A stretch of 54,694 nucleotides of DNA, taken from positions 1 through 54,694 of the forward strand of contig CALVSQ010000003.1 of NCBI GenBank assembly GCA_944359085.1, read 5' to 3'. Below are positions 1 through 54,694 of this stretch, piece by piece. The notes beneath the pieces are model-generated. The model was not told the origin of the DNA and ran no database searches. It saw only the letters and a list, made by a program, of their open reading frames with translations. The position numbers and the translations under genes were made by a program. This DNA comes from an uncultured Bacilli bacterium. Its GTDB lineage: Bacteria > Bacillota_I > Bacilli_A > RF39 > UBA660. Position 1 is the first letter of the stretch. Each line of letters begins with the position of its first letter.

Positions 1-73
1 AATTAAAATTTCAAAAAACCATGTAAAAGAAAACCCCACATTTTTTTCAAATGTGGGGTTTGTCTACAATCTG
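1..73 (+). mobile_element. Probable right end of an IS1182-family insertion sequence (rest outside window)
   Basis: GC-richer 13-bp inverted repeat aaaccccacattt/aaatgtggggttt (31-43/49-61) running into tttgtctacaatctga, which resembles the terminal IRs I recall for Firmicute IS1182-type elements; abuts a palindrome. No transposase in window. Confidence 0.5.
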
Positions 74-106
74 AAGATTAAAATTATATAATTTTAATCT
101 TTTTTT
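74..106. terminator. Perfect 28-bp palindrome plus T tract (intrinsic terminator / IS target)
   Basis: aagattaaaattat (74-87) / ataattttaatctt (88-101) followed by T run. Confidence 0.6.
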
Positions 107-171
107 AAATTAAATATTGCTTAAAGTAATAAAAAAATATATAATATTAAATATATGATAGGAAGGTGCTT

Positions 172-2343
172 ATGAAGAAAGCTTTTACACTAATAGAATT
201 ATTAGCAATAATAATTATTTTAGCAATTATTGCTTTAATTGCTACACCAATAATATTAAATGTAGTAGAAGATGCAAGAAATTCAGCAAATATGTCATCT
301 GCGCTGTTGATAATGAATGAAGGACATAATTATTATGCTTCATCAATGTTAGACGAAAGTAAAAAAGAAAAAATAGAAAAAGAACAAAATATTTATAATG
401 AATTAACTATAAATAATAAACCTGAATTTGGAGAATTATATGTCAATTCAAATAATGAAGTGGCAATGGCTATTTTAATTGATAATAAGTGTTATAAAAA
501 AACATATAAAGGCGAAATAGAAGTAGTAGAAACATCAAAATGCAGTTTAGGACAAGATGATGAAAAACCAACAGTTAATCAAAAAGTAGTAAATACAGAA
601 GCAAATCATAATGATTGGTACAAAGAAGATATATTTTTAGAAATAGAAGTAATAGATAAAGAATCTGGTCCAGCAGGATATAAAAGATGTATGGGACAAA
701 GTGAATGTGATCCTGATGAAACTATTTATAATTTAGATAATAAAGTATATATTAATACTGAAAGTTCTAGTAATTATGTATGTGTAATAGGAATAGATAA
801 TAATGGAAATGAAAGTGAAAAACTATGTTTAAATTATAAAATAGATAAGACTTTACCTAATATAGAAGGTATAGTTGACAAAGTAGTAAATAAAGGTGAA
901 GAAGTAGATTTAAAAGAAGGAATTACATACAGTGATCCTTTGTCTGGAATAGATGGTGAGTTAGTAATAGAACCTGATTTCATTGATACATCAATAGTAG
1001 GCACAAAAACAGTTATATATAAAGTAAATGACAAAGCTGGAAATACAAGAGAAATAGTGAGGAATATAATAGTTGATGCAGAAGCCCCTACAATAACATA
1101 TAATTTGGTTGATAATAGTTCAATAAATCAAAATGGTTGGGCTAAAAATAATTTTTTCGTAAGGGCAAATATTATTGATAATAGTGGAAGCGGAATAAAA
1201 TCTGCTAAAAGTTGTGTAAGTAATAGTAATAATGAATGTGAACCTATTGCTGATATAAGTGGATTAACAAAAGATTTTTATATAGAAGTAGAAGGAAATA
1301 ACAGATTATGCATAGAAGTTACTGATAATAATAATAAAACATCAAAAATTTGTAGTGATACATACAAGTTAGATAAGACAGCTCCGGTAGCTGGAACAGC
1401 AACATTTACAGGAACTTTAGGAAGTAATGGGTGGTATGTAAGTGATGTTAAGGTAAATATATTAAATGGAAGTGATAATTTATCAGGTCACTTAAGTACA
1501 ACAAGTAATATCAGTACTGTCACAACTGATACTTCAGGAACAACAGTTACAATAACTACTACCGATTTAGCAGGTAATAGTTCAAGTAGAAATTATGTCG
1601 TAAAAGTTGACAAAACCAAACCAACACTTGTTAATTCATGGGTAGGAACAGTATCTAATACGATAGCAAATGTATATATACAAGCAGCAGATAATTTATC
1701 TGGTATATCTAATATTCAGTGTAAAGTTGCCACTCAAAGTTCAAACTTCACTAATTGGACAAATTTTCCTGTTGTTTGGGATGGTGTAGCTAATGCATTT
1801 AGATGTGATGTAACACCAGCCACTTTTGGTCATTATTATCAAACATATATTGCTGATATATATATTTATGATAATGCTATGAATGGTGGTAAAGTCACTT
1901 CGAAACAATTAAATATTCCATTAAATCTAACAATTAATCCGTATAGTTCTAATGGTGGACTTGTTAGCATTCAAAGGCCAAGTAGTTCCACAACTCCGAC
2001 AATATTACAAGTACCTCCAAATAATAATTCGTATGTAGTAGCAGGCTTGATGATATATTATCCATTTAAAGTAAATGATGTCATTTGGATAGAATATAGA
2101 GTTGCAAGAACTGATGGTATTAATGGTCCATATTTGGATATCGCATATCAAACTCCTTTCCAAAATGAACTTATAGAAGGAGGATATGATATGACAAACG
2201 AAACAAAAAGCAAAAGTATTACAATCACCGCAAATACATCGGAATTATTAATTTTTTTCGCTAAAGCATCTACTACCGATCCGATTTATAGTGGTCAGGT
2301 GTATATAAATTATATAACGGTAAATGGATTGAAAATATTATAA
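172..2343 (+). CDS. Type IV pilin-like protein with Ig-like (DUF5011/HYR-type) repeats and C-terminal tip domain
   Basis: Class III signal MKKA|FTLIELL plus hydrophobic helix; repeated D-K-T-x-P...D-x-A-G-N beta-sandwich repeats; RBS ggaagg favours ATG at 172. Confidence 0.85.
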   Translation: MKKAFTLIELLAIIIILAIIALIATPIILNVVEDARNSANMSSALLIMNEGHNYYASSMLDESKKEKIEKEQNIYNELTINNKPEFGELYVNSNNEVAMAILIDNKCYKKTYKGEIEVVETSKCSLGQDDEKPTVNQKVVNTEANHNDWYKEDIFLEIEVIDKESGPAGYKRCMGQSECDPDETIYNLDNKVYINTESSSNYVCVIGIDNNGNESEKLCLNYKIDKTLPNIEGIVDKVVNKGEEVDLKEGITYSDPLSGIDGELVIEPDFIDTSIVGTKTVIYKVNDKAGNTREIVRNIIVDAEAPTITYNLVDNSSINQNGWAKNNFFVRANIIDNSGSGIKSAKSCVSNSNNECEPIADISGLTKDFYIEVEGNNRLCIEVTDNNNKTSKICSDTYKLDKTAPVAGTATFTGTLGSNGWYVSDVKVNILNGSDNLSGHLSTTSNISTVTTDTSGTTVTITTTDLAGNSSSRNYVVKVDKTKPTLVNSWVGTVSNTIANVYIQAADNLSGISNIQCKVATQSSNFTNWTNFPVVWDGVANAFRCDVTPATFGHYYQTYIADIYIYDNAMNGGKVTSKQLNIPLNLTINPYSSNGGLVSIQRPSSSTTPTILQVPPNNNSYVVAGLMIYYPFKVNDVIWIEYRVARTDGINGPYLDIAYQTPFQNELIEGGYDMTNETKSKSITITANTSELLIFFAKASTTDPIYSGQVYINYITVNGLKIL

Positions 2344-2402
2344 TTTATTTGATTTCAATATAAATGATTAACATTTACTTAAAAATTTTGTCTCATTAAT
2401 TT

Positions 2403-2432
2403 AAAAAATTCTATTTAAATAGAATTTTTTTT
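2403..2432 (+). terminator. Perfect 28-bp palindrome with T tract
   Basis: aaaaaattctattt/aaatagaatttttt downstream of the pilin gene. Confidence 0.6.
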
Positions 2433-2461
2433 ATGCTATACTATTTATTGGAGATGATATT

Positions 2462-3670
2462 ATGGATATTAGAATTAAAGAAGCTTTAGAAAAAGAAAAA
2501 TTAAGACAACAAAATAATATTGAATTAATTGCTTCTGAAAATTATGTTTCTAAAGAAGTTTTAGAATTACAGGGAAGTATTTTTACAAATAAATATGCTG
2601 AAGGATATTCTGGTAAAAGATATTATGGTGGCTGTGTTAATGTTGATACTGTTGAGGATTTAGCTATTGAATATGTAACTAAATTATTTGATTGTAAATA
2701 TGCTAATGTTCAACCTCATTCTGGTAGTAGTGCTAATATGGCTGTATATAAAGCATTATTAAATTATGGGGATAAAGTAATGGGAATGAATTTATCTCAT
2801 GGTGGGCATTTAACACATGGCCATTCTATTAATTTTAGTGGTTTAGAATATGAAATAATTAGTTATGATGTTGATTCTAAAACAGAAGAAATTGATTATG
2901 ACAAATTGGAAGAATTAGCTTTAGAAAATAAACCTAAAATGATTATAGCTGGAGCTTCAGCTTATTCTAGAATAATAGATTTTAAAAAATTTAGAGAAAT
3001 TGCCGATAAAGTAGGAGCATATTTAATGGTTGACATGGCCCATATTGCTGGTTTAGTGGCAACAGGATTACATCCATCACCAATTCCTTATGCTGATGTA
3101 GTAACTTCTACTACTCATAAAACATTAAGAGGTCCAAGAGGCGGTATTATTTTAACTAATAATGAAGAAATAATTAAAAAAATAAATAAAATTATTTTCC
3201 CAGGTATTCAAGGTGGACCTTTGATGCATGTTATTGCTGCTAAAGCACAGTGCTTCTATGAAGCATTACAACCTTCATTTAAAACATATCAAGAACAAGT
3301 ATTAAAAAATATTAAAGCTTTATCTAATGTTTTATCAAATAATGGATTAAGAATAGTTTCTGGTGGTACTGATAATCATTTAATATTAGTAGATGTTACA
3401 AGTTTAAATATGACAGGTAAAGAAGCTGAAAGTTTATTAGATGAAGTAAATATTACTGTTAATAAAAATACAATTCCGTTTGATAAAGAATCACCTTTTA
3501 AAACTAGCGGTATTAGATTAGGAAGTCCTGCTATGACTACTAGAGGATTAAAAGAAGAAGAATTTATAGAAATAGGAAATATTATAATTGATACTTTAAA
3601 AGGTGGTAACAAAGAAGATTTAAAATTAAGAGTAAAAAAAATAACTGATAAATATCCATTGGAGGGATAA
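2462..3670 (+). CDS. glyA: Serine hydroxymethyltransferase
   Basis: [28 protein letters not shown] (PLP lysine), GGTDNHL motifs. Confidence 0.98.
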
Positions 3671-3671
3671 T

Positions 3672-4499
3672 ATGATATTAGATGGCAAAACTTTAAGTGA
3701 CAAAATAAAAAGTGATATAAAATCTAAAGTTAAAAATTATTTAATTAAGCCTACTTTAGCTGTTATTCAAATAGGCAATAATGAAGCAAGTAATATATAT
3801 ATTAATTCAAAAAGAAAAGCATGTGAAAATGTTGGTATTAATTTTATCCATGCTAAATTTGATGAAGATACAAATGAACAAGAAATTATTAATAAAATAA
3901 TTGAATTAAATAATGATTCTTATGTTAATGGTATTTTAATTCAATTACCAATACCTGAAAAATTTGATACATATAAATTGTTAAATTTAATAAATAAAAA
4001 TAAAGATGTCGATGGATTAACTGATATAAACATGGGTTTATTATTTAAAGATTACAATAATTTAGTTCCATGCACACCACAAGGAATTATTAAATTATTA
4101 GAAGAATACAATATAGATTTGTTAGGTAAACATGCAGTAGTCGTTGGCAAATCCAATTTAGTAGGTAAGCCACTTGCTATGTTGTTATTACAAGAAGGTG
4201 CTACTGTTACTATCTGTCATTCTAAAACAGTAGATTTAAAACAATATACTAAACAAGCTGATATATTGATATGTGCAGTTGGTAAAAAAGATTTAATAAC
4301 TAAAGATATGGTTAAAGAAAATGCTGTTGTTGTTGATGTTGGAATTAATAGAGTAGATGGCAAATTATATGGTGATGTTGATTTTGAAAATATTAAAGAT
4401 ATTGCTTCCTATATAACACCAGTTCCAGGTGGAGTAGGACCGATGACAGTTGCTATGCTACTTTCTAATGTTTTAAAAAACTATGAAAAAAGTTTATAA
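3672..4499 (+). CDS. folD: Methylenetetrahydrofolate dehydrogenase/cyclohydrolase
   Basis: GILIQLP, KDVDG, PCTP, GKSNLVGKP, TPVPGGVGPMT. Confidence 0.98.
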   Translation: MILDGKTLSDKIKSDIKSKVKNYLIKPTLAVIQIGNNEASNIYINSKRKACENVGINFIHAKFDEDTNEQEIINKIIELNNDSYVNGILIQLPIPEKFDTYKLLNLINKNKDVDGLTDINMGLLFKDYNNLVPCTPQGIIKLLEEYNIDLLGKHAVVVGKSNLVGKPLAMLLLQEGATVTICHSKTVDLKQYTKQADILICAVGKKDLITKDMVKENAVVVDVGINRVDGKLYGDVDFENIKDIASYITPVPGGVGPMTVAMLLSNVLKNYEKSL

Positions 4500-4504
4500 A
4501 AGTA

Positions 4505-4549
4505 TTGTCAAAATTGAACTAATATGATATTATTATATTGTTCAATTTT
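4505..4549 (+). promoter_or_regulatory. Sigma-A promoter of tRNA-Met embedded in a long inverted repeat
   Basis: TTGTCA (4505-4510), 17 bp, TG-A-TATTAT (4528-4533); IR aaaattgaac/gttcaatttt spans 4510-4549. Confidence 0.55.
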
Positions 4550-4551
4550 TT

Positions 4552-4628
4552 GGCGAGATAGCTCAGTTGGCTAGAGCAACTGGTTCATACCCAGTAGGTC
4601 GAGGGTTCGAATCCCCCTCTCGCTACCA
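4552..4628 (+). tRNA. tRNA-Met (CAT, elongator type)
   Basis: 77-nt cloverleaf GGCGAGA...TCTCGCT-ACCA; anticodon arm actgg-ttCATac-ccagt; resembles Bacillus elongator Met tRNA. Confidence 0.95.
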
Positions 4629-4640
4629 TTTTATAATAAT

Positions 4641-4667
4641 AAAAATCCTTAAATTAAGGATTTTTTT
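4641..4667 (+). terminator. Intrinsic terminator after tRNA-Met
   Basis: aaaaatccttaa-a-ttaaggattttt. Confidence 0.75.
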
Positions 4668-4752
4668 GGTTATAGAATATATAATAAGTTATATTTATTT
4701 AAATTGACTATTTATATGTTTGTATGCTACAATTATTTTAGTAGGTGAGAAT

Positions 4753-5439
4753 ATGATGGATTTAAAAGATATTAGAAGAAAAAATATTTTAATTTCATTA
4801 ATTATAATTATTGTTTTAGGATTAATAATAGGTGGGGTTGTTTTTATTGCATACAATGCTAGTAATGGTTTAAAATTTTTATCACAAAATGAAGAAAAAC
4901 AAGATTCTTCTAAAGAACTAGATGAAAAAATAAAAAAACTTATGGAAGAAAATAAGTATGATGTTAAGGAAACAATACCTGATGACAAAATTGAAGATAT
5001 TAATAAACAAATAACTACCGAAACCGATAACAAAAATAATATAACAGATGTAGAAACAAAAGATGAAGAAGATGATAAATTAAATAAAGAAGATGAATCG
5101 AATCCATATTCAGAACTTGAACCAGTATTTTATAACACTATTTATGGTAATGAAGGTGCGGTTAATAGTGCTAAAAATTATTTAAAATTTATGGCTGCTT
5201 CTAAAACAAAAATAATATCTTTTTTAAAAAAGAAAGGTTTTAATGAAGAAGAAGCAATATATGGAGCCGAAAATTGTGGAGCTGATTGGTATGATCAAGC
5301 TTTAAGAATGGCTATGTCTTATTTAAATGTACAAGAATTTACATATGAGCAATTAGCATTACAATTAATGATTGAAGGTTTTACTGAAGATGAAATAATA
5401 TATGTATTAACTGTTATTTATGAATCTAGTATGCAGTGA
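4753..5439 (+). CDS. Membrane-anchored Ltp-family protein (superinfection-exclusion lipoprotein-like)
   Basis: N-terminal TM helix, acidic linker, two C-terminal repeats AVNSAKNYL...GFNEEEAIYG and ADWYDQALRMAMSYL...GFTEDEIIY typical of the Lipoprotein_Ltp domain; RBS aggtga before ATG 4753. Confidence 0.75.
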   Translation: MMDLKDIRRKNILISLIIIIVLGLIIGGVVFIAYNASNGLKFLSQNEEKQDSSKELDEKIKKLMEENKYDVKETIPDDKIEDINKQITTETDNKNNITDVETKDEEDDKLNKEDESNPYSELEPVFYNTIYGNEGAVNSAKNYLKFMAASKTKIISFLKKKGFNEEEAIYGAENCGADWYDQALRMAMSYLNVQEFTYEQLALQLMIEGFTEDEIIYVLTVIYESSMQ

Positions 5440-5458
5440 TAAAAAATTTTTGTAAAAT

Positions 5459-5487
5459 AAAAAATGTAGAATTTCTACATTTTTTTT
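5459..5487 (+). terminator. Intrinsic terminator
   Basis: aaaaaatgtagaa-t-ttctacatttttt. Confidence 0.7.
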
Positions 5488-5511
5488 GATATAATTTAAA
5501 TAGGTGGTATT

Positions 5512-6498
5512 ATGAGTATCCTTGAAAACGATAATTTACAAAATCTTATTTTGAAATCATTAAAATCAAATTATGATTTTGGTTATTTTTGTAAATTATT
5601 TAAAGAAAATAAGTTTTTTGAATATTTTGCAAATTTATCTAATAAAGATAAATTTAACATTATATATTATATAAAATTAAATGAAAGAAATGGTAAAAAT
5701 TTAAATCAAAACAATGATGAATTTTATAATGAAGTAAAAAAATGGGAAAGTAGTTTACATGACAGATTAAGCAGTGAAAAAATTGAACAACCTGAATTAG
5801 AATTTATTATAAAATTAGTGGCTGATAGTATAATTAATAATAAAAATGTTGATAAAAATTTAATAATTAATTTAACTGAAAATTATATTTTTAAATTACC
5901 ATTAATGATTGCTGAAGAATTACCAATTTTATTAATGTATAATTTTTATTTAATTAATCAATTTACAAATTCAAAATCTAATATTGCTTTTACAACAGAT
6001 ACTTATACATTCGCTCATATTAAAAATTATGAACAACCAGAAATTGTTTTTATAAATTATGATGTATATCATCAACTTCTTGGATTAGAGCAAATTAGTG
6101 CACAAGACTATTATGAGATGTTTTGTTATCAAACATTTGCTTTGCTGCATGAATTTAAACATTTAAAGCAATATGAATATATGATTAGTCACGATGATGA
6201 ATATGCTAAAGTTATTGGATTAGACATTGGTGTTATTAGCTATGATTATGATTTTTATCAAGAAAATCATGATATGTTTTTTATTGAGAGAGAAGCAAAT
6301 GAATTTGGATATAAAAATTTAAACAATTTTTGTTATAATCTATTATCACAAGATTATATTGCAAAATTTATTGAGTTATCAAAAGCTAGCACTTTATCTA
6401 ATAAATTATCTAAAGATGAATTTAAGACTGGTTATGATGAAAGATGCAATCAAATTTCAAAATTGATTGCATCAGATGAAAAAGAACCTAATTTATAA
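5512..6498 (+). CDS. Hypothetical protein with zincin-like HExxH motif
   Basis: LLHEFKHLKQ followed by IEREANEFG (possible third zinc ligand); RBS aggtgg. Confidence 0.7.
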   Translation: MSILENDNLQNLILKSLKSNYDFGYFCKLFKENKFFEYFANLSNKDKFNIIYYIKLNERNGKNLNQNNDEFYNEVKKWESSLHDRLSSEKIEQPELEFIIKLVADSIINNKNVDKNLIINLTENYIFKLPLMIAEELPILLMYNFYLINQFTNSKSNIAFTTDTYTFAHIKNYEQPEIVFINYDVYHQLLGLEQISAQDYYEMFCYQTFALLHEFKHLKQYEYMISHDDEYAKVIGLDIGVISYDYDFYQENHDMFFIEREANEFGYKNLNNFCYNLLSQDYIAKFIELSKASTLSNKLSKDEFKTGYDERCNQISKLIASDEKEPNL

Positions 6499-6519
6499 AT
6501 TATAATAAGGAGTAGTGGT

Positions 6520-7035
6520 ATGATGTATGATGATTATGTAGTTTTTGATATTGAAACTACTGGACTTAACAAAGATTTTGATAAAATAATTGAAATAGGA
6601 GCTTTAAAATATAGAGATAATATTTTAGTAAGTGAATTTAATTATTTAATTAATCCTAAGATTAAATTGCCAGAAATAATAACAACAATAACTGGTATTA
6701 AAGATGAAGATTTAGTAAATGAGGATACAATTGATATTGTATTACCTAAATTTATTGAATTTATTGAAGATTTGCCTTTGATTGCGCATAATAACGAATT
6801 TGATTTAGGATTTATTAATGTTAATTTAAATAAATTAAATATGAATAAACTAAATAATAAAAGTGTCGATACTTTATTGCTTGCTAAAAAATATTTACCT
6901 CAAATGTATAATTATAAACTAGAAACATTAAAAAAGTATTTCAAGATTAATCAAGTATCTCATCGAGCAGTGGGAGATTGTTATACAGCAAATTATGTTT
7001 ATCAAGAATGTAAGAAAAAAGCTTGTTTGAAATAA
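6520..7035 (+). CDS. DnaQ/PolC-type DEDDh 3'-5' exonuclease
   Basis: VVFDIETTGL, AHNNEFD, HRAVGD. Confidence 0.92.
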   Translation: MMYDDYVVFDIETTGLNKDFDKIIEIGALKYRDNILVSEFNYLINPKIKLPEIITTITGIKDEDLVNEDTIDIVLPKFIEFIEDLPLIAHNNEFDLGFINVNLNKLNMNKLNNKSVDTLLLAKKYLPQMYNYKLETLKKYFKINQVSHRAVGDCYTANYVYQECKKKACLK

Positions 7036-7331
7036 AACAAGTTTTTATTATTCATTAATCTCTCCCATTTATCTTTAATAAATGAATTTCCTTTTAAATA
7101 ATTAATATAATGATCATATATTTCATAAGCTCTATTTTTTTGACATTCAGTTATTTTTTCTTTATTTTCTACTCTTGCTAGAAAATCAACTAAAAAATTT
7201 TTACATTGATTTTTTTCTAAATCAGTTATTTTTTTATAAATAGGATTAAATATTTTATTAATGTTTGTTAAAATAACGCCAACAGCTACAATTAGAGAAG
7301 AAATTTTAATAATTAAATCTATGATATTCAT
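7002..7331 (-). CDS. Small single-TM protein resembling phage lysis-module accessory proteins
   Basis: RBS aggtga; N-terminal TM then YEIYDHY..LKGNSFI, similar to the Y..Y..LGGNG pattern of small phage proteins found near holins. Confidence 0.55.
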   Translation of the reverse strand: MNIIDLIIKISSLIVAVGVILTNINKIFNPIYKKITDLEKNQCKNFLVDFLARVENKEKITECQKNRAYEIYDHYINYLKGNSFIKDKWERLMNNKNLFYFKQAFFLHS

Positions 7332-7441
7332 TTAAAATCACCTATATTAGATTATGAAAAATTAAATAATTCAATAATTTATTTTAACTATTTTCCTTTA
7401 CTTTATTGTAATTTTTAGGTATAATTATAATGGTGAAAGGT

Positions 7442-8140
7442 ATGCAAGAAAGATTATTTTGGTTATTAGATAATAAATTAGATATTATAAAAAATAAGAC
7501 TATATTAATAATTGGTTTGGGTGGTGTAGGAAGCTACGCTTTAGAAACTTTAGTGCGTACTTATTTTAATAAATTAATAATAGTAGATAATGATAAAATA
7601 GATATATCTAATTTAAATCGTCAATTAATGACTAATATAGATAATATTGGGTTATACAAAACTGATGTATGGTATGATAGAATAAAAAAAATTAATCCTG
7701 ATTGTAATGTAATCAAAATAACTGAGTTTATTACTAAAGATAATTTAAATTTGTTATTTGAAGAAAAAGTTGATTATGTAATTGATGCTTGTGATACTTT
7801 GGAAACTAAAAAAGAAATAATAAAATATTGTTTGAAAAATAAAATTAAATTTATATCATCAATGGGGATGGCTAATAGGGTAGATGCAAGTAAAATAAAA
7901 GTTAGTTATCTAGATAAAACTTGTTATGATCCTTTAGCTAGAAAATTAAGAAATTTAATTAAAAAAGAAAATATCAAAGGCAAGATTCCGGTTGTTTATA
8001 GCGAAGAACAACCTTTAAAAATGAATAAATTAGGTTCTATTAGTTATGTAGTTGGGACCGCAGGTTTATTATGTACAAATTATATAGTTAATGACATTTT
8101 AAAAGAGGTTAATAATGAAAGAATTAAAAAAAATAATTAA
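7442..8140 (+). CDS. tcdA: ThiF-family tRNA threonylcarbamoyladenosine dehydratase
   Basis: IIGLGGVGSY, SNLNRQ, DYVIDACD, SSMG, T.YDPLARKLR, IPVVYSEE. Confidence 0.88.
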   Translation: MQERLFWLLDNKLDIIKNKTILIIGLGGVGSYALETLVRTYFNKLIIVDNDKIDISNLNRQLMTNIDNIGLYKTDVWYDRIKKINPDCNVIKITEFITKDNLNLLFEEKVDYVIDACDTLETKKEIIKYCLKNKIKFISSMGMANRVDASKIKVSYLDKTCYDPLARKLRNLIKKENIKGKIPVVYSEEQPLKMNKLGSISYVVGTAGLLCTNYIVNDILKEVNNERIKKNN

Positions 8141-8615
8141 AAATTTAGATGATAATGTATTAGGTATTGGTTTATCTGAAGATTTAATAAAAGAAATTGA
8201 AAATAACGATAAAATAATAAATTGTAATTTATTAAATCCTTATATTAAAGGTAAAAAGAAGTTTAGTTTATTTAATAAAACAATTAAAATTAAAAAAATA
8301 AGGAAAATTTTTAAAAAGAAAAAAATTGATTATATAATTTGTAATTATGATGAAATTAATAATTATTTTAATACTTTTGTTAAAGATAGTGTTTATATAA
8401 ATAAAAAGAAAATATATTATTTTGGTAATGTTGATATTGATTTGTTAAAATATAAATATGGTAGATATGATACAAATATTATAATTAAAAATAAAAATTT
8501 GGTTGAAATAGATAATAGTAAAGCAAAAAATAATTTTTTAAAAGACAATTATTATCGTTTAAAAGATTTTAAGGATAGATTAATTGAATTAATTGGTGAT
8601 ATATTGATGAATTAG
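8115..8615 (+). CDS. Hypothetical Lys-rich protein
   Basis: ORF with RBS gagg, overlapping the tcdA end and co-oriented with the operon. Confidence 0.7.
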   Translation: MKELKKIIKNLDDNVLGIGLSEDLIKEIENNDKIINCNLLNPYIKGKKKFSLFNKTIKIKKIRKIFKKKKIDYIICNYDEINNYFNTFVKDSVYINKKKIYYFGNVDIDLLKYKYGRYDTNIIIKNKNLVEIDNSKAKNNFLKDNYYRLKDFKDRLIELIGDILMN

Positions 8616-8624
8616 GAGGATTTT

Positions 8625-9464
8625 ATGAAAAAAGGATTTACTTTAGCGGAATTATTAGGAGTTTTAGTTATTTTAGCAGCTATATTGTTAATAATTATGC
8701 CAATTGTTGATAAAACTATTAAAGAAGGTAAAGATGATTTATATGATAAACAAGTTAATTCTATTAAACTTGCTATGGAATTATGGCTAACAGATAATGC
8801 TAAATTAGATGAAGGAGAATATATTGTCATTACTCTTAGTCAATTAAAAGATGCTGGATTAATTGAATTTGATATTAAAAATCCTAAGACAGAAGAATTA
8901 TTTCCTAATGATATGCTTTTAACTATTAAAAATAATGATGGAATATTAGAATATGAAGTAGTTGATGCTGGTAATAATTTGGATGATTATGAATCCCTTC
9001 CAAGATTATCAATAAATGGTAATGTATTAACTTATGTAGAAATAAATACAGAATATATAGATCGTGGAGTAAAAGTTACTGATTCTATTGGCAATACTAT
9101 TACAGGAACTGTATCACAATCAATTTCGCCTGATTTAAGTATTTCTACTAAAGGAGTATATTTACAAAAATATTCTATGGATTATAATGGGTTTAGTAAT
9201 ACAGTTTATCGAACTATTATTGTAAGAGATACTATCGGACCTGAGATACTATTTTCTAATAATTTAGAGCTTACTTACGAAGAAGCTCAAAAATATGATT
9301 TTGAATCAGATATTGTTGTTAAAGATAATAGTGGCCAAAAAGCGGAAGTAACAATTGAAGATAATATTATGGATTTACCTGGTAGATATACAGTCAAATA
9401 TACTGCTATTGATACTTCAGGAAATGAAACGGTTAAAGTAAGACAAGTAACAATAAAGGAGTAA
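8625..9464 (+). CDS. Type IV pilin-like protein with two DUF5011-like Ig domains
   Basis: MKKG|FTLAELL signal; Y.D.GV.VTD and YTA.D.SGN.T...R.VTI repeats; RBS aggagg. Confidence 0.85.
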   Translation: MKKGFTLAELLGVLVILAAILLIIMPIVDKTIKEGKDDLYDKQVNSIKLAMELWLTDNAKLDEGEYIVITLSQLKDAGLIEFDIKNPKTEELFPNDMLLTIKNNDGILEYEVVDAGNNLDDYESLPRLSINGNVLTYVEINTEYIDRGVKVTDSIGNTITGTVSQSISPDLSISTKGVYLQKYSMDYNGFSNTVYRTIIVRDTIGPEILFSNNLELTYEEAQKYDFESDIVVKDNSGQKAEVTIEDNIMDLPGRYTVKYTAIDTSGNETVKVRQVTIKE

Positions 9465-9468
9465 CATT

Positions 9469-12399
9469 ATGTATTTAAAAGTTATAAAAGCACATGGTTT
9501 TAAATCATTTGCTGATAAAACAATTATTGAATTAGATAATAAAATAACTGGTATTGTAGGACCTAATGGTAGTGGTAAAAGTAATGTTGTTGATGCAGTA
9601 AGATGGGTTTTAGGAGAACAATCAGTAAAATCATTAAGAGGAGATGGAAATATGACAGATGTCATATTTTCTGGTAGTAAATCAAGAAATTCTTCTAATG
9701 TAGCATCTGTTACTTTAGTATTTGACAATACTGATAAATATTTACCTTTGGAATTTAATGAAGTAGCTATTAAAAGAAGAGTTTATAAAGATGGTAGTAA
9801 TGAATATTTTATTAATAATGAAAAAGTGAGATTAAAAGATATAACAAATTTGCTATTAGATAGTGGAGTGGCTAAAGAAAGTTTTAATATAATATCTCAA
9901 GGGAAAATAGAAGAAATATTATCTAATAAACCAGATGATCGAAGAATTATATTTGAAGAAGCATCTGGGGTTTTAAAGTATAAAAGAAGAAAAGAAGAAG
10001 CATTAAGAAAACTAGATAAAACTCATGATAATATGAATAGAATAAATGATATTATTAATGAATTAGAGGATAGATTAGAGCCATTAAAAGAACAAAAAGA
10101 AAAAGCAATTAAATATAAAGATTTAAATATTGAATTAGAAAATATTGAAATTGCTTTGATAAGTGAAGATATAACTAATTTAAATTTTGATTATCAAAAT
10201 AATAAAAATAAAATGGAAACATTAAAATTAGAAATATCTAAATTAACTACTGATAATAGTACTCATGAAGTAAAAATAGAAGAATATAAGAAAAATATTA
10301 TTGATATAGATAATGAAATCAAAAAATATCAAGATTATTTAATTAAATTAACCACTGATGTTGAAAAAATAAATAGTCGTAAAGCTATTATTTTGGAAAG
10401 ACAAAAATATAATGTTCAAGATAGTAAAGTTCATGAAAATTTAATATTATTAAAAGAAAAAGAATTAAAATTAACTACTGAATTAAATGATATTAAAAAT
10501 CAAAATAGTTTAATTGAAAATGAACTAATTGAATTAAGTAAAAAAATTGATAATTTAAATATTGAATTAAATAATATAAAAGAAAATAAACAAAGATTAG
10601 ATATATCTTTACAAAATAATTTAAGAAATCAAAATAATTTAAACTTGCAAATTGAATCATTAAGATATAGTATTGATAATAATAGTAGTTTACCGACATC
10701 TGTTAAAAAAGTATTAGATAATCCAAAATTAAATGGTATTCATGATATAATTGGTAATTTATTTGATGTATCAGAAGAATATTCTTTAGCTATTTCAACT
10801 GTTTTAGGTGTTGCTTCTACTAATATTGTAGTTGATAATGAAGTATGCGCTAAAGAAGCAATTAATTATTTAAAAGAAAATAAATTAGGTCGTGCTACAT
10901 TTTTTCCTTTGAATATTATTAAACCTAAAAATATTGATATAGAAATTAATTTACCAGGATTTATTGATATAGCTAGTAATTTAATTAAATATGATTCAAA
11001 ATACTCTAATATAATCTTAAATCAATTAGGTAATGTATTAGTGGTTGATAATATTGATAACGCTAATGTAATTGCTAAAGCTATAAATTATAGGTATCGC
11101 ATAGTTACTTTAGATGGTGAATTACTTCATATCGGAGGTTCTTTAACCGGCGGTAATACTGTAAAAGCAAGAAATATTATATTAGAAAAATATGAGTTAG
11201 AAAACAAAATAAAAGAAGCTAAAATAATTTCTGATAACATTAGTAAAATAGAAGAAAAAATAAATGAAATAGATAATAATTATAAAGAAATAGAAGATAA
11301 AATTTATTTAATCAATAAAGAAAAATTAAATAAAGAAGTAATATTAGAAAATTATAAAAAAGAAATAATAAATAAAACAGAAGAATTAAAAGAAATAACT
11401 TATGAAATAATGGGTAACAATAATATTTTAGATAATAAGTTAATTGATGAAGAACAACAAGTATTAAAAGAATATTATGAAACATTAGAAAATAAAAACA
11501 AAGTAAGTTTATATTTAAGTAGTTTATTAAAGAAAAAAGATGAATTAAATAGTGAATTATCTGATTATGAATTAACTGTTAAAAAAGAAAATAGTTTATA
11601 TAATGAGAAAAAAGAAATATTAAATAATTTAGAAATTTCTGTTAATAGATTAGATGTAAAAATTGATAATTTATTAAATACTTTATCAGAAAACTATTCT
11701 ATTACTTATGATACAGCTATATCTAGATACAAATTAGATATGGATATTGATATAGCTAGAAATAAAGTAAATAGTTTAAAAAGACAACTTAAAGAAATTG
11801 GTAATGTTAATTTGGACTCAATTGAAGAATTTGAAACTGTTAATGAGAGATATTTATTTTTAAATAACCAAAGAGATGATTTAACTAAAGCTGAAAATAC
11901 TTTATTAGAAATTATTTCTGAAATGGATAAAGTAATGGAAAAAGAGTTTGTTAAAACATTTAAAGTTATTAAAGAAAACTTTAATACAACATTTAAAGAA
12001 TTATTTAAAGGTGGAACAGCTGATTTAAAATTAACTGATCCAAATAATATTTTAGAAACAGGCATTGAAATAGTAGCATCTCCTCCAGGTAAAAAACTAA
12101 CAACTATTTCATTATTATCTGGTGGTGAAAAAACATTTACAGCAATTAGTTTATTATTCGCTATATTAAAATCTAAACCAGTTCCATTTTGTATTTTAGA
12201 TGAAGTAGAAGCTGCTTTGGATGACGTTAATGTCGATTCATTTGGTAAATATATTTGTGGTTTGAAAGATAAAACACAATTTATTATTATTACTCATAAG
12301 AAAAAAACAATGGAATATGTTGATACTTTATATGGTATAACTATGCAAGAATCTGGAGTTAGTAAATTAGTAAGTGTAAAATTGGAAGAAATAAAATAA
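9469..12399 (+). CDS. smc: Chromosome segregation protein Smc (short-arm, 976 aa)
   Basis: GFKSFA, Walker A GPNGSGKSN, hinge GRATFFPL/GGSLTGG, LSGGEK, ILDEVEAALD. Confidence 0.97.
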   Translation: MYLKVIKAHGFKSFADKTIIELDNKITGIVGPNGSGKSNVVDAVRWVLGEQSVKSLRGDGNMTDVIFSGSKSRNSSNVASVTLVFDNTDKYLPLEFNEVAIKRRVYKDGSNEYFINNEKVRLKDITNLLLDSGVAKESFNIISQGKIEEILSNKPDDRRIIFEEASGVLKYKRRKEEALRKLDKTHDNMNRINDIINELEDRLEPLKEQKEKAIKYKDLNIELENIEIALISEDITNLNFDYQNNKNKMETLKLEISKLTTDNSTHEVKIEEYKKNIIDIDNEIKKYQDYLIKLTTDVEKINSRKAIILERQKYNVQDSKVHENLILLKEKELKLTTELNDIKNQNSLIENELIELSKKIDNLNIELNNIKENKQRLDISLQNNLRNQNNLNLQIESLRYSIDNNSSLPTSVKKVLDNPKLNGIHDIIGNLFDVSEEYSLAISTVLGVASTNIVVDNEVCAKEAINYLKENKLGRATFFPLNIIKPKNIDIEINLPGFIDIASNLIKYDSKYSNIILNQLGNVLVVDNIDNANVIAKAINYRYRIVTLDGELLHIGGSLTGGNTVKARNIILEKYELENKIKEAKIISDNISKIEEKINEIDNNYKEIEDKIYLINKEKLNKEVILENYKKEIINKTEELKEITYEIMGNNNILDNKLIDEEQQVLKEYYETLENKNKVSLYLSSLLKKKDELNSELSDYELTVKKENSLYNEKKEILNNLEISVNRLDVKIDNLLNTLSENYSITYDTAISRYKLDMDIDIARNKVNSLKRQLKEIGNVNLDSIEEFETVNERYLFLNNQRDDLTKAENTLLEIISEMDKVMEKEFVKTFKVIKENFNTTFKELFKGGTADLKLTDPNNILETGIEIVASPPGKKLTTISLLSGGEKTFTAISLLFAILKSKPVPFCILDEVEAALDDVNVDSFGKYICGLKDKTQFIIITHKKKTMEYVDTLYGITMQESGVSKLVSVKLEEIK

Positions 12400-12458
12400 T
12401 TCCATTGATTTTTGCACATAAATAATATATAATTTATGTAAGAATAGGAGAGGTATTT

Positions 12459-14141
12459 ATGAAGAAAGCATTTACATTAATAGAATTATTAGCCGTAATA
12501 ATTCTATTAGCTATAGTAGCATTAATAGCAACGCCTATTATATTAGATGTGATTGATGATGCTCGTATATCAGCTGGTAGGTCAGAAGCAAATATGATAT
12601 TAAGTGGAATTAATAATTATTGTGACACAGAAGAAATAAAATTTCAGATGGATAGTAATTATAGTAAAATATGTACATCAAGTATGGATAAAGATGATGT
12701 ACTAACAATGGTTAATTTAGGCAATGCCACAATAGATAAAATAACATATAATGGATCTAAATTAACAGAATTGGTTATAACAAGTAATAACCATAAATTT
12801 ACATTATGTCCAAGTGGCACATTTTCAATGGATGATGAAGAATGTGATGGTGAAGTAGAACAATCAGGTAATTTAATATCAACATTGTTACAACAATATC
12901 AAGAAGGAAATGAAGTTGGTTTAGTAAAAGATAATACAAATCCTAATTTATATTACTATACTGGAACAAATGAAGAAGTAGCAAATAATTTCTTATGGTA
13001 TGGCGGCCATCAATGGCGAGTATTAGAGTTTAATACTGAAGAAAAGACATTAACTTTGATCACTCAGCAACCATTGACAGCGATTTATCCTTCTACTGGA
13101 ATATGGGATACTCAAGACGAATATAAGTCAAGTTATATAAACAAATGGCTAAACAATTATTTTTGGAATAGTTTAGATAGTAGTATTCAATTTAATATCA
13201 AGGATAGCACATTTAATGTGGGAATATATACTGATGTGGATGAAATAACAACAATTCAAAAAGTAGGATTATTAGATGAAGAACAATATAAAAGAGCTGG
13301 AGAATTAGATTCATTTTTAGATATTAAAGATGATTTTTGGTTGGGCAACAGACAAGACTTATTATATCATAGGTATGTTGGAAATGGTGCCCTTTCTGGT
13401 GGACAAGCTAAATATAATTATAAGTTTGGTGTTCGAGCTGTAGTTAGAATTTCTGATGTGTTTATTAACGAAGGTGACGGAACTCTTTATAACAATTATC
13501 GTAAGATTAGTGATTTAAAAAACTTTAATGATGTTCAGGTTGGAGAATACATAAGTTTAACATATAGTCGTGGTGATGGTAAATGTGGAAATGATAATAT
13601 GTGTTTATTTAGAGTGGTAAGTAAAGATATTGACAAGGTTAAATTGATTTTTAACGGAGTATTAGATAGGCAACCATATTTAAATGAGGCCTCAATAACA
13701 CCTGATTCGATAATATATTCACATTTAAATTATTTCAAACAAGCATTAAATGAAGATTATTTAACAAAAGGCGATTTTGGTAAAGGAATTTATGGTGATT
13801 CTCCCAATTATGCTGACGTATATTTTGAAGTTATTAATGAATATATAGGGTTGCCGACAGTAGGGGAGATGTTTAGCGGAAACGATATTGATTTAAGTAC
13901 ATCAAATATCAAAATATTTGTCGATGTAAACACAATAGAAAATCCGATAATAAATGATTATTGGACAATGAATAGATATGATTATGATAAAGTTAATTTT
14001 ATTTACGATAATGGTGGTTTATATAATATGACTCATGCTGCTGCAGGTGGTCGTGGACTTCGTCCAGTAATATATTTAAAATCAGGATTAACATTTACCT
14101 CTGGAGAAGGAACTGCTCAATCTCCATATATATTGCAATGA
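12459..14141 (+). CDS. Type IV pilin-like protein with tandem CLec/DUF6273-like domains
   Basis: MKKA|FTLIELL; two domains ending GVRAVVRI...GDGT and GLRPVIYL...GEGTAQSPY. Confidence 0.85.
   Translation: MKKAFTLIELLAVIILLAIVALIATPIILDVIDDARISAGRSEANMILSGINNYCDTEEIKFQMDSNYSKICTSSMDKDDVLTMVNLGNATIDKITYNGSKLTELVITSNNHKFTLCPSGTFSMDDEECDGEVEQSGNLISTLLQQYQEGNEVGLVKDNTNPNLYYYTGTNEEVANNFLWYGGHQWRVLEFNTEEKTLTLITQQPLTAIYPSTGIWDTQDEYKSSYINKWLNNYFWNSLDSSIQFNIKDSTFNVGIYTDVDEITTIQKVGLLDEEQYKRAGELDSFLDIKDDFWLGNRQDLLYHRYVGNGALSGGQAKYNYKFGVRAVVRISDVFINEGDGTLYNNYRKISDLKNFNDVQVGEYISLTYSRGDGKCGNDNMCLFRVVSKDIDKVKLIFNGVLDRQPYLNEASITPDSIIYSHLNYFKQALNEDYLTKGDFGKGIYGDSPNYADVYFEVINEYIGLPTVGEMFSGNDIDLSTSNIKIFVDVNTIENPIINDYWTMNRYDYDKVNFIYDNGGLYNMTHAAAGGRGLRPVIYLKSGLTFTSGEGTAQSPYILQ
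12792..12824 (+). repeat. 33-bp block identical to 30206-30238
   Basis: cataaatttacattatgtccaagtggcacattt, encoding HKFTLCPSGTF at the end of the pilin domain. Confidence 0.95.
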
Positions 14142-14183
14142 GAGAATGATGTGAGAAAAATAATATCGTTAGCAACAATTATT

Positions 14184-15865
<1,682 letters not shown>

Positions 15866-15894
15866 ATTGTGATATAATTTACTGGGGATGTAAA

Positions 15895-16449
15895 ATGAAC
15901 GATTTTTTAATAATGGATAAAGAAGAAGATTTAAATAATTTATTAAAATATCAAAATATAAAAAAATTAGAAATACATGATATTATATTATCAAATTATA
16001 ATTTAAATATTATATCAAAATTAAATTTAAATAGATTGATTTTGATTAATTGTGTGATTGAAAATTTATCTTTAATTACAAATTTAGAATTAATAGAATT
16101 ACAAATTATTAATTGTGAATTTGATGATTTTGAGTATATAAATGATTTTAATTTATTAGAAAATCTTACTTTACAGAAATTGAAAGAAATAGATTTGCAG
16201 TATTTACCAATTATTAAAAAAATTAAAAAACTAGATTTAGCTGATTCATATATAAAAAATGAAGAATTTATTATATTTTGTAATAATTTGGAAGAATTAA
16301 GAATATCAGGAACTAATTTAACTGATTTGAGTTTGCTATTACCTTTAAATTTGAAAAGATTAATTATTGATACTAATAGATGTGATAATGTTGAGTTGTT
16401 ACCTAAAACAACAAAAATAATTGATGAGATAGGAAGTAAATATGACTAG
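15895..16449 (+). CDS. Leucine-rich-repeat-like protein
   Basis: Repeated LxxLxL segments (LNRLIL, LENLTL, IKKLDL, LEELRI, LKRLII). Confidence 0.7.
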   Translation: MNDFLIMDKEEDLNNLLKYQNIKKLEIHDIILSNYNLNIISKLNLNRLILINCVIENLSLITNLELIELQIINCEFDDFEYINDFNLLENLTLQKLKEIDLQYLPIIKKIKKLDLADSYIKNEEFIIFCNNLEELRISGTNLTDLSLLLPLNLKRLIIDTNRCDNVELLPKTTKIIDEIGSKYD

Positions 16450-18559
16450 TTATAAATATATTAAAGTTAACGCTATTAATGAAAGTACAAAAAATAAAAT
16501 TTATGATTTTATTAATAAATATCCAGATGATAATATTCTAATTGAGATTCCTAATACTAGAGATATGACTTTAGAAAATCTTGATTTATTACCTAAAAGT
16601 GATAAAATTTTTATAAAAGTTACTGGTGGTTATGATAAGCAAAGATTTATAGATTATCAAGATGCTCCTTATGTTGCTATTCATGCTTTTTCTAATATAT
16701 ATAGTATTGAAGATATGAAACAAATTATTAAAGAATTAAAAAAAATAGAAGATGGAATGTTAGATTCATGGACTGATGAACAAAAATTAATTTATTTAAT
16801 AAATACTATCCAAGATACCATTATATATCATCCTGATTTTGCTTGGGTTTCAACAAAAGAAACTAGAAGTTTAAAAGGTTTGATATCTAAAAAAACAGCT
16901 TGTGCAGGTTTTTCTTTGATTTTAAAAGAGTTATGTGATAGAAATGGTATTGAATGCTATTATACTGAAGGATCTTGTAATGTAAGGGATGATAGAGATT
17001 CAATATTAACTCATGCTTGGAATATTGTTAAAATAGGGAATAATTATTTTCCAGTAGATTTAACTTGGAATGCTAAAAGTTATCACTATGGTGATATGAA
17101 AGCAATGGATTCATTATGTAATATTTCAGAATTTATTCAAACTCATTTTCCTGGTAAATATGAGATAATCCAAAATTATCAAGATACTTTAAGTGGAATG
17201 GATTTGAATTATATTAGAGAAACACTAAAAAGTATTAGATCTAATCGAACTTTACAGGCAACAAGATTTAAATTTGAAAGAGAAAATAAATCTGTATTTT
17301 ATTTAACACAAGTTAGTAATGCTGTTGTTGATGGTGAAAAAGTTTATAAATACATATATGTAGATGAATCTGGAATACCATTAGTTCTTTTTAGTAGTTT
17401 TAATATGGCAAAATTATATGCTGATTTAGAAAGTAAAACTAAAATAGAAGAAATGATTAATGAATTAAAAGAAGATAAAAATAGTAGCGAGGAAATAAAA
17501 AAATTAAAAAGAAAATTAAGTAAACTAACATATACTGATGATAAATTAAAATTTTACGCTACTGATGTTTTATTTTCAAGAGTTAATATTGAATTAGCAA
17601 TTAAATCAGGGAATTTTTATTTAGGTAATATATGTGATTATAAAACACAATTAAAAACTATTGTTGATGATCAAATAGCATTTAAATTAAATCCTAAAAT
17701 ACATATTTATAAAAGAAATGATAATTCAAAATTTATTTTAGAATATATAAATAAAACAAATTTTGGAGATACTCCAATATACTTTTATCAAATGTTTGAA
17801 TATGTTGTAGAAAATGGTGAAATTTGTTTAAGAGTAAATAATGTTTATACAGAATTTGATTTGTTTAAAGATAATAGAAAAGAAATTGCTAATAATTTTT
17901 TAAGTAGAAGTAGAATAGATGAAAATACTCAAAAAAAAGGTGGCTATTTAGGTAATTATTCTAGTGATGGAAGAATTATAGAAAATGATAATTTATTAGA
18001 AATATTTGATAGAAGTAAAAGAAAAAAAATAAAAAAACAAGAAATATTAAAGGAAACTTTAACATTTAAAGATTTACACAATTTATTGCAAGTATTTTCT
18101 TTTAGGGAAAATCCGTTAGATAATATTGTTGTTTACAATAAAACAATAGGAAGAAAAATATCTAATGATTCAATAGTTTTAAAAGCAATATTCGCATATA
18201 TTTGGTTTAATTCTTTAAAAACATTAAAAAATGATATTACAATAGAAGAATCATTTAATGAATTTACTAATAAATTATATATTTCATTTTCAGAAGTGGT
18301 AAAAAATAGTATTCAGACATATGGTACTATTAATACATTTGAAGTTTATGAACAGATAATTAGCAAGTATGATGATCGTATAAAAGATATGATAATTTAT
18401 TTATTTCAAAACGATTATTTTTCTTCAATAATTTATGAGGTTTATTATAATCAAATATTTAGTGATAAAAGTGAATATAAATTACCAATTCCTTTGTATA
18501 GTAAAGAAAAAGTTAATCAAAAACTAAATCAATTAAATAATTCAAGAGTAATAAAATAA
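16442..18559 (+). CDS. Transglutaminase-like (Cys-His-Asp) domain protein
   Basis: ACAGFSLILKELC, HAWNIVKI, PVDLTW triad motifs; long uncharacterised C-terminus; no signal peptide. Confidence 0.8.
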   Translation: MTSYKYIKVNAINESTKNKIYDFINKYPDDNILIEIPNTRDMTLENLDLLPKSDKIFIKVTGGYDKQRFIDYQDAPYVAIHAFSNIYSIEDMKQIIKELKKIEDGMLDSWTDEQKLIYLINTIQDTIIYHPDFAWVSTKETRSLKGLISKKTACAGFSLILKELCDRNGIECYYTEGSCNVRDDRDSILTHAWNIVKIGNNYFPVDLTWNAKSYHYGDMKAMDSLCNISEFIQTHFPGKYEIIQNYQDTLSGMDLNYIRETLKSIRSNRTLQATRFKFERENKSVFYLTQVSNAVVDGEKVYKYIYVDESGIPLVLFSSFNMAKLYADLESKTKIEEMINELKEDKNSSEEIKKLKRKLSKLTYTDDKLKFYATDVLFSRVNIELAIKSGNFYLGNICDYKTQLKTIVDDQIAFKLNPKIHIYKRNDNSKFILEYINKTNFGDTPIYFYQMFEYVVENGEICLRVNNVYTEFDLFKDNRKEIANNFLSRSRIDENTQKKGGYLGNYSSDGRIIENDNLLEIFDRSKRKKIKKQEILKETLTFKDLHNLLQVFSFRENPLDNIVVYNKTIGRKISNDSIVLKAIFAYIWFNSLKTLKNDITIEESFNEFTNKLYISFSEVVKNSIQTYGTINTFEVYEQIISKYDDRIKDMIIYLFQNDYFSSIIYEVYYNQIFSDKSEYKLPIPLYSKEKVNQKLNQLNNSRVIK

Positions 18560-18579
18560 AAAGAGGATGTCCTCTTTTT
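18558..18579. terminator. Bidirectional terminator between convergent genes
   Basis: aaaaagagga-tg-tcctcttttt. Confidence 0.75.
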
Positions 18580-19126
18580 AAATTAATCTAATTTCATTTT
18601 CGTTAAAGAATGGTTTATCTTTATTTATTCTATCATAAAATAAAATTCCATTTAAGTGATCTATCTCATGTTGAAAGGCAATTGATAAATCTTCTCTTGC
18701 TCTTACTTTAATTTTATTACCATCAATGTCATATCCTTCAATAGTTACTCTAGCATATCTTGGAACATGTCCTTCAACTTCACGATTTACTGATAAACAT
18801 CCTTCACCAACATCAGCGGCTATCATTTCATTGGAATATGATACTATTTTCGGATTAACAAAAACATATTCATCAAAAACGCCTTCTTTTACTTCATGAA
18901 CAATAATAATAATTCTTTTATTTATTCCTAGTTGAGGAAAAGCTAATCCCATTCCTGGTCTCAATTCATATTTTTCAGCTAAATCTTCAATTTGACTAAA
19001 TGTTAATTCATCAATAGCTCTTTTAATTAATTCTTTCTCTTCTTTTGATAATGGGAAAGTAGCATCTTTACTGATCATTCTCAATCTTTTATCTTTTTCA
19101 TCTAATATATCTAATTTTTTGAACAT
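18578..19126 (-). CDS. def: Peptide deformylase (type 2)
   Basis: GMGLAFPQ, EGCLS, QHEIDHLNG; RBS ggag supports start MFKKL at 19126. Confidence 0.95.
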   Translation of the reverse strand: MFKKLDILDEKDKRLRMISKDATFPLSKEEKELIKRAIDELTFSQIEDLAEKYELRPGMGLAFPQLGINKRIIIIVHEVKEGVFDEYVFVNPKIVSYSNEMIAADVGEGCLSVNREVEGHVPRYARVTIEGYDIDGNKIKVRAREDLSIAFQHEIDHLNGILFYDRINKDKPFFNENEIRLI

Positions 19127-19194
19127 AAAAACCAACTCCAATAACAACAAGTATTTTATCATATTTTTTAAAAAAGTCAAAATAAAAAGGAAGA

Positions 19195-19377
19195 TTATCT
19201 TCCTTGGCATGGTGATTGAGTATGACAGCCACAGTTGTTTTCAAATGCTCTAGCACCTATGATTATTACTAATAAAATAAATAAAACTAAAATAATAGCA
19301 GCTCCGTAACCAGAACCATAACCATAACCGCATGGTTGACCATAACCATAACCGCTATATCCTCCGTAGTAATACAT
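19195..19377 (-). CDS. YjcZ/SscA-family small sporulation protein
   Basis: Gly/Tyr-rich N-terminus then AIILVLFILLVIIIGA; strong RBS aaggaggt. Confidence 0.85.
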   Translation of the reverse strand: MYYYGGYSGYGYGQPCGYGYGSGYGAAIILVLFILLVIIIGARAFENNCGCHTQSPCQGR

Positions 19378-19506
19378 ATTATTACCTCCTTCTAGCTAAT
19401 ATATTTTATTAAAATATGTATAAATTGTTCATTTAAAACACCTAAATTTTATTTTTTGTATTTTCAAATTAGTAAATATGTGATATCATATTGTAAGGTG
19501 GAAGGT

Positions 19507-20685
19507 ATGAAAAAGTTTTTAAAAAACCTTAAAGATTTATTTAGTAAAATGGATAGATCATTATTTGTTGTTACTATTTTATTTTTCTTATTTGGTTTAT
19601 TAAATATAGTTACTGCATCTAGTCGTGAGGCTGTTGTAAGATATGAACTATCAACTTATCATTACTTTTTTAAACAATCACAAATGTTGATAGCTGGACT
19701 TATTGGTTCATATATTATTTTAAATTTAAAAACAAAAGCATATAAAGATTTGGTTTGGTTAGCATACATATTTGTTTTAGGGTTAGTTATCCTTTTATTT
19801 CCATTTGGTAAAGAAGTAAATGGTGCTACTAACTGGTTACCAATTCCAGGATTTGGAACATTACAACCAAGTGAATTTGCTAAACCAGTAATGATTGTTT
19901 TATTTGCTATTATGTTTGAAAAATATTATCGTATTTTAAATTCTGATAATCCTAAAAGATGGTCTAAAATAGGTTTAATATTAATAGTAGCATTAATAAT
20001 TCCTCTTTTAACTTTTATTCAAAAAGATTTAGGTGGAGCACTTATAATGTTAGGTATATTTGGCGTTATGTTTTTGGCTAGTCCAATAAGAAGAATTGAT
20101 AAATTAAAAACGATAGGATTAGGTGTTGGCGTGTTGATCGTTATGATGTCTATCGTAGTTATAAGGCAAGGTTATTTATTAAGTGATGCTCAAATGTCTA
20201 GATTTGATTTTTTTAATCCTTGTTCAAAATATGAAACAACAGGTTATCAAATATGTAATGGTTTTATAGCATTAAATGATGGTGGATTATTTGGTTTAGG
20301 TATTGGTAAAAGTAAGCAAAAGTATTCTTATATACCTGAACCACATACTGATAGTATATTTGCTATTATAGGCGAAGAATATGGGGCTATAAAATGTAGT
20401 TTTATCTTTTTAGCTTATATATTTGTTTTATTTAGAATTTTAAAAATTTCTACTAATGCAACTACATTAAGAGGTAGATATATTTGTTTAGGAATAGCTA
20501 CTTACATATTTATGCATATATTTATTAATTTAGGTGGGTTATTTGGTATAATACCTTTAACAGGTGTTCCTTTACCATTTTTATCTTATGGTGGAACATT
20601 CGCTATCAGCTTAATGTGTTCTTTAGCGGTGGTTCAAAGGGTACATATTGAAACAAAATTAGAAAAATTTAAATTAAATCATTGA
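19507..20685 (+). CDS. ftsW: FtsW/RodA/SpoVE (SEDS) family protein
   Basis: NGATNW, LQPSEFAK, PEPHTDSIFAIIGEE, PLTGVPLPFLSYGG; FtsW vs RodA vs SpoVE not resolved. Confidence 0.85.
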   Translation: MKKFLKNLKDLFSKMDRSLFVVTILFFLFGLLNIVTASSREAVVRYELSTYHYFFKQSQMLIAGLIGSYIILNLKTKAYKDLVWLAYIFVLGLVILLFPFGKEVNGATNWLPIPGFGTLQPSEFAKPVMIVLFAIMFEKYYRILNSDNPKRWSKIGLILIVALIIPLLTFIQKDLGGALIMLGIFGVMFLASPIRRIDKLKTIGLGVGVLIVMMSIVVIRQGYLLSDAQMSRFDFFNPCSKYETTGYQICNGFIALNDGGLFGLGIGKSKQKYSYIPEPHTDSIFAIIGEEYGAIKCSFIFLAYIFVLFRILKISTNATTLRGRYICLGIATYIFMHIFINLGGLFGIIPLTGVPLPFLSYGGTFAISLMCSLAVVQRVHIETKLEKFKLNH

Positions 20686-20740
20686 AATGACAAAATTTTG
20701 ATGATTTTTTTTTTATAATTTAAATAGAGGTGATATATAT

Positions 20741-21508
20741 ACGAAAATATACTTAGATTTAATAATGATTTTAAATTTTATATTTGATTTTTTGTTATTA
20801 TTATCAGTTTCAATATTACTTAGACGAAATGTAAGTATTTATAAAATAATAGGTGGAGCTTTTATTGGTGGTATTAGTATACTATTTTTATTTGTAAGTA
20901 ATTCTTTATTATTATTTATATATAAAGTAGTAATAAGTATTGTTATGGTTATTGTTAGCTTTGGATATAAAGATATAAAATATACTTTAAAAAACATTTT
21001 ATATTTATATATGACCAGTATTGTTTTAGGCGGTTTCTTATATTTTTTAAATGTTGAATTTTCATATAAACAATATGGTATTATTTTTATAAATAATGGT
21101 TTATCAATTAACTTTGTATTTTTAATCATATTTAGTCCAATTATTATATATATTTATATTAAACAAGGATTATGGCTAAAAAATAATTATAGTAATTATT
21201 ATAAAATAAATATTTACTATAAAAATAAAAAATATATATTTAATTCATTTTTAGATACAGGTAATAATTTAGTTACGCCTATAACGAATAAGCCGATTAT
21301 ACTAATAGATAAAGAAATAAAACTAGATAATTTTTTTTATATTCCTTATAAATGCGTTAATGGGGACGGATTAATCAAATGTTTTAAAGTAGATAAAATA
21401 GAGATAGAAGGAATGATTAAAAAGAACGTAATCGTAGGTATTTTAAAAGATAAAATTAAAATTGATGGTGTTGATTGTTTACTAAATAAAAAACTATTGG
21501 AGGGATAA
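20741..21508 (+). CDS. spoIIGA: Pro-sigma-E processing peptidase SpoIIGA (apparent ACG start)
   Basis: TM-rich N-terminus, FLDTGNNL aspartic motif, directly upstream of sigE; in-frame ACG-AAA-ATA-TAC-TTA-GAT after RBS gaggtg reproduces the MKIYLD start of Bacillus SpoIIGA. Confidence 0.88.
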
Positions 21509-21509
21509 A

Positions 21510-22193
21510 ATGTTAGCAAAATTAAAGAATTTAATTATAAAATTATTTACACAAGAAATTTTTTATGTTGGTAGTGCGGACAAATTACCAGCGCCTTTAT
21601 CAAAAGAAGAAGAAATATTATATGTTACAAAGTCAATGGAAGGAGATGAAGCAGCTCGCGCTAAATTAATTGAACATAATTTAAGATTAGTAGTTTTTTT
21701 GGCTAAAAAATATGAAAATACAAAAGTTGATTTAGAAGATTTGGTAAGTATTGGAACAATTGGTTTAATTAAAGGAGTAAATACTTATAAATTAGATAAA
21801 AATATAAAACTTGCTACTTATGCTTCACGTTGTATTGATAATGAAATATTAATGTTTTTAAGAAAAAATAAAAAAAGAAAAGGTGAAGTTAGTTTTGAAG
21901 ATAGTTTAAGTTATGATACTGAAGGAAATGAATTGCATTTAGAAGATATTTTAGGAACAGATCCTGATATTGTTACTAAAGGATTGGAAGAAGAAACCAA
22001 TAGAAAGTTATTATATGAAGAGATTAATAATTTAAATAAAAGAGATAAAGAAATAATGATTTTAAGATATGGTTTATATAATAATGAAGAAAAAACACAA
22101 AAAGATGTAGCAGAATTACTTGGTATATCGCAATCATATATTTCAAGAATTGAAAAGAAAGTAATTAGAAGGCTTAAAAGAATACATCATTAA
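21510..22193 (+). CDS. sigE: Sporulation sigma factor pro-SigE
   Basis: Pro-sequence then [63 protein letters not shown]. Confidence 0.93.
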
Positions 22194-22275
22194 GTCTTTT
22201 TATATAAATTAATAGTAATTTGACAAATAATAAATAATTTGATAAAATTACTGGGCTACGAAAGAGGGAATAGAT

Positions 22276-22884
22276 TTGAATATAGATGATGAATTCGATA
22301 TAATAATAACAAAATACTCTTTGGCTAAAGATTTAGTAGAAAATAAATTAAAAATTATGATGAATGATTTTGTAAATAAACATAATTATAATCCAATAGA
22401 ACATTTCAAAAGTAGGATTAAGAGTAAAGAAAGTATTATAAATAAATTAAATAATAAAAAATTAGATATTACAGTAGATAATATTGTTAATAATGTAAAA
22501 GATATTGTTGGAATAAGGTTAGTTTGCTCATTTTTAACTGATATTTATGATATTGTTAGCTTAATTTCCAATATATCACAATTTAATATTATTGAAAGAA
22601 AAGATTATATAACTAATCCTAAAGAAAGTGGTTATACAAGTTATCATTTAATTATTTCAGTTCCAATTAATTATAAAGGTCAAAAAGAATTTGTTAATGT
22701 TGAAATTCAAATAAGAACAGTAGCTCAAGATTTCTGGGCGTCATTAAATCATAAAATTCAGTATAAATATGAAGAAAATATTCCAAATGATATAAAAGAA
22801 GAAATGTATGAATATTCTCTAATTATAAATCAATTAGATAAAAAAATGGTCAATTTAAATAAAGTAGTTAATGGTGGTAAGTAG
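22276..22884 (+). CDS. Small alarmone synthetase (RelP/RelQ-like GTP pyrophosphokinase)
   Basis: SRIKS.ESI, DIVGIR, KDYI.NPKESGY.SYH, EIQIRT.AQDFWASL; TTG start with RBS gaggga. Confidence 0.9.
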   Translation: MNIDDEFDIIITKYSLAKDLVENKLKIMMNDFVNKHNYNPIEHFKSRIKSKESIINKLNNKKLDITVDNIVNNVKDIVGIRLVCSFLTDIYDIVSLISNISQFNIIERKDYITNPKESGYTSYHLIISVPINYKGQKEFVNVEIQIRTVAQDFWASLNHKIQYKYEENIPNDIKEEMYEYSLIINQLDKKMVNLNKVVNGGK

Positions 22885-22886
22885 TT

Positions 22887-23609
22887 ATGAATGTAGTAGA
22901 AAAATCTTTAAAATTTGCTATTTTAGCGCATAAAAATCAAGTTAGAAAAGCAGAAATAGAAAAACCTTATATAGTTCATCCTATTGATGTGGCTAATATA
23001 TTAAAAGAATATAAATGTAGTGATAATTTAATTTCAGCAGGATTATTACATGATATTTTAGAAGATACGCAATATGATTTTGAATTTTTAAAAAATGAAT
23101 TTGGTGAAGAAATTGCTAATCTTGTTAATGCAGCAACTGAACAAAATAAGGACGCAACTTGGGAAGAAAGAAAACAAGCTACAATTGATAAAATAAAAAA
23201 CTTATCTTTAGAAGAAAAAATAATTTTATGTGCTGATAAAATTAGTAATCTAGAAGATATGTATATTTTATTTAATATCAAAGGTAAAAAAGATTTTTCG
23301 TCATTCAAAAGATCAGAAAAAAAACAAAAATGGTATTATGATAATTTATATAATAGTTTTGTTTTTAACAGTAATCATGCAATTTTTGATAGATTAAAAA
23401 AATTAATTAATAAAGTTTTTAATGAAGATTTTAACCCAAATAAAAATTATTACTTAAAACAAGATGTAATAAAATTAAGTAAATATTTTAATGAAGAAGT
23501 TGAATTTGATGAAAAAATAAAAATCTATAAACAAAATGAATTAATTTGTATTTATAAAGATTTAGATAGTGCAAAAAAATATTATATTGAAAAATATAAA
23601 AATATTTAA
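22887..23609 (+). CDS. HD-domain small alarmone hydrolase (Mesh1/SAH-like)
   Basis: H..Q.RK...PYIVHP, AGLLHDILEDT, ADKISNL. Confidence 0.85.
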   Translation: MNVVEKSLKFAILAHKNQVRKAEIEKPYIVHPIDVANILKEYKCSDNLISAGLLHDILEDTQYDFEFLKNEFGEEIANLVNAATEQNKDATWEERKQATIDKIKNLSLEEKIILCADKISNLEDMYILFNIKGKKDFSSFKRSEKKQKWYYDNLYNSFVFNSNHAIFDRLKKLINKVFNEDFNPNKNYYLKQDVIKLSKYFNEEVEFDEKIKIYKQNELICIYKDLDSAKKYYIEKYKNI

Positions 23610-23745
23610 AAAATGGTGTTTATAAATTGTTATTTTGTTAAATTCAATTTTTTTTGATGTATTTAAATAATAATTTTATTGTTAAAAATTTTTCTTGACA
23701 ATGTAAAAATAATAGTGTATAAATTATATTCAAGGAGTGATAATA

Positions 23746-25767
23746 TTGAAATTAGTTATTGTTGAGTCCCCAAGTAAAAGTAAAACAATTGAAAAATATC
23801 TAGGCAAAGATTATGAAGTTTTATCTAGTAAAGGACATATAAGAGATTTATCTACTAAAGGAAAATATGGTTTGGGTGTTGATTTAGAACATGATTTTAA
23901 ACCTGATTATGTAACAATTAAAGGTAAATCAAAATTAATTAACGATTTAAAAAAAGAAGTTAAAAAAGCAGACTTTGTTTATCTTGCAACCGATCCCGAT
24001 CGTGAAGGAGAAGCAATTTCTTGGCATTTATTTGATACTTTAAATCTGAAAGATGAAAATTATCAAAGAATAGTATTTAATGAAATAACTAAAGATGCAG
24101 TTATCAATTCATTTAAACATGCTAGAAAAATAGATCAAGATTTAGTTAATAGCCAAGAAACAAGAAGAATATTAGATCGAATAATAGGTTTTAGATTAAG
24201 TAAATTAATGCAAGCTAAAACTGATGGTACTAGTGCTGGTAGAGTACAAAGCGTTGCTTTAAAATTAATCGTTGATAAAGAAAGAGAAATAAATAAATTT
24301 AATCCTGAAGAATATTGGACAATTACAGGCGTTTTTAAGGATTTTGAAGCAGATTTATTTAATTATAATAATAAAGATATTAAAATACCTAATGAAGCAA
24401 AAGCTAATGAAATATTAAATGAATTAAGTAATACATTTAAAATAGTTAGTGTTGATAAGAAAAATAAAAATAAAAAATCTAATCCACCATTTATTACAAG
24501 TACTTTACAGAGATTAGCCTCAACTAAATTAGGATTTAATGCAAAAAAAACAATGTCTTTAGCGCAAAAATTATATGAGGGAATTGAACTTAAAGATGAA
24601 ACTGTTGGTTTAATTTCTTATATGAGAACAGACTCAGTAAGATTATCTGACGAGTTTATTAAATCTACTTATGGTTACATTAAAGATAAATTTGGTGAAG
24701 AATATATTGGTTATGTTAAAGTTAGCAAAAAGACAGAGAATGTTCAAGATGCTCACGAAGCAATTAGACCAACTAGTATCAATAGAACTCCTGAAACAGT
24801 TAAACCTTATTTAACTAATGATGAATATAAATTATATAAAATGATTTATTATCGTGCTTTAGCTAGTTTAATGAAAGATGCTACTACTATCAATACTACT
24901 GTTATATTAGATAATAATAATTATCAATTTAAAGCTACTGGACAAATTATTAGTTTTGATGGTTATTTAAAAGTTTATAATGATTATGAAGAAACTAAAG
25001 ATAAAACTTTACCACCTTTAGAAACTTATAATTCTAATGTATTAGTGTCTAATGAAATAACTAAAGAACAGCATTTTACTAAACCTCCAAGTAGATATAC
25101 AGAAGCAAAATTAATTGAAGAAATGGAAAAATTAGGTATTGGTAGACCTAGTACATATGCTACAACAATGGAAACATTAAAACAAAGAAATTATGTGACA
25201 GTTGAAGATAAAAAATTTATTCCAACTGAAATTGGTATTGAAATAACTGATAAATTACAAGAATGTTTTAGTCACTTAATTAATGTTGAATATACAGCTA
25301 ATATGGAAAACGATTTAGATAAAATAGCTGAAGGAAAAGAAAATTGGGTAAAAACTTTAAGAGAATTTTATAATGATTTTGAACCTGCTTTAAAAAATGC
25401 TTTTGATTTGTTGCCTAAAAAAGAAGCTACTAAAACAGGTGAGGTATGTCCTGAATGTGGTAGTGATTTAGTTATTAGAAAAGGAAAATATGGTGAATTT
25501 ACAGCTTGTAGTAACTATCCTAATTGTAAATATATTAAACCAAGTGAAGTAAAAGAAATTGTTAACTGTCCTAATTGTGATGGCAAAATAATTGAGAAAA
25601 AAAGTAAAAAAGGAAAAGTATTTTATGGATGTAATAATTTTCCTAAATGTAAAACTGCTTTTTGGGATAAACCAATAGATGAAAAATGTCCTAACTGTAA
25701 TAGTTTGTTAACTATTAAAGGAAAAAGAATAAAATGCTCTAATTGTGACTATATTAAAGAAGATTAA
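23746..25767 (+). CDS. topA: DNA topoisomerase I
   Basis: LVIVESPSK, ATDPDREGEAI, SAGRVQS, ISYMRTDS, C-terminal C4 zinc ribbons; TTG start 8 nt after aaggag. Confidence 0.98.
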   Translation: MKLVIVESPSKSKTIEKYLGKDYEVLSSKGHIRDLSTKGKYGLGVDLEHDFKPDYVTIKGKSKLINDLKKEVKKADFVYLATDPDREGEAISWHLFDTLNLKDENYQRIVFNEITKDAVINSFKHARKIDQDLVNSQETRRILDRIIGFRLSKLMQAKTDGTSAGRVQSVALKLIVDKEREINKFNPEEYWTITGVFKDFEADLFNYNNKDIKIPNEAKANEILNELSNTFKIVSVDKKNKNKKSNPPFITSTLQRLASTKLGFNAKKTMSLAQKLYEGIELKDETVGLISYMRTDSVRLSDEFIKSTYGYIKDKFGEEYIGYVKVSKKTENVQDAHEAIRPTSINRTPETVKPYLTNDEYKLYKMIYYRALASLMKDATTINTTVILDNNNYQFKATGQIISFDGYLKVYNDYEETKDKTLPPLETYNSNVLVSNEITKEQHFTKPPSRYTEAKLIEEMEKLGIGRPSTYATTMETLKQRNYVTVEDKKFIPTEIGIEITDKLQECFSHLINVEYTANMENDLDKIAEGKENWVKTLREFYNDFEPALKNAFDLLPKKEATKTGEVCPECGSDLVIRKGKYGEFTACSNYPNCKYIKPSEVKEIVNCPNCDGKIIEKKSKKGKVFYGCNNFPKCKTAFWDKPIDEKCPNCNSLLTIKGKRIKCSNCDYIKED

Positions 25768-25828
25768 ATTCTTCTTTTTTTCTTGACTATATTTTTTAAT
25801 TTTTGTATACTTTTAGTAGGTGAATAGT

Positions 25829-26656
25829 ATGGAAAGAACATTGAGTTTAGTTTTAGATGATGAAGGTAAATTGAGTTTAACTTTAATGCGTGATGATGCT
25901 GTTAAAATAGATGAATTTACTAGTAAGAAATTTGAAAATTCTGATCAAATTAGAGATTATTTTAGAAAACAAATAGATGAATTTTTAGAAAAAAATAAAA
26001 ATTATATTGATATAGTTTCTAAAAATACTGGAAAAAAATTTAGAGGCAGAATTGTTGTTTTAGAAGCAAGAGAAAATAATAATTCTATAGAATATATTGA
26101 AAAAAGAGTACTATATAAAAAACATTTAGTAGCATTTAAGGAATTAGTTAAAGATAAAAATACAATGAAAAGATTTTTACAATTAGAACGAATTGGTTAT
26201 AATGAACGTGGTTTTAGAAAATTAATTTCACAACATTTATGTCATGAAATTAAATATACAAATTATCGTGTCGTTAGTCAAACTGATTTTTTAAAAAAAG
26301 AATTAAAAAAAGATAAAAATAATTTTTATGATATATTAAGAATTATAATTAAAGCTTATGAAATTGAAAGAAAATATAGAAAATTAAAAACAATTGATGC
26401 ATTGTATAAAGACTATCAAAATAAAAAGAAATCTTCACAAGTTGAACAAAGAAAAACCATAATTGATGATGAAATGACATTTCAAAAAGAATCTCTTTCT
26501 GCTAAAACAGGAATAATAGAAGATAATGATAAATTATATATAATTATTGATGGGCAATATATTCCAATAGAAGAAGCTCCAGATATAGATGAACTAAATA
26601 AATACGATACAGATTTTAGACCAGATGGGTTAGGTCCAAATGAAAGAATTAGATGA
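25829..26656 (+). CDS. Hypothetical protein
   Basis: Long ORF with RBS aggtga, overlapping the xerC start. Confidence 0.75.
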   Translation: MERTLSLVLDDEGKLSLTLMRDDAVKIDEFTSKKFENSDQIRDYFRKQIDEFLEKNKNYIDIVSKNTGKKFRGRIVVLEARENNNSIEYIEKRVLYKKHLVAFKELVKDKNTMKRFLQLERIGYNERGFRKLISQHLCHEIKYTNYRVVSQTDFLKKELKKDKNNFYDILRIIIKAYEIERKYRKLKTIDALYKDYQNKKKSSQVEQRKTIIDDEMTFQKESLSAKTGIIEDNDKLYIIIDGQYIPIEEAPDIDELNKYDTDFRPDGLGPNERIR

Positions 26657-27512
26657 TTTCTATAAATATTTAGAAAACAAAGGATATTCTAATAATACCA
26701 TTTTAAGTTATCAAAAAGATTTAAATCAGTTTAAAGATTATTGTAAAAATATTAGTATAAAAAAAATTGATTATAATTTTATTAGATCATATTTACAATT
26801 TTTACACAACAAAAAATACACTAACAAAAGTATTGCTAGGCATATAAGCAGTTTAAAAAGTTTTTTTAAATATTTGACTAAAACTGAAGTTATTAAAGAA
26901 AATCCTTGTTTATTAATTAGTAATCCTAAAATAGAAAAAAAATTGCCTAATTACATTAATTATAATGATTTAGAAGTATTATTTAGTATACCTGACAAAA
27001 ATGATGTATTGGGTTTGAGAAATTTACTTATTTTAGAGCTTTTATATTCATGTGGTGTACGTGTTAGTGAATTAGTTAATATTAAAATAAGTGATATTGA
27101 TTTTAGTAATAATCGTATTCTTATTTTAGGTAAAGGTAATAAAGAAAGATTTGTTTTATATGGTAAAGTATGTAGTAATTTATTAAAAGAATATTTAAAT
27201 AAAAGTAGAAGTAAATTAAATAAAGATAGTGATTATTTATTATTAAATAAATTTGGTAATAAAATAACTGATAGAGCTATTAGAATGATTATTGATGATA
27301 TTGTTAAAAAAAGTAGTTTAAAATTAAATATATCACCCCATACTTTAAGACATACTTTCGCAACTCATTTATTAAATGAAGGGGCCGATTTGAAAATTGT
27401 TCAGGAGTTATTAGGTCATGAAAATATATCTACTACTGGTATATATACTCATGTTTCTAATGAACATTTAAGAAAAGTTTATTTAGATGCTCATCCTAGA
27501 GCTAGGAGGTAG
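26640..27512 (+). CDS. xerC: Tyrosine recombinase XerC/CodV
   Basis: LYSCGVRVSEL, GKGNKER, SPHTLRHTFATHLL, LLGH, IYTHV; located near topA as in Bacilli. Confidence 0.9.
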   Translation: MKELDDFYKYLENKGYSNNTILSYQKDLNQFKDYCKNISIKKIDYNFIRSYLQFLHNKKYTNKSIARHISSLKSFFKYLTKTEVIKENPCLLISNPKIEKKLPNYINYNDLEVLFSIPDKNDVLGLRNLLILELLYSCGVRVSELVNIKISDIDFSNNRILILGKGNKERFVLYGKVCSNLLKEYLNKSRSKLNKDSDYLLLNKFGNKITDRAIRMIIDDIVKKSSLKLNISPHTLRHTFATHLLNEGADLKIVQELLGHENISTTGIYTHVSNEHLRKVYLDAHPRARR

Positions 27513-27514
27513 TT

Positions 27515-28120
27515 ATGGCAAAATTATATTTTAATTATGGAGCAATGAGTGCTGGTAAAACAATTGAAGTAATTGAAACAGCCTATAAATATAATTCAAG
27601 AGGGATGCACGCTTTATTAATTAAACCATCTATAGATACAAAAGGAAATGATTCAGTTACATCAAGAATTGGGATGTCAAAAGAAGTTGATATTGTTTTA
27701 AAACCAGAAGATAGTTTAATTGAATATATTAAAAAATATGATAATTTGACTTGTTTAGTAATTGATGAAGCTCAATTTTTAACAGAAAAACAAGTTTACG
27801 AATTAGTAATTATAACTAAAAACTTTGATATTCCAGCTATATGTTATGGTTTAAAAGTTGATTTTAAAGGTAATTTATTTAAAGGAAGTGAGGCTTTAAT
27901 AAGATATGCAGACTCTTTAAATGAATTAGTAGCTATTTGTGATTGCGGTAAAAAAGCTAGATTTAATGCAAGAAAAGTAAATGGGGAATATGTTTATGAT
28001 GGAGAACAGGTATTAATAGGTGCAGATGAATCATATGATCCGTTATGTGAGACTTGTTTTTTGAATAAAGTTTTAATACCTCATTCTAAAGAATTTCAGA
28101 AAATATTGAAAAGGGGTTAA
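27515..28120 (+). CDS. tdk: Thymidine kinase
   Basis: YGAMSAGKT, VIDEAQFL, YGLKVDF, Zn-binding CDCG...C..C. Confidence 0.95.
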   Translation: MAKLYFNYGAMSAGKTIEVIETAYKYNSRGMHALLIKPSIDTKGNDSVTSRIGMSKEVDIVLKPEDSLIEYIKKYDNLTCLVIDEAQFLTEKQVYELVIITKNFDIPAICYGLKVDFKGNLFKGSEALIRYADSLNELVAICDCGKKARFNARKVNGEYVYDGEQVLIGADESYDPLCETCFLNKVLIPHSKEFQKILKRG

Positions 28121-28122
28121 TT

Positions 28123-29763
28123 ATGAAAAAGATTATATTTTTAATTGTTACGTTTTTATTTAGTATTAGTGTTGTTTCAGCTAAAAATAATATTTATAGT
28201 ATTGATATAAAAGTTTATTTAGATGAAGAAGGAAATGCTGATATAGAAGAAATTTGGAATGTTAAAGGCTCTGATGGAACTGAATGGTATAAAGTTTTAA
28301 ATAACCTGGGTAATATGGAATTATCTAACTATAAAGTTTATATGGATGGTAATTTATTAAATTATAAAGAATGGGATGTTGATGAATCATTAAGTGAAAA
28401 AAAAGGATATTATGGTATTAATAAAACTTATGATGGATTAGAATTATGTTTTGGTAAATATGATTATAATAAACATACATTTAAATTAGAATATGAATTA
28501 AGTAATTTTATATTTAATACTGATGATGCTCAAGTTATTTATTATAATTTTATAGATAAATTATCTAATGTTAATTTTGATAGTTTTACATTAGAAATAT
28601 CAAGTTTTTATGAATTTCCTGATACATTAGATGTTTGGGGTTACGGATATAAAGGATATGCTTATGTTTATGATGGAAAAATATATATGTCAAATGAATC
28701 AGATATGAATGGTAATTATGCTGTTTTATTAGCTAAATTTCCTTTGAATACTTTTAATACTACTAATAAAACTAAATATGATACATTTGAAGAAGTTTAT
28801 AATATAGCAGAACAAGGTACTTTTGATTATGATTATTCTAATAATACATTTGGCATTTTAGATTTTATATTTGGCATTTTAAATATTTTATTATGCTTTC
28901 TTCCATTTATAATTGTTTATTTAATAGCACGCAGTACTTTATATGGATATAAAGATAATAAAGTAATTAATAAAAAAAATACACCATTATTTAGAGATAT
29001 TCCTTGTAATAAAGATATTTATTATGCTAATGCATTGGCTAGTTTAAATAAATGGTCAAAATCTTCTGCAAGTATTTTAGGAGCAATATTATTAAAATGG
29101 ATTAGAGAAAATAAAGTTCAAATATTAAAAGAAAAATCTACTAAAATTGTTCTTAATAAAGATATCAAATTAGATATCAAAGAAGAACAAGAATTATATG
29201 ATATGATGTATAAAGCTAGTGTTGATGGAATATTAGAATCCAAAGAATTAGAAAAGTGGGCTAAAAATAATTATAGTAAATATTTAAATTTATTTGATAA
29301 AATTAAAAATAATAAGATTAGAGAATTAAAAGAACAAGGTCATATTTATAAAAGAACTAATCGCAAAGAATGTAAATACCAAAATGTCATGGATGATATT
29401 TTATATGAAGATTCTAAAAAGTTATATGGTTTAAAATTGTTTTTAGAAGAATTTTCTTCTATTGACACAAAAGAAGCTATTGAAGTTAAACTATGGGATG
29501 AATATTTAATGTTTGCTTATATATTTGGTATAGCTGATAAAGTAGCTAAACAATTTAAAAATTTATATCCTGAATATGTTGAAAACTTAGATAATGTTGA
29601 TTTTGATACTATTATATTTTTAAATACTATTTCAACTAGATCAGTATCTGCAGCTTCAACTGCAAGAAGTAGAGCAGAGTCTTATTCATCTGGCGGTGGT
29701 GGATTCTCATCAGGTGGCGGAGGAGGAGGTTCCTTCGGTGGTGGTGGCGGTGGAAGCCGTTAA
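28123..29763 (+). CDS. DUF2207-family membrane protein
   Basis: Signal peptide, internal TM, LWDEYLMFAYIFGIAD, Gly/Ser-rich tail SSGGGGFSSGGGGGG. Confidence 0.85.
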   Translation: MKKIIFLIVTFLFSISVVSAKNNIYSIDIKVYLDEEGNADIEEIWNVKGSDGTEWYKVLNNLGNMELSNYKVYMDGNLLNYKEWDVDESLSEKKGYYGINKTYDGLELCFGKYDYNKHTFKLEYELSNFIFNTDDAQVIYYNFIDKLSNVNFDSFTLEISSFYEFPDTLDVWGYGYKGYAYVYDGKIYMSNESDMNGNYAVLLAKFPLNTFNTTNKTKYDTFEEVYNIAEQGTFDYDYSNNTFGILDFIFGILNILLCFLPFIIVYLIARSTLYGYKDNKVINKKNTPLFRDIPCNKDIYYANALASLNKWSKSSASILGAILLKWIRENKVQILKEKSTKIVLNKDIKLDIKEEQELYDMMYKASVDGILESKELEKWAKNNYSKYLNLFDKIKNNKIRELKEQGHIYKRTNRKECKYQNVMDDILYEDSKKLYGLKLFLEEFSSIDTKEAIEVKLWDEYLMFAYIFGIADKVAKQFKNLYPEYVENLDNVDFDTIIFLNTISTRSVSAASTARSRAESYSSGGGGFSSGGGGGGSFGGGGGGSR

Positions 29764-29863
29764 TAGACCTTTTTGTACACGTGTAATAGGTGTTTAAAAT
29801 AAAAAATAATATATATTTAATTTAAGATAATAAAGGTATCAAATAATAGAAGGGAGAAAAAAT

Positions 29864-31603
29864 ATGAAAAATAAAAAAAACGGTTTTACATTAATAGAAT
29901 TATTAGCTGTAATTGTAATATTAGCAATCGTCGCTTTAATTGCAATACCTATTGTTTTAGATATAATAGATGATGCAAGGATATCTGCCGGTAATTCAGA
30001 AGCATACATGATATTAAGTAGTATAAATAATTATTGTGAAAGTGAAGAAATGAAATATCAAATAGATAATAGTTATGACAAAATATGTACCTCAAGTATG
30101 AATGTAGGTAATGTAAAAGATATGATTAATTTAGGGAATGCTGAAATAAAAGAAATAGCATATGATGGAGAAAAATTAACAACATTAGTTATAGAAAGTA
30201 ATAATCATAAATTTACATTATGTCCAAGTGGCACATTTGCTATGGATGATGAGAAGTGTGATGGCGAAGTTGGATTAGTAGGAATTTCAATGTTAGAAAA
30301 AACTAAAGAATTAGTATATGAAAATGAGACATGTAAAACAGATGGAACAACATATCAATACATGGGTGGCTGTTATTTAAAAGGGAATCCAAATAATAAT
30401 TACATTTGGTATTCCGGATTCTTATGGCGTATCATGGGAATAAATGCTGATAAAGAATCAGTAAAATTAATATTAGATGAAAGCGTAACAGCAATTCCTT
30501 ATCATGAGGGTAGTTCAAATTGGAACGGAAGTTATGCTAAAGATTGGTTAAATAATTATTTTTATAAAAGATTAAAAGGAAATAACATAATAAAAGAAGT
30601 AACATGGTGTAGTGAAACTATCACGAATGAAAATAGTGCAAGAACAGAATGCACAACGAATTTGTCAACTGCCTATGTAGGTTTAATAACATTAGATGAA
30701 TATAATTTAGCAGGAGGATCAAGTTCATATTTAAATATGGGTCAATATCAATGGACAATGACACCATATGATGATTATTATGTATGGGACATTAGCAACG
30801 ATGGCAACACCTATTTTTATGGAGCTTCCGATAAAGGTGGATTGCGTGCTGTTATAAATGTAAAACTTGATGCCACAATTACCGGTGGAAATGGTACTTT
30901 AGGAGAAATTTGGAGTAGTGAATCTGGACCATATATTTTAAATGAAGTTAAAAATATTGAAATAACAGGAAAATTAAATGAAAAATCAACAAGTGGTGAA
31001 TATGTATTATTTGCTGGTAAGAAATATCGAGTAGTAGATAAAGATAGTGATGGTAATACAAAATTAATATTAGATGGGTACTATGAAGAAAAAGATGATA
31101 TTCCATATACTATGAAATATGGTAACGATAATTTGTTTACAAAAACCCAAGGAATTGGATTGAAACTAAATATAGATGTGTTAGATTGGTTAATCGCAAA
31201 CAGTGATACAGAAAATAGGAATAAATTAGTAGTAGACTACACTTGGTATCAAAACAATTTTGAGTATGGTGATAGCTATACAATTTCATTAGAAGAAACA
31301 AACCCAACAAGAAGTGTAAATTCAACGATAGGATTAATAAGAGTCGGCGAAATGCTATCTGGACAAAGCAGTAGTGTATTGACTAAAGGTTATACAACAA
31401 CAAGCAATTTTAATAATATATCTACCTATTGGACAATGACACCAGATACAACTAGTTCTAGTGCATGGGCTGTTGCCTATGATGGTAATGCTTTCAAAAA
31501 TGGTGTGTCTAGTATTTATAGTATTCGTCCCGTTATAGTCGTAACCGCTGATATCACAATTACAAAAGGTAATGGCACTTGGAGTAACCCATATGAAATA
31601 TAA
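29864..31603 (+). CDS. Type IV pilin-like protein with tandem CLec/DUF6273-like domains (paralog of 12459)
   Basis: KKNG|FTLIELL; first ~130 aa closely similar to 12459; domains ending GLRAVINV...GNGT and SIRPVIVV...GNGTWSNPY. Confidence 0.85.
   Translation: MKNKKNGFTLIELLAVIVILAIVALIAIPIVLDIIDDARISAGNSEAYMILSSINNYCESEEMKYQIDNSYDKICTSSMNVGNVKDMINLGNAEIKEIAYDGEKLTTLVIESNNHKFTLCPSGTFAMDDEKCDGEVGLVGISMLEKTKELVYENETCKTDGTTYQYMGGCYLKGNPNNNYIWYSGFLWRIMGINADKESVKLILDESVTAIPYHEGSSNWNGSYAKDWLNNYFYKRLKGNNIIKEVTWCSETITNENSARTECTTNLSTAYVGLITLDEYNLAGGSSSYLNMGQYQWTMTPYDDYYVWDISNDGNTYFYGASDKGGLRAVINVKLDATITGGNGTLGEIWSSESGPYILNEVKNIEITGKLNEKSTSGEYVLFAGKKYRVVDKDSDGNTKLILDGYYEEKDDIPYTMKYGNDNLFTKTQGIGLKLNIDVLDWLIANSDTENRNKLVVDYTWYQNNFEYGDSYTISLEETNPTRSVNSTIGLIRVGEMLSGQSSSVLTKGYTTTSNFNNISTYWTMTPDTTSSSAWAVAYDGNAFKNGVSSIYSIRPVIVVTADITITKGNGTWSNPYEI
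30206..30238 (+). repeat. 33-bp block identical to 12792-12824
   Basis: cataaatttacattatgtccaagtggcacattt. Confidence 0.95.
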
Positions 31604-31620
31604 AATAGAAAGAAATATGT

Positions 31621-31647
31621 AAAAAGAATAAATTTTATTCTTTTTTT
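31621..31647 (+). terminator. Intrinsic terminator
   Basis: aaaaagaataaa-t-tttattcttttt. Confidence 0.65.
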
Positions 31648-31700
31648 ATTGCATATATGCTATAATTTAAGTGTGTTAGATAATGAGGAGGGCAAGATAT

Positions 31701-34325
31701 ATGACACAATATGTTTATTCTTTTAGCGAAGGAAACAAGGACATGAAAAATCTATTAGGCGGTAAAGGTGCCAACTTAGCAGAAATGAAAAGTATAGGAT
31801 TACCTGTTCCTGATGGATTTACAGTTACAACAGAAGCTTGTAATAAATACTATGCTGATGGTGAAAAAATAGCTGATGAAGTTATTGATCAAATTATGAC
31901 TAAATTAGCTAATTTAGAAAAAACATCAGGTAAAAAAATGGGTGATTTGAATAATCCATTATTAGTTTCAGTTAGAAGTGGTGCTAGAGCCAGTATGCCT
32001 GGTATGATGGATACTGTGCTTAATTTAGGATTAAATGATGAAGTAGCTAAAAACTTTAGTGAAAAAATAAATAATCCTAGATTTGTTTATGATTCATATA
32101 GAAGATTTATTCAAATGTTTGCAGATGTTGTAAAAGGTTATCCAAAATCTAGTTTTGAAAGAGTCTTAGATGAATTTAAAGAAAATAAAGGTGTTTCATA
32201 TGATACAGATTTAAACGCTGATGATATGAAAAAAATTACTAAAAAATTTAAAGATATTTACAAAGATTTAGCTGGTGAAGAATTTCCACAAGATCCTAAA
32301 GTTCAATTAATTGAAGCAGTTACTGCTGTATTTAGATCTTGGAATAATGAAAGAGCTATCATTTATAGAAGAATGAATGATATTCCAGGTAGTTGGGGAA
32401 CTGCTGTTAATGTTCAGGAAATGGTTTATGGTAATAGTGGAGATAATTCAGGTACTGGTGTTGCATTTACAAGAAATCCTGCTACTGGAGAAAATAAATT
32501 ATATGGTGAATATTTGATTAATGCACAAGGAGAAGATGTTGTTGCAGGTATTAGAACACCACAACCAATTTCTACTTTAAAAGAAGTAATGCCCGATGTT
32601 TATAAACAATTTAGTGAAATAGCTAAAACATTAGAAAATCATTATAAAGATATGCAAGATATGGAATTTACTATTGAAAACGGTAAACTATTTATGTTAC
32701 AAACAAGAAATGGTAAGAGAACTGCTCATGCTGCTTTAAAAGTTGCTGTTGATTTAGTAAATGAAGGTATGATTACTCCAAAAGAAGCTTTACTAAAAGT
32801 TGAACCAAGACAATTAGATCAATTATTACATCCAATGTTTGATAACGATGCATTAAAGAATGCTAAAGTTATTGCTAAAGGATTAGCGGCTTCACCTGGA
32901 GCAGGTGCTGGTAAAATTTATTTTACTGCAAGTGATGTAAGTGCAGCTAAAAAAAGAGGAGAAGAAACTTTGTTAGTAAGATTAGAAACTTCACCTGAAG
33001 ATATTCAAGGTATGAATGATGCTAATGGTATTTTAACTATTAGAGGTGGAATGACATCACATGCTGCTGTTGTTGCTCGTGGTATGGGTAGATGTTGTGT
33101 TTCTGGATGTTGTGAATTAATAATTGATGAAGAAAATAAAACTTTAAAAACTAAAGATGGTTTAGTATTTAAAGAAGGAGAGTATTTATCTATCGATGGA
33201 ACTACTGGTAATGTTTATGGTGAAAATGTTAAAACAGTTGAAGCTAGTATCAGTGGTGATTTTGAAACATTTATGAAATGGGCTGATGAAACTAGAAAAT
33301 TAAAAGTTAGAGCTAATGCTGATACACCAAAAGATGCAATTCAAGCTAGAAAGTTTGGGGCTGAAGGCATTGGATTATGTCGTACTGAACACATGTTCTT
33401 TGAAACAGATAGAATCTTTAACTTTAGAAGAATGATTTTAGCTGATACTTTAGAACAAAGAGAAGAAGCTCTAGAAAAAATATTACCTTATCAAAGAGAT
33501 GATTTTGAAAAATTGTTTGAAGCGATGGAAGGAGATCCTGTTGTTATTAGATATCTAGATCCACCATTACATGAATTTTTACCTCACACTAAAGAAGAAA
33601 TGGAACCATTAGCTAAAAGTTTAAATATTACTTTAGAAACTATTCAAAATAGAATTGATGCTTTAAAAGAATTTAATCCAATGATGGGACATCGTGGTTG
33701 TAGATTAGCAATTACTTATCCAGAAATTGCTAAAATGCAAACTAAAGCTGTTATTGAAGCAGCCATCAACGTAAATAAAAAAGGAATGAATGTTACTCCT
33801 GAAATAATGATACCATTAGTTGGTGATGTTAAAGAATTAGAATATGTTAAAAAAGTTGTAGTTGAAACAGCAGATAATATTTTAAAAGAAAACAATGTTA
33901 AAATGAAATATGAAATTGGTACAATGATTGAAATACCAAGAGCCGCTTTAACTGCTGATGAAATTGCAAAACAAGCTGAATTCTTTAGTTTTGGAACAAA
34001 TGATTTAACACAAATGACTTATGGTTTTTCAAGAGATGATGCTGGTAAATTTTTAAATGATTATTATGATAAAAAGATATTTGAAAATGATCCATTTGCT
34101 AAATTAGATCAAACTGGGGTTGGTCAATTAGTTGAAATGGCGGTACGTAAAGGTAAATCAACTAGACCAGATATCACTTTAGGTATATGTGGCGAACACG
34201 GAGGAGAACCATCTAGTGTTGAATTCTGTCATAAAGTTGGATTAAATTATGTATCTTGTTCTCCGTTTAGAGTGCCAATTGCAAGATTAGCTGCTGCCCA
34301 AGCAGTTGTAAAAGAGACAATATAA
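31701..34325 (+). CDS. ppdK: Pyruvate, phosphate dikinase
   Basis: LLGGKGANLAEM, VSVRSGARASMPGMMDT, GGMTSHAAVVARG, GICGEHGG; RBS gaggagg before ATG 31701. Confidence 0.98.
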   Translation: MTQYVYSFSEGNKDMKNLLGGKGANLAEMKSIGLPVPDGFTVTTEACNKYYADGEKIADEVIDQIMTKLANLEKTSGKKMGDLNNPLLVSVRSGARASMPGMMDTVLNLGLNDEVAKNFSEKINNPRFVYDSYRRFIQMFADVVKGYPKSSFERVLDEFKENKGVSYDTDLNADDMKKITKKFKDIYKDLAGEEFPQDPKVQLIEAVTAVFRSWNNERAIIYRRMNDIPGSWGTAVNVQEMVYGNSGDNSGTGVAFTRNPATGENKLYGEYLINAQGEDVVAGIRTPQPISTLKEVMPDVYKQFSEIAKTLENHYKDMQDMEFTIENGKLFMLQTRNGKRTAHAALKVAVDLVNEGMITPKEALLKVEPRQLDQLLHPMFDNDALKNAKVIAKGLAASPGAGAGKIYFTASDVSAAKKRGEETLLVRLETSPEDIQGMNDANGILTIRGGMTSHAAVVARGMGRCCVSGCCELIIDEENKTLKTKDGLVFKEGEYLSIDGTTGNVYGENVKTVEASISGDFETFMKWADETRKLKVRANADTPKDAIQARKFGAEGIGLCRTEHMFFETDRIFNFRRMILADTLEQREEALEKILPYQRDDFEKLFEAMEGDPVVIRYLDPPLHEFLPHTKEEMEPLAKSLNITLETIQNRIDALKEFNPMMGHRGCRLAITYPEIAKMQTKAVIEAAINVNKKGMNVTPEIMIPLVGDVKELEYVKKVVVETADNILKENNVKMKYEIGTMIEIPRAALTADEIAKQAEFFSFGTNDLTQMTYGFSRDDAGKFLNDYYDKKIFENDPFAKLDQTGVGQLVEMAVRKGKSTRPDITLGICGEHGGEPSSVEFCHKVGLNYVSCSPFRVPIARLAAAQAVVKETI

Positions 34326-34466
34326 TTGTCTTTTTTTATATAAATATTTTGTAAATTCTAAAAAAATTAACATATATTTTATTTGAACTAATTCTATATT
34401 ATTTTAAATTTGACAAATATAATTATTAATGTTATTATTGTACAGCACAAAGGAGAGTTTACATAT

Positions 34467-35081
34467 ATGAATTTTAGTTATAAAGAAGCAGTCTTATCTA
34501 AAACAATAAGAAAATATGTTGTAAAAAATGGAAAAATAAATATATTTTATTTGGACGAATCTGTTGATATTATGCCGTATACTATTGAAAATGAAGAAAA
34601 AATACAACAAATGATGATTTTGCAAGCACTAGAAAGAAAAAATAGTAACATTGATGAAACAATAGCAACTGATGCAACTGATTTTTATAACAAATTAACT
34701 GCAAATGTACTTTTTGATTTGACTTCACTATTTGGAGTTACTTTCACAAGTATTGAAGAATTACATATTTTGTTAAATTGTGGAATAGCATTTTTAGCTG
34801 GTATTACTATTAATAATGGAATAGAATATATTTCTAATTTAAAAAAATTAGAAGAATTAGCAAAATATGATATTTTTTTAACAATTAGATTAGAGTTAGA
34901 TCAATATCCACAATTATTAGATAGGTTTAAAAAATTAAGAAAAAGATTAAGCATAAATACAATTGACAATTATTCGTTAAAAGAAATTGAAAAAATTAGA
35001 GAAAATTTAGAAATTTTACAATTACAAGATAGTATTGCGTCAAAAGTGAAAGTTTTAAATAGTGGAAATCATAGTGTATAA
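34467..35081 (+). CDS. Hypothetical protein with central hydrophobic segments
   Basis: Own TTGACA promoter at 34410 and RBS aaggag before ATG 34467. Confidence 0.7.
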   Translation: MNFSYKEAVLSKTIRKYVVKNGKINIFYLDESVDIMPYTIENEEKIQQMMILQALERKNSNIDETIATDATDFYNKLTANVLFDLTSLFGVTFTSIEELHILLNCGIAFLAGITINNGIEYISNLKKLEELAKYDIFLTIRLELDQYPQLLDRFKKLRKRLSINTIDNYSLKEIEKIRENLEILQLQDSIASKVKVLNSGNHSV

Positions 35082-35150
35082 TAATACCAATATTAACTAT
35101 TGTTCTTGAATTATATATTTAAAAATGATAAAATTAAATTGGGTGATAAA

Positions 35151-36038
35151 ATGAAAATATTATGTTTAGGCCATGCTACCTATGACATTACATTACCATT
35201 AGATGAATATCCAATTGAAAACACAAAAAACAGGGTACAAGAAAGAATAGAATGTGGTGGTGGTCCTGCTAGTACTGCTGCTTATTTATTAGGTAAATGG
35301 GGGGCTAATGTATATTTTGCTGGTATAGTTGGTAATGATTTTTATGGTCATAAAATAAAAGAGGAGTTTGAAAGTGCCAATGTTAATACAACATATTTAG
35401 AATTAAAAGATAATCATAGCACGACATCTAGTTTTGTTTTAGCTAATAAACAAAATGGTTCAAGGACAACCTTTGCTTATAAGCCCAAAAAAGTTGAAAT
35501 GAATAAATTTGAATTAGATTTTGATCCTGATGTTATTTTAATTGATGGGCAAGAATATGAAATGAGTAAATATTTATTGAATAAGTATCCTAATTCATTA
35601 ACTATTATAGATGCAGGTAGAGATACTAACGAAGTAATTGAATTGTGTAAAATGGTTAAATGGGTTGCTTGTTCAAAAGATTTTGCAGAAAAAGTTACTA
35701 ATATGGAAATAAATTACGATAATTTTGAAACACTTAAAAATATTTATTCAAAGTTAAAAGAATTATTTCAAAATGAAGTGGTTATAACATTAGAAGATAA
35801 CGGCTGTTTGTATAATTATGAAATTATTAAATCAGTTAAATTAAAATCAATTGATTCTACTGGAGCTGGTGACATATTCCATGGAGCTTTAACATATTAT
35901 TTAGCTAATGGATATGATCCTAAATTTGCTCTACAACTTGCTAATTATGCAGGTGCTATTTCAGTTAGTAGAGTTGGTACTAGAAATTCAATTCCTTTAA
36001 AAGAAGAGATGGAAGCAGTATATAATGAATTTAAATAA
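35151..36038 (+). CDS. PfkB-family carbohydrate kinase
   Basis: GGGPASTAA, G.VGNDFYG, DSTGAGDIFHG. Confidence 0.92.
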   Translation: MKILCLGHATYDITLPLDEYPIENTKNRVQERIECGGGPASTAAYLLGKWGANVYFAGIVGNDFYGHKIKEEFESANVNTTYLELKDNHSTTSSFVLANKQNGSRTTFAYKPKKVEMNKFELDFDPDVILIDGQEYEMSKYLLNKYPNSLTIIDAGRDTNEVIELCKMVKWVACSKDFAEKVTNMEINYDNFETLKNIYSKLKELFQNEVVITLEDNGCLYNYEIIKSVKLKSIDSTGAGDIFHGALTYYLANGYDPKFALQLANYAGAISVSRVGTRNSIPLKEEMEAVYNEFK

Positions 36039-36297
36039 TTTAATATTTATTGATAATTTACCATCTTTAGATTTGCATGGTTTTGATCGTGAAACAGCTA
36101 AAGTTGCAATTAATGATTTTATTAATGATAATATTAAAATGAAAAATAAATTTGTTGTTATAATTCATGGAATTGGTAGTGGAATATTAAAAAATACGAC
36201 TCAAAAAACATTATTGCATAATAAGAATGTAATAGAGTTTAAAATACATCCTTTTAATATAGGATGTACTTTGGTTAATATTAATTTGACAAAATAA
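36025..36297 (+). CDS. Stand-alone Smr domain protein
   Basis: LDLHG, IIHGIGSGILK, N.GCTLV. Confidence 0.9.
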   Translation: MNLNNLIFIDNLPSLDLHGFDRETAKVAINDFINDNIKMKNKFVVIIHGIGSGILKNTTQKTLLHNKNVIEFKIHPFNIGCTLVNINLTK

Positions 36298-36410
36298 AAA
36301 AACATGCTATAATATATGGCACAACGGAGGAATATTAGATATTTATCTAATTTGACAAATAAAATAAATTATGGTAGTATATAGCCGTAAAAAGAGGGGG
36401 AATTTATATG
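36283..36410 (+). promoter_or_regulatory. Duplicated leader copy 1: two sigma-A promoters, palindrome and RBS
   Basis: TTGACA 36286 /16 bp/ TATAAT 36308; IR attagata-tt-tatctaat 36334-36351; TTGACA 36352 /17 bp/ TAGTAT 36375; gagggggaatttatATG. Confidence 0.85.
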
Positions 36411-37733
36411 TACGAAGAAAGAAGAAATACATTTAGTGTAAGAGACATTGTATTACAATTGTTAATGGTTATATTGTTTACTTTAATCATGATTTGGTTA
36501 TTCCCAACAAAAAGTTATTTAAAAGATAATTTTGTAGGAAAAGAAGAATTACAAAGTGAAATAAGTGAACAATTACAATCAATTTATGGTAGATTATTTG
36601 CTGATAATATTGAAAGTATGCGTGATGCAGCTCAAGGATATTTCACAAATTCTAGATTGCCACAAAAAATTGGTGATTCTGTTACTTTAACTTTAGGAGA
36701 AATGCTAGATAAAAAATTAGTATTATCATTTAAAGATAGTAACAACGAAACATGTGATATTAATAAATCATATGTCAAAGTTACTAAAATGAATGATGAA
36801 TATCAAATGAAAGTTCAATTATCATGTTCAGATTATGAAGATTATATCATAGTTTATATGGGATGTTATGATTATTGTGATTCTGATTTATGTATTAAAG
36901 ATGAAACACCTACAACTCCATCTAAACCTGATAAACCAACAAATCCAGATCCAGAAACTCCAGTTGTAAACAAAAAATATGAATATGAATATCGTTTAGA
37001 TGTTCAAAATACTTATTCTAATTGGGGTCCATGGTCAGCATGGTCAAAAAATAAAGTTTCAGCTAATAATTTAAGACAAGTTGAAATTAAGACTGAAGAA
37101 GAGATAACTGGTTATAGAACTGAAACTTATATTGATTATGAAACAGTAATTGAATATCAAACAAAAACTACTCAAGTTCAAACTGGTACTAGACCTGTTC
37201 CAAATGGTACATATGTTGTTGATTCTAGACCAGCAACTCCTAGTACTTCAGGTGGTGGATATGGAAGTTGGGTATATCAAGGATATATAACTTCTAAATC
37301 AGCTTTATCAAGTAGTAATACTGTAAGATATGATTATGTTAGTCATAAAACAACTGTTGATTGTTCTAATGTTTGTCAAAATGTTACAGTTTATACATAT
37401 AAAAAATATACAAGATCATATAATAGTGGTTCTACAACATATTCTTGTCCATCTGGATACTCATTAGAAGGTACAAATTGTGTTAAAAGAGAAACAAAAT
37501 ATACTTATGAACCTATTTATGAAACAGTAACTACTACAGTTCCAGTTGAAGTAAAAAAACCAGTAGAAAAAACAAGACAAGTTCCAATTAAAGAAAATGT
37601 TAAATATTATAGATATAGAACTCGTAAACAATTGACTGTTGCAGGTACTTATTATAAATGGAGTAGAAGTAAAAACGATAAAAACTTATTAGATCAAGGT
37701 TACTATTTAACAGGAAACAAAAGAGAAGTGTAA
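36408..37733 (+). CDS. Membrane-anchored surface protein, degenerate pilin-like, with Cys/Thr-rich extended C-terminus
   Basis: RRNT-FSVRDIV plus TM; VTLTLGEMLDKKLV resembles IVITLSQLKDAGLI of 8625; Pro/Thr linker; WGPWSAWS and YSCPSGYSLEGTNC motifs. Confidence 0.75.
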   Translation: MYEERRNTFSVRDIVLQLLMVILFTLIMIWLFPTKSYLKDNFVGKEELQSEISEQLQSIYGRLFADNIESMRDAAQGYFTNSRLPQKIGDSVTLTLGEMLDKKLVLSFKDSNNETCDINKSYVKVTKMNDEYQMKVQLSCSDYEDYIIVYMGCYDYCDSDLCIKDETPTTPSKPDKPTNPDPETPVVNKKYEYEYRLDVQNTYSNWGPWSAWSKNKVSANNLRQVEIKTEEEITGYRTETYIDYETVIEYQTKTTQVQTGTRPVPNGTYVVDSRPATPSTSGGGYGSWVYQGYITSKSALSSSNTVRYDYVSHKTTVDCSNVCQNVTVYTYKKYTRSYNSGSTTYSCPSGYSLEGTNCVKRETKYTYEPIYETVTTTVPVEVKKPVEKTRQVPIKENVKYYRYRTRKQLTVAGTYYKWSRSKNDKNLLDQGYYLTGNKREV

Positions 37734-37814
37734 ACTTACTTCTTTTTTGTTTGACTTTTAATAATGTTTATGCTAAAATTAAAGAGAATAGAGGAGAGTC
37801 GAGGTGGATAAGAA

Positions 37815-38234
37815 ATGAAAGATAATTATCTATTTGAATATGTTAATGAAAATGAATTTAGGAAATATGAAAGATCATTAAAAAAATATAATATGTTAGC
37901 ATATAAAAAATTGTATTTTTCATATTATCCATCATTTAAAGAAGGCAACTTTTTAGGAGAAATTGTTTCAACTAATGAACAAAATAACTCTAAAAATTAT
38001 GAATTAAAATTACCAACAGATATTATGTTTTCAAAAGTACATGGTGATATAAAATTACATTATACAGTTTATTTTAATGAAAAAATAGTAATGTTAGATA
38101 AAATAACACCAAAAGGAATTTTAGGGGAAGGACATCAATCAGAATTGACAACATATAAAGGTGTTATGGTATCTAAAGAAAATCAAGAAAAAGACATGTT
38201 TAAAATAAATTTATTAAAAATGTTACAAAAATAA
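37815..38234 (+). CDS. Hypothetical protein
   Basis: Own promoter (TTGACT...TG-C-TAAAAT), RBS gaggtgg and downstream terminator. Confidence 0.8.
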   Translation: MKDNYLFEYVNENEFRKYERSLKKYNMLAYKKLYFSYYPSFKEGNFLGEIVSTNEQNNSKNYELKLPTDIMFSKVHGDIKLHYTVYFNEKIVMLDKITPKGILGEGHQSELTTYKGVMVSKENQEKDMFKINLLKMLQK

Positions 38235-38236
38235 AC

Positions 38237-38265
38237 ACTAGATGATAGATACATCTAGTATTTTT
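38237..38265 (+). terminator. Intrinsic terminator
   Basis: actagatg-atagata-catctagt-a-ttttt. Confidence 0.7.
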
Positions 38266-38573
38266 GTACAAAAAAACAACCAATAAAGGTTGATATTTAT
38301 GCTTATTGATTATAAAGAAACAAATACAACAACCATTAAGTATATAATTTATAGGTAATAATAACTACTAGCTATTTACACTACTATTTTAATAAAATAC
38401 ATCAAAAAAATGATAGATTTAGCATATTTTGTGTTATAATAACTATACCCAAAAAGAGAAGTTTTGAATTATGTATAGATGTTAAAATATGCTGTTGCAA
38501 GAAAAAGTGTTTGTGCAAGAAGTTTATTAAAAATTTATATTTATTGTTTTTATAAAAAAAGGAGGAAATTTTA

Positions 38574-38903
38574 ATGTTTGGATTGATTAGTACAAAAAAT
38601 TTATATGTTGTAAAATTAGATTTAGTAACTGATTATAGACAATTGAATCATTTTGAAGGCAAATATAGATTAGCGGGGAATCCAAGATTCGCTTTAGCTA
38701 AAAAAATTGATTTTAATTATATAGATATTTTTACTGGAACAAAATATTCAGATTTAGTTTTTCCAGGAGAAGAAATTGTTATCCAATCTAGAGCGATACT
38801 AACATCAAAAAAATATATTACAAAAAAAGTAGCAAATATTATATTACAAGAAATTAGGCATGATTATTTAGATGATAAAAAATTAATAAAAGAATATAAA
38901 TAA
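38574..38903 (+). CDS. Hypothetical protein
   Basis: Strong RBS aaggagg; 109-aa ORF. Confidence 0.75.
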   Translation: MFGLISTKNLYVVKLDLVTDYRQLNHFEGKYRLAGNPRFALAKKIDFNYIDIFTGTKYSDLVFPGEEIVIQSRAILTSKKYITKKVANIILQEIRHDYLDDKKLIKEYK

Positions 38904-38925
38904 AATATAGTAATTTATATGATAA

Positions 38926-38976
38926 AAAAATAGTTAAAAATTTAATTCCAAATGATTTAAATTTTTAACTATTTTT
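38926..38976. terminator. 20-bp perfect inverted repeat, probable bidirectional terminator
   Basis: aaaaatagttaaaaatttaa (38926-38945) / ttaaatttttaactattttt (38957-38976) between a CDS and convergent tRNAs. Confidence 0.7.
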
Positions 38977-39063
38977 AAATTTAATAACGACAAAACTATT
39001 AATAAAAGTTTATAAAGTCTTTATATTATAACACTATTTTTATAGTTTTATAATTTATCCTAT

Positions 39064-39148
39064 TGGTGCGGATGAAGGGACTTGAACCCCCATGCCATAA
39101 GGCGCTAGATCCTAAGTCTAGTGCGTCTGCCAATTTCGCCACATCCGC
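39064..39148 (-). tRNA. tRNA-Leu (TAG)
   Basis: Reverse complement GCGGATG...CATCCGC-ACCA, anticodon arm ctaga-ctTAGga-tctag, long variable arm, 85 nt. Confidence 0.96.
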
Positions 39149-39154
39149 ATAAAG

Positions 39155-39231
39155 TGGTGGACCCTGTAGGACTCGAACCTACGACCGCCCGGTTATGAGC
39201 CGGATGCTCTAACCAACTGAGCTAAGGGTCC
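39155..39231 (-). tRNA. tRNA-Ile2 (CAT, lysidine-modified type)
   Basis: Reverse complement GGACCCT...AGGGTCC-ACCA, loop ctCATaa; resembles Bacillus tRNA-Ile2 rather than Met tRNAs. Confidence 0.9.
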
Positions 39232-39313
39232 ATGTACCAACTGATACTTCAATATAATAACATATTTATATATAATATGCAATATATTTTTAAAAATTTT
39301 TAATTTTTTTTAA

Positions 39314-39446
39314 AATTTGACAAAATTAAAAAAAATGTTATAATATATGGCAACAACTGAGGAAAATTAGAAATTTTATCTAATTTGACAAACATATTTG
39401 TTTGTGGTAGTATATATGCCATAAAAAAAGAGGGGGAATTTATATG
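39314..39446 (+). promoter_or_regulatory. Duplicated leader copy 2
   Basis: TTGACA 39317 /16 bp/ TATAAT 39339; IR aattaga-N7-tctaatt 39365-39385; TTGACA 39385 /17 bp/ TAGTAT 39408; gagggggaatttatATG. Confidence 0.85.
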
Positions 39447-40595
39447 GAAAAAAATTATTATGAATTATTAGGCGTTTCAAAAGAAGCATCAACAGAAGAA
39501 ATATGCGATGCATTTATGAAATTATCTAAAGAAAAATATCCTGATGGTTTCGGTGAAACTGATCAAGCAAAAAAAGAAGAATTTGGATTTGTATACGATG
39601 CATTCAAAACATTAACTGATGAAGAAACAAGAGCTGAATATGATAAAACATTAGAAAAAAGTGTTGTTAAAAATTTAAAAGTTAATGAAAATGCTAAAGA
39701 AAGACTAAAAAACGAAAATGTTAAACTTGTTGCTATGTTGACAACTGGTGTATTAGTTGCTACTTTTCTTGGAAACTTATTTGGTAATGCTGTAAGTAAT
39801 TGGTTTGGTAATAAAAATTCGAACAATTCTGAAGTTAATAATTCTACTTCAGTTGTTAGTGAAGTTGATAATACTGAACCAATCGTAGATGAAAAATTAT
39901 TAACAGCTGAAAATTTTGAAGAAAAAGTTCAAGAAATTTTAACTGATAATCAATCGAAAGGTTTAAATATAGATCCAACATTTATTAGATCTGCCTTATT
40001 TATTACTAATATTGACTATTTAGATCAAGAAGATATTAAAAAATTATATGGTAATACAGATTTAAATATGATTGAAGAAATTCAAAATATGTATAATTAT
40101 ACTTCTGCTGTAGGTACTCATAATAACAATGTTGCATTAGGTCAAGAAGAAGGTCAATATATTGCTTTATCAGACTTAGCTTATGATGAGCAAGATAAAC
40201 TTATCTTAAGAGAATTAGATCAAGAATTTGTTGATTTAGTAAATGATTTAAAAAATCAAAGTATGACTGATGAACAATTTCAAGCTTCATTTAAATATAT
40301 TACTGAATTTTATACAGGAAAAAGTCCATTAGTTACTGATGGTGTAGAATATGATAATTATTCTTTAACATCAGGTGCTGGTTTATTATCTGAACAATAT
40401 TGGCCAATGTTTTCTGTAAATTATGCTAGTAGTAAATTCATTACTAAAGAAAATATGATTGACATTAAAACTTTATCTGAAGGAACAGAAGAACAACCTG
40501 CAGTTATTAATGGTTCTAAATATTTAGGGGCTATTATCAATCATGAATCATTAGCTTGTTTAGAAGAAGAAAAAACTTTAACAAAAACGCAATAA
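39444..40595 (+). CDS. J-domain-like (YPD) membrane protein with acidic C-terminal domain
   Basis: NYYELLGVSKEAS.EEI..AF.KL...YPD...AFKTLTDEETRAEYD; TM LVAMLTTGVLVATFLGNLF. Confidence 0.8.
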   Translation: MEKNYYELLGVSKEASTEEICDAFMKLSKEKYPDGFGETDQAKKEEFGFVYDAFKTLTDEETRAEYDKTLEKSVVKNLKVNENAKERLKNENVKLVAMLTTGVLVATFLGNLFGNAVSNWFGNKNSNNSEVNNSTSVVSEVDNTEPIVDEKLLTAENFEEKVQEILTDNQSKGLNIDPTFIRSALFITNIDYLDQEDIKKLYGNTDLNMIEEIQNMYNYTSAVGTHNNNVALGQEEGQYIALSDLAYDEQDKLILRELDQEFVDLVNDLKNQSMTDEQFQASFKYITEFYTGKSPLVTDGVEYDNYSLTSGAGLLSEQYWPMFSVNYASSKFITKENMIDIKTLSEGTEEQPAVINGSKYLGAIINHESLACLEEEKTLTKTQ

Positions 40596-40653
40596 TGCGT
40601 TTTTTGTTTTATTTTATACCTTATTATGATATAATAGTAACAGGTGATTAAAT

Positions 40654-42045
40654 ATGAAATTATATAATACTTTAAACAAAAAAATAGAAGAATTTAAACC
40701 ATATAATGAAAATATGGTAAATATGTATACTTGTGGTCCTACAGTTTATCATTATGCACATATTGGAAATTTAAGAACTTACATATTTGAAGATATTTTA
40801 GAAAAAGGATTAGAATATGTTGGTTATAATGTAAAAAGATGTATGAATATTACTGATGTTGGCCATATGTCTAGTGATGCTGATACAGGTGAAGATAAAA
40901 TGATTAAAGGTGCTCAAAGAGAACATAAAACAGTATATGAAATAGCTGATTTTTATACTAAAGCTTTTTTTGAGGATTGTGATAAATTAAATATCAGAAA
41001 ACCTAAAATTGTTGAAAAAGCATCAGATCATATAGATGTTTATATTAAAATGATTACGAAATTATTGGCTGATGGCTATGCATATATATCAAATGGAAAT
41101 GTTTATTTTGATATTTCTAAAGCCAAAGATTATTATAAATTATCTGGTAAAAATCCAGACGAATTATTGATTGGTGCAAGAGATGATGTTGAGGAAGATA
41201 TACATAAAAAAAATCCTTATGATTTTGGATTGTGGTTTACAATTAGTAAATTTGAAAATCAAGCCATGAAATGGGATAGTCCATGGGGTGTAGGTTATCC
41301 AGGTTGGCATATTGAATGTTCAGGTCTATCAATTAATTATTTAGGTGAATTTTTAGATATTCATTGTGGTGGTGTAGATAATATATTTCCACATCATACT
41401 AATGAAATAGCCCAATCAGAAGCTTATCTAGGCCATAAATGGTGTAATTATTGGTTACATGGTGAACATTTAAATGATGTTACAGGCAAAATGAGTAAAT
41501 CTAAAGGAGAATTTTTAACTGTTTCATTATTGGAAAGTAAAGGTTATAATCCTTTAGCATATAGATTTTTCTGTCTTCAATCACATTATCGTAATCAATT
41601 AGTATTTACTTATGATGCATTAGATAAAGCTACTAGTACTTATAATAAATTATTAAATAAAATTAAAAATATTAAAGATGATGGAAATGTTGATAATGAT
41701 ATAGTAAAAAAATATCAAGACAAATTTAAAGATGCAATAAGTAATGATTTGAATACTTCTTTAATGTTAACTTGTTTATATGATATATTAAAAGAAGATA
41801 CAACAGATAAAACTAAATTAGAAATAATTAAAGATTATGATAAAGTTTTATCATTAAATTTATTAAATAATGAAAAAAAATTAGATGAAGAATTAATAAA
41901 ATATATTAATGAAAAATTAGAAGAAAGAAAGTTAGCTAAACAGAATAAAGATTATGAAAAAGCTGATAATATAAGAAAAGAATTAGAAAGTAAAAATATT
42001 AAAATAAAAGATACCAGAGAAGGTACAATATACGAGGTGATTTAA
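40654..42045 (+). CDS. cysS: Cysteinyl-tRNA synthetase
   Basis: MYTCGPTVY, HIGN, PGWHIECS, FPHHTNE, KMSKS. Confidence 0.98.
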   Translation: MKLYNTLNKKIEEFKPYNENMVNMYTCGPTVYHYAHIGNLRTYIFEDILEKGLEYVGYNVKRCMNITDVGHMSSDADTGEDKMIKGAQREHKTVYEIADFYTKAFFEDCDKLNIRKPKIVEKASDHIDVYIKMITKLLADGYAYISNGNVYFDISKAKDYYKLSGKNPDELLIGARDDVEEDIHKKNPYDFGLWFTISKFENQAMKWDSPWGVGYPGWHIECSGLSINYLGEFLDIHCGGVDNIFPHHTNEIAQSEAYLGHKWCNYWLHGEHLNDVTGKMSKSKGEFLTVSLLESKGYNPLAYRFFCLQSHYRNQLVFTYDALDKATSTYNKLLNKIKNIKDDGNVDNDIVKKYQDKFKDAISNDLNTSLMLTCLYDILKEDTTDKTKLEIIKDYDKVLSLNLLNNEKKLDEELIKYINEKLEERKLAKQNKDYEKADNIRKELESKNIKIKDTREGTIYEVI

Positions 42046-42722
42046 TGGATTTATTCATATATTACGGATTAGGATTATTAGGTTTAATAATTGTATTATG
42101 GGCACAATTTAATGTGACAGGTAATTATAAAAAATATAGAGGATATAAAGTAAAATCTAATTTAACTGGTCAAGAAGTGGCTAGAAAAATATTAGACGCA
42201 AATGGCTTAAAAGATGTTTATGTAGTTGAAACTAAAGGTGAATTAACAGATCATTATGATCCTTCTAGAAAAGTTGTTAGATTATCTAGTGCAATTTTCC
42301 ATGAAGAATCTATTTCTTCCGTTGGTGTTGCTGCTCATGAATGTGGTCATGCTATTCAAGATAAAGAAGGATATACTTTTATGAGAATTAGATCTGCTTT
42401 AGTGCCTTTTGTAAATTTAATTTCATATCTAGGTTATTTTGGATTAATTATATCTATATTTGCAGGGTTAACTGGTTATTTAAAAATAAGTATCTTAATT
42501 TTAGGTGTCACTATTTTATTCCAATTAGTTACATTACCAGTTGAATTTGATGCTTCTAAGCGAGCAAAAGAACAATTAATTTCTTTAGGTTTAATTGACG
42601 ATAATGAGCATGAACAAGTAAGCAAAGTCTTATTTGCCGCTGCTATGACATATGTAGCAGGGTTAATTTCTAACTTACTACAATTATTAAGATTAGTTTT
42701 AATATTAAATGATCGAGACTAG
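42045..42722 (+). CDS. YugP-like membrane neutral zinc metallopeptidase
   Basis: LTDHYDP, VAAHECGHAIQ, TLPVEFDASKRA, AAAMTYVA. Confidence 0.92.
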   Translation: MDLFIYYGLGLLGLIIVLWAQFNVTGNYKKYRGYKVKSNLTGQEVARKILDANGLKDVYVVETKGELTDHYDPSRKVVRLSSAIFHEESISSVGVAAHECGHAIQDKEGYTFMRIRSALVPFVNLISYLGYFGLIISIFAGLTGYLKISILILGVTILFQLVTLPVEFDASKRAKEQLISLGLIDDNEHEQVSKVLFAAAMTYVAGLISNLLQLLRLVLILNDRD

Positions 42723-43569
42723 TGGATTATTAGTTGTTAATAAATCAAAAGATGTAACAAGTAGAGATGTAGTTAATGAAGTATCAAAAATATTTAAAAC
42801 TAAAAAAATAGGTCATACTGGAACATTAGATCCTATTGCTACTGGTGTTTTAGTTTTAACTATCAATAAAGCTACTAAATTAAGTGAAATAATAACTAGT
42901 GAAGAAAAAGTTTATCAAGCAGAAGTTGTTTTAGGTATAAAAACAGATACTTTAGATATAACTGGAAATGTTTTAGAAGAATATAATACAAACTATAAAA
43001 AAGAAGAAATTGTTAAAGTATTAAATTCTTTTATTGGATCATATAATCAAGAAGTACCTATTTATTCTGCTGTTAAAATAAATGGTAAAAAATTATATGA
43101 ATACGCTAGAAATAATGAAGAAGTTACTTTACCTAAAAGAATGGTGACTATTAAAGAAATTAAATTAGATGAATTAAATTATATTGATAACAAAACAGTA
43201 TTTAAATTTACTTGTAAAGTGAGTAAAGGAACTTATATTAGAAGTTTAATTAATGATATTGCAACCAAATTAAATACTATTGGAACAATGAAAAATTTAA
43301 TAAGAATAGAACAAGGTAATTTTAACATTAAAAATTCTTATACTTTAGAAGATATTAAAAATAATAACTATAAAATAATACTAATTAAAGAAGCTTTAAA
43401 AGATTATTTTACTGTAAAAGTAGATGATAAATTAAAATTTAAAGTTATGAATGGTCAAATATTAGATAATATTTATAATCAAGAATATGTATTATTTATC
43501 GATGATGATGTAATTGGACTATATAAAGAAGAAGGAAATAAATTAAAACCTTATAAAATGTTTATTTAA
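42709..43569 (+). CDS. truB: tRNA pseudouridine(55) synthase
   Basis: GHTGTLDPIATGVL, YSAVKINGKKLYEYAR, SKGTYIRSL. Confidence 0.97.
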   Translation: MIETSGLLVVNKSKDVTSRDVVNEVSKIFKTKKIGHTGTLDPIATGVLVLTINKATKLSEIITSEEKVYQAEVVLGIKTDTLDITGNVLEEYNTNYKKEEIVKVLNSFIGSYNQEVPIYSAVKINGKKLYEYARNNEEVTLPKRMVTIKEIKLDELNYIDNKTVFKFTCKVSKGTYIRSLINDIATKLNTIGTMKNLIRIEQGNFNIKNSYTLEDIKNNNYKIILIKEALKDYFTVKVDDKLKFKVMNGQILDNIYNQEYVLFIDDDVIGLYKEEGNKLKPYKMFI

Positions 43570-43610
43570 CTCTTTACTTTTTATTAAATATAGTGTATTA
43601 TTAAATAGTA

Positions 43611-43658
43611 CTTATTTCTAGGAATTAAATCTTCTCCGGTTTATTTCTTGGATTTGAG
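43611..43658 (+). promoter_or_regulatory. Putative S15 autoregulatory leader hairpin
   Basis: Imperfect 21-bp stem cttatttctaggaattaaatc / ggtttatttcttggatttgag with G-U pairs in the rpsO 5' UTR. Confidence 0.6.
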
Positions 43659-43686
43659 CAAATATATAAGAAAGGAGATTTATAAA

Positions 43687-43956
43687 ATGGCTTTAACAAA
43701 AGAAAGAAAAGCAGAATTAGTTAAGAAATTTGGTAAAAATGAACAAGATACTGGTAGTATTGAAGTTCAAATTGCTATCTTAACTGATGAAATAAACACT
43801 TTAACTGAACATTTAAAAGAACACGATCATGATTTCCATTCAAGACGTGGTTTACTTAAAAAAGTAGGTCAAAGAAGAAGTTTATTAAATTACTTATTGA
43901 AACATGATGTAACAAGATACAGAAAAGTAATTAAAGAATTAAATTTAAGAAAGTAG
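43687..43956 (+). CDS. rpsO: 30S ribosomal protein S15
   Basis: [33 protein letters not shown]; RBS aaggag supports ATG 43687. Confidence 0.98.
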
Positions 43957-43980
43957 GCACTCTTTTTAAGTGCCTTTTTT
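43955..43980 (+). terminator. rpsO terminator
   Basis: aggcact-cttttta-agtgcct-ttttt. Confidence 0.8.
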
Positions 43981-43993
43981 ATTAGGAGGAATT

Positions 43994-46117
43994 ATGAAGA
44001 GAACATTTGAATTAGATTTTAGAGGAAGAAAGATTATAGTTGAAAATGGCGAGCTTGCTAAACAAGCACATGGATCAATATTAGTAAGATATGGTGATAC
44101 AGTTGTTTTATCAACTGTTGTTATGTCTAAAAATGTTAATTTATTAGCTGATTTTTTTCCATTAACAGTTTTATATAATGAAAAATTATATTCAGTAGGT
44201 AAAATACCAGGTGGATTTATTAAAAGAGAAGGAAGACCTACTGAAAACGCTACTTTAGCTGCTCGTATGATCGATAGACCAATGAGACCTTTATTTCCAG
44301 AAGATTTTAAAAATGAAGTCCAAATCGTAAATACTGTTTTATCAGTTGATCAAGATAATAGCCCTGAAATAACTGCTTTATTTGGTTCTTCTTTAGCTAC
44401 TTGTATAAGTCAAGTACCATTCAATGGTCCAGTAGCTGGAGTTAAAGTTGGAAGAGTTGATGGTAAATTTATTATTAATCCAACTGTTGAAGAAACTGAA
44501 AAATCTGATATAGATTTAACTGTATCTGGAACTAAAGAAGCAATTAATATGGTTGAAGCAGGGGCTAAAGAAGTTAGTGAAGAAGATATGTTAGAAGCTT
44601 TAATGTTTGGTCATGAAGCAATTAAAGAATTAATTGAATTTCAAGAAAAAATAATTGAAGAAATAGGTGTAGAAAAATATGATTATCCTAAATTAGAAAT
44701 ATCTTTAGAATTAACTAATGAAGTAACTGATTTAATTAAGGATGATATTGATAAAGCTCTAAGAATTAAAGATAAGTTAGAAAAATATGCTAAATTAGAT
44801 GAAATAAAAGAAAATTTATTAGAAAAATATACTGACGAATCTTTAAAAGAAGATGAATTAAAAGAATTATTAACTAAGGTAGCTAATATATTTGAAAATG
44901 TTAAATATGAAGTATTTAGAAATATTGTAGTTAAAGAAAAAATAAGAGCTGATGGTAGAAAAATGACAGAAATAAGACCTTTATCTACTGCTATTGATTT
45001 ATTACCTAGAACTCATGGTTCAGCTTTATTTACAAGAGGAGAAACACAAAGTTTATCTGTAACTACTTTAGGTGCTTTAGGTGAACACCAAATATTGGAT
45101 GGATTAGGAATTGAAGATTCTAAAAGATTTATATTACATTACAATTTCCCTCAATTTTCAGTTGGAGAAACAGGAAGATATGGCGCTCCTGGTAGAAGAG
45201 AAATTGGACATGGTGCTTTAGGTGAAAGAGCTTTATTACAAGTAATACCTTCTGAAGAAGAATTCCCTTATACAATAAGAGTTGTATCTGAAATATTGGA
45301 ATCTAATGGTAGTAGTAGCCAAGCAAGTATTTGTGCAGGTTGTATGAGTTTAATGGCAGCTGGTGTACCTATTAAAGCTCCAGTAGCCGGTATTGCTATG
45401 GGATTAATTACAAGTGGGGACGATTATACTATTTTAACTGATATTCAAGGATTAGAAGATCATTTAGGAGACATGGACTTTAAAGTAGCAGGTACTAAAA
45501 ATGGTATTTGTGCATTACAAATGGATATTAAAATAAAAGGTATAACTAAACAAATTCTAAAAGAAGCTTTAGCGCAAGCTCATAAAGCAAGATTAGAAAT
45601 ATTAAAAGTTATTGCTAAACAAATTAAAGAACCACGTAAAGAAGTAAGTAAATATGCACCTAAAATGATGACATTTAATATCGACCCTAATAAGATCAAA
45701 GATGTTATTGGTAAAGGTGGAGAAATGATTACTAAAATTATTTTAGAAGCAAGTAATGTAAATACTGTAACGGATATTAATGCTGTTAAAGTTGATTTAG
45801 AAGATGATGGTAGAGTAATTATTTATCACACTGATAAAGATATAATTGAAAAAACTGCTAATATGATTAAAGATGTAGTTAAAGAAGTTGAAACTGGAAA
45901 AATTTATACTGGTAAAGTTGTAAAAGTTGAAGACTTTGGATGCTTTGTTGAATTATGGCCAGGGGTTGAAGGATTAGTACATGTTTCTCATTTAGCTAAA
46001 GAACGTGTTGAAAAACCAAGTGATGTAGTTAAAGTTGGAGATGAAATAATAGTTAAATCATTAGGATATGATAAAAAAGGAAGACTTAATTTATCACGTA
46101 AAGAAGCTTTAAAATAG
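43994..46117 (+). CDS. pnp: Polyribonucleotide nucleotidyltransferase (PNPase)
   Basis: [36 protein letters not shown] and S1 domains; RBS aggagg before ATG 43994. Confidence 0.98.
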
Positions 46118-46127
46118 GATATATTAA

Positions 46128-46973
46128 ATGATAAATATAGAAAATATAAATGAAAATATTAGAAATTATTTAGAAGATATATATATTACTTTACAAGATA
46201 AATATGGTGATAACGCTGGAATTAAATATTATGAATTATTAGATGAATTAAAAGATAATAAACCGAATGTATATGAAATAATAGTAAGCATAATGTTTTT
46301 GGATACTATAAGATTATTGATTGATAAGTATAATAAAAATTTTATAACAGAAGAAGAAAAAATAATTTTAGAATATTTAAAAGAATTAAATAATATTGAT
46401 GATTTATTAGAAGAACTTGAAGAAAATAAAAATTTGTTAAGTATTATAATAAATGGTCCTTTTAAATTTAATCGTTTAAATGTTAAAGGAAAAGCAACAA
46501 TGTTATTAGTAACACCTATAGAATATGCCAATCAGTTTAATAAATTTCATTATTTAGAAATGATGTGTACTTTTAAAGAAAGAACAAAAGAAGAAATAAT
46601 TAATTTATACAAAGAAACAAAAAGTTATCAAGATGTTTTAAATGTTGTAGATGTATTATATTTAGGAAATATAAAAGGTTTTTCAAAATTATTATTATTT
46701 ATGATTAGAACATTTTATAAATGGAAAAAAGTTATTTTATTAACACATCCAGAATCAATATCAAATAAAGAAATTGATCTAATAAACATTATTGAAAGTA
46801 ATAGTATTGATGATGCTATTTATAAAATTTCTTGTGATTTTGATTTGATTGAAATAATAGTTGAAAGTTTTATATTTTATGAAACAAATGATATGTCATT
46901 CAAAGAAGAAATTGAAGAATTATATAATAAATTAGTTTCTGATGAAATTAAGATAAAATTAAAAGAAGTATAA
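46128..46973 (+). CDS. Hypothetical helical protein
   Basis: 281-aa ORF directly after pnp; no motif recognised. Confidence 0.7.
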   Translation: MINIENINENIRNYLEDIYITLQDKYGDNAGIKYYELLDELKDNKPNVYEIIVSIMFLDTIRLLIDKYNKNFITEEEKIILEYLKELNNIDDLLEELEENKNLLSIIINGPFKFNRLNVKGKATMLLVTPIEYANQFNKFHYLEMMCTFKERTKEEIINLYKETKSYQDVLNVVDVLYLGNIKGFSKLLLFMIRTFYKWKKVILLTHPESISNKEIDLINIIESNSIDDAIYKISCDFDLIEIIVESFIFYETNDMSFKEEIEELYNKLVSDEIKIKLKEV

Positions 46974-47333
46974 TTATTTTAACAATTCATATACTTCTTC
47001 TAAAGATTTATCTTTTTTATTTTTGTAAAAAGGTTTTAAATGAAGATGAAAATGTTTTACTTCTTGAATATCACCACTATTTTGAATAAGAGTTAATCCA
47101 TCACAATTTAATTTTTCTTCAATTCTTTTTTTAAGTAGTTTAGCTATTTTCATTATATGTTTTAATATTTCAATATCGATATCATCTAAATCTAAATAAT
47201 GTTTTTTAGGTACAATTAAAGTATGACCAACACTATCAGGATTAATATCTAAAAAAGCATATACAACATCATCTTCATATATTTTATATGATGGAATTTC
47301 CTTATTAATAATTTTACAAAATAAACAATCCAT
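46974..47333 (-). CDS. HIT-family nucleotide hydrolase
   Basis: CLFCKI, AFLDINP, GHTLIVPKKH, HFHLHL triad. Confidence 0.95.
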   Translation of the reverse strand: MDCLFCKIINKEIPSYKIYEDDVVYAFLDINPDSVGHTLIVPKKHYLDLDDIDIEILKHIMKIAKLLKKRIEEKLNCDGLTLIQNSGDIQEVKHFHLHLKPFYKNKKDKSLEEVYELLK

Positions 47334-47495
47334 ATTTTTACCTCCATTATAATTATATCAAAAAAAATCTAGTTTATCTAGATTTCGTGAATATCTGCGA
47401 ATATTCTATATTAATATTGATTAAATATTAATAAAATTATGCAGTTTTACTTAAAAAATAAGTTTTTTTAGTGTATAATTATATTGGTGATATTA

Positions 47496-48260
47496 ATGCA
47501 TGTACTAAAAATTGAAAATTTAACTGTTGAAATAGAAAATAAAACAATATTAAAAAACTTTAATTTAGAAGTTAAATCAGGAGAAATACACGCTATAATG
47601 GGGCCTAATGGAACTGGTAAATCTACTTTATCAAAAGTTATAATGGGAGACCCAAATTATAAAATAATTGAAGGTACTATTAAGTATGATGATACTATAA
47701 TAAATGAATATACAACAGATGAAAGAGCTAGATTAGGTCTATTTTTAAGTATGCAAATGCCTTTAGAAATAGAAGGTGTTACAAATGCAGATTTACTTAG
47801 AACAGCTTGTCATATAAAAGAGGGAACTAATTTTAAATTATTTGATTTTATCAAAAAATTAGAGAATAATGTTTCAAAATTAAAAATGGATAAAGAAATG
47901 ATTCATCGAAGCGTTAATGTTGGTTTTTCTGGTGGTGAAAGAAAGAAAAATGAAATATTACAAATGTATATGTTAGAACCTTCTTTAGTTATTTTAGATG
48001 AAATAGATTCTGGACTTGATGTTGATAGTTTAAAAATAGTTGGAAATAATGTTATGGATTATTTTAAAGAATATAAACCTATTTTAATTGTTATTACTCA
48101 TTATCAAAGATTACTAGATTATATAAAACCTGATTATGTTCATATATTAAAAAATGGAAATATAATTAAAAGTGGTGATAGTAGTTTAGTTAAAGAAATT
48201 GAAACAAATGGTTATAATTCTAGTGAATTTGCTATAAAGGAAAATAACAAAGATGAATAG
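47496..48260 (+). CDS. sufC: Fe-S cluster assembly ATPase SufC
   Basis: MGPNGTGKSTL, NVGFSGGERKKNEILQ, LDEIDSGLDVD, ITHYQRLL. Confidence 0.96.
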   Translation: MHVLKIENLTVEIENKTILKNFNLEVKSGEIHAIMGPNGTGKSTLSKVIMGDPNYKIIEGTIKYDDTIINEYTTDERARLGLFLSMQMPLEIEGVTNADLLRTACHIKEGTNFKLFDFIKKLENNVSKLKMDKEMIHRSVNVGFSGGERKKNEILQMYMLEPSLVILDEIDSGLDVDSLKIVGNNVMDYFKEYKPILIVITHYQRLLDYIKPDYVHILKNGNIIKSGDSSLVKEIETNGYNSSEFAIKENNKDE

Positions 48261-49002
48261 AATAATAATATCTAATAATCAATTTGATTTAAACAATATT
48301 GAATATAATTATAAAGAAGATTTAATAAGTAAATTAAACTTAAAAGTTATAAAAAATACAAAATTAGAATTAATAATCGATAAAGAGATTAAATTAGATA
48401 TAAATATTGAGTTATTAGATGATGTTAAATTAGATTTTGTTATAATTAAAAAAGCTAAAACCAAAATATTAACTAAATACAAATTGAATGAAAACAGTAT
48501 ATTGAATATAACTGAAATAAGCGATAGCGATATTATTAATGAACGAAATATTATTAATTTAAACGGCAAAAATTCTAAAATTAATTTTATTTTAAAAACT
48601 GTTTGCAAAAATAATGAGAAATATGATATTGTAATTAATCATAATAATATTAAAACTGAAAGCAATGTTGTAACTAATGGTGTTAATATAAGTGGTAATT
48701 TATATTTTACTGTTACCTCATATGTACCAAAAGGAATTAAAAAATGTATAGTCAATCAACAAAACAGAATAATCAATTTAACAGATAATGAATGTTTAAT
48801 AAGACCCAATTTATTAATAGATGAGGTAGACGTAATAGCTAATCATAGTGCTTTAATTGGTTCGTTTAAAGACGAAGAGTTATTTTATATGCAAAGATTA
48901 GGTATTGATATAGCTACTGCTAATAAATTATTAATAGAAGGTTTTATTAAAAGTAAAATAAATAAAAATCTAGCAAATTATTTAAAAAAATATTGGAGGT
49001 GA
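48253..49002 (+). CDS. sufD: SufD-like Fe-S assembly protein (short)
   Basis: PNLLIDEVDVIANHSA, ELFYMQRLGI, LLIEGF; between sufC and sufS. Confidence 0.85.
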   Translation: MNRIIISNNQFDLNNIEYNYKEDLISKLNLKVIKNTKLELIIDKEIKLDINIELLDDVKLDFVIIKKAKTKILTKYKLNENSILNITEISDSDIINERNIINLNGKNSKINFILKTVCKNNEKYDIVINHNNIKTESNVVTNGVNISGNLYFTVTSYVPKGIKKCIVNQQNRIINLTDNECLIRPNLLIDEVDVIANHSALIGSFKDEELFYMQRLGIDIATANKLLIEGFIKSKINKNLANYLKKYWR

Positions 49003-49007
49003 TTAAA

Positions 49008-50198
49008 ATGAATCGTGAGGACTTTAATATATTAAGTAAAAATATTATATATTTGGATAATGGAGCTACTTCATTAAAACCAAGATGTATTGCTAATAGT
49101 GTTTCAGAATATTATAACAATTATAGTGCCAACGCTCATCGCGGGGATTACAATTTATCATTAGAAGTTGATAATAAATATGAAGGTACGAGAACTTTAG
49201 TAAAAGATTTTATCAATGCTAGAAAAAATAAAGAAATAATTTTTACTAGTGGAGCTACTGATTCATTAAATAAAATAATATTTGGATATTTTAGAAATTA
49301 CTTAAAAGAAGATGATGAGGTTTTAATAACTAAAAGCGAACATGCATCTAATGTATTACCTTGGTTTGAATTAAAAGATGAAATAAATATTAAAGTAAAT
49401 TATATTCCTTTAAGTAATTTAGAAGTAACTTTAGATAATGTTAAAAATAGTATAACAGATAAAACTAAAGTAATAAGTATTGCTCATATTACTAATGTAG
49501 TAGGGGATATTAGACCTATTAAAGAAATAATTAAATATGCTCATAGTAAAAATATATTAGTTATAATAGATGGTGCTCAAAGCGTTGCTCATACTAAAAT
49601 TGATGTTCAAGATTTAGATATAGATTTTTTAGCTTTTTCCGCTCATAAGATGCTAGGCCCAACTGGTGTTGGAGTTTTATATGGTAAGGAAGAATTATTA
49701 AATAATATTAAGCCAATTATATTTGGTGGAGGAATGAACGCTAGTTTCCAATTTGATGGTACAAGAGTATATAACGAATTGCCATCTTTATTGGAGGCAG
49801 GTACACCTAACATAGCTGGTGTAATTGGTTTAGGTGAAGCTATCAAGTATTTAAATAATATTGGAATGGATAATATAGCAAAATATGAAAAAGATTTAAA
49901 GAAATATGCCGTTAATAAATTAAAAGAAGTAAAAGATATTATTATTTACAATGAAAATAGTGAAAGTGGTATTATAACTTTTAATATTAAAGATATATTC
50001 GCACAGGATCTAGCCATTTATTTAAATAAATATAACATTTGTGTAAGAGCTGGTAATCATTGTGCTAAAATACTTAAAGATGAAATAGGTATTAAAAATA
50101 CATGCCGTGTAAGTTTATATTTTTATAATACCAAAGAAGAAATAGATTATTTAGTAAATGTTTTAAATAATAAAAATATTAAAGATGAAATTATCTAG
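49008..50198 (+). CDS. sufS: Cysteine desulfurase SufS
   Basis: YLDNGATS, DGAQS, FSAHKMLGPTGVG, EAGTP, VRAGNHCA; RBS ggaggtga supports ATG 49008. Confidence 0.95.
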   Translation: MNREDFNILSKNIIYLDNGATSLKPRCIANSVSEYYNNYSANAHRGDYNLSLEVDNKYEGTRTLVKDFINARKNKEIIFTSGATDSLNKIIFGYFRNYLKEDDEVLITKSEHASNVLPWFELKDEINIKVNYIPLSNLEVTLDNVKNSITDKTKVISIAHITNVVGDIRPIKEIIKYAHSKNILVIIDGAQSVAHTKIDVQDLDIDFLAFSAHKMLGPTGVGVLYGKEELLNNIKPIIFGGGMNASFQFDGTRVYNELPSLLEAGTPNIAGVIGLGEAIKYLNNIGMDNIAKYEKDLKKYAVNKLKEVKDIIIYNENSESGIITFNIKDIFAQDLAIYLNKYNICVRAGNHCAKILKDEIGIKNTCRVSLYFYNTKEEIDYLVNVLNNKNIKDEII

Positions 50199-50239
50199 AA
50201 AATTTTGTCTTTTTTTGTTATAATTAAATAGTGATGATT

Positions 50240-51151
50240 ATGAAGAAAATATTATTAATATTATTGTTATTATTAACAGGCTGTGGTAAACAAGAATATA
50301 GTAAAAATTTATTTTATATGGATACAGTTATAAATATCAAATTATATAATGTTAATGAAAAAAAAGCTAATGAAGCATTTAATTACTTAGATAGTCTATA
50401 TCAAAAATACGAAAATTTAACTGATTTTTATGATTCTAATAGTGAATTATCAAAATTAAATAATGATGTTAATTATGAAATATCTAGTGAACTATTAGAT
50501 TTAATTAAAATTGGATATGAGTGGAATATTAAAACAAATGGATTATTAAATGTTAATATCGGTAATTTAACTAAAATATGGCACGATTTTAGAGAAAATC
50601 CTGTTAGTTTACCTAATTTAGATGATGTTAAAATAGAAAGTTTAAAAATGGAAAATGATAAGATTTTAAATGATAAAGTTAACATTGATTTAGGTGCTAT
50701 TGTTAAAGGATATGTTACAGAAAAAGCAGGTAACTATTTAAAAAACATTGGCATAGATTATTATTTAATTAATGCTGGTGGTAATGTTAAAGCTGGAAAA
50801 AGCAATAAGGGTTATTATAATATTGGTATTGCTAGTCCTATTAGTAACGAAACATTTGAAATTGTCAAAGCTGAAAATATTAGTGTAGTAACTAGTGGTG
50901 GATATGAAAGATTTTATGAATATAATGGTGTAATGTATCATCATATTATTGATCCTAATACTTTATATCCTGCTAATAATATGAAAAGTGTAACTGTTAT
51001 AGGTGAAGATAGTGGTTTATGTGATATTTTATCAACTACTTTGTTTTTAATGGATATAGATGAAGGTAAAGAATTTATAAAAGATTATGATGTAAAAGTT
51101 ATTTGGTTTACTAATGATGATCAGATTATAAAAAGTGATAATTATGAATAA
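50240..51151 (+). CDS. apbE: ApbE/FmnB FAD:protein FMN transferase lipoprotein
   Basis: Lipobox LTGC, MDT, DLGAIVKGY, INAGGNV, TSGGYERF, YHHIIDP, D.LST. Confidence 0.93.
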   Translation: MKKILLILLLLLTGCGKQEYSKNLFYMDTVINIKLYNVNEKKANEAFNYLDSLYQKYENLTDFYDSNSELSKLNNDVNYEISSELLDLIKIGYEWNIKTNGLLNVNIGNLTKIWHDFRENPVSLPNLDDVKIESLKMENDKILNDKVNIDLGAIVKGYVTEKAGNYLKNIGIDYYLINAGGNVKAGKSNKGYYNIGIASPISNETFEIVKAENISVVTSGGYERFYEYNGVMYHHIIDPNTLYPANNMKSVTVIGEDSGLCDILSTTLFLMDIDEGKEFIKDYDVKVIWFTNDDQIIKSDNYE

Positions 51152-51494
51152 AAATGATATAAAATTAGTAGTTATTGTTTTGATTATTATTATTTTATTA
51201 TTTTCTTTAACATTGTTTAGAAAAAAAGCTAATATTGCTAATGTATATTATGAAAATGAATTAATATTAGAAATAGATTTAAGTATAAATAAAATTTATG
51301 AAGTAGATGGATATAATGGTAAAGTTAAAATAGAAGTATTAAATAATCAAATAAGAGTAGTTGAAGAAAATAGTCCATATCATTTATGTTCTAAACAAGG
51401 ATTTGTTTCTAAAAGTGGGGAATCAATTATATGTTTGCCAAATAAAATAATAATTGAATTACCTAGTGATGAATTGGATGCTGAGGTGAGTTAA
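51144..51494 (+). CDS. NusG domain II (DUF1312-like) membrane-anchored protein
   Basis: TM then SPYHLCSKQGFVS...SIICLPNKIII. Confidence 0.85.
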   Translation: MNKNDIKLVVIVLIIIILLFSLTLFRKKANIANVYYENELILEIDLSINKIYEVDGYNGKVKIEVLNNQIRVVEENSPYHLCSKQGFVSKSGESIICLPNKIIIELPSDELDAEVS

Positions 51495-51495
51495 T

Positions 51496-51999
51496 TTGAA
51501 AAAATTTACAAGATTATCAATGTTATTAGCTTTATCTGTTGCATTAAATGTAATAGAAGCAAGTTTACCCTTGTTTAATGGATATATTCCAGGTTTAAAG
51601 TTAGGATTAGCCAATATTGTAACATTGTTTATAATTTATCAATTTAGTTTAAAAGACGCTTTTTATGTTGGTATTTTAAGAGTTTTTTTGGTAGGTATTT
51701 TAAGAACAGGATTATTTAGTACAACATTCTTTTTTAGTTTAAGTGGAGTAATATTTAGTATAATATGTATGTATTTAGCTAAAAATTTCTTAAAGCTATC
51801 TATTGTTGGTGTTAGCATAGTAGGTTCTATTGCTCATAGTATAGGACAAGTTTTGACTTCTATATTATTATTACAAATGAGTTCAATGATCTATTATTTG
51901 CCTTGGTTATTATTATTTTCAATTCCAACAGGCATTTTAGTTGGGCTAATTTGTAAACAATTGATAAAATTTTATGATGAAGTCTTGTCTTTTGAATAA
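51496..51999 (+). CDS. Gx transporter family (heptaprenyl diphosphate synthase component I-like) membrane protein
   Basis: PGLKLGLANIVTL, S.VGVSIVGSIAHSIGQ; TTG start with RBS gaggtga. Confidence 0.88.
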   Translation: MKKFTRLSMLLALSVALNVIEASLPLFNGYIPGLKLGLANIVTLFIIYQFSLKDAFYVGILRVFLVGILRTGLFSTTFFFSLSGVIFSIICMYLAKNFLKLSIVGVSIVGSIAHSIGQVLTSILLLQMSSMIYYLPWLLLFSIPTGILVGLICKQLIKFYDEVLSFE

Positions 52000-52034
52000 A
52001 AATATTTTATAATTTAATTATAGGAGGATTATAT

Positions 52035-52481
52035 ATGAAGAAACTTTTGAGTTTATTATTAGTTACAGTTATGCTTACTGGATGTGGCTCTAATTCTTTA
52101 AAAGAAGGAACATATGAAGGGAGTGCAGTTGATAACTATGGTGGTCAAGAAAATACTGCAACTGCTAAAGTTACTATCGATAAAGATGGTAAAATCACTG
52201 ATGTATACTTAGATACCACTTATATTCATAATGGTGAAGAAACTACTAAAAAAACACTAGGTAATGAATATGGTATGAAAAAAGGTAATAGTGATTATGG
52301 CCAAGCTGATTATGAATGGTTTGAACAAGTTGAAGCTTTAGAACAAGCAGTAATTGACAATCAAGGAATTGATTTCTTAAATGTTGATGAAGATGGTTAT
52401 ACTGATGCTGTAAGTAAATGTACAATTAAAGTAGATGCGCTATATAAAGCTTTAGAAGATGCTTTAAATAAAGCTAAATAG
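52035..52481 (+). CDS. FMN-binding lipoprotein (PplA/major membrane immunogen-like)
   Basis: Lipobox LTGC, GTYEG, GKITDV, EWFEQ, DAVSKCTI at the usual DAVSGAT position. Confidence 0.8.
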   Translation: MKKLLSLLLVTVMLTGCGSNSLKEGTYEGSAVDNYGGQENTATAKVTIDKDGKITDVYLDTTYIHNGEETTKKTLGNEYGMKKGNSDYGQADYEWFEQVEALEQAVIDNQGIDFLNVDEDGYTDAVSKCTIKVDALYKALEDALNKAK

Positions 52482-52506
52482 ATTTGATTTATTTCAAATC
52501 TTTTTT
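52480..52506 (+). terminator. Intrinsic terminator
   Basis: agatttga...tcaaatct plus T run. Confidence 0.65.
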
Positions 52507-52553
52507 CATTTATATTTCACATTTTTAGTGTATAATAAATTAGAGGTGAGATA

Positions 52554-53210
52554 ATGAAAGTATTAATTGTAGACGATGAAGAAAGAATTAGAATTTTAAT
52601 AAAAGAATATTGTTTAAATGAAAATTATGATGTTTTAGAAGCATCTGATGGTAAAGAAGCTTTAGATATAATAAAAAATAATAAAGTTGATATTGTAATA
52701 TTAGATATAATGATGCCTAATATGGATGGATTAACCGCTTATAATGAAATTAAAAAATATAATATTCCAACTATTATTTTATCAGCTAGAAATGAAGAAT
52801 ATGATAAATTAATAGGATTTGATTTAGGTGTAGATGATTATGTAACTAAACCATTTAGTCCTAAAGAATTAATGGCAAGAATAAAAGCTGTTACTAAAAG
52901 ATTTAATAATTTAACAGATACTTATATATATCAAGATTTAAAAGTTGATTTTAAAGGTCATGTTGTTTATATTAAAGATAATGAACTTAAATTAACGCCA
53001 AAAGAATATGATTTGTTAGTTTATTTTATAAATAATAAAAATGTAGCTTTATCAAGAGAAGAATTATTATCTAAAATATGGGGCTATGATTTTTTTGGTG
53101 ATGATCGAACTGTTGATACTCATATTAAAATGTTAAGAAATAATTTAGGCGAATATCGTGATTTGATTCAAACTATAAGAGGAATGGGTTATAAATTTGA
53201 AATTAAATAA
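52554..53210 (+). CDS. OmpR/PhoB-family response regulator
   Basis: VDDE, LDIMMP, DDYVTKPFSP, LTPKEYDLL, RTVDTHIK.LR. Confidence 0.96.
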   Translation: MKVLIVDDEERIRILIKEYCLNENYDVLEASDGKEALDIIKNNKVDIVILDIMMPNMDGLTAYNEIKKYNIPTIILSARNEEYDKLIGFDLGVDDYVTKPFSPKELMARIKAVTKRFNNLTDTYIYQDLKVDFKGHVVYIKDNELKLTPKEYDLLVYFINNKNVALSREELLSKIWGYDFFGDDRTVDTHIKMLRNNLGEYRDLIQTIRGMGYKFEIK

Positions 53211-54585
53211 TTCTTTAAAATCTCATATTTGGTTATATTTAATTATATTTACTTTGATGATAGTATTATTTTTATGGTTATTTCAAGTAATTTTTATTAA
53301 TAAATACTATGAACTTAGTAAAGCAGATCAAATAAAACGAACTACCTTAGAAATTATTAGAAATTATGATGAAGATGTCGCATATTTAGATAAAATTTCT
53401 TATGAAGATAATGTTTGTATCGAAATAGTTAAAAATAGAATGACTATTTATAGTTCAAATGAATCAAATAGAGGATGTTTAATAAGTAATTATCAATATA
53501 AAAATGATTTTTTTGATAGTGATGTAGATGAAAAAACATATAAATTAATAAACCCATTATTTGATACAAAAACTTTAATATACGCAAAAAAATACAATGA
53601 TGATGTTACAATATTTGTTAATGCATCTTTAGAACCATTAGATAATACTATTTCTATATTATCTAATCAACTAATCATTGTAACTATTATAGTTTCTCTT
53701 TTAGCTTTTGTTATTGGTTATTTTATCTCTAAAAGAATTAGCAAGCCTATTGAAAAAATGAATAAAAATGCCTTAAAATTAGCCAATGGTAATTATAATT
53801 TCAAATTTGATAATAATTCTAAAATATCAGAAATAGATGAACTTGCTGATACATTAAATTATGCTAAAAATGAATTAGAGCATACAGATGAATTAAGAAG
53901 AGATTTACTTGCTAATGTATCACATGATCTTAAAACACCACTTACTATGATAAAAGGTTATGCAGAAATGATTAGAGATTTAAATTATGATAATGAAGAA
54001 AAAAGAAATGCTAATTTAAATGTTATAATTGAAGAATCAGAACGTTTAAACGTTTTAGTTGAAGATATCTTAACTTTATCTAAAATTCAAGCTAATAAAG
54101 ATACAATAAATAAAGAAGAATTTGATCTAGTTACATTAATTAATAATATTATTAAAAGATATAGCATTTATAAAGAAACTGAAGGATATATCTTTGAAGT
54201 AAATACTCCTAAAGAAGTTATTATAAATGCTGATAAAAAGAAAATAGAACAAGTTATTTATAATTTAATTAATAATGCCATAAATTATACTGGTGAAGAT
54301 AACAGGGTAATTATAAATGTAATTAAAGACAAAAAAGTACGTGTTGAAATTAAAGATACTGGTAAAGGAATTAAAGAAGAATATTTACCTCATATTTGGG
54401 AAAAATACTATCATTCTAAGAAGAAACATAAAAGGAATGTAATTGGTACTGGTATTGGCTTGTCGATTGTTAAAACGATATTAGAAAGCCATAAATTTAA
54501 ATATGGTGTTAAAAGTAAATTAAATCAAGGAACTACATTTTATTTTGAAATAGAACAAAAGTCAAATAAATTTGACTGCATCTAA
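53197..54585 (+). CDS. HAMP-domain sensor histidine kinase
   Basis: Two TMs, ANVSHDLKTPL, NLINNAINY, DTGKGI, GTGIGLSIV. Confidence 0.96.
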   Translation: MKLNNSLKSHIWLYLIIFTLMIVLFLWLFQVIFINKYYELSKADQIKRTTLEIIRNYDEDVAYLDKISYEDNVCIEIVKNRMTIYSSNESNRGCLISNYQYKNDFFDSDVDEKTYKLINPLFDTKTLIYAKKYNDDVTIFVNASLEPLDNTISILSNQLIIVTIIVSLLAFVIGYFISKRISKPIEKMNKNALKLANGNYNFKFDNNSKISEIDELADTLNYAKNELEHTDELRRDLLANVSHDLKTPLTMIKGYAEMIRDLNYDNEEKRNANLNVIIEESERLNVLVEDILTLSKIQANKDTINKEEFDLVTLINNIIKRYSIYKETEGYIFEVNTPKEVIINADKKKIEQVIYNLINNAINYTGEDNRVIINVIKDKKVRVEIKDTGKGIKEEYLPHIWEKYYHSKKKHKRNVIGTGIGLSIVKTILESHKFKYGVKSKLNQGTTFYFEIEQKSNKFDCI

Positions 54586-54694
54586 TCTTACGATTAAATA
54601 TTTCTCCTTCTTCGGTTGCTTTTGCTTTTTCCTCCAGAGACTAATTTCCGATAGTCGCTACCGTACTTGTTTTTATTTATTTTATTTGCAGTGA
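54553..54694 (-). mobile_element. Probable right end / omegaRNA of a TnpB-encoding IS200/IS605- or IS607-type element
   Basis: Minus strand reads agtacggtagcgactatcggaaattagtctctggag...gaaggagaaa...taatcgtaagattagatgc-agtcaaatttatttgact; four stems and GC above background; layout like TnpB right-end RNAs. Confidence 0.6.

What the first reader, a model, noticed from the sequence alone, without database searches (positions are those of the whole stretch)
30752..31536. DGR-like variable regions in both CLec-like domains of pilin 29864
Seen: each domain has WTMTP-(variable)-R[AP]VI, and both start with the identical 15-mer tggacaatgacacca (30752, 31430). By hand count, 20/25 codons at 30767-30841 (seven ending in C) and 21/26 at 31445-31522 end in a pyrimidine, whereas A-ending codons look common elsewhere in the gene. 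Known: diversity-generating retroelements mutate AAY template codons to NNY just before the G-x-R motif of CLec folds. Inference: these are current or former remote DGR targets displayed on a type IV pilus. Caveats: no RT or template repeat in the window, Tyr/Asp/Asn richness alone forces NNY, and the two regions differ at some third positions, so they are not recent copies of one template.
Basis: partly seen in the sequence, partly recalled or inferred. Interest (0 to 1): 0.8.

Follow-up and report, generated by a model that had tools for sequence, protein, structure and literature searches.

The report
Fossil DGR variable regions in pilin

Summary
The counts are correct. Gene 29864-31603 encodes a prepilin-type protein with two DUF6273 (C-type-lectin-like) domains. 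The pyrimidine-ending excess is mostly forced by amino-acid content, but the seven C-ending codons in patch 1 are not (1.5 expected).

The genome does hold DGR parts outside the window:
- A complete RT/bAvd/TR/VR cassette on contig C32, which targets another pilin.
- Two AAC-rich template-repeat modules on C17, each just 3' of a close paralogue of this gene.

In related genomes the same module is followed by Avd and RT. There, both domains of the pilin match one TR with 0-2 non-adenine mismatches. Across 89 homologues, 11 columns per patch are hypervariable and almost free of K/E/Q/M/W.

The window patches are colinear with these VRs but decayed:
- They show at least 19 and at least 15 non-adenine mismatches to any of 15 TRs (chance is about 30-34).
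- 11 of 26 scaffold residues are off consensus.
- The 7-nt VR end and the conserved 9-bp hairpin are broken.
- There is no adjacent TR.
- Neither patch differs between two strain variants, whereas the C17 paralogue's second patch differs at 14 positions.

Verdict: these are former DGR variable regions, not current ones. The family-level system (double-VR type IV pilins with several TR modules per genome) is the more interesting result.

The parts
29864..31603 (+). Gene for a 579-aa modular prepilin-type protein: pilin module followed by two DUF6273/CLec-like domains
   Evidence: ORF. Pfam N_methyl and DUF6273; TIGR02532. AlphaFold2 model with mean pLDDT 92.3, pTM 0.80.
29870..30259 (+). Prepilin leader with G-F-T-L-I-E (Glu at +5), long alpha-1 helix and small beta-sheet (pilin module, residues about 3-132)
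30281..30952 (+). DUF6273 / C-type-lectin-like domain 1 (residues about 140-363)
30752..30766 (+). WTMTP 15-mer, conserved 5' flank of patch 1
   Evidence: W297, T298 and P301 are 90% or more conserved and T300 is invariant in 89 homologues.
30773..30851 (+). Relic variable region 1 (79 nt, colinear without gaps with the template repeats of the family)
   Evidence: Ungapped alignment to TR-B. Best of 15 TRs gives 19 non-A mismatches (11 at third codon positions) and 14 A mismatches. 7 C-ending codons against 1.54 expected. Hypervariable family columns 306, 309, 311-313, 315, 317-319, 323, 325.
30875..30895 (+). Broken copy of the post-VR inverted repeat (ACAATTACC-GGT-GGAAATGGT; 2 of 9 stem pairs lost)
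   Evidence: The intact form ACCATTACC-N3-GGTAATGGT stands at the same offset (30 nt after the Arg codon) in 10 of 10 VRs examined in relatives and in C17_19615.
30974..31558 (+). DUF6273 / C-type-lectin-like domain 2 (residues about 371-565)
31430..31444 (+). WTMTP 15-mer, conserved 5' flank of patch 2
   Evidence: conservation.
31454..31532 (+). Relic variable region 2 (79 nt, colinear without gaps with the template repeats)
   Evidence: at codon positions 1-2, 13 of 26 template-A sites mismatch against 4 of 28 non-A sites (Fisher p 0.0077). Best of 15 TRs gives 15 non-A mismatches (11 at third positions). Hypervariable family columns 533, 536, 538-540, 542, 544-546, 550, 552.
31556..31576 (+). 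Broken copy of the post-VR inverted repeat (ACAATTACA-AAA-GGTAATGGC; 3 of 9 stem pairs lost)

Best explanation
The gene encodes a modular type IV pilin: a prepilin leader and pilin module that carry two C-type-lectin-like DUF6273 domains.

In this protein family each domain ends in a variable region (VR) that a diversity-generating retroelement rewrites. A template-repeat (TR) RNA rich in AAC/AAT codons is reverse-transcribed with errors at adenines. The cDNA then replaces both VRs, so that 11 positions per domain are randomised within the NNY codon set on a fixed scaffold (S-S-x-A-W-x-V-x-x-x-G-x-A-...-V-S-x-T-x-G-L-R-A-V-I).

The window's two patches descend from such VRs but are no longer serviced. 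This copy has no TR module beside it. It has lost the exact VR 3' end (CGTGCAG) and the 9-bp hairpin that follows every serviced VR. Since then it has drifted by ordinary mutation, largely C-to-T at third positions under the genome's AT pressure. It most likely works today as a pilus-displayed adhesin or lectin of fixed specificity.

Shown here: homology and colinearity with proven VRs, the TRs, the RT/Avd cassettes, the decay, and the lack of strain variation.

Inferred: that the hairpin and the 7-nt end are needed for homing (by analogy with the Bordetella phage BPP-1 DGR, recalled), display on a pilus, and ligand binding.
For: 1. DGR parts in the genome.
- PF00078 finds two RTs.
- C32 holds RT (339 aa), bAvd (PF22296, 4.9e-18) and a MutS_I-like ORF. 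Its 149-nt TR/VR pair has 10 mismatches, all A in the TR. The VR is the C-terminus of another prepilin protein.

2. A second template type.
- It lies at C17:21462-21540, 3' of paralogue C17_19615, which is 71% identical to the window protein.
- A degraded copy lies 3' of C17_3708.

3. Relatives.
- The 239-nt module query matches 17 of 29 other genomes of the genus at E <= 0.01. By my count of the rows, 12 of these hold a copy covering at least 190 nt of the query.
- In 8 genomes a second RT clade lies about 0.9 kb 3' of the module. The order is target, module, 116/117-aa ORF, Avd, RT.
- Mismatches to the adjacent TR, as A / non-A:
  - G002: VR1 14/1, VR2 9/0
  - G011: VR1 12/0, VR2 12/2
  - G015: VR1 14/1

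4. Family of 89 homologues.
- 22 columns exceed 2.8 bits of entropy, 11 per patch.
- K/E/Q/M/W make up 47 of 1945 residues (2.4%) there, against 993 of 4852 (20.5%) at 55 variable control columns.

5. The window patches are colinear with the TR.
- Non-A mismatches are at least 19 and at least 15, against 30-34 for chance hits and 0-2 for serviced VRs.
- Three other prepilin genes scanned the same way give no hit at 24 or fewer.
- The C-ending codon excess has P = 5.5e-4.

6. Decay.
- 11 of 26 scaffold positions are off consensus; the family median is 3 and C17_19615 has 0.
- The hairpin is intact in 10 of 10 other VRs and broken in both window patches.
- VR1 and VR2 differ at 23 of 53 non-A sites, against 1-2 in G002 and G011.

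7. Strain variants.
- The window protein and its variant are 575/579 identical, and all 4 changes lie outside the patches.
- C17_19615 and its variant differ at 14 positions of VR2, 13 of them in A-containing template codons.

8. Fold and published DGR targets.
- Fold.
- DUF6273 is a published CLec-like DGR target with the VR at its C-terminal end: PMC10743442, PMC11792537, bioRxiv 10.1101/2024.10.15.618418 (passages).
Against: - Only two strain variants of the window protein are on record. With 4 substitutions, about 0.4 would fall in the patches by chance, so 'no change' is weak on its own.
- No raw reads were available, only contigs, so rare variants cannot be excluded.
- The assembly is 68% complete. 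A TR that fits this copy, and the second-clade RT, could lie in the missing part.
- For patch 1 alone, the A versus non-A contrast at codon positions 1-2 is not significant (14 of 26 against 8 of 28, p 0.096).
- The scarcity of K/E/Q/M/W could partly reflect the usual make-up of binding loops.
- Whether homing ever took place at this locus, or only in an ancestor before duplication, cannot be told.
Confidence: 0.8

Rival explanations
1. The two patches are still live, remote DGR targets. They would be rewritten from one or two templates that lie in the unassembled third of the genome or on a co-resident phage.
For: - The genome is 68% complete.
- TR modules come in several distinct versions per genome in relatives: G018 has at least 4 with one RT.
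- In G018 contigs end or begin at, or within about 100 nt of, four of its modules, so such parts are easily lost.
- Paralogue C4_14000 has VRs with only 7-8 non-A mismatches to TRs of other genomes, yet no such TR is in this assembly.
Against: - The two patches differ at 23 of 53 non-A sites, so two separate TRs would be needed.
- The CGTGCAG end and the hairpin, present in 10 of 10 serviced or near-serviced VRs, are lost in both patches.
- 11 of 26 scaffold residues are off consensus.
- There is no patch difference between the two strain variants, whereas the TR-linked paralogue shows 14.
- No TR module follows the gene: only 79 nt separate it from the next ORF.
Confidence: 0.07
2. The patches are ordinary fast-evolving ligand-binding loops. 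They would be shaped by positive selection and by recombination among the many pilin paralogues, without any DGR ancestry in this lineage. The resemblance to the TR would arise only because the TR was once copied from such a gene.
For: - About 20 prepilin-motif ORFs occur in a 1.1-Mb assembly.
- The C17_19615 variants also differ at 11 positions just upstream of VR2 (residues 476-523), which looks like a recombination tract.
- There are length differences among paralogues in patch 1.
- The NNY excess mostly vanishes after composition correction.
Against: - Ordinary selection does not explain why 21 of the 22 codons of the window gene at the hypervariable columns end in a pyrimidine.
- It does not explain why rare C-ending codons of the TR type (AAC, GGC, AGC, ACC, TCC, GAC) cluster in patch 1 of a 24% G+C genome (P 5.5e-4).
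- It does not explain why the family almost lacks K/E/Q/M/W at exactly the template-AAY columns (2.4% against 20.5%).
- Closest relatives show clean A-only TR/VR mismatches.
Confidence: 0.08
3. Nothing is there: the pattern is a by-product of Tyr/Asp/Asn/Ser/Gly-rich composition in two homologous domains.
For: Composition-corrected z-scores are only 0.7 and 1.7. The shared 15-mer has about a 9% chance given the shared peptide.
Against: - The patches align without gaps to an AAC-rich non-coding template beside a 71%-identical paralogue.
- Non-A mismatches of 15-19 compare with 30-34 for chance, and three control genes give no hit at 24 or fewer.
- The C-ending excess is independent of amino-acid content.
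Confidence: 0.03

Closest known systems
DUF6273-domain DGR targets of gut phages (tentaclins and the small 'tgt2' proteins of nd4/nd12-like phages; Faecalibacterium prophage targets; Toutatisvirus targets)
   Same: - Same Pfam domain and a CLec-like fold.
- The VR lies at the C-terminal end of DUF6273 and forms beta-hairpin-type surface elements.
- One TR serves two VRs.
- Targets can persist where the DGR is absent.
(PMC10743442, PMC11792537, bioRxiv 10.1101/2024.10.15.618418; passages read. Structural matches to phage DUF6273 proteins reach E 4.8e-15.)
   Different: - Here the domain is fused to a cellular prepilin module, not to a phage tail or Ig array.
- The two VRs sit in two domains of one polypeptide, not in two genes.
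- In the window copy the VRs are decayed.
Classical CLec-fold DGR variable proteins: Bordetella phage BPP-1 Mtd and Treponema denticola TvpA
   Same: - Adenine-specific TR-to-VR differences on AAY codons.
- The VR ends shortly before a conserved G-x-R motif.
- A hairpin lies 3' of the VR (for BPP-1, recalled).
   Different: - No sequence similarity.
- In Mtd and TvpA the VR is at the protein's C-terminus and single. Here one VR is internal, and the hairpin is coded inside the reading frame (T-I-T-G-G-N-G).
Modular type IV pilins of monoderm bacteria (Streptococcus sanguinis PilB; the S. sanguinis PilC lectin module is recalled)
   Same: A prepilin leader and pilin module carrying a grafted adhesive or lectin-type module (PMC8179133: title and abstract seen in the search listing).
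   Different: Those modules are not known to be hypermutated. Here there are two CLec-like modules and a DGR. Assembly into pili is not shown for this protein.
DGR-diversified adhesive tips of Bacteroides type V pili
   Different: Different pilus system (type V, lipoprotein precursors) and phylum. No prepilin leader.
Rfam RT-14 RNA (RF02921), a motif named for its association with reverse transcriptase genes
   Same: The conserved 3' part of the TR module (L018:3546-3692, which is C17:21545-21691) matches the whole model, positions 1-144 of 144.
   Different: 30.5 bits is below the gathering score of 48.1 (E 0.02). It was not recovered at E <= 0.1 when six loci were searched together. This is a lead only.

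Membership tests
Active DGR variable region | A cognate template repeat that differs from the VR (almost) only at template adenines | tested here: not met
   The best of 15 distinct TR 79-mers gives 19 (patch 1) and 15 (patch 2) non-A mismatches. The C32 TR gives no BLASTN hit to either patch. Serviced VRs in relatives have 0-2.
Active DGR variable region | DGR-type reverse transcriptase with Avd in the same genome | tested here: met
   C32 carries an RT of 339 aa and bAvd (PF22296, 66 bits against cut-off 40), with a clean TR/VR pair beside them. The RT clade that accompanies this gene's own template type in relatives was not found in this 68%-complete assembly.
Active DGR variable region | Conserved VR 3' end shared with the TR, and an inverted repeat just downstream (target recognition; the requirement is recalled from work on BPP-1) | tested here: not met
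   The window has CGTGCTG and CGTCCCG instead of CGTGCAG. The 9-bp inverted repeat is perfect in 10 of 10 VRs of relatives and C17_19615, but has 2 and 3 broken pairs here.
Active DGR variable region | Variation between individuals or strains concentrated in the VR at template-A positions | tested here: not met
   Two variants are 575/579 identical, with 0 changes in either patch. The positive control C17_19615 has 14 changes in VR2. Only two variants and no raw reads were available, so the power is low.
Family of DGR target proteins (homology to proven targets) | Full-length homology and gap-free colinearity of the patches with VRs that have clean TR matches | tested here: met
   - The window protein is 56-75% identical to 88 full-length homologues.
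- The targets in G002, G011 and G015 belong to the same prepilin-DUF6273x2 family (same prepilin leader and the same ...TITGGNGTWS.PY.I C-terminus) and have clean VRs.
- 15 of 26 scaffold residues are kept.
DUF6273 (PF19789) | Pfam score above the gathering threshold, and the fold of a solved member | tested here: met
C-type lectin fold (CLec) | Structural similarity of each domain to C-type lectin-like or FGE-type domains | tested here: met
- The rows cover model residues 180-335 and 371-565.
Type IV pilin / type IV filament subunit | Class III signal peptide (Gly at -1, Phe at +1, Glu at +5, hydrophobic alpha-1 helix), with a prepilin peptidase and assembly genes in the genome | tested here: met
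   - N_methyl 35.2 bits against 21.2; TIGR02532 31.8 against 16.3.
- The leader reads ...NGFTLIELLAV....
- Peptidase_A24, T2SSF and T2SSE are present on C5 and C37.
Type IV pilin / type IV filament subunit | Processing by the peptidase and incorporation into a filament | not testable with these tools
   Needs protein work on the organism or on a heterologous pilus system.

The most novel reading that the evidence does not exclude
In this genus of small-genome chicken-gut bacteria, one DGR reverse transcriptase may serve, in trans, several dispersed self-contained TR modules. Each module is a structured RNA of about 230 nt, tethered to its own type IV pilin gene. Each round of homing would rewrite two lectin-like domains of that pilin at once, guided by a hairpin written into the coding sequence after each VR. 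Copies such as the window gene would then be 'locked' alleles: loss of the TR module, the 7-nt VR end and the hairpin takes a useful binding specificity out of the mutagenic cycle. The genome would thus keep a library of frozen and live adhesins side by side.
Probability: 0.35. Interest if true: 0.75.

Novelty: new variant of a known kind. Interest (0 to 1): 0.6.

Why it matters
DGRs are the only known natural system of targeted protein hypermutation in prokaryotes. Their best-studied targets are phage tail fibres and Bacteroides type V pilus tips.

This work points to a large, unnamed family: at least 716 homologues at E <= 1e-10, and 896 clusters at 50% identity for one domain. In it a DGR diversifies two lectin-like domains of a type IV pilin from one template. 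Several template modules occur per genome, and every stage from live to fossil target is present in one 1.1-Mb assembly.

That series gives natural contrasts for which sequence features make a target competent, namely the 7-nt end, the in-frame hairpin and the adjacent module. It also gives a way to date when a target left the cycle.

For annotation, it shows that NNY-rich patches after W-T-x-T-P in DUF6273 proteins are a usable mark of DGR ancestry even where no RT is near.

In the searches I ran I found DUF6273 targets described only in phages. A 'GspG-type pilin' appears only as a rare entry in a list of VR-bearing domains (PMC11661182, passage). Supplements of the large DGR surveys were not seen and may list such targets.

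Tried and rejected
- C32 template against the window patches: no BLASTN hit at word size 7, E <= 10. That DGR serves a different, FGE-like pilin C-terminus.
- First AlphaFold2 run on 89 close homologues: mean pLDDT 55.8. Its Foldseek search gave no match at E <= 1e-3. It was replaced by a run on 67 more diverse sequences.
  - Four runs were laid at 80% likeness. They showed mostly relatives or paralogues whose pieces stop near 30769 and resume near 30838-30878, with little or no cover in the bins over both patches. Lack of cover is not evidence.
  - One run held near-identical pieces across both patches (810 nt with 3 other letters; 563 nt with 5). It is from the same study as the best holder.
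- Positional orthologues: upstream of ppdK, 1 of 27 other genus genomes with a match (G001) has a pilin gene within reach of the locus, and it is of another subtype. In three genomes less than 250 nt upstream was held. No orthologue comparison was possible.
- Rfam: only a sub-threshold RT-14 match at the TR module. It was not recovered in a six-locus search at E <= 0.1.
- Earlier findings of the scan were not open.
- One search was meant to look for the 116/117-aa accessory ORF, but my coordinates gave the neighbouring Avd-like ORF of G002. That ORF has no match in this genome at E <= 0.001. The accessory ORF itself was not searched.
- Considered and dropped: that the shared 15-mer marks a recent copy (about 9% chance given the peptide), and that the C42 RT belongs to a DGR (it is a retron RT).
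Full report
**What is in the window**

ORF 29864-31603 (+) encodes 579 aa.
- Pfam gives the prepilin N-terminal methylation motif (35.2 bits, cut-off 21.2) and DUF6273 (27.5 bits, cut-off 23.5). NCBIfam gives the GFxxxE pilin domain.
- A second DUF6273 match covers 31397-31543 (profile positions 121-170), so there are two domains.
- The genome is 1.126 Mb in 59 contigs, 24% G+C and 68% complete. The window is contig C3.
- The genome carries a prepilin peptidase, a T2SSF platform protein and T2SSE ATPases.
- The window stretch is held by gut metagenome runs, most of them labelled chicken gut, from 13 studies.

**Checking the observation**

All the counts are right: 20 of 25 (7 ending in C) and 21 of 26 pyrimidine-ending codons, against 49% for the gene. 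These are the only two stretches of the gene that reach 20 in a 25-codon window.
- With the genome's codon use, the amino acids alone predict 18.9 and 17.6 (z 0.7 and 1.7). The NNY excess as such is compositional.
- Two things are not compositional. The seven C-ending codons of patch 1 compare with 1.54 expected (P 5.5e-4). The composition itself also turns out to have a cause.

**DGR parts elsewhere in the genome**

PF00078 finds two RT genes.
- The one on C42 is a retron RT (PADLOC RT_Ec107-like, 2.8e-123).
- The one on C32 (339 aa) is preceded by bAvd (PF22296) and a MutS-domain-I-like ORF.
  - Next to it is a 149-nt repeat pair with 10 mismatches, all A in the non-coding copy.
  - The coding copy ends a 551-571-aa prepilin protein and is followed by a 9-bp hairpin.
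  - This is a complete DGR that diversifies a pilin, but its template does not match the window patches.

**A second template type**

I ran a mismatch scan that ignores template adenines.
- It found a sequence colinear with both patches of paralogue C17_19615 (71% identical to the window protein) just 3' of that gene.
- This sequence, at C17:21462-21540, has 26 adenines in 79 nt and is made largely of AAC/AAT codons.
- It is the core of a conserved non-coding module of about 230 nt. A degraded copy with an 18-nt deletion follows paralogue C17_3708.

In other genomes:
- The 239-nt module query matches 17 of 29 other genomes of the genus at E <= 0.01. By my count of the rows, 12 of these hold a copy covering at least 190 nt of the query, and some genomes hold several.
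- RNAalifold predicts a 5' hairpin and a long-range stem that encloses the template, with 3 compensatory pairs of 58.
- The module's 3' part gives a sub-threshold match to Rfam RT-14.
- In 8 genomes an RT of a second clade (about 40% identical to the C32 RT) lies about 0.9 kb 3' of the module.
- The gene order is prepilin-DUF6273x2 target, module, 116/117-aa ORF, Avd-like ORF, RT.

Both domains of the target match the one template almost only at adenines. Mismatches are given as A / non-A:

| Genome | VR1 | VR2 |
|---|---|---|
| G002 | 14/1 | 9/0 |
| G011 | 12/0 | 12/2 |
| G015 | 14/1 | not scored (indel) |
| G004 | 7/2 | 13/7 |
| G000 C17_19615 | 15/8 | 14/7 |

The G000 C17_19615 patches show only 4 and 5 non-A mismatches to the G018 template. 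Chance hits in the same scans have 30-34 non-A mismatches.

**Family view**

The protein has at least 716 homologues at E <= 1e-10. In 89 full-length ones:
- 22 columns exceed 2.8 bits of entropy, 11 in each patch. They sit on an otherwise conserved scaffold.
- K, E, Q, M and W, which AAY-to-NNY mutagenesis cannot produce, make up 47 of 1945 residues (2.4%) at those columns. At 55 variable control columns they make up 993 of 4852 (20.5%).

**The window copy**

Its patches align to the template without gaps.
- Patch 2: at codon positions 1-2, 13 of 26 template-A sites mismatch, against 4 of 28 other sites (p 0.0077).
- Patch 1: 14 of 26 against 8 of 28 (p 0.096).
- Against 15 distinct templates the minimum is 19 and 15 non-A mismatches, 11 of them at third positions in each patch. 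That is far from chance and far from serviced.
- Three other prepilin genes give no hit at 24 or fewer.
- The rare C-ending codons of patch 1 are what is left of the template's AAC/GGC/GCC/TCC codons.

Signs of decay:
- 11 of 26 scaffold positions are off consensus (family median 3).
- The two patches differ at 23 of 53 non-A sites, against 1-2 in G002 and G011.
- The shared VR end CGTGCAG is altered in both patches.
- The perfect inverted repeat ACCATTACC-N3-GGTAATGGT stands 30 nt after the Arg codon in 10 of 10 other VRs. In the window it has 2 and 3 broken pairs.
- No module follows the gene.

**Strain variants**

- The window protein and the only other member of its 90% cluster differ at 4 of 579 residues, none of them in a patch.
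- C17_19615 and its variant are identical in VR1. In VR2 they differ at 14 positions, 13 in A-containing template codons, with the scaffold untouched.
- There are 11 further changes at residues 476-523, which may be a recombination tract.
- So the system has been active recently in this species, but not detectably on the window gene.

**Fold**

With a more diverse alignment the model reached mean pLDDT 92.3 and pTM 0.80.
- It also matches 23 phage proteins at E <= 1e-3, several of them named DUF6273.
- Each patch forms three short strands (306-310, 316-320, 324-327 and 533-537, 543-547, 551-553).

**What remains open**

- The second-clade RT was not found in this assembly. Possible reasons: it lies in the missing third, the C32 RT acts on the C17 modules, or this strain has lost it. 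I could not tell which.
- Raw reads were not available.
- There is no positional orthologue of the gene in the other species of the genus.

**Comparison with print**

- DUF6273 as a CLec-like DGR target with the VR at its C-terminal end, one TR serving two targets, and targets surviving loss of the DGR are all described for gut phages (passages).
- A GspG-type pilin domain appears once in a list of rare VR-bearing domains.
- DGR-diversified pilus adhesins are described for Bacteroides type V pili (abstract).
- In the papers I listed or opened I did not see double-VR type IV pilins, multi-copy TR modules or an in-frame hairpin described.
- Of the 1,060 papers matching only 15 were listed, and none of those holds the DGR term. 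Supplements were not seen.

Noticed in passing
G000 contig C32: 8641-12794 (locus L011): A complete DGR on the minus strand. The order is a 551-571-aa prepilin protein with an FGE-like C-terminus, VR (11230-11082), a 9-bp hairpin, TR (10796-10648), a MutS-domain-I-like ORF (129 aa), bAvd (114 aa) and RT (339 aa). The TR/VR pair is 149 nt with 10 mismatches, all at template A. The repeat is 51% G+C in a 24% G+C genome.
   Followed up: yes
G000 contig C17: 21402-21640 and 5506-5711 (loci L012, L018, L019): Two copies of a conserved non-coding module of about 230 nt that holds an AAC-rich template repeat. Each lies just 3' of a pilin paralogue, with no RT nearby. The second copy has an 18-nt deletion inside the template. 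Related genomes hold several distinct modules but one RT of the matching clade (G018: at least 4 modules). In G018, contigs end or begin at, or within about 100 nt of, four of its modules.
   Followed up: partly
L018:3546-3692 (= C17:21545-21691): The strongly conserved 3' part of the TR module gives a full-length but sub-threshold match to Rfam RT-14 RNA (30.5 bits, gathering score 48.1, E 0.02). RNAalifold predicts a long-range stem enclosing the template, with 3 compensatory pairs.
   Followed up: partly
G000 contig C4: 14000-15667: A DUF6273 pilin of another subtype (C-terminus ...YLKSG...GEGTPNSPYVLQ). Its two patches have only 7-8 non-A mismatches to templates of G024 and G014, although no such template is in this assembly. 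It may be a live or recently live target.
   Followed up: partly
window 172-2343 and 12459-14141: Two further prepilin-type genes in the window (723 aa and 560 aa; the second is DUF6273-type). Neither shows any trace of the 15 templates at 24 or fewer non-A mismatches. The assembly holds about 20 prepilin-motif ORFs in all (22 motif hits, of which two, a 17-aa fragment and a non-N-terminal match, look spurious).
   Followed up: partly
G000 contig C42: 3032-3985 (locus L001 1282-2235, minus strand): A retron-type reverse transcriptase of 318 aa (PADLOC RT_Ec107-like 2.8e-123; NCBIfam retron St85 family 225 bits, below its cut-off of 235). It is unrelated to the DGRs.
   Followed up: partly
L027 (G013:C80), template at about 1557-1635: One TR module has lost adenines at several AAC positions (it reads TTC, TAC, TAT and AGC there; 19 A instead of 24-29). 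It looks as if a variable-region sequence had been copied back into the template, or the template had decayed.
   Followed up: no
window 28123-29763: The upstream gene encodes a 546-aa protein with an N-terminal signal-like segment and a Gly-rich tail (...SSGGGGFSSGGGGGGSFGGGGGGSR). It has no NCBIfam match at E <= 0.001.
   Followed up: no
L046:467-645 and L047:3899-4074 (G011, G028): T-box leaders (115.7 and 113.8 bits) lie 3' of the DGR cassette or TR module. In L047 the leader stands just upstream of an ORF that looks like aspartyl-tRNA synthetase. This is ordinary.
   Followed up: no
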